Sequence record: OZ470804.1
Strand: one strand, 5' to 3'
Length of the DNA stretch: 64,000 nt
From: a phage
Shown: one piece after another, positions 1 to 64,000 of the stretch
How the letters are laid out: every line of letters starts with the position of its first letter
Position numbering within the stretch: the first letter of the stretch is position 1
Translations under genes and position numbers: made by a program
The notes under the pieces: model-generated
Seen by the model: the letters and a program-made list of their open reading frames with translations, nothing else
Database searches by the model: none
Told to the model about the DNA's origin: nothing

Positions 1-41
1 TCGTAGATAACTTAGAAAAAGCTTTTAAGGGGGAGAAATAA

Positions 42-407
42 ATGAAGTGGCTAGAGGAAGCTTTTAAAAATAATATTGGTGCAATTGTAGTTGGTATTTT
101 TAGTGTTATTGGGATGTATACCACGATGCAAGTCTCAAGTGGTAAGCAAGAAGTATCTGTCACAACAAAGTTACAGCAGCTAGATAATTATTCCAAAAGT
201 AACTATTCAGCTATTCGTGATTTACAGTCTGACATGAGACTGATTCAGCTAGGGATGGAGAACCAGAAAGTTCAGTTAGAGAATGTTAAGGGTGAAAACG
301 CAAAACTTACTAAAACCCTTGATAAATTCTCTGACAGTGTGAATAATCTGGCTCAATCGGTATCAGCCCTCCAAGCTATTACTGAGAAGAATACAAAAGA
401 ACACTGA
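42..407 (+). CDS. hypothetical membrane-anchored coiled-coil protein
   Basis: ORF with GGGGG RBS 8 nt upstream; N-terminal hydrophobic helix then Q/L-rich coiled-coil; followed by terminator at 421-448. Confidence 0.6.
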   Translation: MKWLEEAFKNNIGAIVVGIFSVIGMYTTMQVSSGKQEVSVTTKLQQLDNYSKSNYSAIRDLQSDMRLIQLGMENQKVQLENVKGENAKLTKTLDKFSDSVNNLAQSVSALQAITEKNTKEH

Positions 408-420
408 AAATAAAATTTTA

Positions 421-448
421 AGGCTCCTTTTTACGGGAGCCTTTTTTG
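421..448. terminator. bidirectional intrinsic terminator
   Basis: hairpin AGGCTCC..GGAGCCT followed by TTTTTT; A-run on the other side serves the convergent minus-strand thyA. Confidence 0.7.
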
Positions 449-451
449 TTT

Positions 452-1351
452 CTACTTACCTACTGACAAAGGTGCTTCAATCTTTCCTGCATGTTGGTAG
501 TTACTAATTCCACCGATAAAGTCACTTGCAGTAAGATGTTTCAGGTCACTTAAAGTATTAAGTTGTAGACCAATCTCAAAAGTTGGTGCATGGAACTCTT
601 CATTGTTCATCAGTTCATAAACCTGCTTCATATGATTCTGATAAATCTGAGTATCTCCAAAGACACCTATCAAGTATCGTGGAGTATACCCAGTCATCTT
701 GCAAAGAACTTCCAGAATAAAACCATAAGATGCAATGTTAAACGGAAGTCCTAAAAAGGTGTCTACAGAACGTTGATACCATTGTAAGTCAACTTCACCT
801 TCGTTAGTGATATAAATCTGAAACAGTACATGGCAAGGTGCTAAAGCCATAGAGTTAGCTGCAATATCTGCTGCATTCCAAGCATTAACAAGCATGTAGC
901 GGTCTGTGATATCACCCTTCATCTTCGTTACTAAGGTCTCTAACTGGTCTACAACACAACCATTATGACCTTCAAAGTTTCTCCACTGAACTCCATAGAT
1001 TCTCCCACCTGCATCCTCTAACCAATCTTGTTCAGAAGAATAATTAGAGCTTAACCAACGTTTAAAATCATCTGACCAGATAGTCCAGCGTTCTCCGTCA
1101 TTTTCACCCCAAGTACGGTAACGAAGTTCACCCAGCTTATTCTCACCATTCAGGAACCATAAAGCTTCCCCAATAACTTGCCGTGTAAACACCTGTTTAG
1201 ATGTTAAGAGTGGGAAACCAGTTCTCATATCAAAACGAAATTGTGGTGGAGCAAATGCAGAGATAACGTCTCCAGTTCGTGTAGTACGCAGTTCACCAAC
1301 GGATAGAACATGGTTCAGAATATTTTTGTAACTTGAATCTGCTTGTGACAT
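452..1351 (-). CDS. thyA: thymidylate synthase
   Basis: RTGFPLLTSK, ALAPCH, YQRSVDTFLGLPFNIASY, GDTQIYQNH motifs match ThyA active-site signature. Confidence 0.9.
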   Translation of the reverse strand: MSQADSSYKNILNHVLSVGELRTTRTGDVISAFAPPQFRFDMRTGFPLLTSKQVFTRQVIGEALWFLNGENKLGELRYRTWGENDGERWTIWSDDFKRWLSSNYSSEQDWLEDAGGRIYGVQWRNFEGHNGCVVDQLETLVTKMKGDITDRYMLVNAWNAADIAANSMALAPCHVLFQIYITNEGEVDLQWYQRSVDTFLGLPFNIASYGFILEVLCKMTGYTPRYLIGVFGDTQIYQNHMKQVYELMNNEEFHAPTFEIGLQLNTLSDLKHLTASDFIGGISNYQHAGKIEAPLSVGK

Positions 1352-1352
1352 A

Positions 1353-1898
1353 TCAAAAGTGTCCTTTTACTTGTGGAACATAAATTTCAAAGGTTGCTTT
1401 ACCATCATCTGAGGGTCTTGACTGCACCTTTGCAAATACACGGCTATCATACAATTTATCGAAGAAGTTTTCAAAAGGTAAATACACAGTGGCCTCTTCA
1501 GTGACTTTATGGAAAACTGTATGGAAAACTACACCAGCATACGGCAAAGCATCGACAAGAACACCTGCACCACCAATTACAAAGACATCTTCATCAATAG
1601 AGCTGTCAAGATACTTCAAAAATGCTCCAAAGGATTCTTTACTAGCCTTAGCATACATTACATCGTCTTTGTCAAAGTCTATACCCAAATATGGAACAGA
1701 GTTCGTTAAGACGAGGTTTGTACGTTCTGGTAATGGTTTACTACCCAGAGTCTTAAAAGTTTCATTACCCATTACTACTAAGTTATCTTTAGTGAGTCTC
1801 TTAAACTCTTGCATATCTTGCTTATGTCGAGGCCACGGCATACCAGTTGGAGTACCAAACTCCCCATTTTCACCACTTGCAAAGATTAATTTAATCAT
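1353..1898 (-). CDS. frd: dihydrofolate reductase
   Basis: MIKLIFA..G.P.GMPW N-terminus and VIGGAGVL.DALPYA motif typical of DHFR; adjacent to thyA. Confidence 0.8.
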   Translation of the reverse strand: MIKLIFASGENGEFGTPTGMPWPRHKQDMQEFKRLTKDNLVVMGNETFKTLGSKPLPERTNLVLTNSVPYLGIDFDKDDVMYAKASKESFGAFLKYLDSSIDEDVFVIGGAGVLVDALPYAGVVFHTVFHKVTEEATVYLPFENFFDKLYDSRVFAKVQSRPSDDGKATFEIYVPQVKGHF

Positions 1899-2155
1899 TT
1901 TGTAAACCCTTTCTTAATAAACCAGTTGATAACATTCTTCACAGCTTTATTGCTATGGTAGATTAGGTGTGGTGTAGGTTGGTATGAACCATAAGCCCAG
2001 AATGATAGCTGCTCACCACAATCAACACATGTCGTACTCTCTTCAGCTATATGACCATTAACAATCACATGAACTTCACCTTGTAAATCTGTACACCCAC
2101 AATGTGGACATCGGATAGGCGTCCCATCAGACTCATAGCAGTGTTCGATTTCCAT
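1895..2155 (-). CDS. zinc-ribbon protein (hypothetical)
   Basis: CPHCGC..CVDCGE cysteine pairs; ORF abuts DHFR. Confidence 0.5.
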   Translation of the reverse strand: MEIEHCYESDGTPIRCPHCGCTDLQGEVHVIVNGHIAEESTTCVDCGEQLSFWAYGSYQPTPHLIYHSNKAVKNVINWFIKKGFTK

Positions 2156-2671
2156 TTACTTAACCTCAAAAACTGGCTCAAGAACCAATATAAAGTCTAC
2201 ACAGTCATCTTCTTCATCCAGAATACCATCAAAGTTCTTAGGAATGAAGTCAAAGAGGCTCATAACAAAACAGTCAGAAGTAACCCTTATAGTTCCTCCC
2301 ATGTTCTCTACAGTTAACACTGTACGACTTTCTTTTACCTCCCTCAGAAGATTACCCACAAAGTCATCTAAGAAGTACTTCATCAATGACTTAAAACCTT
2401 TAGGGTAATCTGTACCAGAGTATGTTTCAATCTGAGGCACAAGCTTAGCATTTATACTAGTCTTTGTTAAGAACGTTTTAGAGAACATACTATCAGGTAA
2501 CTTACAAACAGTCTTTCCAGTACCTTCATGTTCAATCTCAACAAAACCAGCTTCATCGCCACATGTAACTATTTTAAAAGATGCTTCATTCTCATACTGT
2601 GAAGTCATAAACTTTTTAAGCATCTCTTTAAGGAAATCTGCATGAGCATCTTGTAAGTAGATATCAATCAT
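2156..2671 (-). CDS. hypothetical protein
   Basis: 171 aa ORF in co-oriented gene block, start codon at stop of neighbour. Confidence 0.5.
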   Translation of the reverse strand: MIDIYLQDAHADFLKEMLKKFMTSQYENEASFKIVTCGDEAGFVEIEHEGTGKTVCKLPDSMFSKTFLTKTSINAKLVPQIETYSGTDYPKGFKSLMKYFLDDFVGNLLREVKESRTVLTVENMGGTIRVTSDCFVMSLFDFIPKNFDGILDEEDDCVDFILVLEPVFEVK

Positions 2672-2684
2672 AGTTAATCACCTA

Positions 2685-3044
2685 TTATGGGAACAAACAC
2701 TTAATGTCATCGTTTTTGAAAACGAAACTTGTGTAGTTGTGACCATCAACATCTAGCCAAACAGCCTGAACATCTACACCATCAAGATTCTGGTAAAGCT
2801 CTTTGATGAAGTGGTCTTTCACAATCTGGCTACTAGTTGTTTCCAGCTTAATGTTGGAGATTGCTGAACCTACAGCCATATATCCCATGACACGTTTCTT
2901 CTCAGTATGTTTAATCTTACCATCTTTGTAAGCCATAATGAGATTGGAGAGAATCTTCACACCATAATACTTTTCAAGGTGAGTAGGTACACCATAAAAG
3001 CCTAATGCAAAGTTTTCAGAGTGGATAATGTTTTCACGTTTCAT
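2685..3044 (-). CDS. hypothetical protein
   Basis: 119 aa ORF in co-oriented gene block. Confidence 0.5.
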   Translation of the reverse strand: MKRENIIHSENFALGFYGVPTHLEKYYGVKILSNLIMAYKDGKIKHTEKKRVMGYMAVGSAISNIKLETTSSQIVKDHFIKELYQNLDGVDVQAVWLDVDGHNYTSFVFKNDDIKCLFP

Positions 3045-3045
3045 A

Positions 3046-3375
3046 TTAGTCTGCCAACCTTAAATTGAAATTAACACCAAATTTTTCACACACTTCCAAC
3101 ATATACTCAAGGGAAACATTCCCAGTGAGGTGGATTATGTTGGATACACGAGCCTGAGAGATACCACAAATTTTAGCAACTTGCTCTTGAGAAAGACCTC
3201 TGGATTTAATCTCTCTCTTAAAACGATGTGCAACGAAGTCTCTCATTTCGTCTACATCCATTGGACAAATATAACTCTCCATTTCAGCCTCTCTATCAGC
3301 CTCCCAATCATCTTGTGGGGCATAAGGGTCAAAAACCTCATTCATCTTTCTTCTTCCGTTTGCGTGAAGTGTCAA
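3046..3375 (-). CDS. HTH (XRE-like) DNA-binding protein
   Basis: GLSQEQVAKICGISQARVSNIIH helix-turn-helix motif; alternative start at 3345 would remove overlap with next ORF. Confidence 0.5.
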   Translation of the reverse strand: MTLHANGRRKMNEVFDPYAPQDDWEADREAEMESYICPMDVDEMRDFVAHRFKREIKSRGLSQEQVAKICGISQARVSNIIHLTGNVSLEYMLEVCEKFGVNFNLRLAD

Positions 3376-3550
3376 TCAATGAATCTATGTTTGTAGCCCT
3401 AACCTTTTCACGTTCATCGTTAAGATAATCGTCAAGAGCCTTTTCAATCTGTGAATCATCTTGACAGATAACTGTAAAGACTGTAAAGCCGTCTGTATCG
3501 TCAATTATCTTACCATAACCGCTTCTGGGATGTAACTTTTTAAGAGCCAT
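3338..3550 (-). CDS. hypothetical protein
   Basis: 70 aa ORF, basic C-terminus. Confidence 0.4.
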   Translation of the reverse strand: MALKKLHPRSGYGKIIDDTDGFTVFTVICQDDSQIEKALDDYLNDEREKVRATNIDSLIDTSRKRKKKDE

Positions 3551-3551
3551 A

Positions 3552-3935
3552 TCAAATACCTGTGCAGCTTCTGTTTTCTAAGAAATATTCAACACCATAC
3601 ATAGCTTTTTGCATCAAATCTTCTTTAAACTGGATACGATGATTGAGCATAACCTGTACATCAATATCATCATGGTGTTTCTCTTTAATATTTGCAGATT
3701 GCAGGAAATACTCTGCAAGAACGCGATACTGGTAGTCAGTCACCTTATCAGTCATCTCTGTCAAAGACTCTTCAGAGATTGGTTTAAGTAACTCGCCTTT
3801 AGATAGCGCAACACCTTTTACAATCTGGCAAGTGTCTTCTGAAACACCTGATAAGTCCACATTGGGAAGTTCTGTTGCACTAACTGGTAAACTCATTGCC
3901 ATAACCGTTGCAGCAGCTAATAAAATCTTTTTCAT
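3552..3935 (-). CDS. secreted hypothetical protein
   Basis: N-terminal signal peptide MKKILLAAATVMAMSLPVSA. Confidence 0.5.
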   Translation of the reverse strand: MKKILLAAATVMAMSLPVSATELPNVDLSGVSEDTCQIVKGVALSKGELLKPISEESLTEMTDKVTDYQYRVLAEYFLQSANIKEKHHDDIDVQVMLNHRIQFKEDLMQKAMYGVEYFLENRSCTGI

Positions 3936-4297
3936 AATGACCTCAAAGTTATATTAAATTTTGTATTACATTGAGTATAAAAATAAGCTATAACACCTGA
4001 CTTGTCAACAGATTTTATAGCTTATTTGGCAGATTTTTTATAAGGCTACTGCCATCCTTCCATACCGAACCGTGCCTAACCTGACCATGCCACACCTTAC
4101 AATACCAAACATTACTTAAAAACCCTCTTAGAAGACTCTTAAGTGATGTAATCGAATTTTAATGTAGCTCCGATTAACTACCCATACCTGACCAGACCTT
4201 GCCAAACCTTACCTCACCCAACTACACCGAACCTCATTAAAAGACCCTCTTAAAAGACCTTTTAAAAAGGAGCCTCCGAAGAGGCTACCTAGTCAAC
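3936..4297. repeat. structured intergenic leader, copy 1 (paralog of 5344-5772)
   Basis: shares modules GGCAGATTTTTTATAAGGCTACTGCCATCCTTCCATAC, TTTTAATGTAGCT-loop hairpin and C/A-rich G-poor tracts with the second copy. Confidence 0.7.
4262..4287 (-). terminator. intrinsic terminator (minus strand)
   Basis: hairpin AGCCTC-CGAA-GAGGCT with A-run on plus strand (T-run on minus) just downstream of ORF 4298-4738. Confidence 0.55.
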
Positions 4298-4738
4298 TTA
4301 GAAAGGTTTTCTACGTTGCTTGTTAATGTTAGCTTTCATAGCAGCTAAATGGTTTTGCTGTTCAATCAGTCGTGAACGTTCTTGATGACTAAGCGCCATA
4401 GTGTTCACATTCTCAATTGCTTGAGTGGCTTGCTTTAAAGCTCGACCAATCTTACCAGACATTTTGCGTTTTGCAATAGTTGCTTGATGCTTAGGTTCAA
4501 CCACACGATAACCAACACCCATTGAAGCAACCAGATAAATCTTCTCTTCTTTAAGAAGCTTTTCAATAAACTTCTCAAGTCGGTTTAGACGTGTAAGTGC
4601 ATAAGCCTTCATTTCATCTTCGTACTTAACAATGTCGCCTTGATAAGTTGGCTTCACAATACCTAAGAAGGTATCCATCTCAGAGTGTGATACAGTGTCA
4701 CCGTAACTAAACTTTGCTGCTAATGCTTTTGTATTCAT
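4298..4738 (-). CDS. hypothetical protein
   Basis: 146 aa ORF. Confidence 0.5.
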   Translation of the reverse strand: MNTKALAAKFSYGDTVSHSEMDTFLGIVKPTYQGDIVKYEDEMKAYALTRLNRLEKFIEKLLKEEKIYLVASMGVGYRVVEPKHQATIAKRKMSGKIGRALKQATQAIENVNTMALSHQERSRLIEQQNHLAAMKANINKQRRKPF

Positions 4739-4740
4739 AA

Positions 4741-5772
<1,032 letters not shown>

Positions 5773-5961
5773 TCAACAACTTTCTAATAAAGTTTTATGA
5801 AGATTTTGCTTAACGACCCGCCTCACATGCCTGTGCTCTTTCTTAATAAAGAGTGACCTCTTCTTGATAGAGCGCCTATTCTTGTAAGTGTTGCTAGGGT
5901 ACTTATCATGAACCGGACAACAGCCACCCGGATTTGTAAACTTGATAATCTCTCTTTTCAC
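5773..5961 (-). CDS. small basic hypothetical protein
   Basis: 62 aa ORF abutting ligase gene; highly basic, low complexity. Confidence 0.3.
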   Translation of the reverse strand: MKREIIKFTNPGGCCPVHDKYPSNTYKNRRSIKKRSLFIKKEHRHVRRVVKQNLHKTLLESC

Positions 5962-7100
5962 TATTCATAATCCCTAATAACTAGCCCAACAGGGAACTGT
6001 AAAGACCCCTTACGAGTCATCTTCTGGAACTGAACCGTTAAAGGCTTCCCGATAAACTCTTCAGGATGCTCAGCAAGATACTGTTTCTTCTCGTGTGTAG
6101 TTTTCCATGAAACATCTACAAAGACGTTAGGAAGAGTCTCTACAACGAACTTGCCATGACCACGCTTATCAGTCTTTACACCAGTCACTTTAAACTCTTC
6201 AGTGTGCATCTTCTTGTGCTTAATCAAGAAGTATGAACGGTGACAACACTCGTAGAAGGAGTCTTCAGAGATTGAGCGGTACATTGCACCTTCAAACTCA
6301 GCTTCAACCCACTTATCATGAGCTTCATCAAACTCTTCCCAAGAATTTACACGACGAGACTTAACAGGAACAACTTTACAGCCATCTCTAAAGTCATTCA
6401 ATGGTGAAGTCTCAATAATATCTCTACGCTCAGGCCACGTCTTAGTGCTGTCACAGATATCATACCAGTAAAACTTGAGTAAATGTCGGTCAGGATTGTC
6501 TTCATTTTTAATCATGGAGACAATATCTTCTAAATCCAACCCATGAGCATAGATTTCACCATCAAATTCATCAACGTCTTTATGGAGCCTCAACATTGCC
6601 ATAATGTCAGGTATTAGTTCAGTAGGAATTTTATAAATAGTGTTCTCACGAGAATATGCTGTAAATACACTGCCAATACTTAAGTGTCTTGAAATTCTAC
6701 AACGTACACCATCCAGTTTTGGTTGAGCATCAGCAGGGAACTTCAAATACTTTGCATGACTAACCTTTGCAGCATCATGAGCAAGCTGTACACCTACCTT
6801 CTCAGTATTCTGTGCAGACTCTTTTGTGTAAGCATAACCTTTACGGTCAACTTGCTTTTTATACTTAGCAGAAACTTCAAAGAGAGCTTGCTGTTCAGCA
6901 TTACGCTCATTCTTTTTACCGATGTTTTTAGGTTCTGCTGTATACTCTTCAAACATCATCTTGCCATTTTCTTTACCGTAGGTTGTAATAACTTTGTCAC
7001 CTACAGCGACACATGACCAGACGTTGAAAGAACCATCTTTATTTTGTTTGTACAGAATTGTCATTTTTAACCTCTGAGTGATACCAAGTGTAACAAGCAT
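5961..7100 (-). CDS. ATP-dependent DNA ligase
   Basis: motif I PKLDGVRC, motif III FDGEIYA, motif IV EGAMYRS, motif V LIKHKK in order; about 100 aa N-terminal extension before motif I. Confidence 0.8.
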   Translation of the reverse strand: MLVTLGITQRLKMTILYKQNKDGSFNVWSCVAVGDKVITTYGKENGKMMFEEYTAEPKNIGKKNERNAEQQALFEVSAKYKKQVDRKGYAYTKESAQNTEKVGVQLAHDAAKVSHAKYLKFPADAQPKLDGVRCRISRHLSIGSVFTAYSRENTIYKIPTELIPDIMAMLRLHKDVDEFDGEIYAHGLDLEDIVSMIKNEDNPDRHLLKFYWYDICDSTKTWPERRDIIETSPLNDFRDGCKVVPVKSRRVNSWEEFDEAHDKWVEAEFEGAMYRSISEDSFYECCHRSYFLIKHKKMHTEEFKVTGVKTDKRGHGKFVVETLPNVFVDVSWKTTHEKKQYLAEHPEEFIGKPLTVQFQKMTRKGSLQFPVGLVIRDYE

Positions 7101-7257
7101 TACATGCGTAAAGCTCTAAGTCATTTTTATCTGGTTTATGGAAACAGTTTGACCCACAACGACATCGGAATAGTTTACCATCAACACGAAGAATGAATGT
7201 TTCAAGCTCACCATCTTCTGTAAGAACTGCGTTCTTAAATTTATCTTCTACAGTCAT
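7039..7257 (-). CDS. zinc-finger protein (hypothetical)
   Basis: CRCGSNC..CNAC cysteine pairs; overlaps ligase 5' end so one of the two starts is probably shorter. Confidence 0.4.
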   Translation of the reverse strand: MTVEDKFKNAVLTEDGELETFILRVDGKLFRCRCGSNCFHKPDKNDLELYACNACYTWYHSEVKNDNSVQTK

Positions 7258-7460
7258 TTTCTCTTACCACCAATCTCTACGTCAATCACTTGAACATCAC
7301 CAGCAACATCAAACTTATGAATGATGCTTTCCACAGTGTAAGTCCAACCCTCGATGCGAACCAATTCACCTTCTCGTGGAACTATTGGGTTACGTTGGGC
7401 TACGGTTGTAGTGGAGTGAACAACATCATAACAATAGATATAGTTTACTAGGACTTCCAT
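7254..7460 (-). CDS. hypothetical protein
   Basis: ORF-track ORF 7254-7559 trimmed to internal Met to avoid overlap with lipoprotein gene. Confidence 0.35.
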   Translation of the reverse strand: MEVLVNYIYCYDVVHSTTTVAQRNPIVPREGELVRIEGWTYTVESIIHKFDVAGDVQVIDVEIGGKRK

Positions 7461-7470
7461 CGTGAAAACC

Positions 7471-7707
7471 TCACTCAATAACCGTAGTGTGCGATTGACC
7501 ATTTTTGCCATAGCTATAAGATGTTGTTGTTTGAGAGTTTGGACATCTGACAACAACAATATCCCTGCTTATGGCATCACCATGTAACTTATAGACTTTG
7601 CAATCTTGCATCTCTGGTGGGAGGCTATAAGAAGCGTTTTTGTCCTCGTAAGAGGGATTACAGCCAGATAGAAAGATAACACTAAGCACAATTACTACTT
7701 TCCACAT
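7471..7707 (-). CDS. lipoprotein
   Basis: MWKVVIVLSVIFLSGC lipobox signal peptide. Confidence 0.55.
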   Translation of the reverse strand: MWKVVIVLSVIFLSGCNPSYEDKNASYSLPPEMQDCKVYKLHGDAISRDIVVVRCPNSQTTTSYSYGKNGQSHTTVIE

Positions 7708-7894
7708 AATACTTCTCCTATTTACTGTTCACGATGTTCTACTTCTCTGTACGTTCGTCGATAGTTTATAATAAGCTGTGCTAATTCGTTGCTTTTAACA
7801 TCTGAACGTAGCAGTTGCCAATCAAAACCTTTACCGACTCTTCCATATAAACTAAAGAATTTTACTTTGCGTTTCATTTTGGTGTTCCCAATAC

Positions 7895-8122
7895 TCAGAG
7901 GTCAACGCTAATACGTTCACCCTTAAGGACTCCTGTACGGTCTCTTGCAATCTTACCGTCAACAATAAGGATATGCGCAGACTTTAAAGATTCACTATTA
8001 AAACCTTTTACGAACTTACTAGGCATCACCACAATAAGCATCTCTTGAATCAACTCTGGAGTGTAGCAATTATCGTGAAGTTGCTGAATAACGTCTGCAA
8101 GTGTCATTTTTGATGTCTCCAA
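7895..8122 (-). CDS. hypothetical protein
   Basis: 75 aa ORF. Confidence 0.45.
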   Translation of the reverse strand: METSKMTLADVIQQLHDNCYTPELIQEMLIVVMPSKFVKGFNSESLKSAHILIVDGKIARDRTGVLKGERISVDL

Positions 8123-8313
8123 TATTCAATATCAATAAGTTCTTGTGCAATGCTTTTCAGATTACCTTTCAAGAAAACCTTCTCAGAACCTGAAAGAGAT
8201 GAATTGTCAATTAACCTGTTCATTCTCTCAAACAACTTCTGCTTACGGTTCTTGATAGTTTCCTTTGAAGCACCTTTCATCATTGCTGCATGGGTTCTTC
8301 CACGGTGGCTCAT
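8104..8313 (-). CDS. hypothetical protein
   Basis: 69 aa ORF, basic. Confidence 0.4.
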   Translation of the reverse strand: MSHRGRTHAAMMKGASKETIKNRKQKLFERMNRLIDNSSLSGSEKVFLKGNLKSIAQELIDIEYWRHQK

Positions 8314-8364
8314 AAGCCCTCCTATATAAGATATAGTATAAGGTACTCTTCCATGAGAACCTTG

Positions 8365-8868
8365 TCAACTTAGTTTTGCAAACTCTCCGTGGAGTTTTAC
8401 AGCAGCTTCACAGTAAGCTTTATGGGCTTCTTCTGGTGTGTCAAATAAACCAAGTGATGTCCTTTTACCTCTGCATGTTATAGCTGCCCTCCACTTATTA
8501 CAGTCTTTAAAGTAATGTACACCCTTGTAACCTGATTTATTAGTCGTCTGCTTTATTCTATTTTGTGCATTTCCGTATTTATCAGTCTCCCTAAGATTAG
8601 AAATGTGATTATTACTTCTGTTACCATCAATGTGGTCTATCATCTTAGTGGGTTTGTAACCATGTTCGAACCACCAAACGAGGTGATGAATTTTTATTAC
8701 GACATCTTTGAATTTAAGTACTTTGTAACCGTAAGCATCAGCACCTCCTGCAATCTGCCCAGCTTTAGCTTGTCTATTCCTGTCATACTTGTTGTAGAAG
8801 ACCCCTTTGTCGGGGTCGTAAATAAAATTATCCTTGTAATCTTGAAGTGTTAGTGTACGGCGTACCAT
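8365..8868 (-). CDS. HNH homing endonuclease with AP2 DNA-binding domain
   Basis: HNH motif DHIDGNRSNNHISNLRE plus AP2-like SGYKGVHYF..WRAAI; sits immediately downstream of polymerase gene. Confidence 0.75.
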   Translation of the reverse strand: MVRRTLTLQDYKDNFIYDPDKGVFYNKYDRNRQAKAGQIAGGADAYGYKVLKFKDVVIKIHHLVWWFEHGYKPTKMIDHIDGNRSNNHISNLRETDKYGNAQNRIKQTTNKSGYKGVHYFKDCNKWRAAITCRGKRTSLGLFDTPEEAHKAYCEAAVKLHGEFAKLS

Positions 8869-11579
8869 GTCTTACCTACCTTACCAGTGCCTGTAACAAG
8901 CGTCTTACTCTTTAATCCAAGATTTTTTGATGCTTGACCATACATTCTATCAATAATTTCCTTAACATCAGGTACATCTTTGGTTGGAACCTCTAAAGAG
9001 ACCTCATCGTGGTAACTACAGACCCACCTAGCACCAATAGCGGGCTTCCTACCATTTAGAACTGTAAGCTTGCGCTCTGTTAACTCTCTGTTAGCCAAGT
9101 TAATACCCTCATTCTGCACCTGCGCCTCACTGCCCATAAGTGTGTAATTCAATAACTTATGTGGAGATTTACACCATAACCACGCTCCAGCAACTTTGAT
9201 ATAACCACCTTTGGCAATTGCAGAAGTTTTTCCGAAAACCTCTTCAAGTGCTTTCTTAGTTGCTTTGAAGTCTTCCTCTAACCTGTCCAGAAGCTTTTTA
9301 ATCTTAGGCAGACGCACAAAGTAAGTTTGTTTAGTCAATGCACCTTCTTCCGTAGATGATGCCTTGATAGTTTTTGCAAACTTCTCGTCTCCGGCTCCAA
9401 ATAACAGGGCGTAGATACCATTCTTAGCCTTCTTACGGCCTTTTGTAATCTCGTGAAGAAGTTCCTCATCCTGTGTCTCCCTACAAAGAATAATATCCTC
9501 TTCTTTGTTAAGACCAAAGTAAATACTGTTCAGTGTATGCGCATCAGTCCCTGTATAGACTTCATAGAGGTCATTCTCAGCATCATAACGAAGATACTTG
9601 TCAGTTTCTGGGTTAAGATACTTATCAAGATGCTTACAATAGTATCTACCATCCTCTTGCTTAGTGAACTCTACTGACTCTTTGCCCTCAGTGACCGCTT
9701 TAGTGAAGTCTTCATCACCCATAAAGTTACAAAGAAGAACTAGCTGGGCTGAGTTTTGGTCTACGGAGATGATGTCTGTACCATCTTCACAAGTCCACAC
9801 TTCCCTCATAGGCGCTCCATAGACAGCAGCACCAGACGGTACGTTTACAATGCCATATTGTGTCATACGTCCAGTTGAAGTACCAAACACCATTGCACCA
9901 GCACTAAGGCGACCATCTGGACGAATCTGGTTCAACCAACCTTTTTCATCATCCTTTGAGTTCTCAATAGTTCTGCGTCGGTGCATCAAAGTATAGTACT
10001 TAGCAATCTTCTGCCCAAGCTCACCTTCAATCGTATCATAAGATGATTCAGTAAGTTTTGGTGAAGTACGGATTAAGCAAGGTTCAAGCAAATCTGTGTA
10101 TTTCTTCACAGACCAGTTATGCTCGATGTACTGTACACCTTCGTGTTCAACATAACTCAAACCACACCGCTCAACCATTTCCTGCCACTTAGGATGCTTT
10201 GTAATCATCTTTTTATTGTCTTTGAAACGACAAACTTTGACAGGGCGACCATCTGAGTCTTTCTTGTAATTCCAGTCATCTGGAATCCAACCAACTGATT
10301 TCAAGTAGTCTTTAACAACTGCTACCTGAGTCATGCGAGAAACTTCGAACTCAATTGGTGTATATGGTGCATCAATCAAACCTGTGTAGCGACTTGACTC
10401 AAGTTCAAAGTGGTTAACAACATGACTGTTATAGTACTTCACAGTTTTGACTGTTTTTACTGGCTTCCAGTCTTTGCATTTCTTACCAATCTTTGCGTTC
10501 AACTCATTGCAAATTGCACGAGCATCCTTCATTGCTACAAAACCTTCCTTGTACTCTTCACCAGTTACAGAGTTGGTTGGTGTATAGCAATTTCTCTTTT
10601 CAATGTTAAAAATCTTTGTAGTTGGCTTACCAAATGGCTTGATTTCGTATGTCTGCATCTCACCGTTACGCACCTGTTGACGATACTTTGTCTTAGGATA
10701 CTTGGTAATCCTCTTCAGTCCATCTGCATGACCAAATGTTTCAACATACTCATTCCAAGCTTTTGCAAACTCTTCTCCAGTGACTTTACCTTTGGTCTTA
10801 ATAGTTGGAGGAAGGTGTGGTTCAACCTCTGAAGCAAGCTCATTAGTCAACTTGTCAAGTTCCTTTACATGGAACTCCATAAGCTCTTTATCAGCTTTCC
10901 AACCATTGATAGCTTGTTGACTCATCCAGAAAGATGTTTCTTTAGCTCGCATGTAGGTTTCATAAGTGTCTATGCCACACTTCTTAAGCTTGAGATACTC
11001 ATTATCAAGTGCCCGTTTAGTTTTGGCGTTAATACGGATATCTTCTACAACACGAGTGAAGATTTCTGCATTCCACACACCCCAATGTTCAATCTCTGGT
11101 TTACGAACACCAACACGAGCACCCCATGCAGCCAAGCCATGAGCACCTTTATAACCCTTTGGAGTTGGTCTATCCATCCACTGAACACGAGACTGGATAA
11201 GAGAATCCTGAAAGAAATTACTCCACGGCTTACACTTTGGATTATCAAAGTTCCATAAATCCGGTGCAATGTGATTGAAAACCCACCAGTCATAACCTAG
11301 ACCATTATGAATGCAAAGACGTTTTGCCTTTAACGCAAACTCAATACCTTCACGTAAGCCACCCTTAATGTACTTGGTATACTTGTGACCGAGGATAGGC
11401 TCATCTGTAAAGACCCATACAGGTGGCTCTTCATCGTCAGATTTATAGTCTGCGAAAGCCATTACGTGCACTTTAGTGAACTCAAGGAGTAAACCATCAG
11501 TTTCTGTATCACCAACTAAATGTAAGTTTTTAAAATCTACGTTTTCCATTTTTACTCCCTCTAAAATCATTAACCTCAT
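8850..11579 (-). CDS. DNA polymerase, family A
   Basis: exonuclease motif LVGDTETDG, motif B-like KNGIYALLFGAG, motif C YHDEVSLEV; 909 aa. Confidence 0.9.
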   Translation of the reverse strand: MRLMILEGVKMENVDFKNLHLVGDTETDGLLLEFTKVHVMAFADYKSDDEEPPVWVFTDEPILGHKYTKYIKGGLREGIEFALKAKRLCIHNGLGYDWWVFNHIAPDLWNFDNPKCKPWSNFFQDSLIQSRVQWMDRPTPKGYKGAHGLAAWGARVGVRKPEIEHWGVWNAEIFTRVVEDIRINAKTKRALDNEYLKLKKCGIDTYETYMRAKETSFWMSQQAINGWKADKELMEFHVKELDKLTNELASEVEPHLPPTIKTKGKVTGEEFAKAWNEYVETFGHADGLKRITKYPKTKYRQQVRNGEMQTYEIKPFGKPTTKIFNIEKRNCYTPTNSVTGEEYKEGFVAMKDARAICNELNAKIGKKCKDWKPVKTVKTVKYYNSHVVNHFELESSRYTGLIDAPYTPIEFEVSRMTQVAVVKDYLKSVGWIPDDWNYKKDSDGRPVKVCRFKDNKKMITKHPKWQEMVERCGLSYVEHEGVQYIEHNWSVKKYTDLLEPCLIRTSPKLTESSYDTIEGELGQKIAKYYTLMHRRRTIENSKDDEKGWLNQIRPDGRLSAGAMVFGTSTGRMTQYGIVNVPSGAAVYGAPMREVWTCEDGTDIISVDQNSAQLVLLCNFMGDEDFTKAVTEGKESVEFTKQEDGRYYCKHLDKYLNPETDKYLRYDAENDLYEVYTGTDAHTLNSIYFGLNKEEDIILCRETQDEELLHEITKGRKKAKNGIYALLFGAGDEKFAKTIKASSTEEGALTKQTYFVRLPKIKKLLDRLEEDFKATKKALEEVFGKTSAIAKGGYIKVAGAWLWCKSPHKLLNYTLMGSEAQVQNEGINLANRELTERKLTVLNGRKPAIGARWVCSYHDEVSLEVPTKDVPDVKEIIDRMYGQASKNLGLKSKTLVTGTGKVGKTWYAVH

Positions 11580-11609
11580 ACATTACTGCAAAAAATTATA
11601 AAAAGCAAG

Positions 11610-11638
11610 TTGACAATGCACTTGACAAGGTGTTAATC
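11610..11638 (+). promoter_or_regulatory. putative promoter with tandem TTGACA boxes
   Basis: AAAAAGCAAGTTGACAATGCACTTGACAAGGTGTTAATC; A-rich upstream element. Confidence 0.4.
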
Positions 11639-11806
11639 TTTGCGAAGTGGGTTTTTACTTAAAAGGTTACTTAACAGTTTAACTATACAGATACTTTAAA
11701 AGTCTTAAAAGATTATTTAATAGCTTTTAAAAAGCTTTAAAGTATAACGTATAGAATACGTTAAGATAAAAGATTAAAACTTAATAGTTACTTAAAAGAG
11801 GTTTAC

Positions 11807-12229
11807 ATGCAGAAAATGTTTGTTCACCCAGACATAGCTGACTTTGTTAGAGCTTTGCAGAAGTTGGAAGAACTTGACATTGCTGCTCAACGGGAATATG
11901 CTCACCATCACAGGAGAATGGTTGATATACAACATGAAATAGAGTTGTCTGAAAACTATGAAGATGACTTAAAATGCTCTGTATTTGAGCATATGAAAGA
12001 TGTTGCTACAGCGAGACGTAAAGCTAAAGACACAGTTGCTTTACTAGATTCTCTTAAAAAGAGGTTGCAAAGTGGTACAGACCTGTGTAATCTAGCGTCA
12101 CTGATTAACGATGTTGAAACTTCTTGGGATAGGCACTATTATCCACGTTCTGAAAAGACACTTGACTTTTCTTCATCAGAAAACTTAAAATGTTCTAGAA
12201 AGAAACTTAACCAACTGAGAGAGAAATAA
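11807..12229 (+). CDS. hypothetical protein
   Basis: 140 aa ORF with AAAAGAGG RBS. Confidence 0.55.
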   Translation: MQKMFVHPDIADFVRALQKLEELDIAAQREYAHHHRRMVDIQHEIELSENYEDDLKCSVFEHMKDVATARRKAKDTVALLDSLKKRLQSGTDLCNLASLINDVETSWDRHYYPRSEKTLDFSSSENLKCSRKKLNQLREK

Positions 12230-12230
12230 T

Positions 12231-13031
12231 ATGAATACTACTGTAGACCAGATGCTTGAAGAAAAAGGTATTGACGAAGCTTTCTTAATCAATGCCGTAG
12301 AAAGCATGGCTATGATTCTTCGTGGAAACAACTACACAGAACAGTTTATGCCTGCAAGCTATAACCTGCCTAAAGACAAGTCTGATAACGGTGCTTTTGC
12401 AGAACAGGTTAATATGATGTTGACAGACACTACACTTGCTCTAGCATCTATTGCGGTTGGTGTTGATGCACTTGCTGAGTTCATTTTTTATGAAATGCAA
12501 AAGAATGACTATATCAGGATGTCAGACGAAGATAAGGAACTGTTACTGACTAAGGATACTGATTTCATTATTGATACGCTTATCTCATCAACAAGTGCTG
12601 TTATGGCTGTTCTTGAGAAGCGTATGGAAGAGAAACTTTCACGATATGAAAAGCTTGATTGGGGCGTAGAAGAATTAAACCCACGAATCAAAGAGATTAT
12701 CCAGCAAACTAAAGAGTCTTTAGAAGAAGCTGTTGAAAATGACACTGTAGCTGATATAGAACCTCTTCAGGTGAAAGTTGCACTGATGATTCCAGCTATT
12801 TCTACAATGATGAATATCGTTGCACTAATCCAACTTTCACAGATGATGGGTGTGAGTATGGAGTTCATTGAGGAGATGACTGGTGGTGTCAGTATGCAAG
12901 CAATCAATGATGTTTTGGTGAACATTGGTGCTTCAATCATTGAAGAGAAACTACGCATCAACTTCGGTGATGATTTTGTGAAGCAACTCTCAGCTATGGC
13001 TGAAAAAGAGTCTGCCGAGCAACTGCACTAA
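12231..13031 (+). CDS. hypothetical protein
   Basis: 266 aa ORF, start overlaps stop of previous gene. Confidence 0.55.
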   Translation: MNTTVDQMLEEKGIDEAFLINAVESMAMILRGNNYTEQFMPASYNLPKDKSDNGAFAEQVNMMLTDTTLALASIAVGVDALAEFIFYEMQKNDYIRMSDEDKELLLTKDTDFIIDTLISSTSAVMAVLEKRMEEKLSRYEKLDWGVEELNPRIKEIIQQTKESLEEAVENDTVADIEPLQVKVALMIPAISTMMNIVALIQLSQMMGVSMEFIEEMTGGVSMQAINDVLVNIGASIIEEKLRINFGDDFVKQLSAMAEKESAEQLH

Positions 13032-13049
13032 GTCTTTATAAATCTTACA

Positions 13050-13074
13050 AGCCTCCTTAGTTGGGGGCTTTTTA
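13050..13074 (+). terminator. intrinsic terminator
   Basis: AGCCTCC..GGGGGCT hairpin followed by TTTTT. Confidence 0.5.
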
Positions 13075-13092
13075 GTAATTAAGGGAGATAAA

Positions 13093-13836
13093 ATGAGTAA
13101 TATTATTGCATTTACTGGAAAGGCACGCTCTGGAAAAGACACCTCATGTTCTATTGTGAAGAACATCTTAGAGGATGAGTACGGCTACAATGTTGCAGTA
13201 ATGGCCTATGCAGACAACCTTAAGCTATCTGCATCAAAGATATTTGACCTGACTTGGAATGACCTGTATGGTGAAACTAAAGAGACTCCACAGGTTTTTG
13301 ACTTATCATATCCTGAACTGATGTTAAAAGTTACAGAAGCTATGGAGTTCACTTTCAAAGGTGAGCGTTACCATATGGATTTTAAGCTTATGTCAGAGTT
13401 AACCGGACGATTAATCATGGAACTTAAGAAGGTGGCTAAACCGACTCTATTAACACGTCTGGGATTTAGCAAGAAGTATAAATTCTCATCAAGGCAAATT
13501 CAACAGATTTGGGGCACTGAAGTTATCCGTAAAGTTATGGGTGACAAGTTCTGGGCTAAAGACCTCGAAAAACGAATGGTAAATTTCTTTGACGTTTGCT
13601 CACTTAGAAATCAAGAAGGTGTTGTTTTAATCAGTGATTTAAGATTTGACTCTGAAGCTGAGTGGCTGAGTAGATTTGCACACCAAACTATTGAAGTAAA
13701 AAGAGACAATGTGGACAAAGTTTCATCACACGTTTCAGAAAATGGGATTTCTACAAAATATGAGCGTGACATTATTCATAATAATGGTACTCTTGAAGAC
13801 CTTGAAAGCAAGCTAAGAGCTATCCTGAAGATTTAA
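13093..13836 (+). CDS. deoxynucleoside monophosphate kinase
   Basis: N-terminal P-loop FTGKARSGKDT and C-terminal NNGTLEDLESKL resemble T4 gene 1 dNMP kinase. Confidence 0.7.
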   Translation: MSNIIAFTGKARSGKDTSCSIVKNILEDEYGYNVAVMAYADNLKLSASKIFDLTWNDLYGETKETPQVFDLSYPELMLKVTEAMEFTFKGERYHMDFKLMSELTGRLIMELKKVAKPTLLTRLGFSKKYKFSSRQIQQIWGTEVIRKVMGDKFWAKDLEKRMVNFFDVCSLRNQEGVVLISDLRFDSEAEWLSRFAHQTIEVKRDNVDKVSSHVSENGISTKYERDIIHNNGTLEDLESKLRAILKI

Positions 13837-13844
13837 AAGAGAGA

Positions 13845-14045
13845 ATGAAGATGAGAGTAAAAGATAATTTCAAAGTTATTGACCATCGTTTAGTGGAACT
13901 CTCATCTCTTTCCAATGAGGTAATGATTGAACGTCTTAAGAGAGTTGAATCACGAAGGAAAGAGATTGCAGACGAAATTCATGAACTGGACAAGATTGAA
14001 AATGGATTGAAGGCAGAACTACAACGAAGAGGTGCTAATGTCTAA
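13845..14045 (+). CDS. hypothetical coiled-coil protein
   Basis: 66 aa ORF overlapping primase start. Confidence 0.4.
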   Translation: MKMRVKDNFKVIDHRLVELSSLSNEVMIERLKRVESRRKEIADEIHELDKIENGLKAELQRRGANV

Positions 14046-16023
14046 AGGTCGTAAATTGAAAGAGGCTGGTCAGTTTATTGGTCATTGTGCATGTCCACGT
14101 TGTGGTTCATCAGATGCTGGTTCAATCTACCATCATGACGATGATTCTTATTCGATGACTTGCTTTAGTTGTAATAAAGGTTTCCCAGAGTGGGATTTTG
14201 ATAAAGGACAAATCGTGAGCACTTATTCTACTGGTTCAGACAATAAAAACCGTACTTTCCGTGGAATGGATTTAGACGATGTAAAAGAAAACCTAGAAGC
14301 AATGGACTTGAAAGACAGGAAGATTCCTGCAAAAGTCCTTGAACGTTTAGGTATCAAGGTTGACATTGATGGTGACGGTGAAATTGACGCACATTTCTAT
14401 CCAACTTACAAACGTAATGAAGATGGTAAGCTAGAGCACGTCGGTTATCGTGTACGTCACCGTTACCCAGAAGACCACCCAAAAGAACATCTACGCGGTA
14501 AGTTAAAAGACTTTTCAGGTGGTGTTGGGGACATTAAAGGTGAACTGGCAATGTTCGGTTCATGGATTGCTCCAGAAGGTGGTAACCGTCTATTCATTTG
14601 GGAAGGTGAGATGGAATGTGCCACAGCAATCTACATGACTTCTCTGGCGATTAAAGATAAGTCTCGTCGTAAGAATTACTGTCACGTATCTGTTCCATCA
14701 GGTGCAAACATTAAGTCTATCAAAGACAACTATCAGTACATTACATCATTTGATGAGATTTACTTGTGCTTTGATAACGATGAAGCAGGTGCTAAAGCTA
14801 CCAAAGAAGCTGCTGGTATCCTACCTATTGAGAAGGTTCGTTTATTCCAGTATCCAGAAGGTGTAAAAGACCTTAACGAATGGTGGACAAAGTTCTATAA
14901 AGAGAAAGACACAGTTCTGGAAGGATTTAAACAGCGTATCTACAACGCACCTCGTTACTGCCCTGCTGGTATCAAGAACTTCGCAGATGGTTTTGAGGCA
15001 ATGAAGAATCGTGGTCAGATTCCATTGATTCCTTTCCCAGAATCTTTCGGAGATTTGAACAGGTTGACTTATGGTGGTTATGGTTTAGGTGAGATTACAA
15101 CTCTGGCAGCACCATCTTCAGTAGGTAAATCAGCGTACACCCGTGAAATGATTTACACTGCTTGGAAGGAAACTGATTATAATATTGGTGTAATTCCTGT
15201 AGAAGATACCTATGAAGAGTTGATGGAGATGCTCTGTGCAATTCATCTAAGCAAGCAGATTTCTGAGATTCCTTATGATGAACGTGATTGGGATGAATTG
15301 AAGGAAGCACACGCAGAACTATCTAAAGGTCGTCGTATCCATATCGTTGACCATCAAGGGGCAATTGACCAAGATAACCTGCTGGAATTTGTTGACTATC
15401 TTGTTAACAGTTTAGACTGTAAGATTATTATTCTTGACCCTATTACGTTGGCTCTGTCACGTTCAGATACGGATGAAGAGGAAGTTTTATCTGAGCTATT
15501 GCGTCGTTGCAAACGCTACCAGTATGCACAGGTAAACGTATGTCACGTTCGTAAGAGTGCAGGTGGTCAGAAAGCTAACTCTGAAGGTGGAGATATCTCT
15601 GAAGAGGATATTAAGGGTTCTGGTGCATACTTCCAGATTTCCATGAACAACATTCTGTTAATGCGTAACAAGGTTGACCCAGACCCTGTTAAGAAAAACT
15701 TGACAAAAATCAAGTTAACTAAGTGTCGTCGTCATGGTAAGTCAACAGGTATTGCTGGTCATACTTGGTACAATCCAGATACAGGACGTCTTATCAAAGC
15801 TTCTGGATGTGGTGTTGACATTGATGGTGCAGCAGAAAATATTCGTCAACAGTTTGGTATTGGTGAAGCTGAAGACCATTACGATGACTCTTTACCTCAT
15901 TATGAGGATGAAGTGTTTGACCGTGAGACTGGTGAAGTCTATACTGAAGAACAGCGTCAAAGTTCAACAATCCCACCTGTATTAAGCGAGGATGCAGATG
16001 ACTGCCCGTTCGAAACTGAGTGA
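14032..16023 (+). CDS. bifunctional DNA primase/helicase (T7 gp4-like)
   Basis: N-terminal zinc ribbon CACPRCG..CFSCNKGF, DnaB-type Walker A AAPSSVGKSAYT, Walker B IIILDP. Confidence 0.85.
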   Translation: MLMSKGRKLKEAGQFIGHCACPRCGSSDAGSIYHHDDDSYSMTCFSCNKGFPEWDFDKGQIVSTYSTGSDNKNRTFRGMDLDDVKENLEAMDLKDRKIPAKVLERLGIKVDIDGDGEIDAHFYPTYKRNEDGKLEHVGYRVRHRYPEDHPKEHLRGKLKDFSGGVGDIKGELAMFGSWIAPEGGNRLFIWEGEMECATAIYMTSLAIKDKSRRKNYCHVSVPSGANIKSIKDNYQYITSFDEIYLCFDNDEAGAKATKEAAGILPIEKVRLFQYPEGVKDLNEWWTKFYKEKDTVLEGFKQRIYNAPRYCPAGIKNFADGFEAMKNRGQIPLIPFPESFGDLNRLTYGGYGLGEITTLAAPSSVGKSAYTREMIYTAWKETDYNIGVIPVEDTYEELMEMLCAIHLSKQISEIPYDERDWDELKEAHAELSKGRRIHIVDHQGAIDQDNLLEFVDYLVNSLDCKIIILDPITLALSRSDTDEEEVLSELLRRCKRYQYAQVNVCHVRKSAGGQKANSEGGDISEEDIKGSGAYFQISMNNILLMRNKVDPDPVKKNLTKIKLTKCRRHGKSTGIAGHTWYNPDTGRLIKASGCGVDIDGAAENIRQQFGIGEAEDHYDDSLPHYEDEVFDRETGEVYTEEQRQSSTIPPVLSEDADDCPFETE

Positions 16024-16276
16024 TAGTTATAAAAGAGAGGGGTTTATACCCTTCTTTGAAGAAAAAAGTTTAAATAAATTTCAGGAAGAGTGTTTGACAA
16101 AGATTGATAGGTTCTATAGAATGCTCCTCATGAAATGCGATGGGGAGGTTGCTATAAAAGAAGATTCCTACCAAAGCACGATTACAGTCATCATTACACT
16201 GCCTCAGCATAATATTAGTTGGCTGTTTATAATTAAAGAAAATGTGTTTGAATATCAAGTATATCGGAGAATATCA

Positions 16277-16425
16277 TGAAGCACTCTAAAGCATTTGAAA
16301 AAGTTTTTGGGGATTCCTTAAAAGCCACTGCTGGAAAACCAGCAAAATACTATGAAGAAAAACGTGTAAGAACTGGAAAAACTGCACGTAAAGCAGCTTC
16401 TAAAGATAAGCACAACTTCCAGTAA
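16277..16425 (+). CDS. small basic protein (not in ORF track, 49 aa)
   Basis: ATG at 16277, MKHSKAFEKVFGDSLKATAGKPAKYYEEKRVRTGKTARKAASKDKHNFQ, stop 16423-16425. Confidence 0.3.
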
Positions 16426-16432
16426 TTAGTAT

Positions 16433-16461
16433 TTGACAATAGAGTATCAACAAACTAGAAT
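16433..16461 (+). promoter_or_regulatory. sigma70-type promoter
   Basis: TTGACA-17 bp-TAGAAT upstream of SSB-like gene. Confidence 0.55.
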
Positions 16462-16497
16462 TGGTACTCTTCATAAATTGAGATAGAGGTTTAAATA

Positions 16498-17355
16498 ATG
16501 TCTAAAGTTGTTAAAATGAAAGCTCCGGTAGAGAAGTACAACGGTACTGAACGTCAAACTCTGCGTTACCTGCTGAAAGATGTCTGGTTTTATTACCTGA
16601 ACACTTCACCACGTCCGGGAAAAGGTAAGTCTATTGATAAGAAATTCCCAGGCAAAGACTGTAACTACAGCGTATCAATTCTGGCAGAAGACGGTAACAA
16701 ACTGTTTAAAGAGTTTACTAAGTCTAAGAAGAACCCAGAAGGTTGGGATAAAGTTACTACTGAAGCAGTTGATGCAGATGACTTCGAAGAGAAGTTTGGT
16801 TGTAAACCACCTTTTGAAGCAGACACTTACTACATCTTGAAAGTAAGTCGTGCAGCAGCTTATAAAGATGGTGCTGTGTGGACAGCTAAACAGTCATTCC
16901 CTGTAATGCTGATTGAAGAAGTAAATGGTAAGCGTGTAGCTGTTAAACAGCCGATGAAGAAAATCAAAGCTCAAGCATCTGACAAACATGAAGATGACAA
17001 GAACTATGATGTAATTCATCCAGATATTGCAGTTGGTAACGGTTCTTTTGGTAGTGTGATTCTTTCTACTCACTTCTACACTTTTGAGAACAATGTTCTG
17101 ACAAAACCTATTCAGGAACAGTTTATCATCGATACTCTTGTACCTTACACTGGTGGTAATGGTGCTAATGGTGAACCTGAACTGGATGAAGATGAACTGG
17201 CTATGCTTGGTCTTGATGGTGTTGAAGATAACGGTGAAATCACTGAAGAAGACGCAACAGACCACAAACCTTCGAATAATTCTGATGATGGTGACGATGA
17301 AGACTTGCCAGACCCAGATGACGAAGAAGATGAAGACTTCGATACAGAAGACTAA
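16498..17355 (+). CDS. single-stranded DNA-binding protein (putative)
   Basis: strongly acidic C-terminal tail DDGDDEDLPDPDDEEDEDFDTED; position between helicase and flap endonuclease. Confidence 0.5.
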   Translation: MSKVVKMKAPVEKYNGTERQTLRYLLKDVWFYYLNTSPRPGKGKSIDKKFPGKDCNYSVSILAEDGNKLFKEFTKSKKNPEGWDKVTTEAVDADDFEEKFGCKPPFEADTYYILKVSRAAAYKDGAVWTAKQSFPVMLIEEVNGKRVAVKQPMKKIKAQASDKHEDDKNYDVIHPDIAVGNGSFGSVILSTHFYTFENNVLTKPIQEQFIIDTLVPYTGGNGANGEPELDEDELAMLGLDGVEDNGEITEEDATDHKPSNNSDDGDDEDLPDPDDEEDEDFDTED

Positions 17356-17374
17356 TCTCTAAAAGTTACTTTAA

Positions 17375-17402
17375 AGCCCTGTACTTAGTATGGGGCTTTT
17401 TC
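17375..17402 (+). terminator. intrinsic terminator
   Basis: AGCCC..GGGCT hairpin followed by TTTTT. Confidence 0.5.
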
Positions 17403-17417
17403 ATATGGAGAGCCATA

Positions 17418-18464
17418 ATGGAGAAGTACACATTAACAAAACTTCCCGATTCAGTTACACATGTCTTTATTGACTCTGATAGCATTGCCTATAAAGGTGC
17501 TTGTGTAGTTGAGAAAGCAAAATATAAATATGTCAATAAACTCACAGCAGAAGAATCTGAACCATTTGATAATGCAAAAGATGCTGCAAGATGGTTAGCA
17601 GACCAGAGAATCCTTGTAGAAGAGCTTGGACTGACATTTGATGAAGATGAATGGGAAAGACAGACTTGGAAAGAAGCTAAGAGTGAAAAAGAAGCTATCA
17701 TGGCTACTCAGCAGGTTCTTCAGGAATGGCTTAAGGTTGTTGGTAAAGAAAGAACTTGGGTAGGTTATTTAACAGAGAAAGGTGTGCATAAACATAAAGA
17801 CATTAAAGGTCTTGAGCACCAATATCAAGGTAACCGCAAAGATGCTGTCACACCAACACACTTAGTTGCTTGTCGTGAGTATCTTCTGTCAAGGCCAGAG
17901 TTCAAATTGATTCTTGATGGATTTGAAGCTGACTCTATCGTTATTGCTAAAGCTGAAAAGATGGGTAAAAAGGCTGCCTTAATGAGTATTGATAAAGACC
18001 TTCGCCAAGCTGAAGGGACTTACTGCATTGATATGACCTATGAAAAGTCGCCTTTGATTTTCATTGCTGATAACAACGTTGGTGAAATTTGGGATTGTCC
18101 AATAAAATCGACACCAAAAGCTAAGAAGACAGTTGGGGTAGGTTTTAAATTTCTTTGTTACCAAGCTGTGGCTGGTGATAATGCGGATAATTATTTTGGT
18201 TTAAAGGGTGTTGGTAAGGTTACTATAATGAAAGCCCTTGAAGGTAAAACCACCTACAAAGAGTGTCTTGATGCAATTTATGAGCTTTATGCTAAGAAAG
18301 AGTCATACACTTATGTCTCGTGGGATGGTCAAACAATTACCAGAACACCTTTAGAGTTAATGCAGCAACACTTTTTCTTAGCTTATCAGGAAAGAAACAA
18401 GAAAGACGATTTCACTTTTGATAAGTATGGGTGGACACCAAATGTTAACTCAACAAACTCTTAA
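17418..18464 (+). CDS. 5'-3' exonuclease / flap endonuclease
   Basis: helix-3-turn-helix motif GLKGVGKVTIMKALEG and acidic metal-binding residues. Confidence 0.75.
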   Translation: MEKYTLTKLPDSVTHVFIDSDSIAYKGACVVEKAKYKYVNKLTAEESEPFDNAKDAARWLADQRILVEELGLTFDEDEWERQTWKEAKSEKEAIMATQQVLQEWLKVVGKERTWVGYLTEKGVHKHKDIKGLEHQYQGNRKDAVTPTHLVACREYLLSRPEFKLILDGFEADSIVIAKAEKMGKKAALMSIDKDLRQAEGTYCIDMTYEKSPLIFIADNNVGEIWDCPIKSTPKAKKTVGVGFKFLCYQAVAGDNADNYFGLKGVGKVTIMKALEGKTTYKECLDAIYELYAKKESYTYVSWDGQTITRTPLELMQQHFFLAYQERNKKDDFTFDKYGWTPNVNSTNS

Positions 18465-18942
18465 AGAATACCTGCACTATGACCCCGAAACAGGGGTCTT
18501 TACTTGGTTAGTTGGTAGAAAAGGTAAGGCCAAAGCTGGCTCAGTAGCAGGTCTTAAACATCATAGTGGTTATATTTATATAAAACTCTTCGGAAAAAGA
18601 TATGCAGCACACAGACTGGCATTCTTGTATATGAAAGGATACCTCCCAAAATTTGTTGACCACAAGAATGGTATCAGGCACGACAACTGGTTCGACAATT
18701 TGAGAGAGTGTAGCAGGTCAGACAACAACTGCAATGCAGTCAAAAGAAAAGATAATAAGTCTGGTGTGAAGGGTGTATATTACCACAAGCAAAGGGGTAG
18801 GTGGGCTGCACAAGTCAAGCATAATAAAGTATGCTACCATCTAGGTTTATTTGACTCTATCACTGAGGCTGAATCAGTTGTCAAAAAGAAAAGAGAAGAA
18901 CTCCATAGAGAGTTTACAAATCACGGAGAAGCTCATGAATGA
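18442..18942 (+). CDS. HNH homing endonuclease with AP2 domain
   Basis: FVDHKNGIRHDNWFDNLRE and SGVKGVYYHKQRGRWAAQV; paralog of 8365-8868. Confidence 0.7.
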   Translation: MLTQQTLKEYLHYDPETGVFTWLVGRKGKAKAGSVAGLKHHSGYIYIKLFGKRYAAHRLAFLYMKGYLPKFVDHKNGIRHDNWFDNLRECSRSDNNCNAVKRKDNKSGVKGVYYHKQRGRWAAQVKHNKVCYHLGLFDSITEAESVVKKKREELHREFTNHGEAHE

Positions 18943-19439
18943 TTAAAGTTAAAGGTTTTGGGAGTTGTCCAACTTATGGTCACTGGATTTCACTATGTGG
19001 TGAAGTTGACCCAGCAAAGCACTTTGGTTTTGTCTACCTAGTGTACTGCAAAAAGACTGGACAGTACTATTTGGGTAAGAAACAGCTTAACAGTGTGACA
19101 AAAAGAAAAGTTGCCGGTAAGACTCGGAAGAAGGTAGTCACTAAGGAGAGTGATTGGATGACTTATGAGACTTCTTCTGAGTATATTAAAAAAGATATTG
19201 AGAGCTTTGGAAAAGAATTTTTTGACTTTTACATTATTCAGACCTACTACACAAAAGGTGGCCTAGTCTATGGTGAAGCAAACCTTCAACATAAATTCGA
19301 TGTAATGACAAAAAGGATTGACTCGAAGCTCAGACTCTTCTACAATGCCAATATTGCAGCAATTAAGTTTATTACTAAAGAAACTTATGAAGATGCTGAA
19401 AAAAGAATCCATAAGGTAATGAAAGCAAATTGTGCTTGA
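18939..19439 (+). CDS. hypothetical protein
   Basis: 166 aa ORF. Confidence 0.5.
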   Translation: MIKVKGFGSCPTYGHWISLCGEVDPAKHFGFVYLVYCKKTGQYYLGKKQLNSVTKRKVAGKTRKKVVTKESDWMTYETSSEYIKKDIESFGKEFFDFYIIQTYYTKGGLVYGEANLQHKFDVMTKRIDSKLRLFYNANIAAIKFITKETYEDAEKRIHKVMKANCA

Positions 19440-19445
19440 TAACTA

Positions 19446-19691
19446 TTGAGAGAGAATAAAATGTTTAACAAAAGCAAAGCTGTGAGTCATGTAGCAAAAG
19501 TTGACAGTAAGATTGAAGAACTTGAGCGCATTCTTGCAAATGCTAAAGAGTCAATAATTAAAGAAGTTGAAGCTGTTGAATCTCAAATGCAGCACCTAAT
19601 GCTTAAACGCCAAGAGCTACGTGAGCATCTGGAATATATTGAAACACGAGAGCTAAAGGTTAACAGATTTTTAAGGAGTCCAAATGTTTAA
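19446..19691 (+). CDS. hypothetical coiled-coil protein
   Basis: 81 aa ORF. Confidence 0.45.
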   Translation: MRENKMFNKSKAVSHVAKVDSKIEELERILANAKESIIKEVEAVESQMQHLMLKRQELREHLEYIETRELKVNRFLRSPNV

Positions 19692-20439
19692 CTCAAGAGA
19701 AGCAGTAAAAAACTGGAATCTTCGTTGTGGAAACACTCAAAAGCAACCTTACAGTGATGAGTATTGGGAATCTTTAAAATCCCAGTCTCTGTGTATGCTT
19801 GAAGAAGCAAAAGAGCTTGTAAAAGCAATTGAAGAGAAAGACCCCATTGAGACACTGGATGCTCAGGCAGATTTGCAATATGTTCTTGATGGTCTGATTT
19901 ATCTGTCACAACATGACCATAACGGTGCTATGAAAGCTGTTTGCCATAATAATGACCTGAAGTACACAGATGACTATGAAGAGGCTTTAAAACGTCTTGC
20001 AGACATTGAAAAGCGTACTGGTCAAGAGTGTATCATCAGAATGTCAGTGGTTGATGGTAAAGAGTGGTATGCGATTGTCCGTGCAGCCGATGGGAAGATT
20101 ATGAAGCAATCAAATCTCCCTAAAGTACAGCTTGGTGAATACATTGTAGAACTTGAAAGCCAAGAACTTTTTGTGGTAGTATCTGAGACATGCGTTATCT
20201 GCAAAGGTATTGTAGGTAGCTTAAAGGATTTGGGTGTAGATGGTTTTGTAGAAGTTAATCCAATTACCTCTAAAGCAGATAAAGATTTCTGTAAAGAGAA
20301 TGGACTATGGATTGCAGATATTGTCTACTATGATGGTGAGCAGTTCCATGTAACCTCATACCCGAAACTGAATTATGATGCTAATAACCTGAAGTGCTGG
20401 TTAAAAGGGGTTGGTTATAATGGATTCACAGAACATTAA
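19684..20439 (+). CDS. hypothetical protein
   Basis: 251 aa ORF. Confidence 0.5.
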   Translation: MFNSREAVKNWNLRCGNTQKQPYSDEYWESLKSQSLCMLEEAKELVKAIEEKDPIETLDAQADLQYVLDGLIYLSQHDHNGAMKAVCHNNDLKYTDDYEEALKRLADIEKRTGQECIIRMSVVDGKEWYAIVRAADGKIMKQSNLPKVQLGEYIVELESQELFVVVSETCVICKGIVGSLKDLGVDGFVEVNPITSKADKDFCKENGLWIADIVYYDGEQFHVTSYPKLNYDANNLKCWLKGVGYNGFTEH

Positions 20440-20743
20440 TAAAGAGGGTGTGGCTCAGAAGAGCCACTTCTCAAACTACAATATTTCTATGACGGTGTTT
20501 ATGAATGACCCGTTACTAGAAAAATATGGTGAGACTCCAGATACACTTCTGGACAATGAACAAGTTTTAAAAGCAGTCCTGTACAAATATGGGATTGATA
20601 TTGAGAAAGAGTATTCTTTTGAAATCTGTCAACACAGGAATACTTTCGGTAAAGTTGTGATGGCTCCGCTCTTTATTGGTGTAGAAAGGACTGACTATGG
20701 TTGGTTGTATCTGAAAAGAAACTTGGAGAAATACCGTGTTTAA
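20411..20743 (+). CDS. hypothetical protein
   Basis: 110 aa ORF. Confidence 0.45.
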   Translation: MVIMDSQNINKEGVAQKSHFSNYNISMTVFMNDPLLEKYGETPDTLLDNEQVLKAVLYKYGIDIEKEYSFEICQHRNTFGKVVMAPLFIGVERTDYGWLYLKRNLEKYRV

Positions 20744-21074
20744 AGCAAAGAAGTTAGATTACGATGCCATTATCTCTGGTGCTAAGTTAGGTGTTGATAG
20801 TATCGGACAAGATGTTAAGCACGGGGACACAGTTATGTACTGTGATGACCGAAGAGGCAGAAGTGCAATCTTGTTTGGGAGAATTGTTTGCAAGATGCGA
20901 GGTAATTACGTTGTTGCAGACATGGATGTGAACGTTACACAAAAACTTGAAACACTTATGGATGATAATACATCATCATGGTTCTCCCTGAATTGTATGC
21001 ACACTTCTTCAGTCACAAAAGTAAGTGATAAGTTTTACGATATGTGGCAGAATGAGCAAATTTTCAAGATTTAA
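20736..21074 (+). CDS. hypothetical protein
   Basis: 112 aa ORF followed by terminator. Confidence 0.5.
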   Translation: MFKAKKLDYDAIISGAKLGVDSIGQDVKHGDTVMYCDDRRGRSAILFGRIVCKMRGNYVVADMDVNVTQKLETLMDDNTSSWFSLNCMHTSSVTKVSDKFYDMWQNEQIFKI

Positions 21075-21077
21075 ACT

Positions 21078-21104
21078 AGGGAGCCTCTTCGGAGGCTCTT
21101 TTCA
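21078..21104 (+). terminator. intrinsic terminator
   Basis: GAGCCTC-TTCG-GAGGCTC hairpin followed by TTTT. Confidence 0.7.
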
Positions 21105-21120
21105 TCTGTAGGATTCAAAA

Positions 21121-23355
21121 ATGATTAAGACAATTAAAAAATCAAACGGTACAGTAGTAAACTTTGACCCAGAAAGATTGAATAAGTGGGCATCATGGGC
21201 AGATAAGCGTGGAATTATCTGGTCAGAAGTCACTATGGAAGCCATGAAACGTGTCTATGAAGGTTGCACTACAAAAGAGATGCACCAAGCCATGATTGAT
21301 GTTTGTGTTGATAAGCAAACTCAAGAGTACTCAGACATGGCTGGACGGCTACTTCTGGGAATTATCTACAAAGAAGCCTTTGGAGGCTTTACTAAGGTTC
21401 CTACGCTGGTTACCTTCGTTAAAAATATGGAGAGAGCAGGACTTTGGGAGAAGATGGACTATTCTCAGGAAGAGCTTGAATACCTGCAAGGGTACATTGT
21501 GCACTCAAAAGATATCTCTTATGGTTATGCAGTCCTGAAACAGTTTAGAGACAAGTATGGTATCCGTGATATTAAAACGGGAAGACTTTTTGAGTCACCA
21601 CAGTTTATGTTTATGGGTATGGCTATGAAAGCCTTTGAGAAGCAACCAAAGCACCGTAGACTGCAAGATATTATCAAACTGTACACTTACCTATCTGACC
21701 TGAAGATTAATGCTCCTACGCCTTATCTGAATGGTTTAAGAGCTACTAAATCAGGTTATGCGTCATGCTGTTTGATTAAGGCGAATGATACTGCTGAATC
21801 ACTTGGTATCGCTGCAAAGGTTGCTTATGATATGACTACAAAGCAAGCTGGTATTGGGATGCTGATGGAGACTCGTACTATTGGTGATGGTATCCGTCAA
21901 AATACTATTGAGCACATGGGTAAGCTGCCTTATTACAAGCTTGTACGTTCATCTGTAGAGGCAAACAAACAAAAGAGCCGTGGTGGTTCAGCTAACAACT
22001 TCTACACTGCTCTAGACCCGCAGATTGAAGATTTACTGCGTTTGAAGCACCCTACAACGGTTCCTTCGAAACGTATTAACGAGATGGACTACTCGTTTGG
22101 TACAAATGATTATTTCTGGCAGTGTGTTCAATATGATACAGACTGGTTGCTATTCTCTTACAAGGACGCACCAAAGCTCTATGACATGTTCTACACAGCA
22201 TCTGCTGATGAGTTTGCTATGGCAGTTGGTCACGCAGTCCATTCAGGTGTTAAGCACAGACGAGTAAAGGCTCGTGAAATTGCTAAACTGTTTATCCAGC
22301 AGCGTTATGCAACAGGCCGTGTGTACCCATTCTTCACGAATAATGCAAACACACATACACCATTTAAAGAACCTTTGAAGATGTCAAATCTTTGTATGGA
22401 AATTGTGTTGCCAGTGTACGGCTTTGAGAAAGAGACAGACCTTTACAGAGACGATGCTGTGAAAGAGGATGGTGAGGTAGCTCTTTGCTTCCTAGCTAGT
22501 TTGGTTGCAGGGAGAATTTCAGAAGATGAATACGCTGACGTTGCTTATTATGCTCTTGCAATGGTTGACTCCGTTATTGACCTTATGGATTATCCGTATC
22601 CGTCGATGCGCAACCATGTTCAGAAGCGTCGTTCTGTTGGGATTGGCCTTACAAATGTGGCTCATTACCTTGCAAAAAACTACGTGAACTACTCTTCAAG
22701 AGCAGGTAAGACGAAGCTTCATGAGCTTGCTGAAATGCACTCTTACTACTTACACGAAGCTTCTTTAAGACTTGCTAAAGAACGTGGTGTACCTGAGTAT
22801 ATGCAGTTCACTAAGTATCCTGAAGGTTGGGTTCCTCCGAAGACAGCTAACAGGAAGATTGATGAGAAGCATGATGCAAAACTTCGTTATGATTGGGATG
22901 ACTTAGCACAACGTATTAAAGAAAATGGTGGAATCCGTAACTCTGTATTAGAAGCTTACATGCCTAATGAGAGTTCTTCACTGGCAACTAATACGACAAA
23001 TGGCTTGTATCCAATTCGTGACTTTATTTTAACTAAAAAGTCTGCAACTGGTAACGTACTGTTTATTGTTCCAGATTACGAAGAGTTGAAGTATGTCTAT
23101 GAAATTGCTTGGGATATTGACACCTTTGACCTGATTGATTGCTATGCAATTGTTCAAAAGTTCACTGGTCAAGCTATCTCTTCAGATTTCTATGTTGACT
23201 ACGCAAAAGCTAAGAAGGTATCATTGGCTCAAGCTTTGAAGTACATGATTTATGCCAACTCAGTAGGTATGAAAACCATGTACTACCTTAACAGCCGCAT
23301 TGGTGTAGGTAAATCTGCACTACAAGATGCTTATTGCGAGGGTTGTGGTGTTTAG
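21121..23355 (+). CDS. nrdA: ribonucleotide reductase class Ia alpha subunit
   Basis: 744 aa; N-terminal ATP-cone-like region, C-terminal CEGCGV tail. Confidence 0.85.
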   Translation: MIKTIKKSNGTVVNFDPERLNKWASWADKRGIIWSEVTMEAMKRVYEGCTTKEMHQAMIDVCVDKQTQEYSDMAGRLLLGIIYKEAFGGFTKVPTLVTFVKNMERAGLWEKMDYSQEELEYLQGYIVHSKDISYGYAVLKQFRDKYGIRDIKTGRLFESPQFMFMGMAMKAFEKQPKHRRLQDIIKLYTYLSDLKINAPTPYLNGLRATKSGYASCCLIKANDTAESLGIAAKVAYDMTTKQAGIGMLMETRTIGDGIRQNTIEHMGKLPYYKLVRSSVEANKQKSRGGSANNFYTALDPQIEDLLRLKHPTTVPSKRINEMDYSFGTNDYFWQCVQYDTDWLLFSYKDAPKLYDMFYTASADEFAMAVGHAVHSGVKHRRVKAREIAKLFIQQRYATGRVYPFFTNNANTHTPFKEPLKMSNLCMEIVLPVYGFEKETDLYRDDAVKEDGEVALCFLASLVAGRISEDEYADVAYYALAMVDSVIDLMDYPYPSMRNHVQKRRSVGIGLTNVAHYLAKNYVNYSSRAGKTKLHELAEMHSYYLHEASLRLAKERGVPEYMQFTKYPEGWVPPKTANRKIDEKHDAKLRYDWDDLAQRIKENGGIRNSVLEAYMPNESSSLATNTTNGLYPIRDFILTKKSATGNVLFIVPDYEELKYVYEIAWDIDTFDLIDCYAIVQKFTGQAISSDFYVDYAKAKKVSLAQALKYMIYANSVGMKTMYYLNSRIGVGKSALQDAYCEGCGV

Positions 23356-23410
23356 TTTTAATAACTATGAGGGTCGTAAAAGACCCTCTAAAATTAACTT
23401 TGGAGAAACT

Positions 23411-23668
23411 ATGAAAGACTTAATAGAAAAACATGAGAGACCAATATACTTGTTCTACAAACCCCGCAAAACATTATACTACGTGAGCAGCACAGGCATC
23501 ATGATAAAGCAGAATGACGACTTATGGGTCACTGGAGCCTCTTACATCTCTACAGCAGATGGTAAAATCTACGCAAGACCTTATGAGATGTTCAATGAAG
23601 AAAATTGGGAAGTTTTAGACAGAAAACAAGCCTTAGAGATGATAAAGAAAGGAGAAATCACGCTATGA
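23411..23668 (+). CDS. hypothetical protein
   Basis: ORF-track ORF trimmed to Met with GGAG RBS; ATGA overlap with nrdB start. Confidence 0.4.
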   Translation: MKDLIEKHERPIYLFYKPRKTLYYVSSTGIMIKQNDDLWVTGASYISTADGKIYARPYEMFNEENWEVLDRKQALEMIKKGEITL

Positions 23669-24738
23669 TTAACCAACACCCAATCTTTTTAGGTGGTGAG
23701 AGAAAAACATTCGACTCACTTAATAAGCACTACCCAAAAATCTTTGAGCTATATAAACAACAAAAAGCACAAGACTGGTCAGAAGATGAGTTCCCTTTTG
23801 AACAATCACGTCTTGATTTTGAGAGTGTACCAGCATCAATGTCAGGTGTAATGCTTGAGATTCTTAAGTGGCAATGGGAAGCAGATACCCAAGTTGCTAA
23901 GAGCTTAGCGTTTGCCTTTGCGCCATTCATCTCTGATGACATTTATGCAACTGCAATTATGAAGCAGTCTGAGATTGAAAACCTACATGCTCTTACTTAC
24001 TCGGAGATTGTAAGACAATGTATTAAAAACCCTGAAACAATCTTAGATGAGATTAACCAGAACATTGCTGTACAAGACCGATTAAAAACTGTGAATCGCG
24101 TTCTTGAAGAATTGCTGGACGAAGGCATAAACTATCGGCTGAGCTATGTCCGTGACTCGCTTCTGGACAAAGACCCTTTACACTTCCATAAAGTGATTCT
24201 AAAAGGTCTATTTGCAGTTACTGCACTTGAAGGTATTTCTTTTATGGCATCCTTTGCATGTACTTTTGCACTTGATGCTCAAGATAAATTTCAAGGTATT
24301 GCTCAAGCTGTCCAGAAAATTATGCTTGACGAAATCCTTCACACTAAAATTGATATTGAAGTTTTAAAAGAAACTCTAAGAGATGATGAGTGGCAAAAAG
24401 CTTTCCAACAAATTCTTCCAGAGATTAAAGTAATCTTAGATGAAGTAGTTGAAAGTGAAGAAAAATGGTCGTATTATATCTTCTCCGAAGGACGTGCTGT
24501 AGTTGGGTTGAATACAAAGCTTCTTCATGAGTGGGTTTACTATAATGCTGCCCCACTGTATGATATGTTTGGCATTCCCAGAGATTTTGTAGCTCCTAAA
24601 GAACCACCTTTGAAGTATATGATTAAGAAGATGGAAATTGATAAAGAGCAGAATGCTAATCAGGAGCAACAGAACGGTGCGTATTTATTGAATACTGTTG
24701 TCGATGATTTGAATAGTGGATTTTTAGAGGTTCCTTAA
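23665..24738 (+). CDS. nrdB: ribonucleotide reductase class Ia beta subunit
   Basis: start taken at MINQHPIF with AAAGGAG RBS; di-iron ligand region and position after nrdA. Confidence 0.8.
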   Translation: MINQHPIFLGGERKTFDSLNKHYPKIFELYKQQKAQDWSEDEFPFEQSRLDFESVPASMSGVMLEILKWQWEADTQVAKSLAFAFAPFISDDIYATAIMKQSEIENLHALTYSEIVRQCIKNPETILDEINQNIAVQDRLKTVNRVLEELLDEGINYRLSYVRDSLLDKDPLHFHKVILKGLFAVTALEGISFMASFACTFALDAQDKFQGIAQAVQKIMLDEILHTKIDIEVLKETLRDDEWQKAFQQILPEIKVILDEVVESEEKWSYYIFSEGRAVVGLNTKLLHEWVYYNAAPLYDMFGIPRDFVAPKEPPLKYMIKKMEIDKEQNANQEQQNGAYLLNTVVDDLNSGFLEVP

Positions 24739-24980
24739 TGACTTATGTAATTTACTCCAAAACTGGATGCCCTCAGTGTGAGACTGCAAAGAATTTTGCA
24801 AAAGCTCGTGGTATTGACCATGTTGTGAGAATGTTAGGGCAGGATTATGAACTGTCAGACCTGATGGATATTGCACAGATGCCAGTTCGTCAGATGCCAT
24901 TCATCATGAAAACTGATGGTCAAAATCTAAAACCTGTTGGAACGCTACAGAATTTTATGGCAGAGGTGAATAATGCTTAA
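24738..24980 (+). CDS. glutaredoxin-like protein (NrdC/NrdH type)
   Basis: CPQC active-site motif near N-terminus, 80 aa, directly downstream of nrdB. Confidence 0.7.
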   Translation: MTYVIYSKTGCPQCETAKNFAKARGIDHVVRMLGQDYELSDLMDIAQMPVRQMPFIMKTDGQNLKPVGTLQNFMAEVNNA

Positions 24981-25179
24981 ACGCCTTTGGGAAGGCTTGG
25001 TTGTTGATGCACCAGCCATTGTGATTGGTATGCTTATTGTTAACCTATTTACTGATTTTGAACAAGGTTCATTGTTTGGAGCCATGTTACTATGGGTTAT
25101 CTTTGAAATATTAGAGATACAGCTAGGCATCACTGAAAAACTAAGAAAACTCGTTTCAAAGTTTTCTAAAAAGATTTAA
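24973..25179 (+). CDS. small membrane protein
   Basis: two hydrophobic segments. Confidence 0.4.
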   Translation: MLKRLWEGLVVDAPAIVIGMLIVNLFTDFEQGSLFGAMLLWVIFEILEIQLGITEKLRKLVSKFSKKI

Positions 25180-25186
25180 AATGAAA

Positions 25187-25208
25187 GGGTCTCTTCGGAG
25201 ACCTTTTT
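25187..25208 (+). terminator. intrinsic terminator
   Basis: GGTCTC-TTCG-GAGACC hairpin followed by TTTTT. Confidence 0.7.
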
Positions 25209-25227
25209 AGCATGTAAAGGGGCAATA

Positions 25228-27372
25228 ATGAACAAAGTACAGATTATTAAAAAGAATGGCTCACTTGAAGAACCTGATATCAAAAAAGTTTTAGCAGCAG
25301 TAACTAAGTCAGCTAACAGGGTTGGGTATAAAGAACTTCCACCAGATGTTATCCAAGCTCTTGAGTCAGCATTTATGAGGATTCTGGTAAAGTCCACTAA
25401 GCAGAATAATTTGCTCATCTCGGTAAATGACATTCACAGTATTGTTGAGGGTGCTTTGGCAGAAGTCAATCACGAGATTTATGAGTCTTACTCAACATAT
25501 AGAAATTACCGTAAAGAGGTTGCTCAAAATTGGGATGAGCTTTACCAAAAGACTAAAGACACACTCTTCTTAGGTGACCGTGAAAATGCTAACTTTGACA
25601 GCAGTTTAATTTCTACAAAAGGTTCAATTATTCGTGGCTATCTGACTAAAGAAATCTTTAAACAATACCATTTAACACCAGAGGAACTCGAAGCCATTGA
25701 AAAAGGGTTTATCTACATCCATGACTTAAGAGACCTAATTTTTGGTGGTATCAACTGTTGCCTGTTTGACATCGGTAAAGTACTGAAAGGTGGCTTTGAA
25801 ATGTCTGGCATTGAATACTGTGAACCGAAGTCTGTGCTGTCAGCCTTACAGGTTATTGGTGATGTAGTTCTTTCAGCAACTGCACAGCAATTTGGTGGAT
25901 TTACTTTAGCAGAGATTGATAAGGTGCTTGTACCGTATGCTAAGAAGTCTCTACGCTATCATGCTGAGAAAGCAGCATCTTACGGTATTCCTAAAGAACA
26001 TTACCATAACTATGTCATGGAGCAGCTACAGATTGAATTAACTCAAGGCTTCCAGTCACTAGAGATGAAGCTAAATACTGTACCTTGTAGCCGTGGTGAT
26101 TTCGCATTCACAACTTTAACATTTGGTTTACTTGACTCAGATATGTCTAATGAAGACAACCGACTACAATACATGATTGCAAACACTATTCTTGATGTTC
26201 GCATGAATGGGCAAGGTAAGAGTAAGAAGCCCGTTGTATTCCCTAAACTGGTTTATATTCATGACCAGAAGAGACACGATGAGAATATCTGTCAAGGCCA
26301 ACTGTACAGTAAAGCTATTGAGTGTTGCTCTAAAGCTATGTATCCAGATTTCTTAAGTGTATCTGGTCACGGTGCTGTAGCAGAGGCTTTTGAGCGTTCT
26401 GGCAAGGTAATTTCACCGATGGGTTGCAGAGCTTTCTTATCCCCATATCTTAACGAGAATGGAGAAGAGTTCTACGTTGGTCGTGCTAACATTGGTGCTG
26501 TATCTTTGAACTTACCAATGATTTACCAGTATTCTAAAGAGAATGGTTTAGATTTCTGGAAAGAGCTTGATAAGTACCTAGAAATGATTCGCAGCTTCCA
26601 TAAGAAACGTTACGAAATGATTGCCAATATGCCAGCAAGTTCTAACCCTCTTGCATTCACACAAGGAGGATTGTACAAAGGAACTAAGAAACCTACTGAC
26701 AAGGTTGGTTGGGATATCGTGAAGTCCTTCACAGCTTCTTTTGGGGTTACTGCTCTTGATGAGTTATCTGTTCTTGCTGAAGGTAAACGACTTCATGAAG
26801 TTGGAAGTTCTAGTTTTGCATACGATGTTCTAGCATACATTAACATGAAAACTGAAGAGTTTAAGAATGAAGATGGCTTCCTGTATGCAGTATATGGCAC
26901 TCCAGCAGAGTCATTGTGTGGAACTCAGCTAAAACAGTTCAGAGATATGTTTGGTGTTATTAAAGGAGTTTCTGACAAGGAATATTTTACAAACAGTTTC
27001 CATATGAATGTTGCAGCAGATATCTCACCATTTGAGAAGCAGGACTTAGAAGAGCCATTCTTCCATATCTGTAGAGGCGGCAGAATCCAGTATGTGAGAG
27101 TAGCTAACCCAGAAAACTTACCAGCACTTAAAAGTTGTATTACAAGAGGGATGTTGAAGGGTTTTTATCAGGGACTTAACTTTGACTTAGCAATCTGTGA
27201 ACATTGTGGTAACAGGCCAAAGGCTGATGTTGAAGAATGTGAGGTTTGCCATTCACATGATATCTCTGTGATTAACAGAGTGTGTGGGTATCTTGGGTGG
27301 ACTAAGATTAAAGGTGAATCCCGAATGAATGATGCAAAAATTGCTGAGATTCGTGACAGGGTTTCTATGTAA
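25228..27372 (+). CDS. nrdD: anaerobic ribonucleotide reductase large subunit
   Basis: C-terminal zinc ribbon CEHCGN..CEVCHS and glycyl-radical motif RVCGYLG. Confidence 0.85.
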   Translation: MNKVQIIKKNGSLEEPDIKKVLAAVTKSANRVGYKELPPDVIQALESAFMRILVKSTKQNNLLISVNDIHSIVEGALAEVNHEIYESYSTYRNYRKEVAQNWDELYQKTKDTLFLGDRENANFDSSLISTKGSIIRGYLTKEIFKQYHLTPEELEAIEKGFIYIHDLRDLIFGGINCCLFDIGKVLKGGFEMSGIEYCEPKSVLSALQVIGDVVLSATAQQFGGFTLAEIDKVLVPYAKKSLRYHAEKAASYGIPKEHYHNYVMEQLQIELTQGFQSLEMKLNTVPCSRGDFAFTTLTFGLLDSDMSNEDNRLQYMIANTILDVRMNGQGKSKKPVVFPKLVYIHDQKRHDENICQGQLYSKAIECCSKAMYPDFLSVSGHGAVAEAFERSGKVISPMGCRAFLSPYLNENGEEFYVGRANIGAVSLNLPMIYQYSKENGLDFWKELDKYLEMIRSFHKKRYEMIANMPASSNPLAFTQGGLYKGTKKPTDKVGWDIVKSFTASFGVTALDELSVLAEGKRLHEVGSSSFAYDVLAYINMKTEEFKNEDGFLYAVYGTPAESLCGTQLKQFRDMFGVIKGVSDKEYFTNSFHMNVAADISPFEKQDLEEPFFHICRGGRIQYVRVANPENLPALKSCITRGMLKGFYQGLNFDLAICEHCGNRPKADVEECEVCHSHDISVINRVCGYLGWTKIKGESRMNDAKIAEIRDRVSM

Positions 27373-27526
27373 AACTTGACAAGGTGGTGTGAGTCTTGAT
27401 AGGCTTACATCATCTTTTTTATTGGATGTTAGATATGGCAGAGAGCATCATTGGCCTGTTCATAGGTTCTGTTTTACTAGGGTTCTTTTTAGGACTCTCT
27501 TATTGTGAGTTGAGAGATAAGTTAAA

Positions 27527-27727
27527 ATGTTTAAAATATCAAAAACATTGATATACATACTCCACATTCTAATCTTCTTCTTTGGGGTTAGTGTTATGGT
27601 ATGGGGTTTTTCAGACCCACAATGGAGTTTCGCATATCATGGTCAGATGGATTTATGGTCATGCTTCAAACCATTTTTAGGGTTAGCTATAGCATTCAGT
27701 GCATTACCAACTAAGGTGAAATTATGA
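27527..27727 (+). CDS. small membrane protein
   Basis: hydrophobic 66 aa ORF. Confidence 0.4.
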   Translation: MFKISKTLIYILHILIFFFGVSVMVWGFSDPQWSFAYHGQMDLWSCFKPFLGLAIAFSALPTKVKL

Positions 27728-28119
27728 TTAAGCTCAACCAGAAACAGTTAGAGTGGATTAAAGATTATGCCTCAGAGTGTGGCTCTTGTGAGAAGAATCA
27801 CGTAAGGTACTCAACATTCCATACAGTTTTCACATTGTATATCAGTGACAACGTTCTAAGTGATTCCGTAGAAGACGGTGTAGCGTTACCTAATGAATTA
27901 CTTGACAAATTAGCTGTAGTCACTGGAACTTGGTCTGAAGAAGATGGTCATGAACTATCTGGTGATGTTGTCTTCTACACCCTTGAAAACATCATGAATC
28001 CAGAGTACATTATGCTAATGACTTGTGCACAAGACTGTGTGCCACTACAGGACTTCATTAAAGAACACTGTGAAGAATTTATTACTAAACAGGTTCCTTG
28101 TCAGGTGGTGTTTGAATAA
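27724..28119 (+). CDS. hypothetical protein
   Basis: 131 aa ORF, Cys-rich. Confidence 0.45.
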   Translation: MIKLNQKQLEWIKDYASECGSCEKNHVRYSTFHTVFTLYISDNVLSDSVEDGVALPNELLDKLAVVTGTWSEEDGHELSGDVVFYTLENIMNPEYIMLMTCAQDCVPLQDFIKEHCEEFITKQVPCQVVFE

Positions 28120-28154
28120 GTAAAAGGTTTAAATAATATTGGTGAGGTAACGAG

Positions 28155-28640
28155 ATGAATTACATGGAGATTCGACCATTTGACACAGCTAATGGTGAAG
28201 GGGTTCGTGTAAGCCTCTTCGTAGCTGGCTGTAAACATCACTGTGAAGGCTGCTTTAACAGGGAGTCTTGGAAGTTTAATGCTGGTAAAGAGTTTACTTA
28301 TGCAAATCTCTACGGCATCATTAAGTTAATGGATGATGAGGCCATCAGTGGGTTGTCAATACTTGGTGGAGAGCCTCTTGATGATAGAAACATTCAAGAG
28401 GTCACTAACATATGTAAACGTATTAAAACTGTTTACCCAGAAAAATCTATCTGGCTCTGGACAGGTTTTCAGTTACACGAAAAAATCCACCTAGAGGTGA
28501 TGAAATATGTTGACGTGGTGATTGATGGTAAGTATGATTCTTCTAAACCAACAGTTAAACCATATCGTGGTTCTGATAACCAAAACCTCTGGAGAAAAGA
28601 GTATGGGTGGCAAGGTGACTGCCAATGGCGAGCAGAGTAG
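28155..28640 (+). CDS. nrdG: anaerobic ribonucleotide reductase activating enzyme (radical SAM)
   Basis: CKHHCEGCFN radical-SAM cysteine motif; 161 aa. Confidence 0.8.
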   Translation: MNYMEIRPFDTANGEGVRVSLFVAGCKHHCEGCFNRESWKFNAGKEFTYANLYGIIKLMDDEAISGLSILGGEPLDDRNIQEVTNICKRIKTVYPEKSIWLWTGFQLHEKIHLEVMKYVDVVIDGKYDSSKPTVKPYRGSDNQNLWRKEYGWQGDCQWRAE

Positions 28641-28872
28641 TATAGCAGGGCTATACATATACAACAGTGAGTTATTAGATGAGTGGACTAAGTTTACATC
28701 TGATAACCACGGGAAGGATGGTTTAGAATCTCTTGCTTGTATAGTTGGAGCAGGTGTATTTCTAGTCTTAGATGAAAAGTTTGGAGAGTACTACAAAACA
28801 AACCTCTTTTGTGGAATGTGGAGAGTCGGTATTACTCCAGAAGAGTTAATCAACTTCTGTATAAAAGTTTGA
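28603..28872 (+). CDS. hypothetical protein
   Basis: ORF-track ORF trimmed to Met after GGAG RBS; overlaps nrdG 3' end. Confidence 0.3.
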   Translation: MGGKVTANGEQSSIAGLYIYNSELLDEWTKFTSDNHGKDGLESLACIVGAGVFLVLDEKFGEYYKTNLFCGMWRVGITPEELINFCIKV

Positions 28873-28883
28873 GAGATAGTGAA

Positions 28884-29141
28884 ATGGGAATCTGGAATAG
28901 TTTTAAATCAAAAGTAAAAGCAGCATTGGCATCATTAGGTATGCTCACTGGTGTTGATGTGACCCATCTTATGCAAAACTTCAAGATGGATGAGAATCTG
29001 GCTAATGAGATTATGAAAAGCATCTACGTAGGTCGTGGTAAAGGTGGTAAGAAACAAGCACATCGACCAACTGGTGCAGCAGCAATTAAACGTGCAGCTA
29101 AAAAAGCTCGTAACCGTAAACGTAACAAGAAGGCTAAATAA
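28884..29141 (+). CDS. hypothetical protein with basic C-terminal tail
   Basis: C-terminus KRAAKKARNRKRNKKAK; start chosen at MGIWNSF. Confidence 0.4.
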   Translation: MGIWNSFKSKVKAALASLGMLTGVDVTHLMQNFKMDENLANEIMKSIYVGRGKGGKKQAHRPTGAAAIKRAAKKARNRKRNKKAK

Positions 29142-29143
29142 TC

Positions 29144-29455
29144 ATGAGCAAAGTTTATAACACTCGTAAAATTCAGATTTCTGTTCTGTGTCAGTTTATG
29201 GCTGATAAACACAATTCACATTATTGTGGCACAGGTTTCCTTACTCTTGGTGGCGGTTACATTAGCTTCAAAGAGGCTGTAAAGATGTACAATGAGCACC
29301 CTGAAGATGATAAAGAGCTGAAGCAGCTTAAACTCTCTTATGATAAGAAACGTAAGAAAATAATCTGCTTGAACAACCTTATCAAGCCAACTGAAAAGGT
29401 TTATGATGCAATTGGCGAAGAAGGTTTCTTCAAAGTATTGAAATTAGTTCAGTAA
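29144..29455 (+). CDS. hypothetical protein
   Basis: 103 aa ORF followed by terminator. Confidence 0.45.
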   Translation: MSKVYNTRKIQISVLCQFMADKHNSHYCGTGFLTLGGGYISFKEAVKMYNEHPEDDKELKQLKLSYDKKRKKIICLNNLIKPTEKVYDAIGEEGFFKVLKLVQ

Positions 29456-29468
29456 GAGTCTATGATTA

Positions 29469-29494
29469 GGGAACTGTAAAGGTTCCCTTTTTTA
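29469..29494 (+). terminator. intrinsic terminator
   Basis: GGGAAC..GTTCCC hairpin followed by TTTTTT. Confidence 0.7.
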
Positions 29495-29507
29495 TTTTGG
29501 AGATAAT

Positions 29508-30023
29508 ATGTACCTGTCAAACCTGAAACGTTCGGCTGCAATGTCAGTGTTAAGGCTCAGCTTTGAGGAACGTCAAGAGTTCATTGACTCCCACCAATAC
29601 GACCCTTCTAACTCAAATCACATGATTCTCTGGAATCGTGATAACTTCCGTGAAAGAGCACTTGTCCGTTATTACCCACACTACACAATAGATAACCTGT
29701 ATGAATGGTGTGTTGTGAAGAACACTATTGCAACACTTAACAATCTTTGCAGGTATACAGGCAAGCAAACATTTACACTAGGTCACCACAAGCCTGTTAC
29801 AAAAGGTGGTGAACATCACTGTGCAAACTGGTTTATCCAAACTAAAGCTGATAACCAGAAGCAAGGAGATAGACTCCTAAGCATCCCTAAGATGACCTAT
29901 GAAGAGCAAGAGAAATATATCAAAAATAATATGCCAGATGTGCTTGACAACAACTATACAGATTTGGCAATATCTCTCCTGTTGAAGTTTGAGACAGTTT
30001 ATAGGGCAACTTACAATGGCTAA
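29508..30023 (+). CDS. hypothetical protein, possible HNH-type nuclease
   Basis: LGHHKPVTKGGEHHCANWFIQTKADNQKQ resembles an HNH core. Confidence 0.35.
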   Translation: MYLSNLKRSAAMSVLRLSFEERQEFIDSHQYDPSNSNHMILWNRDNFRERALVRYYPHYTIDNLYEWCVVKNTIATLNNLCRYTGKQTFTLGHHKPVTKGGEHHCANWFIQTKADNQKQGDRLLSIPKMTYEEQEKYIKNNMPDVLDNNYTDLAISLLLKFETVYRATYNG

Positions 30024-30294
30024 AGCAGATTGGGAAATAAAAGACCTAATAAGTGATGCTGGAAATGGTTGTGAGATGTATATGATTCGTGGTCATGTAC
30101 CAGACCCATTAGCTCTTGAGATGATTGACCATCACACAAATGGATTCTACAAAGAACTAGGTGAACCAAATGTTGAACGCACTTGGACAAAACCAGTACC
30201 AGATAGCACAGGCAACTGTTCAGTCCTCTATCACATTGTGAATCCACAAAAATGCAAAACAGCTATGGCTGTGACATTCGTAACTTTTGATTGA
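30016..30294 (+). CDS. hypothetical protein
   Basis: start taken at MAKADWEIK. Confidence 0.4.
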   Translation: MAKADWEIKDLISDAGNGCEMYMIRGHVPDPLALEMIDHHTNGFYKELGEPNVERTWTKPVPDSTGNCSVLYHIVNPQKCKTAMAVTFVTFD

Positions 30295-30306
30295 GAGAGA
30301 AAAACT

Positions 30307-31188
30307 ATGAAAACATCTATCCGTGTTATAATTCATTCACCGACAAAAGGGTCTCATGAAGAAGAGTTTAACATCATCCAGTTCCCTTCTGGTGAGATTG
30401 GTGGACACTTTTCACAAGAGCTTGTTGACTTTACTGCTCACGCAGCATCATCCATCAACAATGTGATTATGATTGTAAAAGGCTATGATAAAGACACATT
30501 GTTTGCTGTGGCACTTGCTAAAGAAGCAATTGATGATTTAGTTCCTCATGAATATGCCTTAAAGACTGTCATCTTTTACTACTTACCAAATGCACGATAT
30601 GACCGTCACATGTTTAAAGGTGATGCAGCAGCTTTGAAGGTTTTTGCTAAACAGGTTAATGCAATGGGGTTTGGTGCGGTCTGTGCAGTTGACCCTCACA
30701 GTTATGTGCCAGATAACCTGTTTAACTGCTTCCAAAGTATTCCTCAAAATGAAATTGCAGTCCACTATGCAAATGACCCACTGGTTGATTACTTAGTAGC
30801 CCCAGATGCAGGTGCTTCTAAGAAGATTGCAGAGACTGCTAAAGAGGTGGATAAACCATACATCACAATGTCTAAAGTACGTAACCTTCAGACTGGTGAA
30901 ATTACTGGTATGCGAATCCTTGATGATGTGGATTTGACAGATAAAACTGTCATGATTCTTGATGATATCTGTGATGGTGGTCGAACCTTCATAGAAGCAG
31001 CTAAACATCTTCGTGAAGCAGGTGCAAAACGTGTGGAACTCTATGTAACACATGGTATCTTCTCTAAAGGTGTTGAAAACCTTCTTGACAATGGTATTGA
31101 CCACATCTACACTACAAACTCTTTAGGGGAAGCTAAAGACCGTGGTTTAACACATTATGGTCAAGTTACTGTAGCAAACCTTGATTAA
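30307..31188 (+). CDS. ribose-phosphate pyrophosphokinase (Prs) family protein; candidate ADPR-pyrophosphate synthetase
   Basis: PRPP-binding loop VMILDDICDGGRT and HGIFS flexible-loop motif. Confidence 0.7.
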   Translation: MKTSIRVIIHSPTKGSHEEEFNIIQFPSGEIGGHFSQELVDFTAHAASSINNVIMIVKGYDKDTLFAVALAKEAIDDLVPHEYALKTVIFYYLPNARYDRHMFKGDAAALKVFAKQVNAMGFGAVCAVDPHSYVPDNLFNCFQSIPQNEIAVHYANDPLVDYLVAPDAGASKKIAETAKEVDKPYITMSKVRNLQTGEITGMRILDDVDLTDKTVMILDDICDGGRTFIEAAKHLREAGAKRVELYVTHGIFSKGVENLLDNGIDHIYTTNSLGEAKDRGLTHYGQVTVANLD

Positions 31189-31197
31189 AACTTTATA

Positions 31198-31218
31198 GGG
31201 GGCTTTTAAGCCCCATTT
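31198..31218 (+). terminator. intrinsic terminator / attenuating hairpin
   Basis: GGGGCTTTTAAGCCCC hairpin followed by ATTTT. Confidence 0.5.
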
Positions 31219-31235
31219 TGAGAGAGATTAAAAAG

Positions 31236-33017
31236 ATGACTAAATCACTTTATGCAGTGCCAGCAGGTTTAAACGCAGATGCTTACAAATCTGGTCACAT
31301 TTACCAGTACCCTAGTGCAACAGAGTACTTAATGTTTAACCTGACACCACGTAGTGACAAATGGTTTAACAGTCCCTTAGCAATTGATGGTGTAGTTGCT
31401 TTTGGTATTCAACGTTTTGTTAAAGATTACTTGATAGACCACTGGAACGCCACCTTTTTTGAACGTGACAAAAAAGAAGCAATTGATGAAATCTTAGAAG
31501 TCATGAACGGTGTTCTGGGTAAAGATGCTATTGGTCGAGAGCATTGGGAAGCACTTCATGACTTGGGTTATCTACCAGTTGAAGTATACGCTGTAGAAGA
31601 AGGAACAGTTGTCCCTATGCGTGTACCAATGGTTGTCTTCCAGAACACTGTTTCAGGTTTCCATTGGGTAGCGGGGTATCTGGAAGATGCTTTCTCTGCT
31701 GAGATTTGGAAGGCTTGTACCATTGCAACTATTGCATTGCACTACAAACGTATCTGTAAGAAGTGGGCTGACCTTACTTGTGACAACGACTTGCATTTAC
31801 CTTATCAGTGCCATGACTTTGCTATGCGTGGTATGTCCGGCTTTACTGATGACGCATTTAACGCTGTAGGCCACTTAACCAGCTTTAAAGGGACTGATAG
31901 CTTCCCTGCTGTATATACAGCTAAACGCATCTACGGTCAGTCCTACCCAATCTCTGATATTGGTAGCTCTGTACCAGCCACTGAACACTCTGTAATGTGT
32001 GCAAACATTGCTTGGGAAGGTGGTAATGAGTTGATTGAAGAAGAAAGACGCTTCAAAGGTGAGTTACAAACCTTCCGTCGCTTCTTAACAGAAACTTACC
32101 CAACTGGTATTGCAAGTGTTGTTTCAGATACTTATAATTTCTGGAGAACTGTATCAGTCATATTGCCAGAACTCCGTAAAGAGATTATGGAACGAAATGG
32201 CAAACTGGTAATTCGTCCTGATTCTGGAGACCCTGTACATATTGTCACAGGTTATAAAGCAATTCACTTAGAGTGTGCTAAAAAGGCTTATTATGAACAC
32301 CTAAGCAAGCTGGAAGCCAGCGACACAATGTTGAATGCTGTTCTGAACATGAAGCTTGAAAACATCAATTATGGTATTGCTGGATGGCTACTGTTAGAAG
32401 GCTATGAGATGGTTGTTGACAGAGAAGACTTTGAAGTTGCTGATACAGTGATGTTGAAAAATGCTTATATGGTTGGTTCTGCAAACGTTGTAACACGTCC
32501 TGTAGCAGAGATTGATGGAGCTATTAAGACCCTGTATAACATCTTTGGAGGGACTATTAACTCTAAAGGTTTTAAGGTACTGGATGAGCACATTGGCCTT
32601 ATTTATGGCGACTCTATCACGTTGGAACGTGCAAATGAAATACTGAAGCGTTTGTATGAAATGGGTTTTGCAAGCTCTAACGTAGTGTTTGGTGTAGGTT
32701 CTTACACTTACCAGTACATGACTCGTGACACCTTTGCATTTGCTGTCAAAGCAACCCTTGCAAGCATTGGTGGTAAAGAGATTATGCTTGCAAAAGACCC
32801 TAAAACAGATAGTGGTGTTAAGAAGTCTGCTTTTGGTGGTGTAGCACCTATGTGGGATGGTGAAAATCTGAAAGCTGTAGATGGCTATGGGTTCCAGAGC
32901 TTTGCAGATGCACTTGAACATCCAGCTTGTGCTTTACGTCTAGTCTTTAGCGACTCTGAGCAGTTCGGCTACACAACTCTTGGTGATATTCGAAATAATA
33001 TTGACAAGCAGCTTTAA
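31236..33017 (+). CDS. nicotinamide phosphoribosyltransferase (Nampt) family protein; candidate Namat
   Basis: ADAYKSGHIYQYP, SSVPATEHSVM and IRPDSGDP motifs match Nampt; about 100 aa longer than typical Nampt. Confidence 0.7.
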   Translation: MTKSLYAVPAGLNADAYKSGHIYQYPSATEYLMFNLTPRSDKWFNSPLAIDGVVAFGIQRFVKDYLIDHWNATFFERDKKEAIDEILEVMNGVLGKDAIGREHWEALHDLGYLPVEVYAVEEGTVVPMRVPMVVFQNTVSGFHWVAGYLEDAFSAEIWKACTIATIALHYKRICKKWADLTCDNDLHLPYQCHDFAMRGMSGFTDDAFNAVGHLTSFKGTDSFPAVYTAKRIYGQSYPISDIGSSVPATEHSVMCANIAWEGGNELIEEERRFKGELQTFRRFLTETYPTGIASVVSDTYNFWRTVSVILPELRKEIMERNGKLVIRPDSGDPVHIVTGYKAIHLECAKKAYYEHLSKLEASDTMLNAVLNMKLENINYGIAGWLLLEGYEMVVDREDFEVADTVMLKNAYMVGSANVVTRPVAEIDGAIKTLYNIFGGTINSKGFKVLDEHIGLIYGDSITLERANEILKRLYEMGFASSNVVFGVGSYTYQYMTRDTFAFAVKATLASIGGKEIMLAKDPKTDSGVKKSAFGGVAPMWDGENLKAVDGYGFQSFADALEHPACALRLVFSDSEQFGYTTLGDIRNNIDKQL

Positions 33018-33031
33018 AAGTATATGATAAG

Positions 33032-33054
33032 AGGCTCCTACGGGAGCCTTTTTA
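33032..33054 (+). terminator. intrinsic terminator
   Basis: AGGCTCC-TAC-GGGAGCCT followed by TTTTT. Confidence 0.7.
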
Positions 33055-33070
33055 ATTTCTGGAGAAGATT

Positions 33071-33406
33071 ATGAAAATCAAAGAAATGAACATCAACATT
33101 GTCTTAGAAGAACGCTGGGAGAACATCAAGAAGCCTGAAAATGGTCATAAGTTCCTCAACAAAATCTTAGTAGCAGCTAAAGAAGAACTGACTGGCAAGG
33201 TTGCAGCAGCAATCACAATAAAGGTGTGTGTAAAGGGTCTTCCAGACAATCACCAATTTGCACTTGACGAGTTTAAAGAAAGCTTCTACAATCCAAACAA
33301 ACAGATGCTTGAAAGTAACTTTGCAGTGTCTACAAGTATCGTCCATGACAGAAGCTTTATCCTTTACAAGAATATGAGAGGTGAGTCATGCAAGCATATT
33401 GGATAG
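33071..33406 (+). CDS. hypothetical protein
   Basis: 111 aa ORF. Confidence 0.45.
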   Translation: MKIKEMNINIVLEERWENIKKPENGHKFLNKILVAAKEELTGKVAAAITIKVCVKGLPDNHQFALDEFKESFYNPNKQMLESNFAVSTSIVHDRSFILYKNMRGESCKHIG

Positions 33407-33564
33407 AAATTTTACTGTCACTTGGTAGTGTAGCAGTATTTGTCTACCTCCTTTGCAAGTACTTTGCAGAGCACAAAAAATGTGACTACTGTAATGGAGA
33501 GGGGTACATAATGGCAGGATGTTGCCCTATGTGTGGTGGTTCTGGTAAAATGTTTAATAAGTAA
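33388..33564 (+). CDS. membrane-anchored zinc-ribbon mini-protein (58 aa, not in ORF track)
   Basis: MQAYWIEILLSLGSVAVFVYLLCKYF then CDYCNGEG..CPMCGGSG. Confidence 0.4.
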   Translation: MQAYWIEILLSLGSVAVFVYLLCKYFAEHKKCDYCNGEGYIMAGCCPMCGGSGKMFNK

Positions 33565-33592
33565 TTTAACAGTAAACTGAGAGGAAAGTATT

Positions 33593-35959
33593 ATGCGCAT
33601 GGTAAACGACCACGCAGAAGTGATTAAGAGTTCAACTTCTTTAGAGACGTCTCAAGCACAGATTACAATGACACCTGAAATGTTCAGCCTTTTGAGTTCT
33701 GGTGTATATACCTTTAAAGAAAGGGCAGTGATTCGTGAACTGTCATGTAACGCAGTAGATGCTCAGAAAGAAGCTGGAAAAGAGAATATCCCGTTCCATG
33801 TGCATTTACCTACTCGTTTTGAGCCTTACTTTGAAGTCCGTGATTTTGGAACTGGATTGACTCATGACAAAGTAATGAGTTTGTATCTGAACTATGGGGC
33901 TTCTACGAAGAATGACTCTAATGATTACATTGGTGCAATGGGTATCGGCTCAAAATCCCCATTTGCAATTGCTCAGTCATTCACAGTGTCTAGCTATGTT
34001 GATGGTGTTGTTAATAAGTACTCTGTTTACCTTGAGAATGGTATCCCTCAAGTAACTAAGCTGACTACCAACCCAACAAAGGAACCTAATGGCTTAGCTG
34101 TACGTGTAGCAGTTGCTGACCATCGTATCTCAAAATTCTTTGAAGAAGCTGGTCACGTATACTCATACTTTTCTGTAAAACCAGAGAGTAATGTGGAGTA
34201 TAATGATATATTAGCAGATATGGATGTGATTGCTCGTGAAGAAGGTGTCTATGATGCCATGACTCATAAGCATAGCTGGCGTTCAAGCAGCAATAGAACA
34301 GAGTTTAACGTGGTTATGGGCAATATTGCCTACCCAGTTAATATGGAGGCATTACTTGGTGATGATTTCTTCAAAGTATTACCAGAATTTTTCCGCAGGA
34401 GCATAGACCTTGTAAACATCTACATGCCTATTGGTTCAGTTGCTATTGCAGCTTCTCGTGAAGCATTGCAGATGAATGACACGACAAAAAATGTTATCAT
34501 CGAGGCTACTAAAAAGATAACTGAAGCAATTACAAAGGATGTTATCAAGAAAGTTAATAGTCAACCTACACTCATGGATGCTGCACAGGCTTATGCTGAG
34601 TTACGCTTGAACTCACGAGAGATGTTTAATGTTGTGTGTCCAAAGCTAGAGTGGGGAGGTGTTAAGCTTGATTCTCTGGAAGAAGAATTACTAAACATTC
34701 GTCGTGGAATTATCTACGCAGAGGACGGCTCAGTCATCTATGAACGTGACGGCAAAGGTAATATTAAGGTTGACAGTAAAGGAAACAACATTCCTAAAGT
34801 GGACTACCTATACAATCCAGTTGCTTATGTTAAGTTCAACTCTTTAGAGAGTAAGATTCGTGCAACAGCACTTTCCTACACTCAAGAGGCGAGCATGTTC
34901 AATATCTTTGGTGCAATGCGTAAAAGCCAAATTGAACAGTTTTTGTTCGTGATTAATGACCGTCGCAATAAAAACGGTACTGAAAAGACTGTAGGCCGCA
35001 ATCAGATTCTGCGTGGTGCATGTCGAGACTACGCCAGTGAGTCAAGTCTGTTTCACAGATATAATGGTATTGTGTTTGTATTCTCGACTGAAAAAGAGTT
35101 AGACGACCTAATCAATCTACACAAACTTGATAAAAGCTTGTTAAAGATTGTGAAGATGTCTGATAAGGAACATCACTATCAGCGTAAAGAAGCTGTAAGG
35201 GGTGTTGTAAAACTCTGGAAAGCTGTTCCAGCAGAAGGTGTAGCTTCCTATAAAGAGGTTTCAGAGGACTTCGATACAATTGAAGAACCTCAGCTTTACA
35301 TTAAGGCAGTTGGTGATACAGTTGATGGCGAATGTTTTTGCTCATCTCCAGAAGATGTAGCCAAGTCAGTTGCTAATGTTACAGGGAAGACAGTCTATGT
35401 TTTCCGAAAAGCAAATTGGAAAAAGATACCAGAAGACTGGATTGAAGTAGATGAGAAGCTCTTGAACGACAGCTTAACTGATGTTCACTGGATTAATCAT
35501 AACAGGTATATGACACGTATCTATATGAATGGTGTTCTTGACCTTACAAGCAGTTGGATTATCGCCAGAAACTTTACATTCAATAACAGGAAGATTTCTC
35601 GTGGTTATTGCTATTCACGAGATACTAACAAAACTATCTTCCTAGAAGGCAATGAAGATGCTGTAGAGGCAATGTTCGGTAAAATCCAATACGTTGCTGC
35701 ACCATTTGCATACACTTATACTGTTAGTGTATTGAAAACTTTGAAAGACTGTCTTGACAATGATACAAAGCTTTACAAGAAAATTAAGAAAGCTGGTGAC
35801 CGCATGGTCATTAAGGTGACAAACTACCTTTCAAAAAGAAAACAAGAAAACTTCTTGCTTTCTCATTTAGATTGGAATAAAGTGTCACCTATCGAAGTGA
35901 GTAAGTTCTTAGGCTTTGATGTGAAGTGTGTTCCAGAAGGGACTACAATTTACGATTAA
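33593..35959 (+). CDS. rIIA-like protein with N-terminal GHKL ATPase domain
   Basis: Bergerat-fold motifs RELSCNAVDA, VRDFGTGL and GAMGIGSKS; 788 aa; followed by a co-transcribed partner. Confidence 0.55.
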   Translation: MRMVNDHAEVIKSSTSLETSQAQITMTPEMFSLLSSGVYTFKERAVIRELSCNAVDAQKEAGKENIPFHVHLPTRFEPYFEVRDFGTGLTHDKVMSLYLNYGASTKNDSNDYIGAMGIGSKSPFAIAQSFTVSSYVDGVVNKYSVYLENGIPQVTKLTTNPTKEPNGLAVRVAVADHRISKFFEEAGHVYSYFSVKPESNVEYNDILADMDVIAREEGVYDAMTHKHSWRSSSNRTEFNVVMGNIAYPVNMEALLGDDFFKVLPEFFRRSIDLVNIYMPIGSVAIAASREALQMNDTTKNVIIEATKKITEAITKDVIKKVNSQPTLMDAAQAYAELRLNSREMFNVVCPKLEWGGVKLDSLEEELLNIRRGIIYAEDGSVIYERDGKGNIKVDSKGNNIPKVDYLYNPVAYVKFNSLESKIRATALSYTQEASMFNIFGAMRKSQIEQFLFVINDRRNKNGTEKTVGRNQILRGACRDYASESSLFHRYNGIVFVFSTEKELDDLINLHKLDKSLLKIVKMSDKEHHYQRKEAVRGVVKLWKAVPAEGVASYKEVSEDFDTIEEPQLYIKAVGDTVDGECFCSSPEDVAKSVANVTGKTVYVFRKANWKKIPEDWIEVDEKLLNDSLTDVHWINHNRYMTRIYMNGVLDLTSSWIIARNFTFNNRKISRGYCYSRDTNKTIFLEGNEDAVEAMFGKIQYVAAPFAYTYTVSVLKTLKDCLDNDTKLYKKIKKAGDRMVIKVTNYLSKRKQENFLLSHLDWNKVSPIEVSKFLGFDVKCVPEGTTIYD

Positions 35960-35964
35960 AGTGT

Positions 35965-35994
35965 TTGACAAGGGGCTTCAAAACCCCTTAGAAT
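35965..35994 (+). promoter_or_regulatory. sigma70-type promoter with spacer hairpin
   Basis: TTGACA-18 bp-TAGAAT; spacer contains GGGGCTTCAAAACCCC palindrome. Confidence 0.55.
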
Positions 35995-36038
35995 AGCATC
36001 ACAAAATGATTTATTAACTAACAAGAGAGAGTAATAAG

Positions 36039-37148
36039 ATGACTACCAAAACTAAAGCACAGATTGACGCAGAAATTTACAAACTGGTTAAAGAAGGTAA
36101 GTTGACTAAAACAGCTATTGCACAGAAATTTAATACTTCAACCCGTTCAGTCGGTCGTGCTGTAGAGCGTCATGAAGCAACCTTAAAAGGGAATAAGAAG
36201 GCAACTTCTACACCAGCTACGAAGACTTTGAAGCAAGTTGCTAAGACCTTTAAAAAGAAAGCTGACAAACCAGTTGAAAAGGTTGTTAAAGATGCTGTAC
36301 AGAAAGCTCCGGTAAATAAACTGCATGAAGCTATGCAGAAAGATGACAAGATTGAGTACATGATTACTGGTGACTCTGTAATTATGACTTATGGTTCAGA
36401 ATCTGAAATTGTTGAGTCTACTCATCCGAACTATCAAGAGATTGTAGTTCATGTTGTGAAAGGTGAGTTCAAAAAAGCCTTTGAATTGATGAACATTCGT
36501 AAGTCTATCGAAAACTTCACTCAGGGCGCTATCACAATCAAAGGTGACAAGTTATTCTACGGTGCTGTTGAGATGCGTTCTACTCTGGTTGACCGTATTC
36601 TTCACATGATGAAGACTGGAGATAAAGGTTTCGAACGCCTTGTGATGTTCTTCGAAAAACTGATGGAAAACCCATCTAAAGACTCTGTAGAACAACTTTG
36701 GGGCTTCGTATCTCACCTTGATGTTGAAATTGATGAAGAAGGCTACATCATTGGTTGGAAGAAAGTATCTACTCGTGAAGGCAAGCTGGTTGACTCCCAC
36801 ACCTACAGAGTACCTAATGATTTGGGTAACATTGTAGAAATGCCACGTTGGATGGTTGATAATAACCGTAACGTGACTTGCTCTCAAGGTCTTCATGTTG
36901 GTGCTTGGGATTATGTTCGTTGCTTCTCAGGTGATACAATTCTGAAGGTTCGTGTCCATCCACGAGACGTTGTATCCGTACCAACTGATTACAACGATAT
37001 GAAGATGCGCTCGTCTCGTTATGAAGTTACAGCAATCGTTGATAATCAACGTAAAGTACTGAAAGCATGGGATGGCAAGACTGAAGCTTTGCATGTCATC
37101 GTTGGCACTGCTGGGGAACTTATCTCTCAGCGTAAACGTGAAATCTAA
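36039..37148 (+). CDS. rIIB-like protein (putative)
   Basis: 369 aa ORF immediately downstream of rIIA-like gene; assignment by context only. Confidence 0.35.
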   Translation: MTTKTKAQIDAEIYKLVKEGKLTKTAIAQKFNTSTRSVGRAVERHEATLKGNKKATSTPATKTLKQVAKTFKKKADKPVEKVVKDAVQKAPVNKLHEAMQKDDKIEYMITGDSVIMTYGSESEIVESTHPNYQEIVVHVVKGEFKKAFELMNIRKSIENFTQGAITIKGDKLFYGAVEMRSTLVDRILHMMKTGDKGFERLVMFFEKLMENPSKDSVEQLWGFVSHLDVEIDEEGYIIGWKKVSTREGKLVDSHTYRVPNDLGNIVEMPRWMVDNNRNVTCSQGLHVGAWDYVRCFSGDTILKVRVHPRDVVSVPTDYNDMKMRSSRYEVTAIVDNQRKVLKAWDGKTEALHVIVGTAGELISQRKREI

Positions 37149-37164
37149 TAAGTAATTTCTTAAA

Positions 37165-37188
37165 AGGCTGCTTCGGCGGCCTTTTTTA
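37165..37188 (+). terminator. intrinsic terminator
   Basis: AGGCTGCTTCGGCGGCCT followed by TTTTTT. Confidence 0.7.
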
Positions 37189-37248
37189 TTTGTATTTTGT
37201 GCAGAGTGCTGTATAATTGTTTTCACGATAAACTAAACAGGAGAACCA

Positions 37249-37797
37249 ATGAAGAAATTGATTCTAGGTTTGTGCTTAATGTTTACAGCACACTTATCTT
37301 ATGCAGTTGACTGCCCAGAGCTATCAATTAGCCAAAAAGTAAACATGTTAAAAGCTTACCAGTATGGTGAGAATAACATGGGTAAAGGTTGGGGTATCAC
37401 TCTAGCTGCTATAGCCTTACAAGAGTCAGAGTTAGGTCTGAAGGTAGAGAATAAAAAGACCCATGACTATGGTATCTTCCAGAATCACTTGAAGACTGTT
37501 GTAAAGCGTAACAAAATTAGTCCTAATGTGGCTAAAAAGAAACTCTTAAAAGACTTTGACTATGCTGCGAAGGAAACTCACAAAGAGCTTGAGTTTTGGA
37601 CAAAGGTGCATGGTCAGCCAAAGTCAAAGAAGACTTTACAAAAAGTTTTAGCATCATATAATGCTGGGTATTCGTACAGAATCCCTAAAGCTAAGAAATA
37701 TTCTCAAGATGTCTATAACAACATGAAAGTTATTGCTCAATGTGAATTTGCAACAAACATTTCTAAGGTAAACCATGAAAAAATTAAAAAAGTCTGA
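37249..37797 (+). CDS. secreted protein, possible lytic transglycosylase
   Basis: signal peptide MKKLILGLCLMFTAHLSYA; ALQESELG..YGIFQ resembles the SLT catalytic motif. Confidence 0.4.
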   Translation: MKKLILGLCLMFTAHLSYAVDCPELSISQKVNMLKAYQYGENNMGKGWGITLAAIALQESELGLKVENKKTHDYGIFQNHLKTVVKRNKISPNVAKKKLLKDFDYAAKETHKELEFWTKVHGQPKSKKTLQKVLASYNAGYSYRIPKAKKYSQDVYNNMKVIAQCEFATNISKVNHEKIKKV

Positions 37798-38470
37798 TGA
37801 AGTACTGTGTCATGCTTACGACTTACATCCTCATGAGTTAGGTCTTGATTCCTGTGTATGGACTCCAGAACAGTGTAGGGATTTTGAAGACACTGCAAGA
37901 GAAGTTGTATGTTCACTCGAAGAGTTCCACACATCAGAACCAATTGTGAATGTTGTAGATAAAGAGACTGGACAAACTATAGGTGTAAGTCGTGATAGCT
38001 TAGTCATAGTCAATAAAGACCTTGTAGAAAAAGGGAATCTCATCTTAGCAGATATTGATGGTGTTCTTACAAATTTTAATCACGAAGATTGTTCAACGGA
38101 ATTGACTGACGGTTCATTCTCGCAGTACACTAATCTTCTTGACTCTGTAAGAGCAAAACCAACGTATGTTTTCAATATCATTGATGCAATTGCTAATCAT
38201 GCTGCTGTTGGACTCTTGACAGCGAGAGGTGAATCTCAGAGAATACCTACTGAGATGTTTTTAAGGCATAACACAGAGCATGACTACATGCTTTTTATGC
38301 GTGGTTTTGGGACTAACTCTATAAGCGCAGAAAGTTTGAAAGTGAGGATGATTCAGTCTTGCATTCTGCCTTACTTTAATATAGTATGTTTTATAGAAGA
38401 CACAGAGAAGAATGTGCAGAAGGTGAACAGAATCCTTCCACACATTAAAACCATGTTAGTTAAACATTGA
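37775..38470 (+). CDS. hypothetical protein
   Basis: 231 aa ORF. Confidence 0.5.
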   Translation: MKKLKKSDEVLCHAYDLHPHELGLDSCVWTPEQCRDFEDTAREVVCSLEEFHTSEPIVNVVDKETGQTIGVSRDSLVIVNKDLVEKGNLILADIDGVLTNFNHEDCSTELTDGSFSQYTNLLDSVRAKPTYVFNIIDAIANHAAVGLLTARGESQRIPTEMFLRHNTEHDYMLFMRGFGTNSISAESLKVRMIQSCILPYFNIVCFIEDTEKNVQKVNRILPHIKTMLVKH

Positions 38471-38480
38471 GAGAAAACTT

Positions 38481-38945
38481 ATGAACAATATCATTACGGT
38501 AGCACTGGACGATACGGTAAACAAATCTGCAATAGTTCGTAAAATGATTCAAGGTAACTTTGAAGGTAAAATTTTTCGTGCTGTTAATGTAAAAGCTGAT
38601 GGCAGCATTCGTGAATATCGTGCATTATTGAATGTTAAAAAACACGTAAAAGGTGCTGGTTCAACGACTGCACACAAAGAAAACCTGATGACTATCTATG
38701 ATATGGGTAAGGCTTCAGAGTTAGGTGCTGAAGGTATCGTTAAAGAAGGTGCTCCGTATCGCTCTTTCAATCTGGAAACTACTCTTATGCTTTCCTTTAC
38801 AAGTGGTTCTAAAACAATCACTTATCTCTTTACTGATGCTGCAACGGTATCTGCTATTAAGGATAGCACTGTCAAAGCTGGCGTAGTTGCTGCTGCAAAA
38901 GCTTCTTCGATGGCTGCGAATATCCTTGCTAAAGTCCTCGGTTAA
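38481..38945 (+). CDS. hypothetical protein
   Basis: 154 aa ORF, strong RBS, terminator downstream. Confidence 0.55.
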   Translation: MNNIITVALDDTVNKSAIVRKMIQGNFEGKIFRAVNVKADGSIREYRALLNVKKHVKGAGSTTAHKENLMTIYDMGKASELGAEGIVKEGAPYRSFNLETTLMLSFTSGSKTITYLFTDAATVSAIKDSTVKAGVVAAAKASSMAANILAKVLG

Positions 38946-38956
38946 GGTTAAGATAC

Positions 38957-38980
38957 AGGCTCCTTCGGGAGCCTTTTTCA
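38957..38980 (+). terminator. intrinsic terminator
   Basis: AGGCTCCTTCGGGAGCCT followed by TTTTT. Confidence 0.7.
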
Positions 38981-38997
38981 TTTTAGGAGATTGTTAA

Positions 38998-39345
38998 ATG
39001 ACATTTAAAGAGTTCTGTCAAGCTACTTTCATAATTGTTTTCTTAGTTGGTGCAGGTGTCTGGGGAGGATACTCTTACAGAGACTACCAAGTTGCTGAAA
39101 CTGAGCTAAATAATGAGAAGCTGATAAGTGTTGCTAAAGATGCTTATCAGGAAGGATTAGTCACACTGAGCACCAATTACAAAAATGATTTGAAAGATGT
39201 GCTTGCTAAGAATAAGCATACAAAAGAGGTACTAACATATGAAAAAACTAAGCCAGAGTTTTATAATGTTTGTGTTACTGATAACTATGTCAGGGTGTTC
39301 AACGAACAAAGTGAGCAGTACATTCAAAAACTCCCAAGTAAGTGA
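38998..39345 (+). CDS. i-spanin-like protein (Rz-like)
   Basis: N-terminal transmembrane helix then charged helical region; AGGAGA RBS. Confidence 0.4.
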   Translation: MTFKEFCQATFIIVFLVGAGVWGGYSYRDYQVAETELNNEKLISVAKDAYQEGLVTLSTNYKNDLKDVLAKNKHTKEVLTYEKTKPEFYNVCVTDNYVRVFNEQSEQYIQKLPSK

Positions 39346-39508
39346 GAGTGATAAGTACACTCAAGAAGAATCACGGTATATCATCAAAGGTAACACAGGC
39401 AGTGATGTAGCAGCAGCCCTTGAGTTCTATCGTGACGGCTTTTACCAGTGCACAATCAAAGCTAACAACCTTATTGACATGATTTTATTAGGGAATAAGC
39501 AGCAATGA
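39239..39508 (+). CDS. o-spanin-like lipoprotein (Rz1-like)
   Basis: starts inside 3' end of previous gene in another frame; lipobox LITMSGC. Confidence 0.4.
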   Translation: MKKLSQSFIMFVLLITMSGCSTNKVSSTFKNSQVSESDKYTQEESRYIIKGNTGSDVAAALEFYRDGFYQCTIKANNLIDMILLGNKQQ

Positions 39509-39774
39509 CAGAGAATCAAGACACTTTCTATGTAGAAGGTTACTTACTGTTGCCACGACCAAAAGAAACTTATATGCGAATTGATTTCTTACCAACCATT
39601 ATGGATAATGTGATGTGCCATATCTTTATGCAAGGTGTCACAGCACAGCTTAAGCATGTTGGTAAAGAGTGCAAAATAAAGGTTGACACTCATCCAGAAA
39701 TCAAAGAGAATCACTACACATGGTTCTTACCAGACTCTAAAGAAATCTTAGCAGTTCTTAAAACGAGGAAGTAA
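39505..39774 (+). CDS. hypothetical protein
   Basis: 89 aa ORF. Confidence 0.45.
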   Translation: MTENQDTFYVEGYLLLPRPKETYMRIDFLPTIMDNVMCHIFMQGVTAQLKHVGKECKIKVDTHPEIKENHYTWFLPDSKEILAVLKTRK

Positions 39775-39776
39775 CT

Positions 39777-40100
39777 ATGCAGATTAATGGAAGAGACTTT
39801 GTAGCCGTTTACTACGAGAAAGGTAAAGAAGTTGGCGTAGCACAAGTATCTTATGGCAATGGTAAGTGGCTATATGGAACAATCGCAGTAGTAGGCACAA
39901 GAAGTGATACAAAAACTTTTAAAGATTGTGTTGAACTTCTTGAAGAATCCATTCAGAACCATTGGTGTCTGATATGGATGACTGACAACGAAGTGATAGA
40001 ACGTTTCAAAAAGATTGACATCAACATTGACAGTATTGAGCATGTTGATTTATATGAGCTAACTGAGAAGGTAAACTATGAAAGCTCTAGAGGTAATTGA
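39777..40100 (+). CDS. hypothetical protein
   Basis: 107 aa ORF. Confidence 0.45.
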   Translation: MQINGRDFVAVYYEKGKEVGVAQVSYGNGKWLYGTIAVVGTRSDTKTFKDCVELLEESIQNHWCLIWMTDNEVIERFKKIDINIDSIEHVDLYELTEKVNYESSRGN

Positions 40101-40305
40101 TAAAGACACTGGAGAAGTTACATCAGCATGTGTTTTCGTTAGTAACGACACAGTGATACCATTTTACAATCTCGATAGTTTTAGTTTTACAGGGACAACT
40201 CCAGAGGAATACTTTGAAGACCTCACCTTTGCCAGAATCTCTATAGATACATTCTATAAATGCTTCTATGATGAAGGTAAAGAATTACGAGAAACCGAAC
40301 TATAA
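40078..40305 (+). CDS. hypothetical protein
   Basis: 75 aa ORF. Confidence 0.4.
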   Translation: MKALEVIDKDTGEVTSACVFVSNDTVIPFYNLDSFSFTGTTPEEYFEDLTFARISIDTFYKCFYDEGKELRETEL

Positions 40306-40317
40306 GGTGTATATTAT

Positions 40318-40518
40318 ATGGCTGACTTCTGCAAAGACTGTTCTATCGAAATGTTTGGACGTGATACAGGTGACTTAAAAGGTCTTATCACTGAAGATGA
40401 CTTTAAAGCTGGCTATGCAATGCCAGTAATCTGTGAAGGCTGTGGGTGCATCTGGGTAGACCATGAAGGGCAACGTGTAAAACCTTCAGAAGATAAAGAA
40501 TCTTGGGAGAGATGTTAA
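40318..40518 (+). CDS. Cys-rich small protein
   Basis: CKDC..CEGCGC pairs, 66 aa. Confidence 0.45.
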   Translation: MADFCKDCSIEMFGRDTGDLKGLITEDDFKAGYAMPVICEGCGCIWVDHEGQRVKPSEDKESWERC

Positions 40519-41304
40519 ATGGGTATTGTAAAAATCATCAAAGGCGATATCTTTGACGCCTTTGATAAAGGTAAGTTTGATATCATTGGGCATGGTTGCA
40601 ACTGTATGAATTTCATGGGTGCAGGTATTGCAGCAACTATTTCTAAGCGTTATCCAAAAGTGTATGATACTGACACAGAAGTTTACCTGTTTGCAGGTGG
40701 CATCCGTCACAAACCCTGTGAGAATTTACTAGGTAATTTCTCTGTAGCACGCTTAAAACAAGGTCGTATAGCTAACCTTTACACCCAACTTCATACTGGT
40801 AAAGATGCCCGATACAGTGCTTTAGAGTCATCTTTGAAACAACTTAACAGATACTGTGAAGTTAACCAGTTGAAGAAAGTCGGTCTGCCTATGATTGGTG
40901 CAGGTATCGGTGGACTTGACCCTCAAGCTGTCACAGTTATCATCAATCAGGTTATGAAGAGCGTAGATGTTTATCTGTATGTCTATGAAGCAAAAATGTA
41001 TAATGAGTTACACTCAGGTTGGAAGAACTACTGTGAACCAGAATACTTTGCAGGTGTAGCAGTGTTCATAGATAACGCAGTTACCCTCTTCAGACGAAGA
41101 AAAGGTAAGATACATCAAAGTAACCCTCCGGTTGAAAAGATGTCTCTAAGTAACGCTCTAGTTACCCACCTGTCAAAGAGCAATCACAGAATTGCAGTAA
41201 CATTTGGAAGTGATGCAGATGCTTATATCTATGCAAGAACTGATGAGGATATCGAGACGGTTTTCTCTTCACCAGAGCTTACCTTCTTAGACGCAAAGAA
41301 CTAA
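40519..41304 (+). CDS. macro-domain (ADP-ribose binding/processing) protein
   Basis: IKGDIF..FDIIGHGCNCMNFMGAGIAATISKRYP and VGLPMIGAGIGGLDP match macro-domain signature; about 110 aa C-terminal extension. Confidence 0.65.
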   Translation: MGIVKIIKGDIFDAFDKGKFDIIGHGCNCMNFMGAGIAATISKRYPKVYDTDTEVYLFAGGIRHKPCENLLGNFSVARLKQGRIANLYTQLHTGKDARYSALESSLKQLNRYCEVNQLKKVGLPMIGAGIGGLDPQAVTVIINQVMKSVDVYLYVYEAKMYNELHSGWKNYCEPEYFAGVAVFIDNAVTLFRRRKGKIHQSNPPVEKMSLSNALVTHLSKSNHRIAVTFGSDADAYIYARTDEDIETVFSSPELTFLDAKN

Positions 41305-41369
41305 GAAACTTCGTAGTATATTCACAATAGACTAAGCCTTTCTTATCTGGTAAATTTTTCAGGTAAGGA

Positions 41370-41600
41370 GGGCTTTTTCATTTCAGAATTGTGCAGGTAT
41401 ATTTCTATAGAGAAATCTGTAGAGGAAATTTTGAACTCCAAAGAGAAAATTCATTTTCAAACTGTGCAGATAATCTCCAAAGGACTTTTTCATTTTCAAA
41501 ACGTGCAGACCCCGCTCAGGTCGGGCAAGAAAAATCATTTTAGAATTGTGCAGGTAGGTGGGTGCAGGTGTGGATGTCGCCATTTCTCACAAGGCTACCA
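41370..41600. repeat. iteron-like array (4-5 copies of TCATTTTCARAAYTGTGCAGRT)
   Basis: copies near 41380, 41450, 41495, 41540 plus GGGTGCAGGTG; about 45-55 bp spacing. Confidence 0.6.
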
Positions 41601-41733
41601 CATCTGAAAAGAAAAGTCAACAGAAAAATTTGTAGCGGATTGAAAAATAATTCTTGATTGTAGTTCTGTTTTGTGGTAGTCGCGTGCGCCCGTTTCATTA
41701 CAGTTTTTTGCAAAAATATTTTTAAAATTCCTA

Positions 41734-41762
41734 TTGACTCTCTGACTATGGTTATTTAGTAT
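41734..41762 (+). promoter_or_regulatory. sigma70-type promoter
   Basis: TTGACT-17 bp-TAGTAT in AT-rich region upstream of first small gene. Confidence 0.55.
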
Positions 41763-41812
41763 TTGCATCAGACAGGCAAACAAGCCTACTTCCTAAACTG
41801 GAGATTTAAAAA

Positions 41813-42019
41813 ATGATTTACAGCCGTGAATTGATGGTTACAACCAACGTTAATACAAAGGTAAAACGTTTTTACATGCAAGTGTGCGGCGCATGGCGTA
41901 GAATATCAGAAGCTGATTATTGCAACTATGTAGAAACGGCAATCAATTCTAATTGCTACCTTACGAAGAATACAAAGCGACATATAAAACAGACAGCGGT
42001 TTACTATTACGATATATAA
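41813..42019 (+). CDS. small hypothetical protein (array gene 1)
   Basis: 68 aa ORF preceded by conserved TAAACTGGAGATT RBS block. Confidence 0.5.
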   Translation: MIYSRELMVTTNVNTKVKRFYMQVCGAWRRISEADYCNYVETAINSNCYLTKNTKRHIKQTAVYYYDI

Positions 42020-42020
42020 A

Positions 42021-42109
42021 AAGTACTTTACAGGGGGCTTAAAAGCTGATATCTTAAGCCCCAGATAAAGAGCTTTACTAAATTAACCCTTAAACTAGGA
42101 GATTCAAAA
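42021..42109 (+). promoter_or_regulatory. leader cassette type A, copy 1
   Basis: AAGTACTTTACA, GGGGCTT..AAGCCCC hairpin, AGATAAAGAGCTTTAC, TAAACTAGGAGATTCAAAAATG. Confidence 0.65.
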
Positions 42110-42493
42110 ATGGCTTATCGTGCACCTAAATTCATCAACAAAGACAACTTTCGCAACGCACTGGAGAAGTCACTTGATGAAAATTTTAAAGGTAACATTA
42201 TCGTTGTTCACGCATTCAATTTTAAGTATGATGTAAACGGGAATAGAATCAACCATTACACAGCAACCATGTTAGATGGTACGCTATCAAGTGAAAAAGC
42301 TGTACTGAATGCACTTGCAGGACGTGGTAAAAACCTGATAAGATGCGATAAGAGACGTTATCAGGGTGGCGCATATGGTTATGATGATGCTGTTTACCAT
42401 CTTGAAAATATGGGCTATCAAGTAGAAAAAGCTGGAGCATCACAAATCATCGGCAGCGATGGTTATGTAACTATCTTCAAAATTAACAAATAA
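42110..42493 (+). CDS. small hypothetical protein (array gene 2)
   Basis: 127 aa ORF driven by type A cassette. Confidence 0.55.
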   Translation: MAYRAPKFINKDNFRNALEKSLDENFKGNIIVVHAFNFKYDVNGNRINHYTATMLDGTLSSEKAVLNALAGRGKNLIRCDKRRYQGGAYGYDDAVYHLENMGYQVEKAGASQIIGSDGYVTIFKINK

Positions 42494-42579
42494 AGTACTT
42501 TACAAGGGGCTTATAGTTCGATAAAGTAAGCCCCAGATAAAGAGCTTTACCACTCAATCCTAAATTGGAGAACTTAAAA
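42493..42579 (+). promoter_or_regulatory. leader cassette type A, copy 2
   Basis: same cassette with compensatory stem variant GGGGCTTAT..TAAGCCCC. Confidence 0.65.
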
Positions 42580-42837
42580 ATGGCTATTATCAAAAACGTT
42601 GTAATTACTGCAAAGACTCGTGATGACGCTCGCGTTATGGCTAAAAAGTTATGCGGGAAAGTGGTTGACAACGGAAAACAATCCGCTGTAAGGTGGAACG
42701 TGAAGTCGGATAAGCAATTAACCTTAAAACGTAATTCAAACAACCTTTTTAAAGGTGTAAAATCACTCGGTAAAGTGAACGTGTTTACCAAAAAAGGCTA
42801 TAAAATGCACTTATCATTAACTGGCAATTTAATCTGA
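42580..42837 (+). CDS. small hypothetical protein (array gene 3)
   Basis: start set to ATG 42580 by analogy with other cassettes; ORF-track start 42565 is TTG. Confidence 0.5.
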   Translation: MAIIKNVVITAKTRDDARVMAKKLCGKVVDNGKQSAVRWNVKSDKQLTLKRNSNNLFKGVKSLGKVNVFTKKGYKMHLSLTGNLI

Positions 42838-42839
42838 TA

Positions 42840-42925
42840 AAGTACTTTACAAGGGGCTTAAAAGTTGGTATCTTAAGCCCCAGATAAAGAGCTTTACCAC
42901 TAAATCCTAAACTGGAGATTCTAAA
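42840..42925 (+). promoter_or_regulatory. leader cassette type A, copy 3
   Basis: TTTACA-17 bp-TATCTT promoter-like spacing overlapping the hairpin. Confidence 0.65.
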
Positions 42926-43222
42926 ATGAAATTATCGAATAAAGTTCGTGAAAATCTAAGCAAGTTACTCAACAAAATTGATTTTATCGAGACATCAAGA
43001 AATAGTCATGATGTTATGGAATGGTTACACGGCAAAATAAAAGGCCGTCGTGTAGTGATTTGCTTATGGAATAGTTGCAGGGAATATAAAAAACCTGTAT
43101 TGCAAGTTAATATTTATGATGATACTTTTAAAAGTCCTGTAAAGTCTAAAAGCGATTTATTAGAATCCTATGAGATAACTGTAAATGGCAAAGTGTCACG
43201 TAAAGAGGAAACACCATGTTAA
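42926..43222 (+). CDS. small hypothetical protein (array gene 4)
   Basis: 98 aa ORF. Confidence 0.55.
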   Translation: MKLSNKVRENLSKLLNKIDFIETSRNSHDVMEWLHGKIKGRRVVICLWNSCREYKKPVLQVNIYDDTFKSPVKSKSDLLESYEITVNGKVSRKEETPC

Positions 43223-43548
43223 TGACTGGTATCACTGCAATCATTGCCATTTTCGCGCTATATAAGGCATATAAAGCCTATAATCTAGCAAATAAGGCAA
43301 TCACACAGCAGGTTAGCAATAACCTTGTAGAAAGCTTTCTAGGGCGTCTCAGTGATGAGCAAATAAAGCGGTTAGAAATGAGCTTCAGATTTCAATCAAA
43401 AACTTATCAAATCAGCGACATTTTCAAAGATGATTTTCAGCTAGTCGATGATTATAATGCTCTGATAAATGCTTTAAATGTCAGTGACTTAAAAGACTAT
43501 TACGCTGTAATTGTTCAAGAATTAAGCAAACGAAAAAATTTCTCTTGA
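43216..43548 (+). CDS. small membrane protein (array gene 5)
   Basis: N-terminal TM helix MLMTGITAIIAIFALY. Confidence 0.5.
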   Translation: MLMTGITAIIAIFALYKAYKAYNLANKAITQQVSNNLVESFLGRLSDEQIKRLEMSFRFQSKTYQISDIFKDDFQLVDDYNALINALNVSDLKDYYAVIVQELSKRKNFS

Positions 43549-43638
43549 TTTTAGTTTTAAAAACAAGTAAATTATCAATCAACGGGGAGGGAATGACCTT
43601 CCCCACTAAGTAAAGTCCTTAAACTAGGAGATTCAAAA
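43545..43638 (+). promoter_or_regulatory. leader cassette type B, copy 1 (promoter + leader hairpin + RBS)
   Basis: TTGATT-17 bp-TAAATT then GGGGAGGGAATGACCTTCCCC hairpin then TAAACTAGGAGATTCAAAAATG. Confidence 0.65.
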
Positions 43639-43911
43639 ATGTATACTACTAACAACGGTCGCACTCTAAACGTAACCCTACGCCACTATGTGAACGGTGT
43701 AATGCACTTCGAGGATTTACAAGCTGAACAGCACATTTTGGATTGGCAACTTGCAGGACTCCAAAAAACTGCTACCGGATACGGGAAAAAGATTCCAACT
43801 AGCTGGAAAGTATACTACGAAGGACGTTTGCGCAGAATTTATCAGGATGTATATAGCAATAGCGCAACAAGTTACATCATGGTAAAAGGTAAAAAATTAC
43901 ACTTAGTATAA
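43639..43911 (+). CDS. small hypothetical protein (array gene 6)
   Basis: 90 aa ORF. Confidence 0.55.
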   Translation: MYTTNNGRTLNVTLRHYVNGVMHFEDLQAEQHILDWQLAGLQKTATGYGKKIPTSWKVYYEGRLRRIYQDVYSNSATSYIMVKGKKLHLV

Positions 43912-43996
43912 AGTACTTTACAAGGGGCTTATAGTTCGATAAAGTAAGCCCCAGATAAAGAGCTTTATCACTCAATCCTAAATTGGAGATTCTAAA
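43911..43996 (+). promoter_or_regulatory. leader cassette type A, copy 4
   Basis: near-identical to copy 2. Confidence 0.65.
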
Positions 43997-44401
43997 ATGG
44001 CTATTAATAATCGTGAGTTATCAATCTTAAAAGCACGTTTGACCGTTAACCGGATTAATGTTATTACGTCGTCAGCACCTGATGAGACATTGCACAACAT
44101 TATCGGGAAGATTCAAAGTGTTATCTTAGACGTTGAAAGCGTAAAAAACTCATTGGCTGACGTTGCAGCAGGTATCACGCTAGACGGTGCACAATATGAA
44201 ATGGCTGACATGTTAGGCAAATCTAAGGTAATGAATAAAGAGCTTGATTTAAAAATGTTCCGCTTTGCCGTGAAAGTGTGGCTATCTGTCGAGTATGACG
44301 CAAATTTTGCAATCGCTGACTTTTTCGCAACATGGTTGCAACGTAATTTGACAAATCACGATTTTCGTGATGTCTGTGATGCAATTTATGCAGAACTCTA
44401 A
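43997..44401 (+). CDS. small hypothetical protein (array gene 7)
   Basis: 134 aa ORF. Confidence 0.55.
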   Translation: MAINNRELSILKARLTVNRINVITSSAPDETLHNIIGKIQSVILDVESVKNSLADVAAGITLDGAQYEMADMLGKSKVMNKELDLKMFRFAVKVWLSVEYDANFAIADFFATWLQRNLTNHDFRDVCDAIYAEL

Positions 44402-44410
44402 AAAATTTTG

Positions 44411-44502
44411 TTGACACTGGTTTTTAGATAGATTAAATTACACATCAACGGGGAGGGAATGACCTTCCCCACTAAATAAAGTCCTAAACTGGAGATTCTA
44501 AA
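44411..44502 (+). promoter_or_regulatory. leader cassette type B, copy 2
   Basis: TTGACA-17 bp-TAAATT then GGGGAGGGAATGACCTTCCCC. Confidence 0.65.
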
Positions 44503-44700
44503 ATGGCTATTATTAACGGTTTAACCATTGAAACTACACACATCAAAGATATCAAAGTTGGCGATATAGTCCTTTCCCACGGCGTAGAAAAAACTGTCAC
44601 TGCAAAGGATATCAAAGAGGATTCTTTCATGGGTAGAACTCTCTTCGGTGATTCTTATTGCTTAGGTTATCTTGCAGTTTTAAAAGTTGTCAAAAATTAA
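44503..44700 (+). CDS. small hypothetical protein (array gene 8)
   Basis: 65 aa ORF. Confidence 0.5.
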   Translation: MAIINGLTIETTHIKDIKVGDIVLSHGVEKTVTAKDIKEDSFMGRTLFGDSYCLGYLAVLKVVKN

Positions 44701-44706
44701 GTAATA

Positions 44707-44792
44707 AAGTACTTTACAAGGGGCTTAAAAAGTTGGTATCTTAATCCCCAGATAAAGAGCTTTACACAGTCCTTAAACTAGGAGATTAAAAA
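44707..44792 (+). promoter_or_regulatory. leader cassette type A, copy 5
   Basis: GGGGCTTAAAAAGTTGGTATCTTAATCCCC variant. Confidence 0.6.
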
Positions 44793-45041
44793 ATGATGAA
44801 TTATTTAAACATTCCCGACACTTGCAAACTGTTAACGCAACCAGAAAATTTAGGTAAGGCTTACCTATACCATATGCCAAATAATACGGCAAAAACTTAT
44901 AGTTACACTGTTAACCGATTCACGGCATACGCTGCAAAAAACGGTTACAAGGTTGTTACTCAAAAAGTAACACTGTTTACAACTGTTGAGGAACTCCCCA
45001 CGGTTGCAGTTAAACTGATTTTTTCAAAGAAAACTAAATAG
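44793..45041 (+). CDS. small hypothetical protein (array gene 9)
   Basis: 82 aa ORF. Confidence 0.5.
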   Translation: MMNYLNIPDTCKLLTQPENLGKAYLYHMPNNTAKTYSYTVNRFTAYAAKNGYKVVTQKVTLFTTVEELPTVAVKLIFSKKTK

Positions 45042-45126
45042 ATTTCTTTACACGGGGTTATCAAGCTGATAAGATAGCCCCAGATAAAGAAATTTATCAA
45101 ATAAATCCTAAACTGGAGATTCAAAA
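45041..45126 (+). promoter_or_regulatory. leader cassette type A, copy 6 (diverged)
   Basis: GGGGTTATC..GATAGCCCC stem keeps pairing despite sequence change. Confidence 0.55.
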
Positions 45127-45669
45127 ATGAAATGTTTTCACGGTACTACTCAAGAAAACTTTATCAACCTGATTAATAACGGTGATAAACCATCAGGCGC
45201 ATGGAATTGTTCTGATATGGATGGGAATTTTTACGTTTACCCAGAGAATAAAATCTATGGCGACGATGAGGAAGAAATAATCTTTGAAGGTATCCAGCAA
45301 GCTCTGGGCAATGCCACTATCACCGCAGCTTTTCAGATGAAAACTCAAAACATTGTTATCTTGGAACTTGAGATTCCAGAAGATGAGCTAAACGATGATT
45401 ATTCTTGTGATAATATGTCGAGCGTGGCAAGTTTTACAGAATATTTCGATTTAAATTGGATTAAAAAGGTTTACATCACTGAATTTAATGCTATGTATTC
45501 GCCTTTTTGTCTTCCTTCACTGGATAACCCAAATATGAATTATCTTGATGAGACATTAGAACTACTTGCTAAAAGTGTTCAACAATCGGACAGTATTCAG
45601 GTTTTTTGTGACATCATGGACACACTAACGGAAAACATCGCAGAAGAGGATTTAAAGAGCTTTTTCTAA
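45127..45669 (+). CDS. hypothetical protein (array gene 10)
   Basis: 180 aa acidic ORF followed by terminator. Confidence 0.55.
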   Translation: MKCFHGTTQENFINLINNGDKPSGAWNCSDMDGNFYVYPENKIYGDDEEEIIFEGIQQALGNATITAAFQMKTQNIVILELEIPEDELNDDYSCDNMSSVASFTEYFDLNWIKKVYITEFNAMYSPFCLPSLDNPNMNYLDETLELLAKSVQQSDSIQVFCDIMDTLTENIAEEDLKSFF

Positions 45670-45701
45670 AAACCTATGCAATCACATTATAAACACTATT
45701 C

Positions 45702-45721
45702 AGCCCCTTGTAGGGGCTTTT
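45702..45721 (+). terminator. intrinsic terminator
   Basis: AGCCCC-TTGT-AGGGGCT followed by TTT. Confidence 0.55.
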
Positions 45722-45735
45722 AAGAGGCTTAAATC

Positions 45736-45969
45736 ATGCTTACAACCGTTTATCTTATCCTTTCTATATGTAATGGTCATTCATGCGATTTTAAAGGGCT
45801 TGAAGAGTTTACAGGAAGTAAAGAAAATGCTATTCAAGTTTGCCAGATAGCGAGACAAGACTATCCCGCAAGTGATGATATTCAGTGTTACTTTAAGACA
45901 GAAGATGAAGACGGTATCTATTTTGACAGTGTAGATGGTCAGTATGAAATTATCATTGAAAAAGACTAG
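45736..45969 (+). CDS. small hypothetical protein (array gene 11)
   Basis: 77 aa ORF. Confidence 0.5.
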   Translation: MLTTVYLILSICNGHSCDFKGLEEFTGSKENAIQVCQIARQDYPASDDIQCYFKTEDEDGIYFDSVDGQYEIIIEKD

Positions 45970-46058
45970 ACAAGCCTGATAAAAATCTGTAAATTGTCAA
46001 TCAACGGGGAGGGGATGACCTTCCCCACTAAATAAAATCCTAAACTGGAGATTCAAAA
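45967..46058 (+). promoter_or_regulatory. leader cassette type B, copy 3
   Basis: TAGACA-17 bp-TAAATT then GGGGAGGGGATGACCTTCCCC. Confidence 0.65.
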
Positions 46059-46400
46059 ATGGCTTATGTAACCGTAATTACCGATAAAGCTGGCGCATCT
46101 TGGTCAACTCAAGTAAGCGATAAGATGTCACCTATGCAGTGCCTAAAATACTTTGAGCAATGGAACAAAGGCGAGGATGTCAGCCCCTTTCAAGTAATGC
46201 AGATTATCCATACAGATAACGAAGGGAAGAAAACTGTTTTGAATAGTGAGTACTACGCAACCAGATTTGAAACGAGATGTAAAGCAATGAAGCTCTTGCG
46301 TGAGTCTGGTTATTCTCATATTGCGGCAATAATCTGGGATGACTTGCTAAAAAGTCAGCGTATCAGCTATGTAAAACCTGAAAAAATATTCATCAGTTAA
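46059..46400 (+). CDS. small hypothetical protein (array gene 12)
   Basis: 113 aa ORF. Confidence 0.55.
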   Translation: MAYVTVITDKAGASWSTQVSDKMSPMQCLKYFEQWNKGEDVSPFQVMQIIHTDNEGKKTVLNSEYYATRFETRCKAMKLLRESGYSHIAAIIWDDLLKSQRISYVKPEKIFIS

Positions 46401-46432
46401 TCAATAACTTACAAAAAACTTTTAAAAAAGTG

Positions 46433-46461
46433 TTGACAATGCCCCTTGACATTGGTAACTT
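46433..46461 (+). promoter_or_regulatory. putative promoter with tandem TTGACA boxes
   Basis: AAAAAGTGTTGACAATGCCCCTTGACATTGGTAACTT. Confidence 0.4.
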
Positions 46462-46529
46462 TGTTCGAGGGGGTTTATCTAAAAGGGATTAACTTAAAAG
46501 ATTCTTTATAGATAAACTTAAAAAATTGC

Positions 46530-46622
46530 TTGCAATCAGATATCAAAACAAGTAAATTACTAATCAACGGGAGGCGATAACCTCCCCACTAAGTAAAGTC
46601 CTTAAACTAGGAGATTCAAAAA
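46530..46622 (+). promoter_or_regulatory. leader cassette type B, copy 4
   Basis: TTGCAA-17 bp-TAAATT then GGGAGGCGATAACCTCCCC variant hairpin. Confidence 0.6.
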
Positions 46623-47153
46623 ATGAACAAGTTCAAAGCTATCAACTTCATTCGTTCAAATAGTGTTATGTCAAAGCCTGTTAAAGACACCTATGAATTT
46701 CGTTGTAATGGTGTACATTTTGCAACAATCACCAAATCAGAAAACGGGGCTTATTACGTCCATCGTCGTAATGTTTCTACTGTTGTAGTTTCTCACTTTA
46801 TGCAAGCTGTCGCGGAACTTCTCCCGATGTTTTTAGGTCTTTACTTAGATGAGTGTAAAAACGTTTACAATCACGTTAAAAACCTTTTAAACAGTTATAA
46901 AATGGCTTACGAACGCTCTATCAAGTCCTTAAACAAGTTCTATAAAGCCCCTGCAAATACTGTATCAATGGCCTATGGCGTAGGTGGCTGGACTTTTAAC
47001 CTTTCCCTAGTGGAAGAAATCGAGCTTTATGATTTACGTCCTAATGGTTACTCTAAGACACTGGGAGAAGGTTTAACGTTCAATATCAAAAACTTAGAAA
47101 AAACTTTAAAAGATATTGAAAAAGATATTGACGAAACAATCAAAAACCTGTAA
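46623..47153 (+). CDS. hypothetical protein (array gene 13)
   Basis: 176 aa ORF. Confidence 0.55.
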   Translation: MNKFKAINFIRSNSVMSKPVKDTYEFRCNGVHFATITKSENGAYYVHRRNVSTVVVSHFMQAVAELLPMFLGLYLDECKNVYNHVKNLLNSYKMAYERSIKSLNKFYKAPANTVSMAYGVGGWTFNLSLVEEIELYDLRPNGYSKTLGEGLTFNIKNLEKTLKDIEKDIDETIKNL

Positions 47154-47243
47154 TTTGTCAATCAACGGGGAGGGAATGACCTCCCCCCACTACATAAAAC
47201 CCTTAAACTAGGAGATTCAAAAATGGTGATAAGAAAGAAGTAG
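47128..47243 (+). promoter_or_regulatory. leader cassette type B, copy 5 (orphan, drives only a 6-codon ORF)
   Basis: TTGACG-17 bp-TAATTT then hairpin then RBS then ATGGTGATAAGAAAGAAGTAG. Confidence 0.55.
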
Positions 47244-47245
47244 TG

Positions 47246-48110
47246 ACCATGTTAATAGCTTGTTAAAAAGATTAGACACTTGTTAGGAACTTGTTAATTA
47301 TCTTAACAAAATAACTCTTAAAAATTAACTTGTTAGCTCTTGTTAGTCATCTGTTAAGATTCTGTAAAGCCTATTCAGCACTTGTTAAGAAACTGTTAAA
47401 GCCTTGTTAGTTCTGTTAAGAATCTGTTAAGACCTTTGAAGAGTTGTTAAGAAGATGTGAGAGCTGTTAAGAGATTGTTAAGGATATTTTAAAATTTTGC
47501 AAAGGGGATGTTACAGGGATGTTAAGGGCTACCAAGCAGATATACATCTTCTACAGATATTTTTGAGTTCCTTCAAAGACCCTAAAAAATGACTTGATAG
47601 TCCTATTTTATAAAAATTTTAAAATTCTGAATAATTACCTAGACAGTCTTTTAAAAATACAGGTAGAAACAGGCTTATAAGATACCTTGTTAGTACCGTG
47701 TTAGACCTTGTGAGATAAGGTCTGTGAAGATATTCCTGTTAAGTTTGTTAAAACAGTCTATATAGAGGCTTAGTAATACCTAGTGAACACCTATAGAGAG
47801 TCACATAGCTTACATAGAGATTAAGAGGTGTATAGGAGCTTCTAAGAGTGTGTAGAGAGATGGTTAAGATGATTGTATAGGTTGTTTAGAAGGCTTGTTA
47901 GAAGAGTGTTTAGATGGCTATTTAGAAGGGCTATACAGAGGGCTATTAAGACCACTAGATAGTTACTAAGATACTATATAGTACTATATAACTATATAGA
48001 GAGTAAGATTAAGAAGGTTGTTAAGAAGGATAGATATTTTATTCACATATGATGGTGACCCAGAGGTTGGGACAACCGATAAAATTTTATAAAAAATATA
48101 AATTTCGTAA
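47246..48110. repeat. non-coding block of degenerate ~11 bp periodic repeats (YTGTTAAG / TTGTTAG / TATAG units)
   Basis: more than 20 copies of CTGTTAAG-like units between 47270 and 47480, further TAGAG/TTAAG/TATAG units to 48050; no ORF longer than 60 codons. Confidence 0.7.
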
Positions 48111-48137
48111 ATTTTACTCAATAAAAAGCCCCCGATT
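48110..48137 (-). terminator. intrinsic terminator (minus strand)
   Basis: AGCCCCC..GGAGGCT hairpin with plus-strand A-run, downstream of ORF 48158-48751. Confidence 0.45.
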
Positions 48138-48157
48138 AAGGAGGCTCTTAAGATATT

Positions 48158-48751
48158 TTAAATCAGTGTTTCCAGAACTGTTTTTAATGATGACTTGGTT
48201 GTCTGATAAAAATGAGTAAATCCATTGTTGTTATCAAATACCTGCATCATGATATCATCTCCCTTGATTGGGTACACTCGGATATCATAGTGAAAACCAT
48301 TAAAGACACAAGAACCACTACAGAATGCTCTAAAGTCATCCACTGAGATATACTCTTCATGACCTGTGATTTTTATACAAACACCTTTACTCGGTCTCTT
48401 AGGGTTGATATCTTCCATCACAGACATACTCTGTCCACCAAGAGATACCATAGTGACTACTTTACGGTTCTTCTGTCTAAAGTACATCTTAACTTTCTGT
48501 AAAGTGTCTTCATAGAACGGATAAGACTTCTCTACAAAGATTCCTTCAAGTGGCTCTTTACCATTTTTAACTTCTCTGTAACCACGTACTGCAAAAACAA
48601 TCTGTTTTAATCTGTCAAGACTTTCTTCAGAGAGTGCTTCTTGAGCATCACTCCAGTCAAGGACTAGATAGTTACCTTCAACATCTTTTAAGTTATCTTT
48701 TTCCATAACTATCACACCATTATCGTAAAACTTGGTAAGCTGGAACTGCAA
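48158..48751 (-). CDS. hypothetical protein
   Basis: 197 aa ORF. Confidence 0.5.
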   Translation of the reverse strand: MQFQLTKFYDNGVIVMEKDNLKDVEGNYLVLDWSDAQEALSEESLDRLKQIVFAVRGYREVKNGKEPLEGIFVEKSYPFYEDTLQKVKMYFRQKNRKVVTMVSLGGQSMSVMEDINPKRPSKGVCIKITGHEEYISVDDFRAFCSGSCVFNGFHYDIRVYPIKGDDIMMQVFDNNNGFTHFYQTTKSSLKTVLETLI

Positions 48752-49184
48752 ACTTGTTGCCGTTGTTCTTAATGAGGTCTTCTTCTGTTACTAAGAATGT
48801 AATCCCACACAAGTGTGTGTAGTGGCTATCATACTCAAATATTTTAAGTAAGTATTTACCGTCGTGATAAACAGATTCTACTACACCTTTTGCAACAATC
48901 TTTCCAGTCTTGAAATCTTTAAGAGGGTATACATTACCAACTTTAGGGACTGTTTTCATCTCAGGTTCTTTTAGCTTCTCACCAGCTTCTACATCACCTA
49001 GTAAGTGAGAACTTTCAAACGCTACATATTGCATATAAGCCTCTGAGCATTCCCAGATAAAACAATGTACAAGAACCTTAGCAGCATGTCTTGAACAATT
49101 CAACTTATCACAAATTTCTTTATACATTTCATCTTTAGTTGAGTTGTCAAGCATTGCTCTTTGCACTACTTCTTTAATTTTCAT
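48720..49184 (-). CDS. hypothetical protein
   Basis: 154 aa ORF. Confidence 0.5.
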   Translation of the reverse strand: MKIKEVVQRAMLDNSTKDEMYKEICDKLNCSRHAAKVLVHCFIWECSEAYMQYVAFESSHLLGDVEAGEKLKEPEMKTVPKVGNVYPLKDFKTGKIVAKGVVESVYHDGKYLLKIFEYDSHYTHLCGITFLVTEEDLIKNNGNKFAVPAYQVLR

Positions 49185-49602
49185 AAGCTCTCCGAATAAC
49201 CCTATTAAGCATCTCTAAAGTCAGCTTTCCAGATTCTAAATGTGGCATAACAAGCTTTAAAGCTTTTTCAACATCATGCACAACATCTATTATACCTTCT
49301 GCATAGGCTTCTACAAGGATATCTTTTACATTTTGTGATTTACCTTTTTGTGGTATCACTAGATGCATATCAAACTCATTTGCTTGAGGATGGTTCTTAC
49401 CACGCCAGAAACCGTCCTTATCAAAGCTTATAAAGTTATCCTCATTAAAATTAATACCACAAACCTTAAACTTATCTAAAACTATGCAGTTGAGAGGGTA
49501 ATCATCACTTGCATCATTCATTCCAAGAAACTTAACAGTAGCTATATACCTCTGTGTCTTTGCATCTACAACGTCAAGCTCTTTACCTATAAGCTCTTTC
49601 AT
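49174..49602 (-). CDS. hypothetical protein
   Basis: 142 aa ORF. Confidence 0.5.
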   Translation of the reverse strand: MKELIGKELDVVDAKTQRYIATVKFLGMNDASDDYPLNCIVLDKFKVCGINFNEDNFISFDKDGFWRGKNHPQANEFDMHLVIPQKGKSQNVKDILVEAYAEGIIDVVHDVEKALKLVMPHLESGKLTLEMLNRVIRRAYEN

Positions 49603-49654
49603 TTCGCTACCTTCTAAGTTCCTACAAAGGGGCTATCAAGTAACCCCTAAGTTA

Positions 49655-49879
49655 TTACTCAGACTTTTCAGTCTTCTTATCGGATTTCTTACTAGTCTTC
49701 TTCTCAGCTTTCTGTTCAGGTTCCTTCTCAGAAGTTGCCTTGATAACCATGTCAAGAAGCTCTGATAAGTCACTCTTCAGCAGAGTAACAGGCTGCTCAT
49801 TGTAGAAGTTTTTGTCAAGATAAACTTTGAACTCTTCAATAGATGGAAATCCAAAAATTGGTACAGGTGTCTTAATCAT
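49655..49879 (-). CDS. hypothetical protein with lysine-rich C-terminus
   Basis: 74 aa ORF. Confidence 0.4.
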   Translation of the reverse strand: MIKTPVPIFGFPSIEEFKVYLDKNFYNEQPVTLLKSDLSELLDMVIKATSEKEPEQKAEKKTSKKSDKKTEKSE

Positions 49880-49955
49880 TACTTAGTCTCTCCATAGGCA
49901 TCTTTCAAGATTGCCTTGTTAATCATTTCAGCGATTGCAAAACGAACACATACAG

Positions 49956-50489
49956 CTATAATTGTAGGTTGCATTCTTTACTTACCTCTTCAAGTTTAAC
50001 CTCAGAATCCTTAAGTCGTTTCTTATGAACTCTGAATCTTAGTAGTGAGATGATGATACCAGCTAAAGGAACAGCATACAAGTACCAAACATCATATACC
50101 TTTGCGGTAATCTGTGTAATGGTCAAGTCTTGAGCTATGGAGCTGATTGCTGATACGGCTAGTAATGTTGCTAAGAAGAAAACCAGTATCATAGCAATAT
50201 TCAGACAACCTCTGGCATGGTATTCATGCTTAATGCACTTATTCTTCTCTTCAACAACCCTGTTGTAGTCATTTGTAAAGTCTCTGTAGAAAGCTTTCAG
50301 GTATTCTTGAGTGTAGCCTTCAAAGCAACCTGTACCGTACCAATAATCACCACCAAAGTGTGCTATGATACCGGTATCTCCATTTGGTTTGGTTACTCTC
50401 AAAGAAGTATGATGACGCGTATCCTGATAATCTATCTTATATCTTTCTTCGTAAATCATTTTCCAACCCCTCTCAATCGTTTGTTCCAC
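49956..50489 (-). CDS. membrane protein
   Basis: two predicted TM helices in C-terminal half. Confidence 0.5.
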   Translation of the reverse strand: MEQTIERGWKMIYEERYKIDYQDTRHHTSLRVTKPNGDTGIIAHFGGDYWYGTGCFEGYTQEYLKAFYRDFTNDYNRVVEEKNKCIKHEYHARGCLNIAMILVFFLATLLAVSAISSIAQDLTITQITAKVYDVWYLYAVPLAGIIISLLRFRVHKKRLKDSEVKLEEVSKECNLQL

Positions 50490-50674
50490 TCAAGGTCAAC
50501 AAGCCTTTGCAGGACTTTCCCTCTAGGTGTTACACCTTTTAAATCTGCATCGTAGCAATGGTAAAAGTCACCTTCAGCGTGTTTACCATAGCATTTTCTG
50601 ATATTCTGACTTCTACGATATTGTTCTAATAGGGACAGCTTGTAGTAATCTTCAACTGTAGTTAGCTTTTTCAT
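50456..50674 (-). CDS. hypothetical protein
   Basis: 72 aa ORF. Confidence 0.4.
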   Translation of the reverse strand: MKKLTTVEDYYKLSLLEQYRRSQNIRKCYGKHAEGDFYHCYDADLKGVTPRGKVLQRLVDLEWNKRLRGVGK

Positions 50675-50757
50675 TCTTTCACCACGAATCCTCTTAAGAA
50701 ACTAAAAAGGGAACTACCTCTCGATAGCTCCCATCATAGTTAACATTGTATACTCGG

Positions 50758-51339
50758 TCAAGAGTATTTTTTAGGCAGTAATGCGCTACGTTTGTTACTC
50801 TCTTCACTCAACAGTGCGATGAAGTCATCACCTTTGCCTTTCCACGGGCTGAATGAAGGGATATGCTCACGAATAGCTTCAATCACTGTCTTAAGTGCTG
50901 TATTTTTCATCCACCAATCAGAATCTGCTAATGCCACTACGTAGTATCCACCTTCATCAGTCAGAATAGGTTCTGAGATACATGGTGAAATCACAGTGGT
51001 AATGACTGAACCATTGTTCATGTAGTATGTACGCTTAATAACTTTTTCAAGAAGCTTGTGAAGGTCACCAAACAGTGTTACAAGCTCTTTGTGGTCAATG
51101 TCTTTTTCGAGATTTGCTCGATACTTCAAAAGTGCAGCATCAACTTCTCTGTCATTAAACTTGAAGTACTGAACTTCCTCAACAAGACAAACACTGATGT
51201 TGTTGACATTCATAGTCAACTTGCAAACTTTTGCAGGAGAATTGATATTTGGTTGAAAAAGTGCAATACACCCTTCGATGTTTCCAAAATGTTGTACTAA
51301 TGTCACTTGTGGAGTGATACTCTGTTGCTCTTCGGACAT
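50758..51339 (-). CDS. hypothetical protein
   Basis: 193 aa ORF. Confidence 0.5.
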   Translation of the reverse strand: MSEEQQSITPQVTLVQHFGNIEGCIALFQPNINSPAKVCKLTMNVNNISVCLVEEVQYFKFNDREVDAALLKYRANLEKDIDHKELVTLFGDLHKLLEKVIKRTYYMNNGSVITTVISPCISEPILTDEGGYYVVALADSDWWMKNTALKTVIEAIREHIPSFSPWKGKGDDFIALLSEESNKRSALLPKKYS

Positions 51340-51683
51340 TACAGTTTCCTCATTAAATACTTTTTAAGTTGTGTGTTAGGTTTCTCAAAAACTTCTATAG
51401 AAGATATCTTGACAGATTCACCACGCATACCTGTATGTTTGAATATATAGTACTCTAACATCCCTATATACTTTGCTGGTAAGTCATGCTTGACATACAC
51501 CGTTACAGAATCTTCAAATTCAACAACCTTTGTACCATCTTTGTAGTTAAACTCTTTAGGATGGTTATAGTTGTCAATATCGTACATTAAAAAGAGTCTT
51601 TTCCGTTGCATATCAAGCTTATTGGTTAAAGACTCTTTGATGTCTGAGAAGTTTTTATACACTGTGACATGGAGCTTACTCAT
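51339..51683 (-). CDS. hypothetical protein
   Basis: 114 aa ORF. Confidence 0.5.
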   Translation of the reverse strand: MSKLHVTVYKNFSDIKESLTNKLDMQRKRLFLMYDIDNYNHPKEFNYKDGTKVVEFEDSVTVYVKHDLPAKYIGMLEYYIFKHTGMRGESVKISSIEVFEKPNTQLKKYLMRKL

Positions 51684-51969
51684 CGTTAAACTCTCTGACG
51701 AAGAAATAGTTGACTTTATTATTACCTACCATAAGGTCAAAGCAGGTGTTCTCAAAAGGTTTGTTGTAGGCATCATATGAAGTGTACGTATCAGCTACTT
51801 GTTTGGTGTTGAGCTTTTTACTTGATGGATTTAAGAGGCCACCATACAGTTTCTTGATAGCCTCTTCTACAACAGACCAGATGATTTCGTCAGTAATTTC
51901 TTCGTACAGGTCAAGTTCACGCTCTAGTGAGAAGTCACAAATTGGGAAAATAACCTGTACTTTACTCAT
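51676..51969 (-). CDS. hypothetical protein
   Basis: 97 aa ORF. Confidence 0.45.
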   Translation of the reverse strand: MSKVQVIFPICDFSLERELDLYEEITDEIIWSVVEEAIKKLYGGLLNPSSKKLNTKQVADTYTSYDAYNKPFENTCFDLMVGNNKVNYFFVREFNDE

Positions 51970-52388
51970 TAACGAATAACCTGTGAGACTTGAATTGCTT
52001 CAGTTACTGATAAGTCACCCACTTTCTCTTCTTTGATAAAAGTGAAGGTGAGTTCAACAGGCTCTTGCTCTTCTTGCTCAACCGGAACACCGTTAAGCTC
52101 ATCAAAGATTGATTGAGTTGTCCAGTCTTCTCCACCATCTGGATAGTGGATGGCATAAAGAGGGAACTCTAAATTATACCAAGCAAAAACAGGGCAACCA
52201 TCTGCATCATCTCGGCATCTGTGGAGATATGTGTTTGTACCTTCAAAATGCAAATGGAGATTACCATTCTTCTCAAAAAGAAGAGCATCTTGCAGGTCTA
52301 GTTCCTCATTTTCACTGTAACGGCTGACATCGACTTTAACGTGAATATGACTGTTATTATTCATAAAAACCTCTCTCTGCTTGTTCAA
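51969..52388 (-). CDS. hypothetical protein
   Basis: 139 aa ORF. Confidence 0.5.
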   Translation of the reverse strand: MNKQREVFMNNNSHIHVKVDVSRYSENEELDLQDALLFEKNGNLHLHFEGTNTYLHRCRDDADGCPVFAWYNLEFPLYAIHYPDGGEDWTTQSIFDELNGVPVEQEEQEPVELTFTFIKEEKVGDLSVTEAIQVSQVIR

Positions 52389-52755
52389 TTTTTTCTCTTA
52401 AAATTTCGCAATGTTGTAAATGGTAGTTAGCTTCTTGTTCATGTGTTGCTAACTGCCTTTCAAGAACAGTTTTATAATAACTTGCAAGTTGCTCTTTTGT
52501 CAACGGGTGTTCTGAAATAATATCAAGTCCACTTTCACCAAGAGGGTTGAATTGTCCATGTTCATTGACATTGTAAGTCTCAAACTTGAACAGGCCATTG
52601 TTCACAGACTCAATAGGTGACAGCTCAACAAGCTCTACAGTAAACCGTGTATACACCTTGTCGCCTCTTGAAACCACATTGTTTCCAACAATTCGTACAA
52701 GAGAACCATTACGAGTGTACTTAAAAGTCCCAAAGTCACTAGCCCAAAGCTTCAT
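52357..52755 (-). CDS. hypothetical protein
   Basis: 132 aa ORF. Confidence 0.5.
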   Translation of the reverse strand: MKLWASDFGTFKYTRNGSLVRIVGNNVVSRGDKVYTRFTVELVELSPIESVNNGLFKFETYNVNEHGQFNPLGESGLDIISEHPLTKEQLASYYKTVLERQLATHEQEANYHLQHCEILREKIEQAERGFYE

Positions 52756-52769
52756 AGTTTTCTCCTTAG

Positions 52770-52796
52770 AAAATAAAAAAGGCTCCCGAAGGAGCC
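52770..52796 (-). terminator. intrinsic terminator (minus strand)
   Basis: GGCTCC-CGAA-GGAGCC hairpin with plus-strand A-run. Confidence 0.65.
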
Positions 52797-52806
52797 TATG
52801 AAGATA

Positions 52807-53271
52807 TTACTTTGGATATACACTGTCAAGATAAATGTCAGCTTCCATTCTACGTCTGTTTTTCAGACCGTTTGAAGTGACCTTCTTACCTTTGACTGTA
52901 ACCTTGTTCCACCACTGCATAGCTTCTGCACAACCTACCTTATTACCAGCGTTGTGGCGCTTGATAAATGTAGAATCCTGCATAGCTGTGATACCGATGT
53001 TGTATGTTTCACTTACAAGTGCATCGAACTCATTCTGAGAGGTTGGAACCTTGATAGCTTTATTCACTGCTGCAACGAACTTCTCAACATCTGCAAGAAG
53101 ATACTGTTCAGCTTGTTCAGCAGTAATTTTCATACCCATCTTAACAGGTTTTCCGTCAATACGGATTGTACCATACCCGATTGTTGGGATTCCGGCAGAG
53201 TCTTCGTAAGCCTCTAACTTCAGACCTTCAAAGAACTTAATAGCTTCTAAACCTTTTCTTGAGAGTTGCAT
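52807..53271 (-). CDS. endolysin, GH24 lysozyme
   Basis: catalytic E..D..T spacing in FEGLKLEAYEDSAGIPTIGYGT. Confidence 0.85.
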   Translation of the reverse strand: MQLSRKGLEAIKFFEGLKLEAYEDSAGIPTIGYGTIRIDGKPVKMGMKITAEQAEQYLLADVEKFVAAVNKAIKVPTSQNEFDALVSETYNIGITAMQDSTFIKRHNAGNKVGCAEAMQWWNKVTVKGKKVTSNGLKNRRRMEADIYLDSVYPK

Positions 53272-54404
53272 TATGCCTCCCCTGCTGGGTTAACTGTAAC
53301 TGTTGCCGCATTAGATGTCACAGAGCCACCTGCACCAGTAACTACACAAGTGTAGCTTCCTGCATCAGCAGTGGTTGCACCTTCTTTGGTGTAAGTTGCA
53401 GCAGTTGCGTCTGGGATGACTTCCTCACCCTTCTTCCACTGATAACCTGTTGCACCAGTAGCCACAACATTCAGCGTTAAGGTCTCACCTTCAGTGATTT
53501 CTTGATTGGCTGGCTGTTGAGTGATAACTGGTAAAGCATTTACCGTGATTGTTGCAGGGTTAGAAGTAACAGAACCTCCAGCACCTGTTACAACGCAAGT
53601 ATATGAACCTGCATCTGCTGGCAGTGCACCAGACTTGCTATAGGTGGCGTTTGTAGCTGAAGGGATGTCAGAACCATCTTTCTTCCACTGGTAACCTGTT
53701 GCGCCTGTTGCAGTCACTGCTAGACTGATGTTTCCACCTTCATTAATGGTCTGGCTAGAAGGTTGCTGTGTAATCACTGGCAAGGCGTTCACAGTCACTG
53801 TTGCTGCATCTGAGGTGACACTTGTCCCACCCTCTCCAGATACAACACAAGTGTATGAACCAGCGTCAGAAGGTGCTACGGATTGTTTTGTGTAAGTTGC
53901 AGAAGTGGCACTAGGGATGTCCTCACCATCCTTCTTCCACTGATATCCAGTGGCGTTAGTTGCTAGAACACTTAGAGTAAGTGTGCCACCCTCATTGACT
54001 GTTTGACCTGTTGGTTGCTGAGTAATTGCTGGTGGCTTAATAGCATCCTTCAACTTAGCATTCAACATTGAGAACGGTTTAACTCTTGCCAACCATTCAC
54101 AGTAAATTGTGTCAACATCTTTACCGTTGATAATTGCATACTGTAAATCCATGAAGAAATCAGCAGTTCTCATCTGTGCACCAACGCTGTAAAGAAGTTC
54201 ATCACTAAATGGAACTTTGTAGTCTGGTTTGTAGTCAAACTTCGCAACCTCTGCAATATCAGCTTCAGGCCAATATGAGCTATAGGTGAGCGGTAAAATA
54301 GCTTCTTGATATGTTCTAAAATCATATCTCTTACCAGCCTTTACATTTGCAACGAAACCCTTTACAAATTCTTTGAAGTCTGGGTAAGTCTTTGCTTTAA
54401 TCAT
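53271..54404 (-). CDS. Ig-like repeat protein (N-terminal domain + three tandem Ig-like domains)
   Basis: three ~85 aa repeats each with ATGYQWKKDG and GSYTCVV; N-terminal ~125 aa homologous to next ORF. Confidence 0.65.
   Translation of the reverse strand: MIKAKTYPDFKEFVKGFVANVKAGKRYDFRTYQEAILPLTYSSYWPEADIAEVAKFDYKPDYKVPFSDELLYSVGAQMRTADFFMDLQYAIINGKDVDTIYCEWLARVKPFSMLNAKLKDAIKPPAITQQPTGQTVNEGGTLTLSVLATNATGYQWKKDGEDIPSATSATYTKQSVAPSDAGSYTCVVSGEGGTSVTSDAATVTVNALPVITQQPSSQTINEGGNISLAVTATGATGYQWKKDGSDIPSATNATYSKSGALPADAGSYTCVVTGAGGSVTSNPATITVNALPVITQQPANQEITEGETLTLNVVATGATGYQWKKGEEVIPDATAATYTKEGATTADAGSYTCVVTGAGGSVTSNAATVTVNPAGEA
53285..54045 (-). repeat. three tandem ~255 bp coding repeats
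   Basis: direct DNA repeats encoding the Ig-like units. Confidence 0.65.
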
Positions 54405-54772
54405 TTCTTTTTAGCCTCTAAACGTGCGTTTAATCTAAAATAGCCTTTATGTTGTGGAGACACATCACTAACAACAATGCCTTCAACTTTATAACCCTTA
54501 CCAATTACATACTGGATATCCATAAGAAACGTACCAAGCCCAACAATGTGGAACATTGGGTATAGCAACTTATCTGAATCTGGGAGTTTAATTTCTGGGT
54601 TATAGGTGGGTTGTTCGGCAGTTGGTGTAATATCCTCTTCAGGCCATTTACTCATTCTCCATGTTAAAGGTGTTGGGATAACATCGTTAAGATTGTATCT
54701 TTCACCATTCTCCACGGAGTGGATATAGGATTGTAGGAAGCAATAAAAGTCTTTTGCACTCTTAGCCTTCAT
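54401..54772 (-). CDS. paralog of the N-terminal domain of the Ig-like protein
   Basis: shared KDFxxFLQSY..ERY..LLY..F.MD.QY.I..G pattern, no Ig repeats. Confidence 0.55.
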   Translation of the reverse strand: MKAKSAKDFYCFLQSYIHSVENGERYNLNDVIPTPLTWRMSKWPEEDITPTAEQPTYNPEIKLPDSDKLLYPMFHIVGLGTFLMDIQYVIGKGYKVEGIVVSDVSPQHKGYFRLNARLEAKKK

Positions 54773-54785
54773 TAAATATCCTTAT

Positions 54786-54812
54786 AAACAGATAAAGGGG
54801 CATCAGCCCCTG
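54786..54812 (-). terminator. intrinsic terminator (minus strand)
   Basis: AGGGGC-ATCA-GCCCCT hairpin with plus-strand A-rich run. Confidence 0.45.
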
Positions 54813-54819
54813 TTTATAC

Positions 54820-55410
54820 TTAAGCTTTGGTCTTAAGTAGGTTCTTAAGTTTTTTGAGATTCATGCTCTCGTCAAACTTAAAACCAAATCCATTGACATA
54901 ATCAATGAACTCGGATTTCTTACTAAGTGATAGTGCGTAACTCATATCAAAGTTATTACTTGTTTCTGCGTCTGGACTAGAGTTCACATCAAATGAAATT
55001 TCTGTAGGCTCTTGCTTGCTACTTCTCATATTATCAATCAATAGACAGGTGTAGTTCGCTGGATAGAAGTTAACACTCCCATCAACATACCCATACTTAT
55101 TATTGTGAATAAGGCTGGAAAATACCTTAAGAAATGTTTCTGAGTCGTGGCATACAAGTTTGAATTGACTGCATTCCCCAAGAGCCACTAAAGAGTAAGG
55201 GCTTTCACTATCAATGTCATAGTTTGGATTTGATGTTGTAACCGTCACACGCATCAAGTTATTAGCAATAGTCTTCTGCTTGAAAGAATTTGGGACATAG
55301 TGAAGACCTCTATCACACTGATTAACTAGCTCTTTAAGTAGGTCGTTTGCATATGGTGAATTAATTGATACAGAGCCATCACTATTATAATTAAAACTTA
55401 CTGTTAACAT
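54820..55410 (-). CDS. hypothetical protein
   Basis: 196 aa ORF. Confidence 0.5.
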   Translation of the reverse strand: MLTVSFNYNSDGSVSINSPYANDLLKELVNQCDRGLHYVPNSFKQKTIANNLMRVTVTTSNPNYDIDSESPYSLVALGECSQFKLVCHDSETFLKVFSSLIHNNKYGYVDGSVNFYPANYTCLLIDNMRSSKQEPTEISFDVNSSPDAETSNNFDMSYALSLSKKSEFIDYVNGFGFKFDESMNLKKLKNLLKTKA

Positions 55411-55637
55411 TTTTCAGTTCTCCTGCGATTTATGATTTTGCTGCAATAGAGAAACGAAGTAAACTCACTGGAAGAAACCATTAAGTGTTGTTCACTAGAT
55501 TGAGCCATTGCCCTGAAATACATTCCAGTCAAAGCATCGTAGTGACTATTCTTTCCAATTGAGGTTATATAGCCATGACTCTTTGCAGTTTTATATAAAT
55601 CTATAATATCTGCGATTTCTAATTGGGAACTACACAT
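55404..55637 (-). CDS. hypothetical protein
   Basis: 77 aa ORF. Confidence 0.4.
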   Translation of the reverse strand: MCSSQLEIADIIDLYKTAKSHGYITSIGKNSHYDALTGMYFRAMAQSSEQHLMVSSSEFTSFLYCSKIINRRRTEKC

Positions 55638-55879
55638 AGATAATCCTCTTGTCTTCTGTAATTTTGAAAGAACAGGTACAGACCAATTTCAGAGGATGAA
55701 TAGTAGAGTAACTCTACCCTTTTTGATTCCTTACAGTGATTGGTATTTTTACCTTTCTTCGGGTTGTTTGATTTTCTCATTAAGTCTCCTTTGTAGAACA
55801 AGGCAGACCTACAGCTTTAAGTAAGATGGTACAGTAATCCATACAACAAGTCAAGAACTATTGCAAGTTAAAAAAGTTG

Positions 55880-55920
55880 TTGACAAAGTACTTGACAAGG
55901 TGTAGCCTTATAAATACTTA
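55880..55920 (+). promoter_or_regulatory. putative promoter with tandem TTGACA boxes
   Basis: AAAAAGTTGTTGACAAAGTACTTGACAAGGTG; -10 element not resolved. Confidence 0.35.
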
Positions 55921-56029
55921 GAAGATAACTTAAAAGGTTCCTCTAAAAAGGCTATTTAAACAGATATCTTTCTGGATATCTATCTTTTATCTTAAAAGCC
56001 TTTTAAGAGGTCTTATAAGAGGCATACCA

Positions 56030-56401
56030 ATGAAAAACAGAACAAACAAAGGCCAGTTTAAAAAAGGCCAGTCTGGAAACCCATCTGGAAGACCAAAAGG
56101 CTCTCGTAACAAAAGTTCACTCGTAAAAGCTCAACTGACCATTGATAATTCTGCTGAGTTTGCTGCAAAGTTGTTTGAAGCGATTGTTACAAGGGACGCT
56201 GCTAAGCTTGCAGAGTTTGGGTTAAACACAGACGACGTAACCATCAAGAGCATGATTGAGGTCGGTAAAACTATCATGACCCACTCAGCAGGTGAGATGA
56301 AAGCAATTGCAGCAGACACTAAGAAGACTCCTGATAATGGTGGTCAGTCTCAGACAGATAACAAACCAACGTTCTCTGCTGTAGCGACTCTCAAAAAATA
56401 A
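56030..56401 (+). CDS. hypothetical protein with GQSGNPSGRPKG motif
   Basis: 123 aa ORF; motif is common in phage proteins of unknown function. Confidence 0.5.
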   Translation: MKNRTNKGQFKKGQSGNPSGRPKGSRNKSSLVKAQLTIDNSAEFAAKLFEAIVTRDAAKLAEFGLNTDDVTIKSMIEVGKTIMTHSAGEMKAIAADTKKTPDNGGQSQTDNKPTFSAVATLKK

Positions 56402-56483
56402 TTTTAAAAGGTGTTGACAGGCTCTACAAAGTTGCTCTAAAGTCTGTCACATCAACAAACAAAATGAGAGAAGAGAGTAAAAT

Positions 56484-63980: not shown

Positions 63981-64000
63981 TTCTATTTGCGGAGGTGCTT

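What the first reader, a model, noticed from the sequence alone, without database searches (positions are those of the whole stretch)
47246..48110. 0.9 kb non-coding block of ~11 bp periodic YTGTTAAG-type repeats at the convergence of two gene blocks
The largest non-coding stretch in the window contains over 20 degenerate copies of CTGTTAAG/TTGTTAG spaced about 10-12 bp apart (47270-47480), then a second zone of TAGAG/TTAAG/TATAG units (47700-48050). Helical-repeat spacing puts the sites on one face of the DNA, as in arrays bound cooperatively by small terminase subunits, partition or replication-initiator proteins. It may also be a genome end or injection-stop region.
Basis: seen in the sequence. 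Interest (0 to 1): 0.7.

Follow-up and report, generated by a model that had tools for sequence, protein, structure and literature searches.

The report
Phased repeat array at phage genome end
The non-coding block is the terminal-repeat and packaging-junction region of a Felix O1-like phage: its TGTTAAG repeats sit on one face of the DNA helix inside the repeat that forms both ends of the virion DNA, much like the short-repeat arrays around the phage T7 terminal repeat.

Summary
Window 47154-48157 is the largest non-coding gap in the window and lies between convergent gene blocks. TGTTA[AG] occurs 22 times on the + strand and once on the - strand, about 29-fold above background, phased at 10.3 bp (R 0.84, P~2e-4). 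A second strand-biased zone also holds up (T[AT]NAGA 16:1).

The window is a Felixounavirus genome. In relatives with PhageTerm-mapped ends from three labs, the ~580-bp direct terminal repeat (DTR) lies in this block. Window 47228-47533 matches DTR positions 275-581. The right cut site TGTTAAGGGCTACC|AAGCAG is exact at 47533|47534.

In 22 relatives from three genera:
- both cut sites are near-invariant;
- each carries an outward-facing TGTTAAGGG-type motif (TGTWWAGGG);
- 17-25 forward sites keep a 10.15-10.5 bp phase (about 10.4 in all but one) over more than 450 bp;
- DTR lengths step by about 10.9 bp;
- the TGTTA core is 98-99% conserved, against 85-89% for spacers.

Best reading: a cis-acting scaffold for end recognition and packaging, analogous to the T7 concatemer junction. 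The binding protein is unknown.

Partition and replication-initiator readings have no support, and injection-stop was not tested.

Oddity: this genome lacks about 960 bp found in all relatives, including the left cut site.

The DTR is already known. The phased array was not found described in the papers searched. Interest is moderate.

The parts
47167..47186 (+). Hairpin GGGGAGGGAATGACCTCCCC after the last + strand gene. It is part of a ~85-bp intergenic cassette (47142-47226) that recurs upstream of several small genes.
   Evidence: for the sequence. Searches show repeated matches of 47142-47226 to other intergenic sites. The terminator scan did not call it because there is no T tract.
47226..47228 (.). 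Junction (ATGG|TGATAAG) of a ~960-bp gap relative to every relative. Missing are a 249-nt gene, its terminator, ~457 nt of non-coding repeats and DTR positions 1-274 including the left cut site.
   Evidence: 1,004 bp here against 1,950-2,340 bp in 22 relatives; 0 of 248 records span the junction; not in IMG/VR; the missing DNA is not elsewhere in the window.
47228..47533 (+). Right 306 bp of the Felixounavirus direct terminal repeat. It carries the main array of 16 strict (18 relaxed) forward TGTTA[AG] units phased at 10.3 bp, plus one inverted copy (CTTAACA, 47302-47308).
   Evidence: Pr103Blw DTR 275-581 = window 47228-47533, 90.6% identity.
47520..47548 (+). Predicted right genome end: TGTTAAGGGCTACC|AAGCAGATATACATC, cut between 47533 and 47534. 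The terminal unit of the array faces outward.
   Evidence: The sequence is identical at the DTR right boundary of Pr103Blw and Ro111lw and conserved in 22 of the 23 relatives examined, including Suspvirus and Mooglevirus (Andreotti L003 gave no match to the search pattern; the two other genera carry TGTTTAG rather than TGTTAAG in the boundary unit).
47534..47680 (.). Highly conserved unique spacer just inside the left DTR copy in virion DNA. It includes an AT-rich stretch (~47581-47660, 80% A+T or more).
   Evidence: 96% column identity; AT content.
47681..47760 (+). Second small cluster of six forward TGT[TG]A[AG] units (47688, 47699, 47709, 47723, 47737, 47746).
   Evidence: 98% column identity.
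47761..48038 (+). Zone 2: strand-biased T[AT]NAGA, TAGAG and TTAAGA units, CTATATAG palindromes, a local ~12-bp period, and very low C on the + strand.
   Evidence: 94% column identity.
48040..48095 (.). Conserved 56-nt element TATTCACATATGATGGTGACCCAGAGGTTGGGACAACCGATAAAATTTTATAAAAA. It overlaps a perfect DnaA-box match TTATTCACA at 48039-48047.
   Evidence: Function unknown.
48129..48143 (-). Intrinsic terminator closing the - strand gene block.

Best explanation
The block is the terminal region (concatemer junction) of a Felix O1-like phage that packages unit-length DNA with a short, non-permuted direct terminal repeat (DTR).

In replicating concatemers one DTR copy lies between genome units. 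The packaging nuclease cuts at the two DTR boundaries, and the repeat is duplicated so that each virion DNA carries it at both ends, as in the T7-type scheme.

Window 47228-47533 is the right half of that repeat, and 47533|47534 is the right cut site. Window 47534-48157 is the unique non-coding DNA that follows the left DTR copy.

I infer that the TGTTAAG units are binding sites for a sequence-specific packaging or terminus-recognition protein, either a small-terminase equivalent or another factor. In this model about 22 same-orientation sites on one helical face nucleate a long wrapped or filament-like complex across the DTR. The outward-facing terminal units (TGTTAAGGG) at each boundary then position cleavage 12-14 bp further out.

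Shown here: position inside the DTR by homology to mapped relatives, phasing, strand bias, selective conservation of the motif core, boundary symmetry, and length quantisation.

Inferred: that a protein binds, which protein it is, and that the array directs cutting and packaging.
For: 1. Pr103Blw carries an annotated 581-bp DTR, identical at both record ends, inside the homologous non-coding block (PMC8303462). Ro111lw has a 613-bp DTR (PMC6454146) with the same first and last bases.

2. Four records from a second lab start at the same base, and three of them have the repeat at both ends (PMC11737134). ECOH1 from a third lab starts there too, after 6 extra bases and with one C fewer.

3. Window 47228-47533 equals DTR 275-581, and the right-boundary sequence is exact.

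4. Both boundary sequences are conserved in nearly all of the 23 relatives examined, including Suspvirus SUSP1 and Mooglevirus Mordin (left in 22, right in 22; L016 and L003 each missed one search pattern). The only minus-strand TGTWWAGGG in each ~2-kb region is at the left boundary, and a plus-strand copy is at the right boundary.

5. Forward sites stay in phase at 10.15-10.5 bp (10.35-10.5 in 21 of 22; R 0.64-0.83) across whole DTRs of 570-658 bp. DTR lengths are quantised at ~10.9 bp (R 0.86).

6. The TGTTA core is 98-99% conserved against 85-89% for spacers.

7. Across genera the non-coding block aligns over 96-100% of its length at 70-79% identity, while neighbouring genes align only partly.

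8. The motif clusters nowhere else in the 64 kb.

9. There is no promoter excess and no Rfam family.

10. The T7 junction, tested directly, has 13 CCTAAAG copies, all on one strand, lying left of, inside and right of its 160-bp repeat.
Against: - There are no reads or virion-end data for this genome.
- This genome lacks the left DTR boundary and the left 274 bp of the repeat. Either its ends differ from those of its relatives or the sequence is mis-joined.
- No binding protein is identified. Felix O1 has no recognisable TerS (PMC3185647) and the terminase lies outside the window.
- PhageTerm boundaries can be off by a few bases, so the 12-nt versus 14-nt cut offsets are soft.
- The relatives are closely related, so the conservation and quantisation statistics are not independent samples.
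- The function of the analogous T7 arrays is itself unsettled. Single insertions near the T7 ends are mostly tolerated (bioRxiv 10.1101/2024.10.10.617714).
Confidence: 0.6

Rival explanations
1. Replication origin: the units are iterons for a phage initiator, and the adjacent AT-rich stretch (47581-47660) is the unwinding element. The location in the DTR is secondary.
For: Many same-orientation phased short repeats lie next to an 80% or higher A+T segment. There is a perfect DnaA box at 48039-48047.
Against: No initiator-like gene is adjacent, and all nine flanking genes are PHROGs of unknown function. The polymerase and primase/helicase genes lie 31-38 kb away. The motif brackets the mapped cut sites in inverted orientation, which an origin does not require. 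GC skew only follows transcription direction. DnaA-like matches are not enriched at 1 mismatch or fewer.
Confidence: 0.12
2. Structural or ejection role: the phased units make the terminal DNA intrinsically curved or bind a virion protein, for spooling, anchoring the last-packaged end in the portal or tail, or pausing injection as with the T5 stop signal.
For: Helical phasing of an anisotropic motif over about 50 turns is the classic recipe for curvature. The array lies within the last 300 bp of the right end.
Against: Curvature was not computed. There is no evidence of two-step transfer in Felix O1-like phages. This reading does not explain the inverted units at the left cut site. DnaA-box clusters of the kind I recall being reported in T5 are not enriched here.
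Confidence: 0.1
3. Host-factor array: low-affinity DnaA, IHF or other nucleoid-protein sites at ~11-bp spacing, as in the low-affinity DnaA arrays of oriC.
For: The reverse complement of the unit (TTCTTAACA) matches TTWTNCACA at 7 of 9 positions. Matches at 2 mismatches or fewer on the - strand number 20 against 11 expected.
Against: At 1 mismatch or fewer there is no enrichment (2 against 1.2). The conserved core is TAACA rather than CACA. IHF consensus matches number 6 against ~1.6 expected on both strands, with none perfect.
Confidence: 0.05
4. No sequence-specific function: the repeats are slippage or unequal-crossover products drifting in dispensable terminal DNA.
For: Unit-number polymorphism exists among relatives (DTR 570-658 bp). 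The window genome appears to tolerate loss of 960 bp here.
Against: The core is conserved well above the spacers. Motif, order and phase are retained across three genera whose flanking protein is only 53-56% identical. The block is as conserved as neighbouring genes or more so.
Confidence: 0.05
5. Transcriptional element: a promoter or operator cluster, or a non-coding RNA gene.
For: It is a large conserved non-coding block, and the units could be operator sites.
Against: Promoter-like sites number 8 against 5.5±2.1 in shuffles, all weak. There is no Rfam match. Genes on both sides are transcribed toward the block, so there is nothing downstream to drive.
Confidence: 0.03

Closest known systems
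Phage T7 concatemer junction: 160-bp terminal repeat with flanking short-repeat arrays (called SRL and SRR by Dunn & Studier 1983, recalled from memory; the sequence was checked here)
   Same: A short, non-permuted DTR in a non-coding terminal region. Many copies of one heptamer, all on one strand, lie left of, inside and right of the repeat (13 CCTAAAG, 13:0). The repeat is duplicated during packaging (PMC10438801).
   Different: There is no sequence homology (CCTAAAG versus TGTTAAG). T7 spacing runs in 13-bp multiples, not the helical repeat. Here most units lie inside the DTR, the DTR is 3.6 times longer, inverted units mark the left cut site, and flanking genes converge on the ends. The virus is a myovirus with an unrelated terminase lineage (PMC3185647).
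Annotated DTRs of Felixounavirus relatives (Pr103Blw MW481326, Ro111lw MH571750, vB_EcoM_D4 PP886228 and others)
   Same: It is the same locus at 90.6% identity over DTR 275-581, with an identical right-boundary sequence.
   Different: The window lacks DTR 1-274 and the left boundary. The cited papers report only DTR length and packaging class, not the repeat array (PMC8303462, PMC6454146, PMC11737134).
pac and cos recognition regions made of repeated terminase-binding sites (P1 pac hexamer clusters, lambda cosB R sites, SPP1 pacL/pacR boxes; recalled from memory, not tested here)
   Same: Clusters of short oriented repeats flank a terminase cut site and are thought to bend or wrap DNA around the recognition subunit.
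   Different: Those systems have 3-7 sites, not about 25. They give headful-permuted or cohesive ends rather than a DTR, and their TerS proteins are known.
Iteron-type origins and the low-affinity DnaA arrays of oriC (recalled from memory)
   Same: Same-orientation short sites at ~11-bp spacing next to AT-rich DNA.
   Different: No initiator gene is nearby, the motif is not a DnaA box at useful stringency, and the sites coincide with mapped genome ends.

Membership tests
Short direct terminal repeat (T7-type DTR) genome end | The same sequence is present at both physical ends of virion DNA | not testable with these tools
   There are no reads or virion DNA for this genome. In the relative Pr103Blw the first and last 581 bp of the record are identical, and D4, I14.1 and E9 have the repeat at both ends.
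Short direct terminal repeat (T7-type DTR) genome end | Fixed, non-permuted termini shown by read-start pile-ups | not testable with these tools
   PhageTerm results are reported for relatives (PMC8303462, PMC6454146, PMC11737134). Records from three labs start at the same base or within 6 nt of it.
Short direct terminal repeat (T7-type DTR) genome end | The window segment is homologous to the whole mapped DTR, including both boundaries | tested here: inconclusive
   The right 306 bp and the right boundary are present and exact. The left 274 bp and the left boundary are absent from the whole window.
T7-like short-repeat arrays at the concatemer junction | Multiple copies of one short motif, all in one orientation, in and around the terminal repeat | tested here: met
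   Window: 22:1 strand bias. T7: 13:0.
T7-like short-repeat arrays at the concatemer junction | Sequence homology to the T7 motif or region | tested here: not met
   The motifs differ (TGTTAAG versus CCTAAAG) and so does the spacing (10.3-10.4 bp versus 13-bp multiples). This is an analogue, not a homologue.
TerS-bound pac or cos recognition site | An identified small terminase subunit that binds the repeats | not testable with these tools
   No TerS is recognised in Felix O1 (PMC3185647). The terminase genes are outside the window. Bas63 gene 1, upstream of TerL, is an untested candidate.
TerS-bound pac or cos recognition site | Repeats adjacent to the cleavage site | tested here: met
   By homology, outward-facing TGTTAAGGG lies 12-14 nt from both mapped boundaries.
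Iteron-type replication origin | Iterons plus an AT-rich unwinding element plus a cognate initiator gene nearby | tested here: not met
   Repeats and an AT-rich stretch are present, but all nine flanking genes are of unknown function with no initiator signature.
DnaA-box or IHF site cluster | Enrichment of consensus matches (TTWTNCACA; WATCAANNNNTTR) | tested here: not met
   At 1 mismatch or fewer, DnaA gives 2+2 against 1.2 expected per strand. The array units match only at 2 mismatches.
Known structured RNA family | An Rfam covariance-model match | tested here: not met
   The only hit is a sub-threshold Phe_leader match over the terminator (23 bits against 55).

The most novel reading that the evidence does not exclude
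Felix O1-like phages, which have no recognisable small terminase, define both genome ends with a previously undescribed nucleoprotein ruler. In this reading about 25 TGTTAAG units held in strict helical phase across the whole terminal repeat bind a dedicated protein, with oppositely oriented terminal units setting the two cut sites. The window's genome has lost the left cut site and half the repeat yet keeps the main array. If that loss is real, the array rather than the boundary sequence would be the essential element, and ends could be re-specified from it.
Probability: 0.15. Interest if true: 0.7.

Novelty: new variant of a known kind. Interest (0 to 1): 0.45.

Why it matters
Felix O1-like phages are widely used for Salmonella and E. 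coli typing, biocontrol and therapy, yet how they cut and package their DNA is unstudied and no small terminase is known.

This work locates the ends and the likely cis-acting recognition scaffold. That gives (i) a rule for orienting and completing the roughly 250 Felixounavirus records, most of which are opened arbitrarily, and (ii) a defined fragment for pulling down the recognition protein.

It also provides a second, independent example of one-orientation short-repeat arrays around a short terminal repeat. As far as I recall, the role of such arrays in T7 has stayed unclear since 1983. Here the strict helical phasing and length quantisation make a face-of-helix binding model directly testable.

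For engineering, it marks DNA that should not be disturbed and about 1 kb that may be dispensable.

Tried and rejected
- Promoter and terminator scan: no excess of promoter-like sites. Only the expected terminator of the - block was found.
- Rfam at a permissive E-value: nothing relevant.
- PHROGs on nine flanking genes: all unknown function, so no DNA-binding candidate.
- PHROGs on ten large genes: replication and nucleotide-metabolism module plus rIIA/B, with no terminase in the window.
- DnaA and IHF consensus scans: not enriched at useful stringency.
- Search for the left DTR boundary or the missing 960 bp elsewhere in the window: absent.
- Search for the window's junction in 50,697 phage records and in IMG/VR: absent.
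- GC skew as an origin or terminus signal: it only mirrors transcription direction.
- Literature: Whichard 2010 infers short terminal repeats but does not describe this block. VpaE1, Olsen 2020 and PhageMaP say nothing on it. PhageMaP Bas63 guides target genes only, so there are no data on the block. Two searches failed on a short term. One 'pacB' search was swamped by PacBio hits and one search was too loose.
- DNA curvature modelling was considered but not run, because I did not trust wedge parameters recalled from memory.

Full report

Yes. Window 47154-48157 (1,004 bp) carries no credible ORF. It is the largest gene-free gap in the window and lies between a + strand gene block ending at 47153 and a - strand block ending at 48158.

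TGTTA[AG] occurs 22 times on the + strand and once on the - strand within 47230-48050. That is 26.8/kb against 0.93/kb in the rest of the window. The longer form [CT]TGTTAAG is about 130-fold enriched. No other place in the 64 kb reaches even 5 copies per 300 nt.

Spacings are 9-11, 20 and 31 bp. The 16 strict sites in 47228-47535 are phase-coherent at 10.30 bp (resultant R=0.84). Only about 1 in 5,000 random placements with a minimum spacing of 9 bp reach this. Base autocorrelation peaks at lags 11 and 31, and TRF reports periods 11 and 31.

There are 13 strict or 15 relaxed copies in that sub-range, and 22 or 26 in the whole block.

The second zone (47681-48050) is also real. T[AT]NAGA is 16:1 against 1.7 expected, TAAGA is 8:0 and TAGAG is 5:0. 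There are three CTATATAG palindromes and a local ~12-bp period, though phasing is weaker.

**2. What genome is this, and what lies here in relatives?**

The block matches 257 phage records, nearly all Felixounavirus (Felix O1-like myoviruses, Ounavirinae), at up to ~95% identity. The window holds the DNA polymerase, primase/helicase, ribonucleotide reductases, NAMPT, rIIA/rIIB and 22 tRNA genes. The terminase is outside it.

In every relative examined the two flanking genes are 1,950-2,340 bp apart, not 1,004 bp. The relatives have one or two extra small genes, then a 1.6-1.7 kb non-coding block.

The window lacks about 960 bp (bumzen L001 2627-3588), with a clean junction at 47226/47228 (ATGG|TGATAAG). 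None of 248 phage records carries that junction, and neither does IMG/VR. The missing DNA is not elsewhere in the window.

**3. The block contains the physical genome ends.**

Escherichia phage Pr103Blw (MW481326) is deposited with a PhageTerm-derived 581-bp 'short direct terminal repeat' at both record ends (PMC8303462). The two copies are identical.

Joined head to tail, its ends recreate the same non-coding block in this order:
- small gene;
- 457 nt;
- DTR of 581 bp;
- 631 nt;
- first gene on the minus strand.

DTR positions 275-581 align to window 47228-47533 at 90.6% identity. The main TGTTAAG array is therefore the right half of the terminal repeat.

Ro111lw has a 613-bp DTR (PMC6454146) that starts and ends with the same sequences as Pr103Blw: GCCCCCTTAACATTTTCTTAACAA... 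and ...TGTTAAGGGCTACC|AAGCAGATATACATC.

Four records from an independent lab (vB_EcoM_D4, I14.1, H12, E9; DTRs by PhageTerm, PMC11737134) begin at exactly the same base. Three of them carry the repeat at both ends. ECOH1, from a third lab, begins there after 6 extra bases and with one C fewer in the boundary run.

Whichard et al. had inferred 'short terminal repeats' for Felix O1 from size data alone and found no small terminase (PMC3185647).

The right-boundary sequence is exact in the window at 47520-47533|47534-47548.

**4. Anatomy and conservation.**

*Boundaries.* I compared 23 relatives, including Suspvirus SUSP1 and Mooglevirus Mordin, whose flanking protein is only 53-56% identical to the window's. 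Both boundary sequences are close to invariant: the left pattern was found in 22 and the right pattern in 22, with L016 and L003 each missing one.

Read outward, the two ends look alike...TGTTAAGGGGGC|TAGCATTTAC on the left and ...TGTTAAGGGCTACC|AAGCAGATAT on the right. Each cut therefore lies 12-14 nt beyond an outward-facing unit of the same motif. In SUSP1 and Mordin these two boundary units are variants (TGTAAAG on the left, TGTTTAG on the right), so the shared pattern is TGTWWAGGG.

The only minus-strand TGTWWAGGG in each ~2-kb region is the one at the left boundary. Two further inverted units follow it at 11-bp spacing. All other units, 17-25 per DTR, face right.

*Phase.* Across whole DTRs of 570-658 bp the forward units stay in phase at 10.15-10.5 bp (10.35-10.5 in 21 of 22; SUSP1 is the low value), with R 0.64-0.83. 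This matches the B-DNA helical repeat and is held over about 50 turns, even though the units form two clusters separated by non-repeat DNA.

*Length steps.* Inferred DTR lengths fall at 570, ~580, ~591, ~602, ~613, 633 and 658 bp, quantised at ~10.9 bp (R 0.86). Unit gain and loss therefore preserves phase. The relatives are phylogenetically related, so that statistic is descriptive rather than a strict probability.

*Core versus spacer.* In an alignment of 21 relatives the TGTTA core is 98-99% conserved, while positions on either side are 84-89% conserved. The whole block shows 91-98% column identity (83% at the extreme right, where there are indels).

*Across genera.* The non-coding block aligns over 96-100% of its length at 70-79% identity, whereas neighbouring genes align only partly or not at all. 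TGTTA is the top 5-mer in all three genera (23:7, 22:6 and 26:5 by strand).

*Other scans.* There is no excess of promoter-like sites. One terminator closes the - block, and there is no Rfam match.

**5. How it most likely works.**

The established part is the scheme for T7-type phages. Concatemers hold one repeat copy between genome units. Terminase cuts at defined sites, and the repeat is re-synthesised so that each virion has it at both ends (PMC10438801).

The evidence above places this block at that junction.

I infer that the TGTTAAG units are binding sites for a sequence-specific recognition protein. That protein would assemble along one face of the helix over the whole repeat. The oppositely oriented terminal units would then place the nuclease at both boundaries.

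Four things support this:
- the one-face phasing;
- phase-preserving length changes;
- selective conservation of the core;
- the mirror arrangement at the cut sites.

It remains an inference, because no protein is identified and no binding was measured. My overall confidence is 0.6. It is about 0.85 that this is the DTR or junction region of the lineage, and about 0.5 that the array directs end recognition.

Zone 2 and the highly conserved spacer (47534-47760, 96-98% identity) lie just inside the left DTR copy. They may be a second part of the same recognition region, comparable in position to the array right of the T7 left repeat. I could not assign them a role.

**6. Comparison with known systems.**

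I tested the T7 analogy on the T7 sequence itself (NC_001604). The joined ends carry 13 CCTAAAG copies, all on one strand. They lie left of, inside and right of the 160-bp repeat, with 13-bp multiple spacing in the right-hand array.

The architecture is analogous, but there is no homology. The motif, spacing, repeat length and virus lineage all differ.

[quoted passage not shown] That fits redundant arrays plus critical boundaries.

P1 pac, lambda cosB and SPP1 pac are looser analogues, recalled from memory.

The iteron-origin and host DnaA/IHF readings were considered. There is an AT-rich stretch (47581-47660) and one perfect DnaA box (48039-48047). Against these readings, no initiator gene is adjacent, consensus matches are not enriched at 1 mismatch or fewer, and neither reading explains the inverted units at mapped ends.

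**7. The window-specific gap.**

The gap removes four things:
- the 249-nt gene (Felix O1 NP_944825 / bas63_0111 homolog);
- that gene's terminator;
- 457 nt of CCTTAAAAG-type repeats;
- DTR positions 1-274, including the left cut site.

PhageMaP insertions in Bas63 gene 111 score about 0 on host S17, against -1 or below for the capsid and polymerase genes. Loss of the gene alone is therefore plausible. This assumes that the paper's gene numbers follow the locus tags.

Loss of the left cut site is harder to reconcile with the model. Three explanations remain open:
- this phage makes its left end elsewhere;
- the array suffices to specify the end;
- the sequence was mis-joined when a linear contig was re-opened.

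I could not resolve this without reads.

**8. Novelty and verdict.**

The DTR of Felixounaviruses and its approximate length are already known and annotated in a few records.

In the searched library (papers read) I did not find any description of the following:
- the helically phased one-orientation array filling the repeat;
- its conservation across three genera;
- the phase-preserving length polymorphism;
- the outward-facing motif at both cut sites.

I rate it a new variant of a known kind, namely a short-DTR junction with short-repeat arrays. Interest is moderate (0.45). It is not surprising in principle, but it gives a clean, testable handle on packaging in a widely used phage group with no known small terminase.

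Noticed in passing
window 47226-47228: About 960 bp present in all 23 aligned relatives is missing here: a 249-nt gene, its terminator, 457 nt of CCTTAAAAG-type repeats and the left 274 bp of the DTR with the left cut site. The junction is found in none of 248 phage records nor in IMG/VR. It could be a real deletion or a join artefact.
   Followed up: partly
window 47142-47226; also 46000-46058 and 46562-46622: An ~85-bp intergenic cassette (hairpin GGGGAGGGAATGACCTCCCC plus RBS and ATG) recurs upstream of several small genes in this block. The left breakpoint of the 960-bp gap sits exactly at the end of one copy.
   Followed up: no
window 48039-48095: A perfect DnaA-box match TTATTCACA (one of only 5 in the 64-kb window, both strands) lies at the start of a conserved 56-nt element just before the terminator of the - block. 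In SUSP1 and Mordin the box is imperfect.
   Followed up: partly
L001 2883-3349 (bumzen); absent from the window: The left part of the non-coding block in relatives carries a different repeated unit (CCTTAAAAG, CCCTTAAA and AAAGCC types) that resembles the T7 CCTAAAG heptamer. It was not analysed further.
   Followed up: no
window 58065-63555: A cluster of 22 tRNA genes, all on the + strand.
   Followed up: no
GenBank GU169904 (hits H64, H97): The record named 'Staphylococcus phage SA1' (147 kb) contains Felix O1-like DNA, including this DTR and the flanking gene at ~88-92% identity. It is probably a chimeric or contaminated record.
   Followed up: no
Bas63 MZ501086 gene 1 (PhageMaP supplement): A hypothetical gene sits immediately upstream of the large terminase gene and has no fitness data. 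It is an untested candidate for the missing small terminase or recognition subunit.
   Followed up: no
window 47754-48053: The + strand is very C-poor (7-14% C, up to 31% G) across zone 2, a stronger strand asymmetry than in the flanking genes.
   Followed up: no

Follow-up and report, generated by a model that had tools for sequence, protein, structure and literature searches.

The 377-residue protein encoded at 53271–54404 of the window (the whole 64,000-nucleotide stretch of phage DNA analysed here, sequence record OZ470804.1) is, as judged from alignments, an orthologue of Hex-Dec/gp20 of Felix O1-type phages, a protein already known and described in 2025. The overall interpretation that we favour, to which we assign a probability of roughly 85%, is that this protein is a Hex-Dec capsid decoration, that its Ig-like domains vary in number through crossover, that its gene belongs to a cassette with the endolysin and that the adjoining gene is a duplicate of its N-terminal domain for capsid binding (CapBD) alone. 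This conserved CapBD-only paralog is the sole new element; it is mentioned in neither of the two cryo-EM papers, on phage Sf14 (PMC11821841) and phage Bas63 (PMC12609058).

Locus and gene cassette

The source genus of the window is Felixounavirus, with 97% nucleotide identity to Escherichia phage vB_EcoM-LTH02. Two open reading frames on the minus strand, at 53271–54404 (377 residues) and 54401–54772 (123 residues), have the coordinates given to them in an earlier sequence-only reading of this DNA, which also placed them next to an endolysin. The neighbour, at 52807–53271 on the same strand, is indeed a GH24 phage lysozyme (PF00959, 7e-41). The cassette order of paralog, Hex-Dec and endolysin is that of a Felix O1-type myophage and is common to Felix O1, VpaE1, vB_EcoM_AYO145A (AYO145A), Bas63 and a distant 87-kb metagenomic phage.

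A hairpin scan and inspection of the sequence located a putative boundary at each end of the cassette, both on the minus strand. Upstream, a GC-rich terminator-like hairpin (AGGGGC-TGAT-GCCCCT, 54796–54811) followed by a T-rich tail separates a gene for 196 residues from the cassette; downstream, an intrinsic terminator (AGGCTCC-TTCG-GGAGCCT and then TTTTTATTTT, 52780–52797) marks the cassette end. The AYO145A record annotates a rho-independent terminator at the position equivalent to the hairpin, and the position equivalent to the downstream terminator is annotated there as well. A sequence scan of the stretch from the upstream hairpin to the paralog found no sigma70-like promoter. The paralog gene has a Shine–Dalgarno sequence, AAGGA, 7 nt ahead of its ATG, and its stop codon shares an ATGA overlap with the Hex-Dec start. 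The Shine–Dalgarno sequence of the endolysin (GGGGAGG) is embedded in the last Hex-Dec codons, and the Hex-Dec stop and endolysin start overlap by 1 nt (TAATG).

The sequence-only reading had considered this an odd place for a surface protein, among non-structural genes. The oddity is real and was noted by the Bas63 authors, who describe the Hex-Dec gene as lying more than 10 kb away from the structural module (PMC12609058); in the window, a six-frame translation gave no match to the N-terminal peptide of the Felix O1 major capsid protein. The three-gene cassette offers an explanation. The overlapping frames (ATGA and TAATG) and the hairpin and terminator that bracket them suggest that Hex-Dec and the endolysin are co-expressed, and we propose that the Hex-Dec gene lies outside the structural module for this reason.

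Identification as a capsid decoration protein

Comparison of the 377-residue protein (39.5 kDa, pI 4.7) with the PDB using phmmer matched Bas63 Hex-Dec (9ncf_S, E = 1.5e-279) and Sf14 gp20 (9c2d_S, E = 4.7e-171), in both cases from residue 1. Bas63 (Escherichia phage JohannRWettstein; PDB entry 9NCF, chain S; Sci Adv 2025, PMC12609058) belongs to the same genus as the window phage, and its Hex-Dec has an anchor domain about 95% identical to that of the window protein, but it carries four Ig domains (A-B-C-D, 460 residues) where the window protein has three (A-B-D, without C). The Shigella phage Sf14 gp20 (PDB entries 9C2D and 9C3A, chain S; Commun Biol 2025, PMC11821841) consists of an N-terminal CapBD and three Ig domains in 372 residues and is homologous to the window protein over the full length, with an end-to-end alignment at E = 5e-171; Sf14 is a Mooglevirus, a genus other than that of the window, and its Ig domains are more diverged.

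The division into an N-terminal domain of about 125 residues and three Ig-like repeats, as first read from the sequence, is borne out. Alignment to 9ncf_S and 9c2d_S places the CapBD at residues 1–124 (54033–54404), followed by Ig domains at residues 125–208, 209–291 and 292–372; all coordinates refer to the minus strand. The Ig region is matched by the Pfam families Ig_3 (4e-32), Ig_2 (2e-29) and I-set (1e-24), in three stretches apiece. When typed against the four-Ig form in loci L008 and L017, the domains are of type A (53781–54032, 94% identical to domain 1), type B (53532–53780, 95% identical to domain 2) and type D (53274–53531, 92% identical to domain 4), the last running to residue 377 with the C-terminal tail NPAGEA; type C is missing.

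Both Bas63 Hex-Dec and Sf14 gp20 have been modelled by cryo-EM in the centres of capsid hexamers, where the protein binds as a monomer to 60 quasi-3-fold hexamers (PMC12609058, PMC11821841). In Sf14 gp20, which occupies quasi-3-fold hexamers only, Arg79 and Arg107 contact Asp221 of the major capsid protein (PMC11821841). The two arginines are also kept in Bas63 Hex-Dec and in the window protein (AQMR79TAD and LAR107VKPF), and all 26 distinct CapBD sequences in the comparison have both. Virion proteomics, one of the checks named in the sequence-only reading, finds the orthologues present: mass spectrometry of purified virions revealed Sf14 gp20 (PMC11821841) and Felix O1 gp36 (PMC3185647), the latter the product of ORF36, which adjoins the lysin ORF35. 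The early guess of a Hoc-like surface decoration was right because the protein is, by its alignments, orthologous to Bas63 Hex-Dec and Sf14 gp20.

Most GenBank records, and phrog_3995, label this protein as a tail protein. These labels trace to the Felix O1 proteomics paper, in which gp36 was named 'major tail protein' (PMC3185647). Against them stand the two cryo-EM structures that place the protein in capsid hexamer centres, and the Bas63 paper says outright that 'tail protein' is a mistaken annotation (PMC12609058). We therefore give virtually no credence to a tail identity for the 377-residue product, which the solved capsid structures have already refuted.

Monomeric head decoration has been shown in orthologues of 95% and about 75% identity, and the window protein would act in the same way. 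Its CapBD would plug the centre of each pentamer-proximal (quasi-3-fold) hexamer, 60 in all on a T=9 capsid, held there by salt bridges that Arg79 and Arg107 form with Asp221 in three subunits of the major capsid protein, and the acidic Ig domains A, B and D (pI 4.2) would extend away from the head in a flexible fibre. The analogy with T4 Hoc suggests that this fibre may adhere weakly to glycans of bacteria or mucosa, or may control particle aggregation; its adhesive role in the Ounavirinae is so far a proposal in both structure papers.

Comparison with other decoration proteins

Like Hex-Dec, T4 Hoc sits at hexamer centres as a monomer, has a small capsid-binding domain and a string of Ig domains that forms an acidic fibre, and varies in Ig number among relatives. 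The capsid-binding domain of Hoc, however, is C-terminal and of different topology (PMC12609058), whereas the Hex-Dec anchor is N-terminal. Hoc-like PHROGs match the Ig region of the window protein only (phrog_2973 on residues 120–290), as do all of the Pfam matches. The window Hex-Dec works like Hoc, yet lies outside the Hoc family. Hoc is found on all T4 hexamers, in contrast to the 60 of 80 occupied by Hex-Dec, and we know of no anchor-only paralog described for T4.

The Ig domain of T5 pb10 (PDB entries 5LXK and 8ZVI) also matches the 377-residue protein (E = 3e-12, phmmer against the PDB). Like Hex-Dec, pb10 has its capsid-binding domain at the N terminus and an Ig region at the C terminus and binds at hexamer centres; unlike Hex-Dec, it has a single Ig domain and an unrelated capsid-binding domain, and it decorates a siphovirus T=13 head.

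Variation in Ig-domain number

The sequence-only reading described the three repeats as near-identical and supposed that they could expand or contract by recombination. The premise fails: pairwise identities between the repeats in the window are 68–71% for protein and 62–67% for DNA, and no exact DNA match in register exceeds 16 nt. A DNA repeat search returned pieces of 34–41 nt at 71–76% identity and nothing longer, and Tandem Repeats Finder reported no repeats in 52000–56000 because the Ig repeats are too diverged. Of the motifs cited for the repeats, GSYTCVV is present three times and GYQWKK likewise, but the longer GYQWKKDG occurs in two copies only, the third reading GYQWKKGE.

The supposition itself fares better, as repeat number is not invariant. 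Among 28 sequences (27 related loci and the window) there are one, two, three or four Ig domains, with protein lengths of 210/211 (four sequences), 294/298 (12), 377 (ten) and 461 residues (two). This distribution excludes the results of a CapBD homologue search, which gave almost only 210-residue clusters through a bias of its word index and candidate limit. The domain compositions found are ABCD, ABD (the window), AD, A-(B/D), AB-(C/D) and three different A/D chimeras. We also observed that phages designated 'VpaE1_ev' have three Ig domains compared with two in VpaE1.

Chimeric domains occur in six relatives. Their junctions fall within conserved motif blocks, and the informative sites show a clean switch between the two parental types. 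The three A/D junctions correspond to the three in-register identical A/D blocks that are longest in the window (16, 13 and 11 nt). The typing draws on the 28 sequences with few reference domains per type, and does not polarize loss with respect to gain. Read at the sequence level, the chimeric junctions support unequal crossover as the source of the change in Ig number. Crossover would take place in register between diverged repeats, at short blocks encoding YQWKK, ATYT(K) and (S)YTCV.

A conserved CapBD-only paralog

The gene at 54401–54772 (minus strand), which belongs to phrog_4463 (unknown function), had been read as encoding the N-terminal domain only, and this is confirmed. By BLASTP its 123-residue product is 36% identical to residues 2–119 of Hex-Dec (E = 1e-17), and it matches phrog_3995 with E = 3.6e-16. 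An AF2 model built from a 24-sequence alignment that includes distant family members reached a pLDDT of 79.7 and a pTM of 0.80, replacing a poor earlier model from 16 sequences (pLDDT 58.6). With Foldseek, the scores of which also draw on amino-acid similarity, the only significant PDB matches to this model were the CapBDs of 9c2d_S (TM 0.72/0.73) and 9ncf_S (TM 0.71/0.72); the next match had E = 0.25. In sequence and in predicted fold, the 123-residue protein is a true paralog of the whole CapBD. A 141-residue open reading frame upstream of a distant CapBD-Ig protein (P0103, locus L041) was considered as a further paralog and rejected, its likeness being limited to the first 39 or so residues with an hhalign probability of 17%.

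Could the gene be a relic, without function, that a partial tandem duplication left behind? The single CapBD gene of older lineages would suit such an origin, as would pseudogenes: of 253 sequenced relatives, about 20 (~8%) have the paralog as a pseudogene, and in phage mio and locus L018 it has lost its start codon and about 230 nt. The intact copies argue otherwise. Their length is steady at 122–124 residues across Felixounavirus, Mooglevirus and Suspvirus-type phages, Bas63 carries a copy 94% identical to that in the window, and a distant metagenomic phage encodes one at 45% identity. The dN/dS ratio of the paralog, over 26 sequences with a median dS of 0.72, is 0.12, against values of 0.05 (CapBD), 0.08 (lysin) and 0.09 (upstream gene); on this sequence measure the paralog is under purifying selection. 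Together with the good Shine–Dalgarno sequence, these observations make a functionless remnant very improbable. The paralog would instead stem from an old duplication of the CapBD alone, its fold kept whole and maintained by selection.

Possible functions of the paralog

At the position equivalent to Arg79 the paralog has an invariant glycine (VGLG), and at that of Arg107 a glutamine, replaced by histidine or arginine in a few sequences. As both anchoring arginines are replaced, the paralog cannot be classified as a capsid binder of the Hex-Dec type. It is absent from the list of Felix O1 virion proteins (PMC3185647) and is not among the VpaE1 virion proteins named in the main text of that paper; for a 14-kDa protein, absence from mass-spectrometry lists is weak negative evidence.

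These two features, the missing arginines and the absence from the Felix O1 list and from the main-text VpaE1 proteins, would fit a role that has nothing to do with the capsid, such as a host-directed or lysis-related one, in which only ancestry and operon are shared with Hex-Dec. The position in an endolysin cassette and the combination of 36% identity to the CapBD with conservation within its own family point the same way. Yet the paralog has no transmembrane segment, signal sequence or Pfam match, and the holin candidates of Felix O1 were placed elsewhere by its authors (PMC3185647); we rate a holin or lysis role low because of the lack of a transmembrane segment. The hydrophobic-core positions of the CapBD are kept, and this is more in keeping with a conserved scaffold for binding than with a new activity. 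On balance we regard a non-capsid function as rather unlikely.

The paralog might alternatively be a third stable component of the capsid, either as a bare plug in the 20 facet-centre (true 3-fold) hexamers that are free of Hex-Dec or as a competitor of Hex-Dec that sets fibre density. The whole CapBD fold is retained in the AF2 model and its Foldseek matches, the most conserved parts of the paralog (residues 68–97 and 103–121) are homologous to the capsid-contacting region, and its gene is translationally coupled to that of Hex-Dec. Asp221 is displaced in the 3-fold hexamers of Sf14 (PMC11821841), which could suit a ligand without the two arginines. A bare CapBD would hardly protrude, and icosahedral averaging would smear out a monomer lying on a 3-fold axis. 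However, the other hexamers were without density in both cryo-EM studies (PMC12609058, PMC11821841), of phages which surely (Bas63) or very probably (Sf14) encode the paralog. This, the pseudogenes in relatives and the virion proteins listed for Felix O1 and, in the main text, for VpaE1 make a stable third component distinctly unlikely. The related proposal of a functional second hexamer-centre ligand, which would fill the 20 facet-centre hexamers or act in maturation on the site and density of the Ig fibres, we likewise consider improbable.

In our view, the reading to lean towards, at slightly under an even chance, is that the paralog still targets the hexamer centre or Hex-Dec, but does so weakly or briefly while the head matures, and is lost from purified virions. 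This role is an inference.

Implications

The Hex-Dec part of this locus is largely ordinary and already described, and the proper label for the 377-residue protein is Hoc-like capsid decoration protein, not 'tail protein'. Crossovers in identical blocks of 11–16 nt provide a concrete mechanism for the variation between one and four domains, which both structure papers left unexplained. This mechanism and the paralog may be of use to phage structural biologists and to those who work with Hoc-like display proteins. Capsid binding by the paralog, if it occurs, would be relevant to the restriction of Hex-Dec to 60 of the 80 hexamers. Were it a second hexamer-centre ligand, the T=9 heads of the Ounavirinae would have a three-component decoration in which an anchor-only paralog regulates a display protein.

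Identity of the Ig-repeat protein

ORF calls place the 377-residue Ig-repeat protein at 53271–54404 and the 123-residue gene upstream of it at 54401–54772, both on the minus strand, as the sequence-only reading had it. The layout proposed there, an N-terminal domain of about 125 residues followed by three Ig-like repeats, was also verified: Pfam detects three Ig domains (Ig_3, 4e-32; Ig_2; I-set; three stretches each), bounded at residues 125–208, 209–291 and 292–372, with three copies apiece of the motifs GYQWKK and GSYTCVV. Searching the PDB by sequence returned two near-full-length matches: chain S of 9NCF (E = 1.5e-279), which is the Bas63 'Immunoglobulin-like domain protein', and chain S of 9C2D/9C3A from phage Sf14 (E = 4.7e-171). 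These are Hex-Dec of Bas63 (PMC12609058) and gp20 of Sf14 (PMC11821841), a monomeric, Hoc-like decoration of the T=9 head (PMC12609058, PMC11821841). The earlier suggestion of a Hoc-like decoration was thus correct and is already published.

The N-terminal ~120 residues of Hex-Dec/gp20 form the capsid-binding domain (CapBD), which sits at the centre of the pentamer-adjacent (facet-edge, quasi-3-fold) hexamers and is absent from the facet-centre hexamers; the structures do not resolve the Ig domains, which are flexible (PMC12609058, PMC11821841). In Sf14 gp20, Arg79 and Arg107 form salt bridges with Asp221 in three subunits of the major capsid protein (PMC11821841). Alignment to the solved chains indicates that both arginines are retained in the window's Hex-Dec, whose CapBD differs from that of Bas63 at about six of 124 positions. 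Mass spectrometry has detected Sf14 gp20 (PMC11821841) and Felix O1 gp36 (PMC3185647) in virions; gp36 is ORF36, flanked in the Felix O1 record by lysin ORF35 and by ORF37. The head-decoration mechanism of Hex-Dec is therefore established through the structures of its orthologues. The protein is acidic (pI 4.7), its Ig part more so (pI 4.2). An adhesive or aggregation role of the Ig part has been proposed by analogy with T4 Hoc (PMC12609058, PMC11821841), and it is by the same analogy that we infer a possible role of Hex-Dec in adhesion.

The 2 kb region containing the paralog, Hex-Dec and endolysin genes shares 97% identity with Escherichia phage vB_EcoM-LTH02 and has matches in 249 phage records, nearly all Felixounavirus and related Ounavirinae with Escherichia, Salmonella, Shigella and Citrobacter as hosts. 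These records call the Hex-Dec product 'tail protein' or 'hypothetical protein', and PHROGs calls it 'tail protein' (phrog_3995); for the smaller gene the labels are 'hypothetical protein' and 'unknown function' (phrog_4463), respectively. The tail-protein annotation is refuted, and is called wrong in PMC12609058. The feature noticed in the sequence is real and its interpretation essentially right, but Hex-Dec itself is a decoration protein already described in a well-sampled phage genus, and its novelty is low.

Variation in Ig-domain number

The three repeats had been described as near-identical, which is not the case: they share 68–71% identity as protein and 62–67% as DNA, their longest exact in-register DNA match is 16 nt, and Tandem Repeats Finder reported no repeats over 52000–56000. 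Variation from one to four Ig domains has been reported previously, without a mechanism (PMC12609058, PMC11821841). Among the 28 sequences typed here (IMG/VR loci with a complete gene, 28 having been fetched, plus phage mio and the window), four have one Ig domain (210/211 residues), 12 have two (294/298), ten have three (377) and two have four (461). Typed against the four domains (A–B–C–D) of a 4-Ig form, the window's Hex-Dec is A–B–D, with identities of 94, 95 and 92%, respectively; A–D is a common 2-Ig architecture. Type C, which is 70–74% identical to the other types, is an old, diverged domain and not a recent duplicate. Seven architectures occur in the 28 genomes, some amid flanking genes that are 94–99% identical to those of the window, which implies that Ig number has changed in repeated, independent events.

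Six loci carry chimeric Ig domains: L002 (phage mio) and L019 have a B/D chimera, L011 a mosaic of C and D, and three 1-Ig forms, L016, L018 and L021, an A/D chimera. In every B/D and A/D chimera the informative nucleotide sites show one clean switch of parental type. The junction lies at a different place in each of the three A/D chimeras: in the block encoding YQWKK, in that encoding ATYT(K) and in that encoding (S)YTCV. When domains A and D of the window gene are compared in register, their three longest identical runs are precisely these blocks: TATCAGTGGAAGAAGG (16 nt), CTGCAACTTACAC (13 nt) and TACACTTGTGT (11 nt). The pattern carries the signature that in-register unequal crossover at short homologies would leave. 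The chimeric junctions thus support the idea that repeat number changes by recombination, despite DNA repeats that are only about 65% identical.

The Hex-Dec gene of VpaE1 (KM657822, 2169–3053) encodes a 294-residue, 2-Ig protein, and those of VpaE1_ev035 (LR699048, 712–1848; 378 residues) and VpaE1_ev78 (LR597663, 772–1905; 377 residues) encode 3-Ig proteins. If the VpaE1_ev phages are laboratory derivatives, a change of domain number relative to VpaE1 would have been directly observed.

Gene organization

The paralog, Hex-Dec and endolysin (52807–53271; 154 residues; GH24 phage lysozyme, PF00959, E = 7e-41) ORFs abut on the minus strand. The paralog stop and Hex-Dec start overlap as ATGA and the Hex-Dec stop and lysin start as TAATG; the lysin Shine–Dalgarno sequence, GGGGAGG, lies within the final Hex-Dec codons, and that of the paralog is AAGGA. 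A strong terminator (52797–52780, minus strand) lies 3' of the lysin gene, and the paralog is separated from the upstream gene, which encodes a 196-residue protein, by a GC-rich hairpin (54811–54796, minus strand) whose tail is T-rich. No sigma70-like promoter was found in the 48 nt gap ahead of the paralog (54773–54819, minus strand), between the terminator-like hairpin and the paralog start; the hairpin is followed by TTTATAAGGATATTTAATG, and read-through and a phage-specific late promoter are candidate routes of transcription. The same gene order occurs in AYO145A, VpaE1, Felix O1 and Bas63, and in a distant 87 kb metagenomic phage (122-residue paralog, 298-residue 2-Ig Hex-Dec, lysozyme). 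The Hex-Dec gene is more than 10 kb away from the structural module (PMC12609058); this head-protein gene lies among non-structural genes because it is co-expressed with the endolysin, presumably late.

The 196-residue protein encoded upstream of these genes (54820–55410, minus strand; phrog_4034, unknown function) has a homologue next to the sole CapBD gene of a distant phage (L040, homologue at 248–865). Proteins of 183–185 residues in the distant metagenomic phages L033 (3444–4001) and L038 (2441–2992) are like it in position and size, and that of L033 has a faint Pfam match to Phage_Inh_N. The hoc and inh genes of T4 are adjacent, and the arrangement seen here is reminiscent of that pair. 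Divergent genes further upstream encode a DUF5681 protein (56030–56401, plus strand) and a 471-residue DUF2828/DUF7788 protein (56484–57899, plus strand; phrog_850 'RNA-binding protein', vWFA in relatives). In relatives they lie just before a tRNA gene cluster. In L033 and L038 the pair is likewise conserved beside the CapBD gene; in L036 only the DUF5681 gene was seen.

The bare CapBD paralog

The smaller gene had been read as a paralog of the N-terminal domain, and it is 36% identical to Hex-Dec over residues 2–119 (E = 1e-17). It is mentioned neither in the two cryo-EM papers (PMC12609058, PMC11821841) nor in the wider literature searched. Clusters of 122–124 residues sharing 66–98% identity span Felixounavirus, Mooglevirus and relatives, with a dN/dS of 0.12 (26 sequences, median dS 0.72); the same ratio is 0.05 in the CapBD, 0.08 in the lysin gene and 0.09 in the gene upstream. 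These comparisons indicate a real, maintained gene; a functionless remnant is contradicted by the dN/dS and is highly improbable.

An AlphaFold2 model that included distant family members (pLDDT 79.7, pTM 0.80) matched only the two solved CapBDs in the whole PDB (TM 0.71–0.73; next E 0.25), which is evidence that the paralog has the whole CapBD fold. The position of Arg79 is an invariant Gly of a VGLG motif, kept even in a 45%-identical distant homologue, and that of Arg107 is Gln (His/Arg in a few sequences). The surroundings of these positions are nevertheless the most conserved segment, which suggests a constrained interface of different chemistry. A function that has no capsid connection is somewhat unlikely.

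The paralog is not in the Felix O1 virion protein list (PMC3185647), nor does the VpaE1 authors' comparison place it among the virion proteins of that phage. Bas63 encodes an intact paralog, 94% identical to that of the window, and the remaining hexamers of the Bas63 capsid map are without density (PMC12609058); that the paralog stably plugs the 20 facet-centre hexamers, or competes so as to set fibre density, seems doubtful indeed. Our tentative preference, at a probability of about 0.45, is that the paralog would touch the hexamer centre or Hex-Dec weakly or transiently during head maturation and then be absent from purified virions. Whatever weight these four readings leave falls to other possibilities.

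The best paralog match is below 60% identity in 20 of 253 phage records, and at least five of these (the ones listed, at about 34–36%) match only in the Hex-Dec gene; the paralog is dispensable in nature. It is a pseudogene in mio (2807–2997) and L018 (2809–3000), with the start codon lost, small indels and a ~230 nt internal deletion, the final ~45 nt with the Hex-Dec ribosome-binding site being kept. The Hex-Dec genes of both are also shortened and chimeric (two Ig domains in mio, one in L018).

Breadth and origin of the CapBD family

A profile of CapBD and paralog sequences found only 12 representatives among 1.84 billion representative proteins. In the distant members the anchor is fused to different modules: a Pfam-supported Big_2-type domain (P0101; L040, 869–1489), domains like Big_2 by eye with no Pfam hit recorded (P0102, and at the C-terminus of P0105; L038, 3001–3618), a single Ig domain (P0103) and a Lys-rich disordered tail (P0104; L033, 4001–4462). 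Partial synteny of the 196-residue protein, CapBD protein and lysozyme is kept in two distant lineages: in L033 the CapBD gene is immediately upstream of lysozyme, and in L040 it is immediately downstream of the 196-residue-protein homologue (28% identity, E = 4e-22) and followed by a 62-residue ORF at the contig edge. The contigs of L038 and L039 (P0105) stop just past the CapBD gene. The distant loci L033, L038, L039 and L040 have one CapBD gene each. The bare paralog therefore arose by partial tandem duplication on the line that gave rise to Felixounavirus, Mooglevirus and their nearer relatives, and has been kept since.

What this analysis adds is the mapping of crossover junctions within the Hex-Dec Ig repeats and the recognition of a conserved neighbour of unknown function as an anchor-only paralog without the known capsid contacts. 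From its sequence relatives, the rare CapBD looks like a modular anchor for hexamer centres, with interchangeable display domains.
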